Positions 1 through 20,000 of a stretch of DNA of 20,000 nt are shown piece after piece (positions within the stretch are counted from its first letter, which is position 1; each line of letters opens with the position of its first letter). Position numbers and translations under genes: made by a program. The DNA is taken from positions 55,571 through 75,570 of the IMG/VR virus record IMGVR_UViG_3300043803_001357; one strand, 5' to 3'. The notes below the pieces were generated by a model that saw nothing but the letters and a program-made list of their open reading frames with translations, ran no database searches and was not told where the DNA came from. This DNA comes from an uncultured virus (IMG/VR IMGVR_UViG_3300043803_001357) (Duplodnaviria; Heunggongvirae; Uroviricota; Caudoviricetes).

Positions 1-3000
1 ACTCTGTCTAATCTAGACAAGATAGTTGATACCGAGAAAAGAATGGTTGATATAGCCAAACAGTTAGGACAGGCATATAAAACACAAAAAGATAAGCTTG
101 ATGAACAGTTAAAAGGAAAAAGTTTACAAGAAAAATTATCATCAAAATTTGTAAATTCTGAAAAAAAGTTAAATGAATTTGCACAGGCACGTATCAACAG
201 TTACATAAAAATAGAGAGTTTACAAAATGAATTATTGACAAACGCAGCTGAACTTCTAGTAGAGCAAAGTAAAGATCCTACCAGCGATACTGTTATAGCT
301 TTACAAGATTTAATTAATAAAAAATCAACCGAGTTGAATTTGGAAGAACATTTATTGAAAAACAGTGCTTCCAAGTTAGAATCGTTAAAACTACATAATT
401 TTTTACTAAAAGCAGCAAACGAGTTAATAGATTTATATAACAAAGCATTGGAGATGGGTGTAAAGTTGTTAAACAAGATGGGTGATTTGGCTTCGGGTTT
501 AGCAACTAAACTAAATATACCCACCACATTAGCTGGTACTTTTGAAAGAATATTAGACGTTTTTAATCAAATTGACACCGCTGCTACAAATGTTAGACAA
601 AAATTTGGACTATTACCAAGTCAGGGTGCAATTTTTGAAAAAAACATACGAGAAGCTTCTATTGAGTTAGCTGAGTTTGGTATAAACGCTGAACAACTTG
701 GCGGAACAATGAAACAAATAGGTTCAACTTTTACAAGTTTGCAATCTATGGAAAAAGGATTGGTTAAAGATGTTTCAATAATGTCTGCTCAATTTGGAGT
801 AGCTTCTGAAACAAGTGTTAAGTTTCTACAAACGTTAGGTGGCGTATCTGGAAAAAGTGCAATAGCCAAACAAAATATGTTGGGATTGGCAAAATTTGCT
901 GCAAATGCTTATGGAGTTGGGTTGGACGATGTAATGAACGATGTCGCAAATGCATCTGAAGAAGCTAGAATGTTTGCTGGTAAAAATGCAGATGAAATGG
1001 TTAGAGCTGCAGCTCAAGCTAGACAAATGGGTACTACTCTTGACAATATGGCAAAAACTGCAAAGGGTTTGCTTGACTTTGAAAGTAGTATTCAATCAGA
1101 ATTAAAAGCTAGTGCATTGATTGGTAAAAATATTAATTTTAATGAAGCTCGCAGATTGGCATTTCAAGGCGATATTATTGGGGCAAATAAATTAATATTG
1201 GATCAAGCTAAGAAAATTAAGTTCAATCAGTTAAATCCAATTGCACAAGACGCGTTTGCAAAAGCTGCTGGTAAGACTGTAAAAGAATTGCAAGAAATGT
1301 TAAATGCTGAAGAAAATCTGAAAGAAGCATTAAAATCAAAAGATCCATTGGTAAGAGCCGAAGCAGAGAAGAAAAAGCAAATGGCGGAAATGATGAAGAA
1401 CGATCCTATTGCTGCTAAAAAAGCTGCTCAAGCCGAATATGAAAAAGGGTTGATTCAAGAAAAAAATCAAACCAGAATGAAACAGTTGCAAAATGAAATT
1501 AATGCAATTTTTATGGAATTTATTGGGCCTATATTGGAAGAAATTGGACCAATATTTACACAGTTATTAAAATATATAAAAGATAACCGAGAAGAAATCA
1601 AAAAATTTGCACAAGAAGTGGGTAAACTATATATGATGTTTAAAAGTTTATCTATAGTATCAAATATATTGGGTGGGATAGGAAAAATGACAAGTGGATT
1701 TGGAAAATTAATTACTTATTCTTCACAATTTTTATCATCGGCGCTAAAAATATCAAGTATTTTTATTGGGTGGTCAACGAGTACATCGGGTATCATAAAC
1801 ACGATAGTAAATATTTCGTTAAAAATAGAAAAGATCGCAAGTGGACTAAAATCAGCATCAGATACATTAAAAGGATTTGGTACGGGATTTCAATCCATAT
1901 CTAATTTTATCGGAAAAGGATCTACACAATTAACAAAACTTTCAAATAGCGTTTTTAATATCGGAATGAATATTGAAAAAGTATTTACAAAATTTCCAGC
2001 AATTTCAAAAATTGGAAATATTATCTCAAACGTATTTAGTGGACTAGGTAGTTCGGTAAAAGGAATTGGAAGTTTTGTGGGTGGAATATTTGGCAAACTT
2101 GGTACTGGCATTGGGTTTTTTTCAAAACTCGCTCCGATTTTTGGAGCAGTAGCTAAATTTTTAGGACCAATAGGACTAGTTGTATCTGTGATTCAAGGTG
2201 GCATAGCGTTTTTTAAAGCATTTAATGAAACGACAGGTACCGTGAGTCAAAAAGCAGTAGCTGGATTAAAAGCTGTAGTTAATGCTTTGGTTGTAGAACC
2301 ATTAAAAATGGTTTGGGATTTTCTTAAAAAGATACCGTCGTTTTTAGCCGATATAGATTTTGCGGGAATATTTAAAGACGTAACCAACTTTTTATTAGAC
2401 GCACTAACGAGTTTGCCTGATAAAATAGAAGAGTTATTTAGTGGTGGCGGTGGGGGAATTGAATGGGGTAAAATTTTTGCAAATATTGGAAGATTAGCAA
2501 TTGAAATTATTGTATTTCACTTTGTTAAATTGCCTATAGCTATAGCTAAAACAGTGGGAAAATTAGGATTGTTAATTTTGAAAGCTTTTGGACTGAACGC
2601 AATCGCTGACGGTATTGCATCTGTAGCAGACACTTTATATACTATACTTAAATGGCCATTTGAATTGGTATATAATTGGGTAATGGATAAATTGGGTGGT
2701 AAATCTCCATCCGAAATCGGTTTAGCGATTGTTGATGGTATTAAATCTGTAGTAGATATGTTATTTGATGTACTTACATATCCATTTAAAAAAGCCGCTC
2801 AAATTATACCAGAGATTATAAATATTTTAAAAACAACATTTGTTGATGCTTTCAAATCCGTAATGGATGTGATGTTTGATTTGATTACATATCCATTTAA
2901 AAAAGGATTTGAACTAATAAAGTCTGCTGTATCTGAAGTTGGTACTTTTCTCAAAGACACATTCAGTGGAGCTTTTACTTTTATTATTGGTGCTCTTGAA

Positions 3001-3327
3001 AAAGTATGGGAAAAAATGAAAGGTATTGGTTCATTTATATCTGATACAATAGGAAAAACTTTTAGTTTTGTTGGTAGAATAGTCGGAACATCAGAAGAAA
3101 CTCCATCAAAAACTGCGACTGAATCAAAAACAAGTGTAAAAACTGATGATTTATTGATCAATACAATTGTAAATTCCAATAGAGTTTTAGCAGAAAAACT
3201 TGATAAATTGACTTCTATGATGGCATCTGGTCAAATTGCTGTGTATATTGATGGTCAACGTGCAAATCAATTATTAGCAACAAGTAACTCAAAATTTGGT
3301 TCATTTGGTCAAGCAACAACCAATTAA
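1..3327 (+). CDS. Tail tape measure protein (5'-truncated; frame is open from base 1)
   Basis: Frame 1 has no stop before ATG43 (TLSNLDKIVDTEKRM...), so the gene probably starts upstream of the window. It encodes >1100 aa of Ala/Lys/Leu-rich helical sequence with Gly/hydrophobic segments and periodic F/W repeats. It ends in the VYIDG motif typical of tape measure C-termini and lies directly upstream of baseplate-like genes. Confidence 0.85.
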   Translation, partial: TLSNLDKIVDTEKRMVDIAKQLGQAYKTQKDKLDEQLKGKSLQEKLSSKFVNSEKKLNEFAQARINSYIKIESLQNELLTNAAELLVEQSKDPTSDTVIALQDLINKKSTELNLEEHLLKNSASKLESLKLHNFLLKAANELIDLYNKALEMGVKLLNKMGDLASGLATKLNIPTTLAGTFERILDVFNQIDTAATNVRQKFGLLPSQGAIFEKNIREASIELAEFGINAEQLGGTMKQIGSTFTSLQSMEKGLVKDVSIMSAQFGVASETSVKFLQTLGGVSGKSAIAKQNMLGLAKFAANAYGVGLDDVMNDVANASEEARMFAGKNADEMVRAAAQARQMGTTLDNMAKTAKGLLDFESSIQSELKASALIGKNINFNEARRLAFQGDIIGANKLILDQAKKIKFNQLNPIAQDAFAKAAGKTVKELQEMLNAEENLKEALKSKDPLVRAEAEKKKQMAEMMKNDPIAAKKAAQAEYEKGLIQEKNQTRMKQLQNEINAIFMEFIGPILEEIGPIFTQLLKYIKDNREEIKKFAQEVGKLYMMFKSLSIVSNILGGIGKMTSGFGKLITYSSQFLSSALKISSIFIGWSTSTSGIINTIVNISLKIEKIASGLKSASDTLKGFGTGFQSISNFIGKGSTQLTKLSNSVFNIGMNIEKVFTKFPAISKIGNIISNVFSGLGSSVKGIGSFVGGIFGKLGTGIGFFSKLAPIFGAVAKFLGPIGLVVSVIQGGIAFFKAFNETTGTVSQKAVAGLKAVVNALVVEPLKMVWDFLKKIPSFLADIDFAGIFKDVTNFLLDALTSLPDKIEELFSGGGGGIEWGKIFANIGRLAIEIIVFHFVKLPIAIAKTVGKLGLLILKAFGLNAIADGIASVADTLYTILKWPFELVYNWVMDKLGGKSPSEIGLAIVDGIKSVVDMLFDVLTYPFKKAAQIIPEIINILKTTFVDAFKSVMDVMFDLITYPFKKGFELIKSAVSEVGTFLKDTFSGAFTFIIGALEKVWEKMKGIGSFISDTIGKTFSFVGRIVGTSEETPSKTATESKTSVKTDDLLINTIVNSNRVLAEKLDKLTSMMASGQIAVYIDGQRANQLLATSNSKFGSFGQATTN

Positions 3328-3332
3328 TCTGA

Positions 3333-3340
3333 TATTTATA
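3333..3340 (+). promoter_or_regulatory. TATTTATA motif, putative phage late promoter
   Basis: Sits in a 17-nt intergenic gap, 4 nt before ATG3345. The same motif with similar spacing precedes ATG10863 and ATG15784. Confidence 0.5.
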
Positions 3341-3344
3341 ATTA

Positions 3345-5957
3345 ATGGCAAATAGTAATACATATTCTAGCGCAATAGGTAATGATGGTGCGCAAGTTAC
3401 CACACTTTCTAATATACAAGGTGCGGGTTTATCTTTGCCGCCAAATGCCGAACAATATATAAATCTAAGAGCGCCTGGTAAATTAGAAACATTATTCAAT
3501 ACTAATAATAACAACGAAGTATTATATAGCAAGAATAAACCAACTGATTTATACGCAAGAGGATTAATTAGCAGCGAATTAGCACCTCCATTTTACGCAA
3601 ATCCAAATCAAGGTCAACGTCAGAAGATAAATGTTAGCAGATCGTTTCCTATACAATCCGCATTGAGAGACGGTACCAGAATCAGAAGATTTCTAGGATC
3701 TGGTAAAGGTGGTACTTTTTTAACAAAACAAATACTATTACAAGGATTTGCTCCATTTGACGAAACCAAGATTTATAATCCAGCAAGCCCTCTTTTGGCT
3801 GCGGTTAGATTATCAACATTTGGTGCTATAGAAAGACCCACCAGATTTATAGATAGTAGCAATATCGTCGGTGGTTTAATGGGTGCTGCCGGTATAGGTG
3901 GTATTACAAAAGCTATTGGTGGATTGTTTGGTGCAACTGAAGGCAATCCATCTCCGCCACGTAGTAGTGTGGCTAGTGCAGCTAGTGAGCCAAAGAGTGG
4001 ATTGGGTGGATTTTTCAATTTTACAGGATTACTTGGTGGTGGCGATAAAGCAGATCAAGTAATGCCTATTACAGGTCGAGATGGTGTTAAAGGATTACTA
4101 AGAGGTAATACAGCTACTGCTGGTTACAACAACAAACGATATAAGAGTTTGATGAGTAATTCTACAGGCAAAGGCGGATTCTTTAGTAATCTACTAAAAT
4201 CAGCTGGGTCATTTTTAAAGAATAATACGATTCTAGGTGGATTGTTGCCACCTACTCAACCAATAGCAGGATTAAATTACAGAGCTGACGAAGATACATA
4301 TGATCTGATGTTGAATACCAATAGATGGAGTAATTCTATTACACACGACAGAACAAGTGGTAAGAAGAGTGCTAATCTAAATGTTAATTTAAATCAGGGT
4401 AACAATTTGTTATATACAGGCACACAACCAAAATCAAAAGGTGGTTTTATTGGTGGGTTGTTAAAAGCAGTTGGATTACAACAAATAACAGGAGGCAACA
4501 GCAGTGGTACAAGTGGAATGAGATTTTTTGCCACTCCTCTGACAAACATAGTTTCTAAACGATTGAGACTATATGTTCAAAGCAATAAAAATTTAAGAAA
4601 CAACAGCTTTTTATCTGTTACATATTCAACTACACCTGGCGTTGGTAAATTAACAGATTCGTATACAATTAGTAATGTTGAAATTAGTTCTGTAGACGGC
4701 GCTAATACAAATAGATACGGTGATTTAGTTAAAATAGATGGTGATGTAGAATATAGTGATCAATTGTTAAATTATAAACAATATACCGATCCTAAATTAT
4801 CTGTAAACTATCAACGTACACTTTCAGATAAAACAGATAAAACTGTAGAATATATTCAAGATTTAAGCAGAATTTTAAAAACCAAAATTGCTGGAAACGA
4901 CAATTTAAAGTATGGTGTAGATCCTATATTTGGAAAAACACAACAGTATGCCACAGATGATGTTGGTTTTAATTATTTAGCGAAAGTAAAATCAGACAGA
5001 ACCAATACTGACGGATCTGATAGTGCAAATCAATACACCTATACTGGTCGAATCAGATATGAAAGAAAAGAAAAGTTTCCAACTCTATTGGGTAAAAAAG
5101 AAGGTAGAGACAGATTTATAAGACCCACCAACAATGTTGACTATGTTAACAGCTTGGGTGTATTAAATGCTGATGAATTTGCTGAAAAATATAATGATCA
5201 ATTTAACGGATTGGGTCCTGACTTGGTTAAGTTTTACTTCTATGATATAGTTAACAACAGATTTATACCGTTTAATGCTACTGTAAAAGGGTTACAAGAA
5301 AACAATACATCTACTTGGGAACCAATTGAATACTTGGGTAGACCTGACAAGTTATACTATTACAAAGGATTTACCAGAGACGTTAGTTTCAATTTTAAAG
5401 TGGTTGCACATTCTGTTAAAGAATTATTACCTATGTGGCAACGTGTAAACTATTTGGTGGGTTTAACCAGACCTTCTAATTATACTTCCACTGTAAATGG
5501 TGGATTTATGATACCACCGATGGTGCAATTTACACTTGGAGATTTTTACAAAAATCACTTTGTGGTTTTAAATTCGTGCAATGTTAGCATACCTGAAGAT
5601 GCATCTTGGGAATTAATTAACGAGAGTACTGTACAACAACAAGACTGGAGTTATAATTTAGGAAATATATTTACATTTGACAAAACCAGTATGAAAGGTA
5701 AAGTTGCGCAATTTCCAAGAGAAGCGGAAATTACTATCAATATGTCATTGATGGAAAAAGACAGACCAAAAACAGGAAGAGCTTTGTGGGGAAATGCTCC
5801 TGTTGCAACTATGACTCAGGCGGATGCTGGAGAAACTGCTACTGTATCTACATTTGGTACAACCGATCTTTATGGCGATAAAGATTATAATGATGTAGCT
5901 AATAATGATTTCTCTATGAATATGCGATATGATGTTGACAGACAAGGAAATAAATGA
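3345..5957 (+). CDS. Baseplate/tail-tube initiator-like protein (C-terminal tube-fold domain, P2 gpU / T4 gp48-gp54 class) with a long Gly-rich N-terminal extension
   Basis: 870-aa ORF. The C-terminal ~200 aa (from ~5220: IPFNATVKGLQENNTSTWEPIEYLGRPDKLYYYKGFTRDVSFNFKV...PPMVQFTLGDFY) resembles tube-initiator proteins. It lies between the tape measure and LysM genes. Confidence 0.6.
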   Translation: MANSNTYSSAIGNDGAQVTTLSNIQGAGLSLPPNAEQYINLRAPGKLETLFNTNNNNEVLYSKNKPTDLYARGLISSELAPPFYANPNQGQRQKINVSRSFPIQSALRDGTRIRRFLGSGKGGTFLTKQILLQGFAPFDETKIYNPASPLLAAVRLSTFGAIERPTRFIDSSNIVGGLMGAAGIGGITKAIGGLFGATEGNPSPPRSSVASAASEPKSGLGGFFNFTGLLGGGDKADQVMPITGRDGVKGLLRGNTATAGYNNKRYKSLMSNSTGKGGFFSNLLKSAGSFLKNNTILGGLLPPTQPIAGLNYRADEDTYDLMLNTNRWSNSITHDRTSGKKSANLNVNLNQGNNLLYTGTQPKSKGGFIGGLLKAVGLQQITGGNSSGTSGMRFFATPLTNIVSKRLRLYVQSNKNLRNNSFLSVTYSTTPGVGKLTDSYTISNVEISSVDGANTNRYGDLVKIDGDVEYSDQLLNYKQYTDPKLSVNYQRTLSDKTDKTVEYIQDLSRILKTKIAGNDNLKYGVDPIFGKTQQYATDDVGFNYLAKVKSDRTNTDGSDSANQYTYTGRIRYERKEKFPTLLGKKEGRDRFIRPTNNVDYVNSLGVLNADEFAEKYNDQFNGLGPDLVKFYFYDIVNNRFIPFNATVKGLQENNTSTWEPIEYLGRPDKLYYYKGFTRDVSFNFKVVAHSVKELLPMWQRVNYLVGLTRPSNYTSTVNGGFMIPPMVQFTLGDFYKNHFVVLNSCNVSIPEDASWELINESTVQQQDWSYNLGNIFTFDKTSMKGKVAQFPREAEITINMSLMEKDRPKTGRALWGNAPVATMTQADAGETATVSTFGTTDLYGDKDYNDVANNDFSMNMRYDVDRQGNK

Positions 5958-6247
5958 GATATCAATTTACGCCAACTGAAAAAAGATATGATGGGAAATT
6001 GGTATTTAAGACCACGTATTATCCCAATATACCGGAAACCGAGGACGATATATACATTACCGCATCCAATGAAGATTATTTGGATGCTTTAGCCAAAAAG
6101 TATTATGGTGATGAAATGTACTGGTGGATAATTGCTTTGGCTAACAACATATCTGATGGCAAATTGTCCGTTAATGCAAATAAACAATTAAGAATTCCAG
6201 GCAATTTACCAAATATATTACAGAATCTCAAACAGATTAATAGTTAA
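5954..6247 (+). CDS. LysM-domain baseplate protein (P2 gpX / T4 gp53-like)
   Basis: 97 aa containing DYLDALAKKYYGDEMYWWIIALANNI...QLRIP, the LysM/gpX pattern. ATGA overlap with the upstream gene. Confidence 0.8.
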   Translation: MRYQFTPTEKRYDGKLVFKTTYYPNIPETEDDIYITASNEDYLDALAKKYYGDEMYWWIIALANNISDGKLSVNANKQLRIPGNLPNILQNLKQINS

Positions 6248-6252
6248 GTTAT

Positions 6253-9117
6253 ATGGCATACGAGGATGAAATTGCAGAAGAACCTAGATGGTGGGAAGTA
6301 CAAAACATTCCTGTTGCATTAATTCGTGAATTAAGACGCAGAAAAAACTCAAATAACGTTGGTTTTAACTATCCAACCCCAGGTGACCCAAGTGGTGTTG
6401 TATATGATTTCTACAATAAACATGGTCAGTACAAAGGACCAATGACTCCGTGGGTACGAGTTTTTTCAAATGGCACTGGTATAGCTGGAAATGGATTGGT
6501 ACCTCGTAGTACGATACTAAATAAAAACGGAGAAGAAAAGAGTTATGATGGATTCTTGTTTATGCCTGGCAGTGGATTTTATGAAATGTATGGTTTTAAA
6601 CAAGATGGCAATGTATTAAAACAAGACAAGTCTGTTATTGGATATGAAGCTAATGGAAATCCACATTATATAGATTCTAGATATAGAAATCAATTTTCTT
6701 ACAAGTGGCCAAGTACATTTAACAAAAACGGCAAGATTATAGAAAGCGTACAGAAATCTGAAGTGTCTTCTGTGTTACCACCACCTAATTTAGATAGCAT
6801 AGAAATAAAAACTAGCAAAGATATGTTGTCGTTTGCTACCATAAAATTCAAATGTTATGGATTGGCTCAGTTGGAATATCTAGCACCATTCTTTTTGACA
6901 CCCAGAATAAATGTGTTTGTTGAAATAGGATGGAATTTGTTTAATATCAATTCACTGATTGATTTATCCAGCAAAAATGAATGTTGGTCAATAATACAAT
7001 CTCCACAAAAAATAATGGATAAATGGTACCAATCGTATGGTAATTATGGTGGTATTACTGGAATTGTAACCAAGTATAATTTTTCAACACAAGACGGTAC
7101 TATATATGATTGCAATGTGGAACTAACTTCTCGACAAGCATTATTTGCTGGTATGCCTGCGGAAAACAATGTAAGTACCACAACAAATTCAAAGACCGAT
7201 TCCAATGGCAAAAAAATACCAACAGAAACAAAAGAATATACAGGATTAAAAACGTTTTTGAAAACCGCTTTACCCAAGTTAAAGCAAGTTGTTATTGATC
7301 GTAAAAATTTTATGGAATATATTGCTACAAACGGTATATCCAATTCGGAAGATTATGACAATTCTAAAACACAAGAGTTTTTAAAACAACAAACTTTTTA
7401 TGATGGAAAAATTGAAAACAGAATTTTTATAGGAAGAACAGATGCGCCTAATGTATATAAAAAACCAGCTGTACCAGTTGGAGAAGAAAATATATCATAT
7501 AAATCAACTAATATTGGTGGAGTAAATTACAAAGCTGTATCATATAAAGATGATCGTTGTGATTTTGATACCAAAGGCGACGATGAAGTGTGGATGCAAT
7601 TGGATTTTCTTTTTGAAGTTGCTAACAAATTCTGTTCCGTCGTATCAAATAAAACATTTACTATTAATGTAGATAAGATAATAAATGCACATCCAAATTT
7701 AATAAGTTGTGACCCACACGTATTAATACCAAATGGAATTGCTCCTAAATTTAATATTGGCAAAAAACTTCCAGATGAAAGTTACTTAAATACTATAAAA
7801 AATAATAAATTGGATCCAACTGCACAAAGTCGAGTTGAAAATGAAATCAAGTCTGGTGGATATTTGAAAAATGGTGATCCAAATCAAAATGCGTTTTTAA
7901 AATCAAAATATGATGTCGAGGTAACTAATGTAAACGACGAACTTTATAGAGCTGCTAAAAAAGTCGAAACTGTATTTAAAACAGCGGGTGCTTATAGAGA
8001 TAATTTAGATACTGTTATCAATAGATTGTACTATGATATTGGTGGTATAAGTGAAAATAGTCCAAGTGACAATATATCATTTCCGTTTATTTATGACAAA
8101 GAAGTTGTATTGACAGGTGAAGAACTTGTATTATCCGATCCTCAAAAAACAAGATCGCAGTCAATTAAAAGAACATACAAGAAGTTTAGATATGGTAATT
8201 TAAAAAACATATACATAAGCAAAACCAAAGTCTTGGAAATTGTAGAAAATAAAGAAGTCCAAACTTGGCAACAGTTTGCAAACGCAATATTGAATGTTAT
8301 TAATGAAGCTTCTAATGGATTTTGGAAATTCCAAATATCACAAGATGATTTGGGCGGATTATCTATATTGGATAACAATTATATTGATTTAGGTGACAAA
8401 TCGCCTAGTCTAAAAAAAGTATATGTCTTTGATGCTGGTGGCACTGATTCCTGTATAAAAAACATTAGTTTAGATACTTCTTTGACGAGCGAACAAGCTA
8501 CGTTGACATTATTTCAAGCGGGCATCAACAAACCAGATTCTTCTGACACATCGATGAGTGCTAAGAATTCAAGTGTGCCTGCTACCAGTTTTATAGATAG
8601 ATTGGATGTTTTCAATGAAGAAGAAACAGGCACTGGTGAAAGTAATACAGTGCCTTCGCAAGAAGAAATTACAGTAGACCAAAACCCATTAATATCTGCA
8701 ATACAAACGCACGGAACAATAGACAAGGTATTAACATTAACAAGTGCTTATATTGTAGATGGTGAAAACCCAAATGATGCCGCTAAGAATTACAAGCAGT
8801 TGAATTTATCTACCGATTTAAAAGACAAGTTGGGACAAATAATAGACGATCAAGATATAGAAAACAATTTATCTTTATATAGTGGAATCTCTCCTAACTT
8901 TTCGTTGACAGTAACATTTGATGGTATATTTGGATTTAGAATGTTTCAACACTTTGGCATTTCAAATTTTCCAAAACCTTATATTCCTGAGAACGTGATA
9001 TTTATGATAACAGATGTTACACATTATGTTACAGCTGGCAATGGCAAATGGGAAACTGTTGTTGGATGTTTGGCAAGATGTGTAGCAGATCAAAACATTG
9101 AACTAATACCTGTATGA
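6253..9117 (+). CDS. Large virion structural protein, probable baseplate hub (P2 gpD / T4 gp27 position)
   Basis: 954-aa ORF following the tape measure, U-like and X-like genes. The C-terminus (LTVTFDGIFGFRMFQHFGISNFPKPY...FMITDVTHYVTAGNGKWETVV) resembles hub beta-barrel ends. The call rests mostly on synteny. Confidence 0.5.
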   Translation: MAYEDEIAEEPRWWEVQNIPVALIRELRRRKNSNNVGFNYPTPGDPSGVVYDFYNKHGQYKGPMTPWVRVFSNGTGIAGNGLVPRSTILNKNGEEKSYDGFLFMPGSGFYEMYGFKQDGNVLKQDKSVIGYEANGNPHYIDSRYRNQFSYKWPSTFNKNGKIIESVQKSEVSSVLPPPNLDSIEIKTSKDMLSFATIKFKCYGLAQLEYLAPFFLTPRINVFVEIGWNLFNINSLIDLSSKNECWSIIQSPQKIMDKWYQSYGNYGGITGIVTKYNFSTQDGTIYDCNVELTSRQALFAGMPAENNVSTTTNSKTDSNGKKIPTETKEYTGLKTFLKTALPKLKQVVIDRKNFMEYIATNGISNSEDYDNSKTQEFLKQQTFYDGKIENRIFIGRTDAPNVYKKPAVPVGEENISYKSTNIGGVNYKAVSYKDDRCDFDTKGDDEVWMQLDFLFEVANKFCSVVSNKTFTINVDKIINAHPNLISCDPHVLIPNGIAPKFNIGKKLPDESYLNTIKNNKLDPTAQSRVENEIKSGGYLKNGDPNQNAFLKSKYDVEVTNVNDELYRAAKKVETVFKTAGAYRDNLDTVINRLYYDIGGISENSPSDNISFPFIYDKEVVLTGEELVLSDPQKTRSQSIKRTYKKFRYGNLKNIYISKTKVLEIVENKEVQTWQQFANAILNVINEASNGFWKFQISQDDLGGLSILDNNYIDLGDKSPSLKKVYVFDAGGTDSCIKNISLDTSLTSEQATLTLFQAGINKPDSSDTSMSAKNSSVPATSFIDRLDVFNEEETGTGESNTVPSQEEITVDQNPLISAIQTHGTIDKVLTLTSAYIVDGENPNDAAKNYKQLNLSTDLKDKLGQIIDDQDIENNLSLYSGISPNFSLTVTFDGIFGFRMFQHFGISNFPKPYIPENVIFMITDVTHYVTAGNGKWETVVGCLARCVADQNIELIPV

Positions 9118-9497
9118 TTATAAAAGATGTTGATGTTGCAACCAAAACAAAATTAAATCTGGGTAATTTTAACATTAATTTACCAAATACGTTTTTGCCA
9201 AAACCACAAGAAAAAGATTACAAGGTGGGTTATATAGAAAGATATCTAGTTTCCAAGATCAACTACTCGGAAATAACAGAAGTATCAGGCGACGTTTACA
9301 ACAAAATAGACTCAAACTTTTTCAGAAAAGCCAAATTGAAATGGAAAATAACAGGTCCGTTAAACAGTAAGTATGATGGTAAGATGCTACTGGAACAAGG
9401 AGTAATTGAGTACAACAAGAAGCAAGTGGAACAAATAAATACAGTGATTAACGGAACCAACGAAGTTCTAACCAATCTTACTCAGTTCTACAAATAA
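9114..9497 (+). CDS. Hypothetical phage protein (end of the baseplate module)
   Basis: 127-aa ORF, ATGA-coupled to the upstream gene. No recognised motif. Confidence 0.75.
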   Translation: MIIKDVDVATKTKLNLGNFNINLPNTFLPKPQEKDYKVGYIERYLVSKINYSEITEVSGDVYNKIDSNFFRKAKLKWKITGPLNSKYDGKMLLEQGVIEYNKKQVEQINTVINGTNEVLTNLTQFYK

Positions 9498-9502
9498 ATC
9501 AA

Positions 9503-9530
9503 TTGACATTTGGTGTAAACAGTATACACT
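9503..9530 (+). promoter_or_regulatory. Sigma70-like promoter upstream of the polymerase gene
   Basis: TTGACA (9503-9508), 16-nt spacer, TACACT (9525-9530), ending 6 nt before GTG9537 at the boundary between the structural and replication modules. Confidence 0.6.
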
Positions 9531-9536
9531 AAAGAT

Positions 9537-10835
9537 GTGGAGTATTCGTCTAAAATCTATCTAAAATTAGTAACAAAGCACAATAATTATCATAATGCTT
9601 GTAATGATATTATTGCAGCTTTTATTTATGATTTTAAAGATGGTAAGAAACATTACTTAAATTTTTCCCACGGTGATTTGCCTGTGGATTGTTCGTTTGA
9701 TCAATTTAAACTAGATATCGAATCAAAAGATATTACGGTATACGTTAACAATAAAAAGACATATAAGTATTGGTTAAACTGTAAATTAATTGATGTTAAT
9801 CTATTTGGGTTTATAGACAACAATGAAACATTGGATGAAGTGGAAAACCTTAGCAGAAATTTTCTACAGCATAGTTACTACAATATCAATAACTTTAATT
9901 TGATATTACCATATGTTATACATCAACAGATCTTTGATAAAGAGGTAGAACAAATCAAACACTTGGATTCAAAGGAAACTGAGAGTTATTGTTTTAAATT
10001 TTTTAACAATGTTATATCTGATACATTGTTTGAAGTAGAAAAGAACGGAATCAAAGTAGACGTTGATGTTTTTTCAAAATATTTCAAGAGCAAAACTTAT
10101 AATAAATTTGTATATACCAACTACAACATATACAATCCAACGGGAAGACCAAGTAATTCATATGATACCATCAATTATGTAGCTCTTAAAAAAGATGATG
10201 GGTCGAGAGCTAGTTTTGTTTCACGATATGGACAAGACGGTCATTTGATGATGATTGATTTTACAGGATTCCATCCTTACATTGTAGCAAATCTTGTGGA
10301 GTACAAAGTACCCGAAGAAGAAACAATATATGAACATTTAGCTAAATATTACTTTAACATTGTCAATGTAACAGCTGATGATATTGGCAAATCAAAGAAA
10401 TTAACGATGGTAAATCTATATGGTCAGATTTCCAATCAATATTGTGATATTCCTTATTTTCACAAAGTTGAACAGTTAAAGGATAAATATTGGAAAAAGT
10501 TTGAGAAGAATGGGTATATAACAACTCCGATATATAAACGAAAGATAACAAATAAACATATAGTTGATGCCAACAAAAACAAGTTGTTTGCTTATATTAT
10601 TCAAGCTGCTGAAACTGAATATGGAATTGACAGCTTAAGTAAGTGTATTAAGTTTGTTAGTAACAAAAAGATCGTACCTATTCTGTATGTATATGATTCG
10701 ATAGTGTTTGATATTCACAATGATGTGGATAGACAAGATATTACTGATTTGATTGAGATCTTTAAAAACAAGCGATTTAAGGTAAAGACTTACACGGGAA
10801 ATAATTATAATGATTTGAAATTAGTCCAATTGTAA
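9537..10835 (+). CDS. Compact, divergent family-A DNA polymerase
   Basis: 432 aa with PolA motifs in the correct order: NPTGRPSN, motif A MIDFTGFHPY, motif B SKKLTMVNLYG, IIQAAETE and motif C LYVYDSIVFD. Confidence 0.8.
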   Translation: MEYSSKIYLKLVTKHNNYHNACNDIIAAFIYDFKDGKKHYLNFSHGDLPVDCSFDQFKLDIESKDITVYVNNKKTYKYWLNCKLIDVNLFGFIDNNETLDEVENLSRNFLQHSYYNINNFNLILPYVIHQQIFDKEVEQIKHLDSKETESYCFKFFNNVISDTLFEVEKNGIKVDVDVFSKYFKSKTYNKFVYTNYNIYNPTGRPSNSYDTINYVALKKDDGSRASFVSRYGQDGHLMMIDFTGFHPYIVANLVEYKVPEEETIYEHLAKYYFNIVNVTADDIGKSKKLTMVNLYGQISNQYCDIPYFHKVEQLKDKYWKKFEKNGYITTPIYKRKITNKHIVDANKNKLFAYIIQAAETEYGIDSLSKCIKFVSNKKIVPILYVYDSIVFDIHNDVDRQDITDLIEIFKNKRFKVKTYTGNNYNDLKLVQL

Positions 10836-10836
10836 A

Positions 10837-10858
10837 TATATTTATATCTATATTTATA
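10837..10858 (+). promoter_or_regulatory. Tandem TATATTTATA x2, putative late promoter
   Basis: TATATTTATA-TC-TATATTTATA fills the intergenic gap. The second copy ends 4 nt before ATG10863. Confidence 0.5.
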
Positions 10859-10862
10859 ATAG

Positions 10863-13184
10863 ATGAACTTTAAATCATTAGTAAACGAAATTTGTTGTGA
10901 CAATCGTATTAAGAACGGTGTATTGGATCTTAAGAACGAAGATCACGTTTTTATATTGCAGGAATATCTAGAGAAAGCTGGATATAATATCGATGAGATA
11001 GTAGAAAAGACCGCTAGGTTATTTGAAGCGGGTAGATTTCCAGATCGACAAGCATATAATAAAGATGGTATACTTGTAACATTTCCTAATAAACAATACA
11101 GAGATAGAGCTGTTAATAAAGGCACTCACTTCGCTGAAAATCCCAAAAAGGCTCAAGCTAATATTTTTAAAGCTGATGGTGAACAAGGAGTCGATACACA
11201 AACAGATTCAGAACCATCTAAGAAACAACCTGCCACGTTAGATCAAACATTAGATAAAGATATCGAAGGTGATAGTGGTGTAGACAAAAGAACACCAGCT
11301 GAGAAAAAGCAAGATGCTTGGGGAGTGGAAGCTATATTAACAGGTCAAACGCCACTTGTTAATTATAGTGTAGATGAAGCTAAAAGTTATGGATTTTACA
11401 ACAAAGGATTCAAATGGTTTGATACTAATGGAGATTTAATAGGTGAACAGATATACGATGAAACTATTTCTAAAAACGTAATTGTAGCTGATGCAATTGC
11501 GCCTGCTAAATATATTGATAAATCAAAAAAAATAAAAGACATTATAAACAAAGAACTTTTGGTTAAGTTGGAGTTCTTAAAAAATGCAGATAATAATACA
11601 CGGACTAAATTATTTGAAACTATACCTATTTTGTTTGCTTACGGAATTACTGATTTTAAAAATGCTAAAACCGGACAAGATTACAACGATTTTGCGATTG
11701 GATTTTTATCTGCTTGGGGCAATTTAAGAGAAAAATTAGAGAATATACCAAACGAAACCAGTCGTATAGAAAATCTTAAATTATACGATTTAGTCGATAA
11801 AGATTTAAAACAAATTGGTGGATTTGACGGAGTTTCTTTAGCGGAATTAGGAACGCCTACTGATTTTATTCATAAATCAATAGATAGTTTTTATAAAGCA
11901 GCCGATGATTATAACAGAAAATTTTTAAAAGGTGAACAAGAAACAAAATCAAATACCGCAGACATTGTTTTGATTTATGGTGGCACAAAGGCAGATGTAT
12001 TAAACGCTTTAAAAGATGGCAATATTGATGAACAAGATGTCGATTCGATGGCTAAAATAAAAGATAAAAATATTAAATTTGCTTTAATTAGTTTAAAAGC
12101 AGGTGGTGGAAAATTGGGAAGAGTTTTAACTCAATTGGCACAATACGTTGGTCAATCTTTGGCACCTACTCCATCGGATGAACCAGTGCCACTTAGTGAA
12201 GGAATAATTGATAAAATATCAAGTAGCATAAAATATGCTATAGATAAAATTAAAAGTATACCAGATATTGCTAAAAATTATTTTCAATCATTCATAAAAG
12301 CAATAAATCCATTTACTACAAAAATAAATAACTTTTTTTTCAAAAAATTAAATACGGATGTAAAAATTTTACAATCTTCGGAATTAAAAAATCTAGAAAA
12401 TTTAGAGCGTCAACTTGAAAGAGAAATAGGTACTATTTCAGAAAAATCTAGTAAGAAATGTGATAATAAACATACAGAATATACGGAGACCATTAATAAA
12501 AATTTGAATTTATTTAAAAACATTTTGAAATCAAGTACAGAGGACATAACTCTTATTAACAAAATTTCCGAATTATCAAACAATAAATTTCTAATTGAAT
12601 TTTTTCCAATTGAAATAAAAACGGTACAATTGCAACAAATTGAAAATTTGAAAAAAAATCTAATATATGTAATAAATCAAATTGACGGAGATTTTAAAAT
12701 TGGAGATTGTTTAGAACGATATACACTCAGACCCATTTTTAAATACAGAGCTAATGTTTTGTCACTTAAGTATATAGATTTAATCTTAAACAATGTATTA
12801 AAAGATGTAAATACATCAGATCCTAATTTAATACGTGAAGAATTTATAAAATTATCTAGTCTTCTTTCAACCGAAGCTGTATTTGGCAAAAACGTTAGTT
12901 TACCTCTAATCAAATACACTGGTAAAAAGATTGAAAGGTTGAGATATAAAGGTAATTTTAAATTAGAAATTCCAAAAGAGTTCGAAGATGTAAAATTGGG
13001 TAAGATCCGAATCAATATGGTGGTTGACGAAGGATATTTAACGGTAACTCTTTATTTATTCGCTGGAATTGTTATGAAAGATGATATTGCTACACCAACA
13101 TATTCTGTTTTTAGTTTAGATAGTAGTAGTGGTAGTTCGTTTACGTTTAGTGTAGAAGGAAAAGAAGTCGTTGATAAAATATGA
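10863..13184 (+). CDS. Hypothetical protein with a PD-(D/E)xK-like nuclease motif; possible head-internal protein
   Basis: 773-aa ORF with KSNTADIVLI...FALISLKAG (~11945-12100), an acidic low-complexity linker and a TATTTATA motif upstream. Confidence 0.55.
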   Translation: MNFKSLVNEICCDNRIKNGVLDLKNEDHVFILQEYLEKAGYNIDEIVEKTARLFEAGRFPDRQAYNKDGILVTFPNKQYRDRAVNKGTHFAENPKKAQANIFKADGEQGVDTQTDSEPSKKQPATLDQTLDKDIEGDSGVDKRTPAEKKQDAWGVEAILTGQTPLVNYSVDEAKSYGFYNKGFKWFDTNGDLIGEQIYDETISKNVIVADAIAPAKYIDKSKKIKDIINKELLVKLEFLKNADNNTRTKLFETIPILFAYGITDFKNAKTGQDYNDFAIGFLSAWGNLREKLENIPNETSRIENLKLYDLVDKDLKQIGGFDGVSLAELGTPTDFIHKSIDSFYKAADDYNRKFLKGEQETKSNTADIVLIYGGTKADVLNALKDGNIDEQDVDSMAKIKDKNIKFALISLKAGGGKLGRVLTQLAQYVGQSLAPTPSDEPVPLSEGIIDKISSSIKYAIDKIKSIPDIAKNYFQSFIKAINPFTTKINNFFFKKLNTDVKILQSSELKNLENLERQLEREIGTISEKSSKKCDNKHTEYTETINKNLNLFKNILKSSTEDITLINKISELSNNKFLIEFFPIEIKTVQLQQIENLKKNLIYVINQIDGDFKIGDCLERYTLRPIFKYRANVLSLKYIDLILNNVLKDVNTSDPNLIREEFIKLSSLLSTEAVFGKNVSLPLIKYTGKKIERLRYKGNFKLEIPKEFEDVKLGKIRINMVVDEGYLTVTLYLFAGIVMKDDIATPTYSVFSLDSSSGSSFTFSVEGKEVVDKI

Positions 13185-13576
13185 TAACCCAAAAACAACT
13201 ACTTTGCACATTTGCAAATAGTATAAATTATACTGAAACGATTAAAGAGATAACTCAACAATATACATTGATCGATAATAAGATTTTTATATTTGCAAAT
13301 GAGAATAATCTTCGGGAATTGTACTTAACGTTTAATGTGGAAAAAACCGAACGTAATAATCGTTACAAAGGCACTATAAGTATTCATCGTAAGAAACAAA
13401 CAAATACACTATATACACTCAACGCAATGAATAAGTTGATTGCTGACGAAAACAATGGTGTATTTGATAAGAACTTCCAATTAAATTGGGAACTATATAA
13501 AAACAGTATTATACTAACCAACGAAATTGGTGTAAAAATAGTTCCATTAAAATTGTTTTCTATCCAAGAAATTTGA
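13181..13576 (+). CDS. Hypothetical phage protein
   Basis: 131-aa ORF with an ATGA overlap to the upstream gene. It contains HRKKQTNTLYTLNAMN; function not recognised. Confidence 0.8.
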   Translation: MITQKQLLCTFANSINYTETIKEITQQYTLIDNKIFIFANENNLRELYLTFNVEKTERNNRYKGTISIHRKKQTNTLYTLNAMNKLIADENNGVFDKNFQLNWELYKNSIILTNEIGVKIVPLKLFSIQEI

Positions 13577-13590
13577 TATATATTTTAGAC

Positions 13591-13619
13591 TTGATTTCAA
13601 TCTATACATAGTGTAGACT
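13591..13619 (+). promoter_or_regulatory. Sigma70-like promoter upstream of the SSB gene
   Basis: TTGATT (13591-13596), 17-nt spacer, TAGACT (13614-13619) in the intergenic region. Confidence 0.55.
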
Positions 13620-13639
13620 GATTTTAGGTTGGTTATATG

Positions 13640-13697
13640 ACGGGTCGAGTGATCCGTTGAAGTAATTAACTAATTAACAATTAAACATTAAATAATT
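13640..13697 (+). promoter_or_regulatory. SSB mRNA leader: hairpin plus G-free A/T-repeat tract (candidate autogenous translational operator)
   Basis: Stem-loop ACGGGTC-GAGT-GATCCGT, then TAATTAAC TAATTAAC AATTAAAC ATTAAAT AATT up to the ATG. Confidence 0.5.
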
Positions 13698-14534
13698 ATG
13701 GCATTAGATCTAAGTAAACTAAAGAGTCGTTTGAACTCCCTTTCAAACACAAATCAAAAATCCAACTTGATTTGGAAACCAAAGCCAGGTAAACAAGTAG
13801 TTCGTATCGTACCATATAAGTACGTACCTGAGAATCCGTTTATCGAACTAAAGTTTCATTACAATATCAATAACAAGACTTATCTATCTCCTGATAGTTT
13901 TGGTCGGCCAGATCCAATCGTTGAATTTGCTAACCGTCTGAAGAAGACTGGTTCAAAGGAAGATTGGCAGATGGGTCGTAAGATGGAACCAAAGATGCGT
14001 ACTTTCGTACCAGTCATTGTTCGTGGTGAAGAAGGAGAAGGTGTCAAGTTCTGGGGATTTGGAAAGCAAGTTTATCAAGAACTTCTTTCAATCATCAGTG
14101 ATCCTGATTTCGGTGATATTACCGATCTAACCAATGGTCGTGATATCGTTGTAGAATTCAAGACAGCTGAAGGCGGAGCTAGTTTCCCAGAAACCAGCAT
14201 TCGTGTTAAACCAAACGTAAGTGTCGCCGTAGATCCAAAGAATACCCAACTCTTGGATGCTCTAAAGGCACAAGTAAACATCTTGGATTTGTTTGAAGAA
14301 CTATCCTATGATGACTTGAAGGAAGTTATGGATAAGTGGTTGAATCCAGAATCAGCCGCAACCGAAGTTGCAGCTGAACCTACTCCTAGTGGAGATGATG
14401 ATGAAGCTCCGTTTTCAACATCACCAGCAGTAACCGCAACTGCTACAGCTAAGGCACCAGCTTCACCAACTGCTGCCAAAGCAAAGGGTAAAGACAGTGT
14501 AGAACAAGCATTTGATGACTTGTTTAACTCCTAA
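13698..14534 (+). CDS. Single-stranded DNA-binding protein, T4 gp32-like
   Basis: WKPKPGKQVVRIVP, FIELKFHY and GDITDLTNGRDIVV motifs, an Ala/Pro-rich linker and an acidic-hydrophobic tail (AFDDLFNS). Adjacent to the recombinase gene. Confidence 0.85.
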   Translation: MALDLSKLKSRLNSLSNTNQKSNLIWKPKPGKQVVRIVPYKYVPENPFIELKFHYNINNKTYLSPDSFGRPDPIVEFANRLKKTGSKEDWQMGRKMEPKMRTFVPVIVRGEEGEGVKFWGFGKQVYQELLSIISDPDFGDITDLTNGRDIVVEFKTAEGGASFPETSIRVKPNVSVAVDPKNTQLLDALKAQVNILDLFEELSYDDLKEVMDKWLNPESAATEVAAEPTPSGDDDEAPFSTSPAVTATATAKAPASPTAAKAKGKDSVEQAFDDLFNS

Positions 14535-14545
14535 AAAATAAAAAT

Positions 14546-14580
14546 AAGCCGGTGGAGTTTTTATACCCCACCGGCTTTCT
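14546..14580 (+). terminator. Stem-loop after SSB, probable intrinsic terminator/attenuator
   Basis: AAGCCGGTGG (14546-14555) pairs perfectly with CCACCGGCTT (14568-14577). It is followed by a short T tract and preceded by an A tract. Confidence 0.7.
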
Positions 14581-14593
14581 AGTTATATACGTT

Positions 14594-15739
14594 ATGGCAA
14601 AGAAAAGTGTTACAAAAGATACATCGGGTCAACGTGACGAATTAATCGAAATGTTGGCGAATGAGCTTAACAAAGCAAATAAAGATGGTGGTAAAATTGC
14701 ACATTTCCTAGATGAACAAGATAATCCTTCAGAAATTACTGATTGGATTAGTACTGGCTCTTCTATTTTGGATCTTGCAATTAGTAATCGTCCACACGGC
14801 GGTCTACCAGTTGGTAAGATGGTTGAATTCAACGGACTTGAAGGTACTGGTAAGAGTCTATTGTCGGCACACGTTGTCGCAGATACACAGAAGAAGGGTG
14901 GAGTCGCTGTAGTAATTGATACTGAAAACGCAGCTGCGCCTGAGTTCTGGAAGAGTCTTGGTGTAGATTTGTCTAAGCTACTATATGTTCAATGTGAAAC
15001 CGTTGAAGATATTTTTGCTCAGATGGAGAAGATGATCGCGATTGTTCGTAAGAGCAACAAAGATCGTATTCTTACAATCATTGTAGATTCTGTAGCAGCA
15101 GCATCTACTAAAGTTGAATTGGAAAGTGATCACGGTAAGGATGGATTTGCAACGGGTAAATCTATTATTATCAGTAAGGCAATGCGTAAGATTACTACTA
15201 TGATTGGTAAACAGAAAGTATTGACTGTATTTACTAATCAACTACGTCAGAATTTAAATGCTATGGCATTTGGTGATAAGTACGTAGTAAGTGGTGGTAA
15301 GGCTTTAGCATATCATTGTAGTGTACGTGTTCGTTTGAATAATGCCGGTAAACTCAAGAAGGGTGAAGAAGTCATCGGAAACGAGTGTAAGGCAGTTGTT
15401 ATCAAGAATCGTATGGGACCACCTCAACGTCAGGCCAATTTTGATATCTATTTTGATAGTGGAATTGCTGACTATGGCAGTTGGATTAAAGTTCTAAAAG
15501 AACAAAATCTAATTAAACAGGGTGGTGCTTATTATACTTATAAAAAGAACGATGGAAACGAATGGAAGTTCCAATCCAAAGACTTTGTAAGTGTAATGCA
15601 GAGTGACAAACAATTGGGTGAAGAAATTTACCTGAAGATTTGTGACGCTGTAATTATGAAATACAAAGATCCCAATAGTCAAATTATTGAGGATGCTGTT
15701 GTGGATACACACGAAGAAACTGCAGGCAACGAAGAATAA
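14594..15739 (+). CDS. recA: RecA/UvsX-family recombinase
   Basis: ISTGS..LDLAI, Walker A GLEGTGKS, IDTE, Walker B IIVDSVAA, FTNQLR, GGKAL and KNR motifs. The start is placed at ATG14594 because GTG14552 lies inside the hairpin. Confidence 0.95.
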   Translation: MAKKSVTKDTSGQRDELIEMLANELNKANKDGGKIAHFLDEQDNPSEITDWISTGSSILDLAISNRPHGGLPVGKMVEFNGLEGTGKSLLSAHVVADTQKKGGVAVVIDTENAAAPEFWKSLGVDLSKLLYVQCETVEDIFAQMEKMIAIVRKSNKDRILTIIVDSVAAASTKVELESDHGKDGFATGKSIIISKAMRKITTMIGKQKVLTVFTNQLRQNLNAMAFGDKYVVSGGKALAYHCSVRVRLNNAGKLKKGEEVIGNECKAVVIKNRMGPPQRQANFDIYFDSGIADYGSWIKVLKEQNLIKQGGAYYTYKKNDGNEWKFQSKDFVSVMQSDKQLGEEIYLKICDAVIMKYKDPNSQIIEDAVVDTHEETAGNEE

Positions 15740-15753
15740 TACGTTGATAGGAT

Positions 15754-15805
15754 GTTTTTCCGCATTGCCTACTATTTATTAGTATGGATAACAATGCGGA
15801 AAAAC
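15754..15805 (+). promoter_or_regulatory. Inverted repeat enclosing the endonuclease start codon and a TATTTAT motif
   Basis: GTTTTTCCGCATTG (15754-15767) and CAATGCGGAAAAAC (15792-15805) form a perfect 14-bp IR. An inner stem TACTA/TAGTA reaches the A of ATG15784. TATTTATT lies at 15773-15780. Confidence 0.75.
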
Positions 15806-16716
15806 TCTTTTTTGAAGACCGATCTGAACGATTATATCAAATCTTTATAAAAGATGAATCAATATGTGGATTTACTTCTTTATTTAAACTGAATAAAATT
15901 GGTAGCAAAACTGGGGAAAAAATAAAAAAATATTTATATAATAAATATGGTGAAACTTATTTGAAAAAAATAAGTGCTGTTAGAACGTCTAAAGCTGCTC
16001 ATCAAAAAAGAAACAAAGATAGTTATTTTATTTCTTCAGAAAGAAGACAAAAAATGTCTGTCGGTATTAAAAAATATTATAAAAATAATCAGTCCGCTAA
16101 ATCTAGATGTAGGGATTTAATGATTAAACATTGTTTACCAAAGTGCCAAACAATGGAGAGTAAAATAAAACGAGTAAAGAGTAGAGACTGGTATAAACCC
16201 AGTGAAGACACTAAACAAAAAATGTCTCAATCTCAACTTGGAAAGCCATTAACAGAAGAACATAAGTTAAAATTAAGAAAACCAAAGAAAACCAAACGAT
16301 CTAATTTTAGACATACTACTGAAACAAAACACAAATTATCGTTAATTACTAAAAATCAGTGGAAAAGTGGAATTCACAAACCAATTTTTAAATCTAAAGG
16401 ACAGCAGGAAGTAATTAGATTGTTAAAAGAACAAGGATATTCAATTCAAGATGAATATGTTGTTGGGGGGAAGCCATACGATGTGTTTGTAAAAGAAAAA
16501 AATTTATTAATAGAATTTAATGGTACTTATTGGCACAGAGATCCTAGATTTTTTACATCGTCCGATGAAGTTATTAAAATATGGGAAAAAGATAAAAATA
16601 AAATGTTGATTGCTGAATCGAATGGGTATATAATAAAAGTTATATGGCAACACGATTGGGAACAATGTAAAGACAAAAATATATACATTAAAAAACTATT
16701 AAATGAGCAACTTTGA
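15784..16716 (+). mobile_element. Free-standing homing endonuclease: NUMOD3-like DNA-binding repeats plus C-terminal Vsr/DUF559 (EDxHD-like) nuclease domain
   Basis: Repeats SSERRQKMS, PSEDTKQKMSQSQLGKPLTEEHKLKL and HTTETKHKLS. Nuclease core PYDVFVKEKNLLIEFNGTYWH...DKNK...GYIIKVIWQHDW. The gene is very A-rich, sits between two core replication genes and overlaps the next start by 14 nt. Confidence 0.8.
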
Positions 16717-16831
16717 CAACAAAGAAATGAAGAAGTTATTTTCTTTATTTCAAAATATAGAAAGCGATTCCGTCACCGGAGGACTTAAAAAATCACTTAA
16801 TAGTGATGTCCTTTTGGTTGACGGATTGTAG
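16703..16831 (+). CDS. N-terminal 42-aa fragment of the 5'-3' exonuclease (contains the first catalytic Asp motif LLVDG)
   Basis: ATG16703 translates to MSNFDNKEMKKLFSLFQNIESDSVTGGLKKSLNSDVLLVDGL followed by TAG. It is below the ORF-track cutoff and supplies the beta1/DG motif missing from the downstream ORF. Confidence 0.8.
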   Translation: MSNFDNKEMKKLFSLFQNIESDSVTGGLKKSLNSDVLLVDGL

Positions 16832-17775
16832 TGAATACTTACATTCGTAGTTTTATGGCCATTCCTTCACTCAATGAAGATGGGTTACACACTGGGGGTA
16901 TTGCTGGTTTCTTGAAGAGCATTGGATATGCAATTAAATTACTTTCTCCTACCCGAGTTATTATTGTATTTGATGGTAAAGGTGGTAGTCAGAAACGCAG
17001 AAAGATATATCCAGGTTACAAAAACGGCAGAAAGACTGATATTCGTCTCAACCGTAATTACGAAGAATTATCTTCATCACAGATTGAATCTGTTAACTTC
17101 AAAAAAGAATTGATTCGTACTGTAAATTATTTGGACACGTTGCCTGTAACAGTTATGGCAATTGATCAAATAGAAGCGGACGACACAATTGCTTATTTAG
17201 CTAAAGAAACTTTTAAGGACAGTAATGTAACAATTATGTCTACTGATAAAGATTTTCTTCAACTAGCAAGTGACAAGATTAAAATCTGGAGTCCTGTAAA
17301 AAAGAAAATTTTTGGTTGTAAAGAAATAGTGGATGAATATGGAATTACTTGCAATAACTTTGTTTTATACAGAGTTATGGAAGGTGACGTTAGCGACAAC
17401 ATACCTGGACTAGATGGTGTGGGTTTAAAACGTGTAGTAAAAGCATTTCCATTTTTATCAGACGGTCAACAATATGGATTACAAGAAATTTATAATTACT
17501 CTGAAAACAACAGAGGTAAATATAAAATATACGATACTGTATTGGATAATAAGTTGTTACTAGAAAGAAATCACTCTCTGATGCAATTGAGTGATACGCA
17601 GGTTCAGTCATTTACACAATTACGTATAGAAGAAATAATAAAGACTCCTATTCGTAAAATAGATAAAATGACTTTTACGAAGTTGATTACAGAAGACAAA
17701 ATGTGGAATAATATCCCAAATTATCACATTTGGTTGAATGAGTGTTTTGGCAAACTAAACAGTTTCATCGAATAA
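16831..17775 (+). CDS. 5'-3' exonuclease / flap endonuclease (T4 RNase H-like), main fragment
   Basis: NTYIRSF, IVFDG, RRKIYPGYKNGR, EADDTIA, STDKDFLQL and GDVSDNIPGLDGVG are the FEN/PolI 5'-nuclease motifs. The GTG start overlaps the upstream TAG. Confidence 0.9.
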   Translation: MNTYIRSFMAIPSLNEDGLHTGGIAGFLKSIGYAIKLLSPTRVIIVFDGKGGSQKRRKIYPGYKNGRKTDIRLNRNYEELSSSQIESVNFKKELIRTVNYLDTLPVTVMAIDQIEADDTIAYLAKETFKDSNVTIMSTDKDFLQLASDKIKIWSPVKKKIFGCKEIVDEYGITCNNFVLYRVMEGDVSDNIPGLDGVGLKRVVKAFPFLSDGQQYGLQEIYNYSENNRGKYKIYDTVLDNKLLLERNHSLMQLSDTQVQSFTQLRIEEIIKTPIRKIDKMTFTKLITEDKMWNNIPNYHIWLNECFGKLNSFIE

Positions 17776-17796
17776 AAAATAAACGTTATTTAAACG

Positions 17797-17825
17797 TTGT
17801 GGTTGGTAAAAAACAGTGGTATAGT
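17797..17825 (+). promoter_or_regulatory. Possible extended -10 promoter upstream of the helicase
   Basis: TTGTGG, 17-nt spacer, TATAGT with a TGn extension (TGGTATAGT), 11 nt before ATG17837. Confidence 0.45.
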
Positions 17826-17836
17826 AGAGTTATCTT

Positions 17837-19219
17837 ATGGAAAACAAAAAAGCAATTGATTCATTAACAAAATATGGCCGTGACTTCCAAATCAAGTGTA
17901 TTTCGTGCTTGATATCTGATCGTTCATTTATTGAACGAATTCACGATATTATTGAAGTAGACTTCTTTGAAAGTGATGCAAATAAGTGGGTAGTAAAAGA
18001 AAGTATTAAATATTTCAATGAGTATAAAGATCTTCCAACATTAACAGTATTCAAAATTAAATTGGATGAGATCAATGATGAACTTCTAAAACGAAGCATA
18101 GTAGACAATCTCAAATTGGTATATCAAAAGGTTAGTGATAGTGATTTGAAATTTGTCAAAGAACAGTTTTTGGAATTCTGTAAGAATCAAAAGCTAAAGA
18201 ACGCTATTATTGAAAGTGCTGATCTATTGGCACTTGGTCAATACGAAAAGATTAAAAACGTAGTTGACCACGCAATGAAAGCTGGTATGGAACGTAATAT
18301 CGGTCACGATTACTCTGAAGACGTTGAAAAACGTATGAGTGTAATGAGTCGCAATTGTGTCAAGACCAATTGGACTGAAATTGATACCATTATGGATGGT
18401 GGATTGGCGGCCGGCGAACTTGGTATTATTACAGCTTGTGCTGGTAGTGGTAAGAGTTGGGTACTATCCAAGTTGGGTGCCGAAGCAATGAAGCAGGGTA
18501 AGAATGTAGTTCATTTTACTCTAGAGTTGAATGAAAACTATGTGGGTCTTCGTTATGATGCTTGTTTTACTGGAATTGATTTCCAAAACATTCGTAACAA
18601 CGTTGATATCGTAAAACAGAAGATTGCTGATGTACCAGGCAAGTTGAAGATCAAATACTTCCCAATCAAGACAGTTAGTGCTTATAGTTTAAAAGCACAT
18701 TGTGAACGATTGGCTGTACTTGGTACAAAGGTAGATATGATTATCGTTGACTACGCTGATATTCTACGTCCTTCTCAGAGTGAACGTAATAGTAACAGTT
18801 ATAGTGAAGCTGGTGGTATTTATGAAGAACTACGTGGTGTAGCTGGTGAACTACAAGTTCCTATTTGGAGTGCTTCACAGAGCAATCGTGCTGCTATGGA
18901 TGAAGATATCATTCAGGCTAATAACATTGCTGATAGTTATCGTAAGATTATGACTGCTGACTTCGTTATGTCACTCAGTCGTAAAGTTAACGATAAACAG
19001 GCAAATACAGCACGATTCCACGTAATTAAGAATCGTTTCGGACCAGATGGTTTGACATTCCCAAGTAAGATGAACGCTGGTTGTGGTCACATTGAAATTT
19101 ATGGAGAAAATAGCCGTGAGGGTATGAGTATTCTAAATGAAATGATGGATGGAGAAAATCAAGTTAAAAAAGCACTAAAGTCCAAGTGGAATGTACATAA
19201 CAGCGATGACGAAGAATAA
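17837..19219 (+). CDS. Replicative DNA helicase, DnaB / T4 gp41-like (SF4)
   Basis: Walker A ACAGSGKS, HFTLEL, Walker B IIVDYAD, SASQSNR and KNRFG motifs. Confidence 0.93.
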   Translation: MENKKAIDSLTKYGRDFQIKCISCLISDRSFIERIHDIIEVDFFESDANKWVVKESIKYFNEYKDLPTLTVFKIKLDEINDELLKRSIVDNLKLVYQKVSDSDLKFVKEQFLEFCKNQKLKNAIIESADLLALGQYEKIKNVVDHAMKAGMERNIGHDYSEDVEKRMSVMSRNCVKTNWTEIDTIMDGGLAAGELGIITACAGSGKSWVLSKLGAEAMKQGKNVVHFTLELNENYVGLRYDACFTGIDFQNIRNNVDIVKQKIADVPGKLKIKYFPIKTVSAYSLKAHCERLAVLGTKVDMIIVDYADILRPSQSERNSNSYSEAGGIYEELRGVAGELQVPIWSASQSNRAAMDEDIIQANNIADSYRKIMTADFVMSLSRKVNDKQANTARFHVIKNRFGPDGLTFPSKMNAGCGHIEIYGENSREGMSILNEMMDGENQVKKALKSKWNVHNSDDEE

Positions 19220-19320
19220 TTTATAGTATGTAACGCACAAAAAACGTATAAAAAAATTATTAAAAAGTTATAATCTAAACACACAATAGACTATCCAAAA
19301 GATAGTTATTTTTTACCCAT

Positions 19321-20000
19321 ATGAATAAAGAAATTTTTATAAAGAAAAGAAATGGTAACGTCGAGAAATTCAATGCAGATAAAATCAATAAGATTTTGCA
19401 ATGGGCTACCGAAGACATAAAAAGTGTTAGTTTTGAAGAAGTTGCAATGAATGCGCATCTATCGTTTTTCGATGGTATGACATCCAAAGACATTCATGCA
19501 ATGTTGATTGAAGCTTCTGCAAATCTAATTTCTGAAGATAAGCCCAATTATCAATATGTAGCTTCACGTTTATTGAATTACCAGTTACGTAAGAATGTTT
19601 GGGGTGGTAAGAATCCTCCTAAACTATATGATATCGTCAAAGCAAATATTGATGCTTTGGTATATGATGAAGAAATTTTAAATTGGTACACCAAACAAGA
19701 GTTTGATAAGCTAGATGAATTTTTACGTCATGACCGTGATTTTAATTTCACATATGCTGGTATTAAACAGTTGTGTGATAAGTATATGGTTCAAAATCGT
19801 GTAACCAAACAGATTTATGAAACCCCACAGTTTGCTTATATGCTTATCGCAATGACATTCTTTAAAGGTTATAAAGAAAATCGTCTTGATTATATCAAGA
19901 AGGCTTACAACTACTTTAGTAAGCATAAGATTAATCTACCAACCCCTATTATGGCGGGTGTAAGAACTCCAATGAAGAGTTATGCTAGTTGTTCGTTATT
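19321..20000 (+). CDS. nrdA: Ribonucleotide reductase class I alpha subunit with N-terminal ATP cone (3'-truncated)
   Basis: MNKEIFIKKRNGNVEKFNADKINKIL (ATP cone), PNYQYVASRLL, HDRDFNFTYAG, IYETPQFAYM and LPTPIMAGVRTP..YASCSL. The frame is open to the window end, so it is absent from the ORF track. Confidence 0.95.
   Translation, partial: MNKEIFIKKRNGNVEKFNADKINKILQWATEDIKSVSFEEVAMNAHLSFFDGMTSKDIHAMLIEASANLISEDKPNYQYVASRLLNYQLRKNVWGGKNPPKLYDIVKANIDALVYDEEILNWYTKQEFDKLDEFLRHDRDFNFTYAGIKQLCDKYMVQNRVTKQIYETPQFAYMLIAMTFFKGYKENRLDYIKKAYNYFSKHKINLPTPIMAGVRTPMKSYASCSL

Follow-up and report, generated by a model that had tools for sequence, protein, structure and literature searches.

A homing-endonuclease cassette and a five-nucleotide stop insert at the active-site codons of a phage 5'-3' exonuclease gene

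In the window (the whole 20,000-nt stretch of phage DNA analysed here), a 5'-3' exonuclease gene is cut in two at its active site by a 5-nt insert. The locus raises the question of where so small an insert came from, what it does at this codon boundary and how, if at all, the two parts of the gene are expressed. The initial annotation had proposed a minimal immunity device, in which a stop-start insertion destroys the target of the endonuclease encoded just upstream.

The split gene and its insert

The features considered are listed below in window coordinates.
14552..15739, + strand: RecA/UvsX-like recombinase gene, left flank and homology arm (Pfam RecA, 1.5e-53)
15740..16833, + strand: mobile cassette of 1,094 nt, comprising a relic repeat, a hairpin, the endonuclease gene, a 42-codon replacement exon and TAGTG
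15738..15776, + strand: diverged direct repeat of exonuclease codons 43-55, NTLIGCFSALPTI, at the left end of the cassette
15754..15805, + strand: RNA hairpin around the endonuclease start codon (ATG 15784), from minimum free energy
15784..16716, + strand: gene for a free-standing homing endonuclease of 310 aa, its C-terminal nuclease domain being Vsr-like/EDxHD-type (PHROG, Pfam)
16703..16831, + strand: N-terminal exonuclease fragment, cassette-borne, 42 aa, ..NSDVLLVDGL, ending at TAG (16829-16831)
16829..16833, + strand: TAGTG insert, in which a stop codon and a GTG start overlap, and 3' boundary of the cassette
16831..17775, + strand: C-terminal exonuclease fragment, 314 aa, MNTYIRSF.., encoded by the invaded phage's own (resident) DNA
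17837..19219, + strand: DnaB-like helicase gene, right flank (Pfam DnaB_C, 1.1e-22)

The segment 16817-16840 reads GTT GAC GGA TTG TAG TGA ATA C, with TAGTG located between TTG and AAT. The split at the active-site motif by an overlapping stop and start, as first described, was confirmed: the 42-aa ORF (16703-16831), the start of which overlaps the 3' end of the endonuclease gene by 14 nt, terminates at the TAG, and the GTG start of the 314-aa ORF (16831-17775) uses the same G, placing this second reading frame at -1 relative to the first. The endonuclease ORF, previously estimated to end about 110 nt upstream, stops at 16716, 113 nt ahead of the TAG. The claim that no other gene ends in TAG held for the window, in which none of the 13 large + strand ORFs does so, but not for the whole 75.6-kb record, in which this stop is used by three of the 53 ORFs of at least 100 aa. 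Genes of this type are reported by gene callers as truncated proteins of 306 or 314 aa, together with a 42-aa hypothetical protein.

The 314-aa ORF matched the Pfam 5_3_exonuc_N profile of the N-terminal resolvase-like (PIN-like) nuclease domain (PF02739; 3.4e-27, 95.6 bits, cut-off 34.3) over profile positions 10-164 of 164 and, because the match begins at position 10, it lacks the first strand of the domain. The score for PF01367 (H3TH/SAM-fold) on this ORF was 22.7 bits, under the cut-off of 40; many close homologs have this domain in their precomputed annotation. An unsplit homolog (P0010) aligned with residues 13-206 of the Taq polymerase 5' nuclease (7.8e-19). D40, the Asp of the VDG motif in strand 1, which we take to be the metal-binding Asp of FEN-type nucleases, is invariant in 100 aligned homologs and lies on the separate 42-aa ORF. 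N43 and R47, conserved in at least 90% of the aligned homologs, are both located on the 314-aa ORF.

A sequencing or assembly error, one of the alternatives initially listed, deserves practically no credence. Nothing was found in its favour, and the TAGTG context TTGTAGTG was identical in 29 of 80 related viral loci and present in 35 viral contigs in an exact-pattern scan. The initial annotation had called for a check of the sequence across 16820-16840; TAGTG is present in contigs from two DNA runs that span the junction without a single difference or gap. Among the runs listed, 14 labelled as lake water hold at least half of the sampled words of the stretch (shares of 0.98-1.00), and the insert occurs in association with a 1.1-kb cassette (see below). 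Assembly error was therefore excluded. Two contigs from RNA libraries, X15 (16674-16855) and X16 (16805-16955), also run over TAGTG without an indel; each extends less than 31 nt on one side, DNA carry-over is possible, and they constitute no proof of transcription or of unedited RNA.

A mobile cassette between recA and the exonuclease gene

The unsplit relatives P0003 and P0010 (355 aa), which are 100% and 99% identical to the window over the 314 aa, read ..LLVDGLNTYIRSF.. and lack exactly the 5 nt. At the DNA level, the insert-free form GAYGGN-YTN-AAY was found in 48 of the 80 related viral loci. As judged from such alignments, positions 15740-16833 are a homing-endonuclease cassette that has invaded the gap between recA and the exonuclease gene of a large lake phage. 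In a comparison with the near-isogenic locus L004, identity was lost directly past the recA stop and regained at AAT 16834. In this locus and in L003, both endonuclease-free, the exonuclease ATG lies 2 nt after the recA stop, and the recA, exoC and dnaB proteins are 100% identical to those of the window. Locus L091 differs from the window at two positions over 15723-16863, with flanks that are ~10-20% different, and in L103 the cassette sits in a 78% background, the exoC of this locus being within 0.0045 of those of the unsplit loci L076 and L077.

The 42-codon exon of the cassette is only 59.5% identical, at the amino-acid level, to the resident exon of the near-isogenic unsplit phages. At the left end of the cassette, 22 of the 39 nt of the repeat (15738-15776) match 16834-16872 (NTYIRSFMAIPSL), the top match, without ties, among 19,884 ungapped window positions; a larger relic of this repeat is retained in L300. 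The hairpin at 15754-15805 has a predicted energy of -29.5 kcal/mol (z = -5.26), none of 200 shuffles folded as well, and a homologous hairpin persists where derivatives have deleted the endonuclease. Of the cassette exon, chimeras of the TAGTTA type retain no more than the ~70 nt on the right-hand side, together with the stop and with no endonuclease. BLASTN of 15700-17900 against GenBank phages yielded no match, a broader pattern scan revealed no other junction type behind a cassette-type exon among the matches listed, and the P0120 lineage, through which the source of the cassette exon was sought, was absent from the viral contigs searched.

All 18 endonuclease-bearing loci among the 80 are split, none of the 48 unsplit alleles contains the endonuclease, and 14 loci are split without it (11 TAGTG, 3 TAGTTA); some of these endonuclease-free alleles still contain remnants, in the form of the hairpin or a 611-nt relic. 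The alignment of homologous phage genes proposed in the initial annotation thus bore out the expected co-occurrence of the stop-start insert with the upstream endonuclease, the split being no singleton and, in the 14 loci mentioned, outlasting endonuclease loss. The immunity-device interpretation fared well in one respect, in that the insert belongs with the endonuclease and forms the 3' boundary of a mobile cassette, but it had not foreseen that the upstream 42 codons are also cassette-borne. At least eight clades of the exoC tree contain a mixture of split and unsplit tips, and the occurrence of split alleles beside near-identical unsplit ones indicates repeated invasion. Likewise, 72 loci were classified in a second lineage, the exonuclease of which is far from that of the window. 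In this lineage, 65 of the 66 unsplit loci lack the endonuclease; four of the six split loci have it, one does not and one is cut off at the contig end. Identity again breaks exactly at the AAT codon, and the endonuclease of one member (L320) is 39% identical to that of the window. Unsplit exonuclease genes adjoin distant endonuclease homologs in L308, L317, L323, L331 and L362, so the wider endonuclease family can occur without the split. Together with the substitution data below, these sequence comparisons establish where the cassette begins and ends, that it is polymorphic for presence and absence, that it is linked to the split and that both pieces are under selection.

The endonuclease matched PHROG 559 (2.4e-16), PHROG 3339, annotated as 'homing endonuclease' (3.9e-11), and, under the cut-off, Pfam MTES_1575 (1.6e-7). 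Its homologs bear PF18741, PF07460 (NUMOD3) and PF04480, and two of them are named Vsr by a source. PF07460 is present in the precomputed annotation of 21 of 55 homologs, and the window endonuclease gave no NUMOD match at E<=0.01. With the family profile, the best PDB match was 3R3P (I-Bth0305I), at a weak E-value of 0.032 (0.85 for Vsr); the E-x-N-G-x-Y-W-H and D-K-x-K motifs aligned to this structure, with weak sequence support, and phmmer of the single sequence against PDB found no meaningful match. D233, E244, N246, H251, D253 and D270 are invariant in 26 endonuclease sequences. As for a mobile gene, presence and absence alternate at one site in otherwise near-identical genomes, and the recA-exonuclease site also harbours distant homologs (33-60% identity). 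No I-Bth0305I-like TTNGN6CNAA sequence was found at the junction (a single match with one mismatch in 29 unsplit 72-mers), and no palindrome was found there.

Coding capacity and translation of the two pieces

The earlier statement that the rest of the gene shows no decay was upheld, the C frame being open for at least 309 codons in all 36 distinct split contexts. The dN/dS ratio of exoC was 0.02-0.05, alike in split and unsplit pairs; between split L198 and unsplit L066, dN was 0.011 and dS 0.29. For codons 19-42 of the N fragment, compared between two allele types, pN was 0.064-0.073 versus a pS of 0.29-0.48. Because these C frames are all open and the 42-codon piece is under purifying selection, the split gene is probably functional. 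It is improbable that the gene is dead, with a purely parasitic cassette knocking out a dispensable nuclease and the open frames reflecting recent invasion, although several observations point in that direction. The exonuclease is dispensable in at least one relative, since L279 has an internal deletion of aa 104-180; most split alleles are near-identical to their unsplit tree neighbours, so many invasions are recent; the open C frame partly reflects this recency because the cassette keeps invading intact genes; and some alleles have no obvious means of translating the C part. Nevertheless, no further stop or frameshift has appeared in any of the 36 contexts, including those of lineages with decayed endonucleases, and the frame remains open in the L067 type, which combines the 611-nt endonuclease remnant with a long exoC branch. 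Moreover, the cassette N fragment has long accompanied the split under purifying selection, ..LLVDGL with an immediate stop has been kept through 12 insert versions and all three stop codons, and PF02739 had a single match, with no second gene, in the records of 132-173 kb that were searched.

The cassettes of relatives contain 12 different inserts, 5-11 nt long, at the same codon boundary. All begin with a stop codon (TAG, TGA and TAA are all used), placed directly after DG[L/T], and the inserts fall into all three frame relations. In a large protein collection, all 14 clusters of small ORFs (34-63 aa) end in (V/I)DGL. For the window allele, coupled stop-start at UAGUG, giving two chains, would be the likeliest route of expression. 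A stop overlapping a start is found in TAGTG here, in L300, which has kept TAGTG with CTG for TTG as the preceding Leu codon and with an endonuclease only 60% identical to that of the window, and in the TTGA of L327. In another out-of-frame insert (L307), an ATG lies three codons downstream, and a TTG is located six codons upstream in all four 7-nt insert contexts. Overlapping stop/start coupling and restart within ~7 codons are described at T4 homing-endonuclease loci in the accessible part of PMC2988022. No Shine-Dalgarno-like motif was seen by eye ahead of the GTG. The 42-aa peptide would, as part of this proposal, supply the central strand in trans. Stop-start is not the general route, because several split alleles lack a canonical start close to the stop, and the absence of starts elsewhere weakens it, by analogy, for the window allele. 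The first start in the C frame was found at +7 codons (TAGTTA type), +12 (L318), +22 (L326), +74 (L328) and +80 (L324), and only a CTG overlaps the TGA in L324. The possibility that L324, L326 and L328 are decayed genes proved wrong: their C frames are open over 309-326 codons and only the starts are absent.

Production of a single chain by recoding is quite unlikely for the window allele. Peptidyl-tRNA-Leu on UUG, with UAG in the A site, would hop 5 nt to GUG and reading would continue from AAU to yield ..VDGLNTYIR.. or, less probably, a -1 or +2 shift would occur; the insert would then correspond, on a miniature scale, to the coding gap of T4 gene 60. Removal of the 5 nt does restore the spacing of all relatives and of Taq (DG-x4-YR), and the stop always immediately follows a Leu or Thr codon. 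The in-frame alleles (UUG UAG UUA, CUU UGA CUU, CUU UGA CUC and CUU UGA CUA) are laid out like synthetic stop-hops, with matched codons flanking the stop in nine of ten contexts; several of them have no start for 7-74 codons, yet their frame is open. In L433, the cassette brings in the entire CTT TGA CTT in place of the resident TTG. These in-frame inserts resemble sites of stop-hopping or readthrough more than sites of stop-start coupling. However, UUG (CUG in L300) and GUG match at only two of three positions, a matching landing codon ahead of AAY is missing from four out-of-frame inserts (TAGCGTC, TGACAAC, TAGAAAA and TAGCT), and the occurrence of all three frame relations fits poorly with one recoding mechanism. 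RNA structure at the junction was not significant relative to shuffles (z = -0.54), and the -1 shift to DGL-VV-NTY suggested in the initial annotation was rejected, there being no slippery heptamer.

Short hops in constructs are inefficient, at ~1%. We consider it possible, if doubtful, that the stop inserts as a group are natural short-range recoding sites, with in-frame alleles, and perhaps UAGUG too, undergoing a hop that restores ..VDGLN... An in-frame stop between codons readable by one tRNA is found in TTG TAG TTA and CTT TGA CTT/CTC/CTA, and not in the window allele. Stop-hops were obtained in E. coli constructs by Weiss et al. 1987, as described in the accessible text of PMC5009743, a 2016 review according to which no natural in-frame stop-hop is known. 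As in those constructs, matched Leu codons flank the stop in the in-frame relatives, such that 9 nt would specify one residue, whereas the window allele is out of frame and its codons are unmatched.

Other candidates were rejected. A suppressor tRNA found no support, aragorn detecting no tRNA in the 75.6-kb record (32% complete), and TAG recoding is unsupported because three other large ORFs of the record end in TAG. An intron or intein at the junction was dismissed, the interruption being only 5 nt and no Rfam family reaching the gathering score in the window and five loci. True inteins are present elsewhere in relatives, in dnaB and recA.

Proposed role of the insert and comparison with known systems

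We lean towards an overall reading in which a homing cassette carries a protective TAGTG and a recoded exon, the nuclease being used as two restarted chains; the parts of this reading that we infer are where the endonuclease cuts, that the insert protects, that ribosomes restart and that two chains assemble. During co-infection, the endonuclease would presumably cut insert-free phages within the conserved sequence coding for LLVDG-LNTYIR. Repair of the cut would then copy the cassette into the insert-free phage, the divergent copy of exonuclease codons 1-42 replacing the resident codons, and the hairpin may control the endonuclease gene. TAGTG and the recoded exon would break up the target, leaving the carrier uncut, and the insert presumably shields the carrier from its own endonuclease in this way. 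Ribosomes would end the 42-aa piece, with its invariant metal-binding Asp, at UAG and restart at the overlapping GUG to produce the 314-aa piece; the two would associate, and the nuclease would remain in use.

It is unlikely that the 5 nt are a mere scar of the event that created the cassette, resistance being conferred by substitutions in the replacement exon. In this exon, numerous positions immediately left of the junction differ from those in resident exons, and the coexistence of unsplit exonuclease genes with distant endonuclease homologs is also consistent with a scar. However, a neutral scar would not hold a stop here through 12 versions and three frame relations, and the TAGTTA chimeras keep the stop with so little of the exon, and with no endonuclease. 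In the case of MobA, substitutions alone did not block nicking and the insert did, as far as the accessible text reports (bioRxiv 10.1101/2022.08.31.505936).

The closest known system is the T4 MobA/gene 60 cassette. In the accessible portions of the sources, the MobA element is described as an endonuclease, an element-encoded homologous region and a 50-nt insert at the 3' end (Bonocora et al. 2011, via PMC5009743 and bioRxiv 10.1101/2022.08.31.505936), the insert protecting against MobA and remaining after endonuclease loss (PMC5009743; bioRxiv 10.1101/2022.08.31.505936). As far as those portions go, both elements are ~1.1 kb long and combine a free-standing endonuclease, a divergent copy of adjacent target codons and a short 3'-end insert, with clean identity breaks at both ends, many independent invasions of related phages, later loss of the endonuclease with retention of the insert, and a target split beside a metal-binding motif. 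They differ, within the same limits, in that the insert measures 5 nt here, and 5-11 nt in relatives, rather than 50, the endonuclease is Vsr-like rather than HNH, the target is a FEN-type nuclease rather than topoisomerase II, the upstream gene has no added C-terminal tail, and the window allele has neither a take-off stem-loop nor matched take-off and landing codons. Element-encoded codon replacement and a non-coding 3'-end insert were thus found, but not the signals of bypassing (UUG versus GUG; z = -0.54), and stop-start with two chains appears more likely here than gene 60-type bypassing.

To our knowledge, before a 2022 preprint T4 MobA/gene 60 was the sole known endonuclease travelling with a short frame-interrupting insert in its target, and the reported cases that we know of all involve a topoisomerase and a 50-nt bypass. 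Here the same logic involves another endonuclease family, another target enzyme and inserts of down to 5 nt. A conserved active-site coding sequence may have been made uncuttable by a few bases, if the gene is still expressed in pieces or by recoding. The 12 natural inserts at one boundary form a ready experimental series for minimal restart, readthrough and hopping, and bear on whether natural stop-hops exist. If hopping were true, this would be the first natural stop-hop, with an endonuclease self-protected by the smallest possible 'coding gap', and the inserts (5-11 nt, in all three frames) would connect stop-start splits with bypassing of the gene 60 type as steps of an evolutionary series. 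A literature search (most subscription journals being outside its scope) turned up no report of a 5'-3' exonuclease gene split by inserts of this kind.

Friedrich et al. are said to have described, in 2007, the nrdA gene of Aeromonas phage Aeh1 as split by mobE ('genes-in-pieces'). There, according to the accessible texts, element-derived tails mediate the assembly of separate polypeptides (Crona et al. PMC3045599; bioRxiv 10.1101/2022.08.31.505936). Both loci, as far as Aeh1 is described in these texts, tie a free-standing endonuclease to a split essential-type enzyme gene, and the Aeh1 enzyme works as separate polypeptides; unlike the endonuclease of Aeh1, which lies between the halves, that of the window is upstream of both pieces, and these are only 5 nt apart with stop and start overlapping. 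As in the operon coupling of phages (nrdA/mobE UAAUGA, in the accessible part of PMC2988022), a stop and a start share one base in UAGUG, but the two cistrons here are halves of one enzyme domain rather than two genes.

EDxHD/Vsr-like homing endonucleases include I-Bth0305I (PMC3239194) and the 'fractured genes' family (PMC2677866) and, in the parts of these papers available, are reported from metagenomic phage DNA-metabolism genes, free-standing forms included. The window endonuclease resembles this family, as described there, in its C-terminal D, E-x-N-G-x-x-W-H and D-K motifs and in the NUMOD-type motifs of its homologs. It differs from I-Bth0305I in being neither intron- nor intein-borne, in its weak similarity to 3R3P (E=0.032) and in its junction, which does not contain the target consensus given for that enzyme. 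The cassette described here is common in the phage metagenomes of lakes and other aquatic environments.

An interrupted exonuclease gene beside a predicted homing endonuclease

The initial annotation had proposed that a 5-nt TAGTG stop-start splits a 5'-3' exonuclease gene at its VDG motif, and the sequence, the ORFs and the unsplit 355-aa relatives all agree with this proposal. The plus strand at 16817-16840 reads GTT GAC GGA TTG TAG TGA ATA C, where two ORFs meet:

16703-16831, + strand: N fragment, 42 aa, with C-terminus ..NSDVLLVDGL, then TAG
16831-17775, + strand: C part, 314 aa, MNTYIRSF.., with a GTG start sharing the G of TAG, -1 frame

The match of the Pfam 5'-3' exonuclease N-terminal domain to the 314-aa ORF begins at profile position 10 of 164 (3.4e-27). 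Two 355-aa relatives from a large protein collection (P0003 and P0010), with 99-100% identity over the 314 residues, read uninterrupted through ..LLVDGLNTYIRSF.., and alignment of one 355-aa relative with the Taq polymerase 5' nuclease placed DILLVDGLNTYIRSF over RVLLVDGHHLAYRTF with equal spacing. The Asp of VDG was invariant and N43 and R47 were conserved in at least 90% of an alignment of 100 homologs; as these residues flank the insert, the 5 nt put them on two ORFs.

The insert is no artefact: 29 of the 80 related viral contigs share an identical junction, and an exact-pattern scan gave 35 contigs with it (scans covered at most 80 loci each, and counts are among the matches listed). The window stretch was contained in 14 lake-water metagenome runs (word shares 0.98-1.00), and contigs from two DNA runs span the junction with 0 differences and 0 gaps. 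The junction's recurrence and these gap-free contigs dispose of the assembly error entertained earlier. RNA-library contigs include TAGTG without an indel, yet do not count as bridging the insert.

The gene order (gp32-like, RecA/UvsX-like, 310-aa ORF, split exonuclease, DnaB-like and the beginning of an ORF resembling class I ribonucleotide reductase, this last label assigned by eye) is that of a T4-like replication/recombination block; the window makes up the final 20 kb of a viral record of 75.6 kb and 32% estimated completeness. The 310-aa ORF is predicted to be a homing endonuclease, as the initial annotation had it. It matches PHROG 559 (2.4e-16) and PHROG 3339 'homing endonuclease' (3.9e-11), and MTES_1575, a Vsr-like restriction-endonuclease family, matches its C-terminal third below the cut-off. 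PF18741, NUMOD3 and DUF559 were present among its 55 homologs, two of which are named Vsr endonuclease at source. Residues D233, E244, N246, G247, W250, H251, D253 and D270 were invariant in 26 endonuclease-family sequences, and the best PDB match of the family profile was I-Bth0305I (3R3P, E=0.032), followed by Vsr (0.85). We assign the endonuclease to the EDxHD family, as described by Taylor et al. (PMC3239194). Its start codon is enclosed by a strong hairpin (15754-15805, z = -5.26), an arrangement that PMC2988022 reports for a number of T4 homing endonucleases. The 42-aa fragment begins with an ATG within the endonuclease ORF, overlapping its last 14 nt (window 16703-16716), so that recA, the endonuclease and the two exonuclease pieces follow one another as cistrons that overlap or are closely spaced.

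Limits, transfer and loss of the cassette

The TAGTG insert forms the end of a mobile cassette. In two related viral contig loci, L003 and L004, the RecA, exonuclease C-part and DnaB proteins are 100% identical to those of the window; identity is lost right after the recA stop (15739) and regained at AAT 16834, so 1,094 nt (15740-16833) stand in for 128 nt. In these loci the recA stop is followed, after 2 nt, by the exonuclease ATG, and the replaced 128 nt take in all 42 N-terminal codons, the window copy of which has 59.5% protein identity to the resident one. Three further loci demonstrate mosaicism and transfer of the cassette. Between flanks that are about 10-20% different, L091 shows just two differences from the window across 15723-16863. 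In L103, a cassette with a 92% identical endonuclease lies inside a 78% background, and the exonuclease is at most 0.0045 substitutions per site from those of the unsplit L076 and L077. In L105, the endonuclease is 83% identical and the exon and junction are nearly identical, a pattern that points to recombination within cassettes. The two codons after TAGTG in L103 are AAC ACC, the sequence of another donor type, rather than the AAT ACT of L076/L077, and may represent a co-conversion tract a few nucleotides long.

The initial 39 nt of the cassette (15738-15776, NTLIGCFSALPTI) form a direct repeat, now diverged, with the exonuclease codons directly to its right (16834-16872, NTYIRSFMAIPSL), with 22 of 39 nt matching, the top score among 19,884 window positions. 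A larger relic lies upstream of the endonuclease in the more distant locus L300 (2335-2500), with resident exon codons 1-35, TGACTC and NTFLRCFS. Repeat and relic together suggest either that invasions occurred in series or that the cassette arose from an insertion some 12 codons 3' of the stop insert.

Endonuclease and junction state in the clade of the window (80 loci out of 160 found)
Unsplit, without endonuclease: 48
TTGTAGTG with full-length endonuclease: 18
TTGTAGTG without endonuclease: 11
Second junction, TTG TAG TTA AAT, without endonuclease: 3
Endonuclease adjoining an unsplit gene: 0

The co-occurrence of stop-start and upstream endonuclease anticipated from the window was thus borne out: all 18 endonuclease loci are split, and none of the 48 unsplit loci has an endonuclease. 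In a maximum-likelihood tree built from 65 different C-part sequences, at least eight clades mix split and unsplit tips. Of the split loci without endonuclease, some retain the homologous hairpin and about 45 nt following an internal deletion, and others a 611-nt remnant that contains 18 codons of the endonuclease. The TTG TAG TTA alleles are chimeric, with about 18 leading codons resident-like and the remainder cassette-like, and keep the resident Leu codon TTA intact 3' of the stop. Four loci (L025, L046, L027 and L054) have lost the endonuclease and retain the hairpin between recA and the exonuclease gene; its loop is reverse-complemented among loci (ATCTATATTAGA in L025, TAATATAGATGA in L046).

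Inserts in distant phages and translation of the C part

A search of viral contigs with the endonuclease-family profile yielded distant homologs (33-60% identity) likewise located between recA and the exonuclease gene. The same codon boundary was interrupted in 14 of 17 distant loci read in detail and uninterrupted in L308, L317 and L323. Many loci duplicate one another's contigs; counted as distinct sequences over all loci, the junction contexts numbered 71 (35 unsplit, 36 split). The search pattern imposed no stop codon, and all 12 insert strings start with one, immediately 3' of DG-Leu or DG-Thr.

Insert strings at the split junction
5 nt: TAGTG, TAGCT, TGACA
6 nt (in frame): TAGTTA, TAACGC, TGACTA, TGACTC, TGACTT
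7 nt: TAGAAAA, TAGCGTC, TGACAAC
11 nt: TGAAGAAGCTG

In a second lineage, sampled via the L320 exonuclease, 65 of the 66 unsplit loci among 72 classified were without endonuclease; the six split loci (CTT TGA CTT or CTT TGA CTC) had an endonuclease in four cases, none in one and a contig end in one. From AAT onward, L433, a locus of this type, has the same sequence as the unsplit L434 and L435, save one difference in the 90 nt compared; its upstream sequence is unrelated to theirs, with CTT TGA CTT in place of the resident TTG. Endonuclease homologs 29-52% identical to their respective queries lie directly 5' of unsplit genes in L308-L316, L317, L323, L331 and L362; of these, L317, L323 and L331 have Met, Tyr or Thr in place of Leu following DG. 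Thus, other solutions exist, or these homologs act on other targets.

The simplest way for the window allele to yield its C part would be for ribosomes to terminate at UAG and restart on the GUG that overlaps it. L300 retains TAGTG despite a 60% identical endonuclease and CTG as the preceding Leu codon. Other out-of-frame inserts also supply a start at or near the stop: TTGA in L327, re-encoding the Leu (MKKLNQFIR), CTGA in L324, an ATG three codons downstream in L307 and, in each of the four 7-nt contexts, a TTG six codons upstream. By contrast, in nine of 10 in-frame contexts the stop is followed by a Leu codon from the same codon box, and in several the first canonical start lies 7, 8, 22 or 74 codons downstream, with the frame still open. 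That the inserts fall into all three frame relations speaks against one shared recoding mechanism. Given this contrast and the evidence for stop-start, we put the production of two chains from the window allele at about an even chance, and consider it unlikely that this allele is read by a hop or shift. Natural stop-hops may nevertheless occur within the cassette family; none is known in frame according to a review (PMC5009743), and UGA readthrough is an alternative for the in-frame alleles.

Function, protection and related elements

The split gene is, on comparative evidence, probably functional. The C frame is open for at least 309 codons from the Asn codon in all 36 split contexts, and C-part dN/dS was 0.02-0.05 for split and unsplit pairs alike, values that mostly reflect the invaded genes because invasions are frequent. 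The stronger argument comes from the N fragment, which accompanies the split: for codons 19-42, comparison of the TAGTG haplotype with three TAGTTA haplotypes gave pS of 0.29-0.48 and pN of 0.064-0.073. In the protein collection, small ORFs of 34-63 aa form 14 clusters, every one of which terminates in (V/I)DGL, and the stop directly after DG is retained while varying between TAG, TGA and TAA. The sole broken gene was unsplit (L279, 2118-2826), with an internal deletion of residues 104-180 and a change of frame; the exonuclease gene can therefore be lost. No second PF02739 gene was found in records of 132-173 kb (45-73% complete), which had a single match.

The insert would shield its carrier from its own endonuclease, as we infer from the perfect association within the clade, the retention of the insert after endonuclease loss and the precedent of T4 MobA, the 50-nt insert of which blocked nicking when homologous-region substitutions did not (bioRxiv 10.1101/2022.08.31.505936). 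A search of the junction for a cleavage site revealed no I-Bth0305I-like consensus and no palindrome. The cassette parallels MobA/gene 60 feature by feature, in its combination of endonuclease, element-encoded homologous region and insert at the 3' end, with clean boundaries, and in repeated invasion and retention of the insert once the endonuclease is lost. It differs in endonuclease family and target, and its insert is tenfold shorter, the bypass signals being absent from the window allele. Unlike in the split nrdA of Aeh1, the endonuclease is not situated between the two pieces. No description of such a split exonuclease cassette was found in the literature searched, mostly outside subscription journals. 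The cassette is widespread and supplies a natural series of minimal inserts, which may include natural stop-hops.

Other interruptions were observed in relatives. The dnaB-like helicase gene, intein-free in the window, contains an intein in some of them, at GSGK|C...SHN|S; that of L054 (5624-6993) contains a Vsr-like endonuclease 28% identical to that of the window, and that of L070 (5622-6264) is a mini-intein. An intein-like insert after recA residue 246 (L028, 1797-3324; likewise L084 and L106/L277), with ends C-V-D-P.. and ..N-H-N|T, is itself stop-broken after 15 codons and contains a Vsr-like endonuclease ORF, similar to the 'fractured gene' split-intein arrangement of Dassa et al. 2009. 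Finally, the DnaB-like gene of L023 (2356-3724) is in two overlapping pieces in differing frames (residues 1-221 and 223-460), reflecting either a frameshift or an assembly error.
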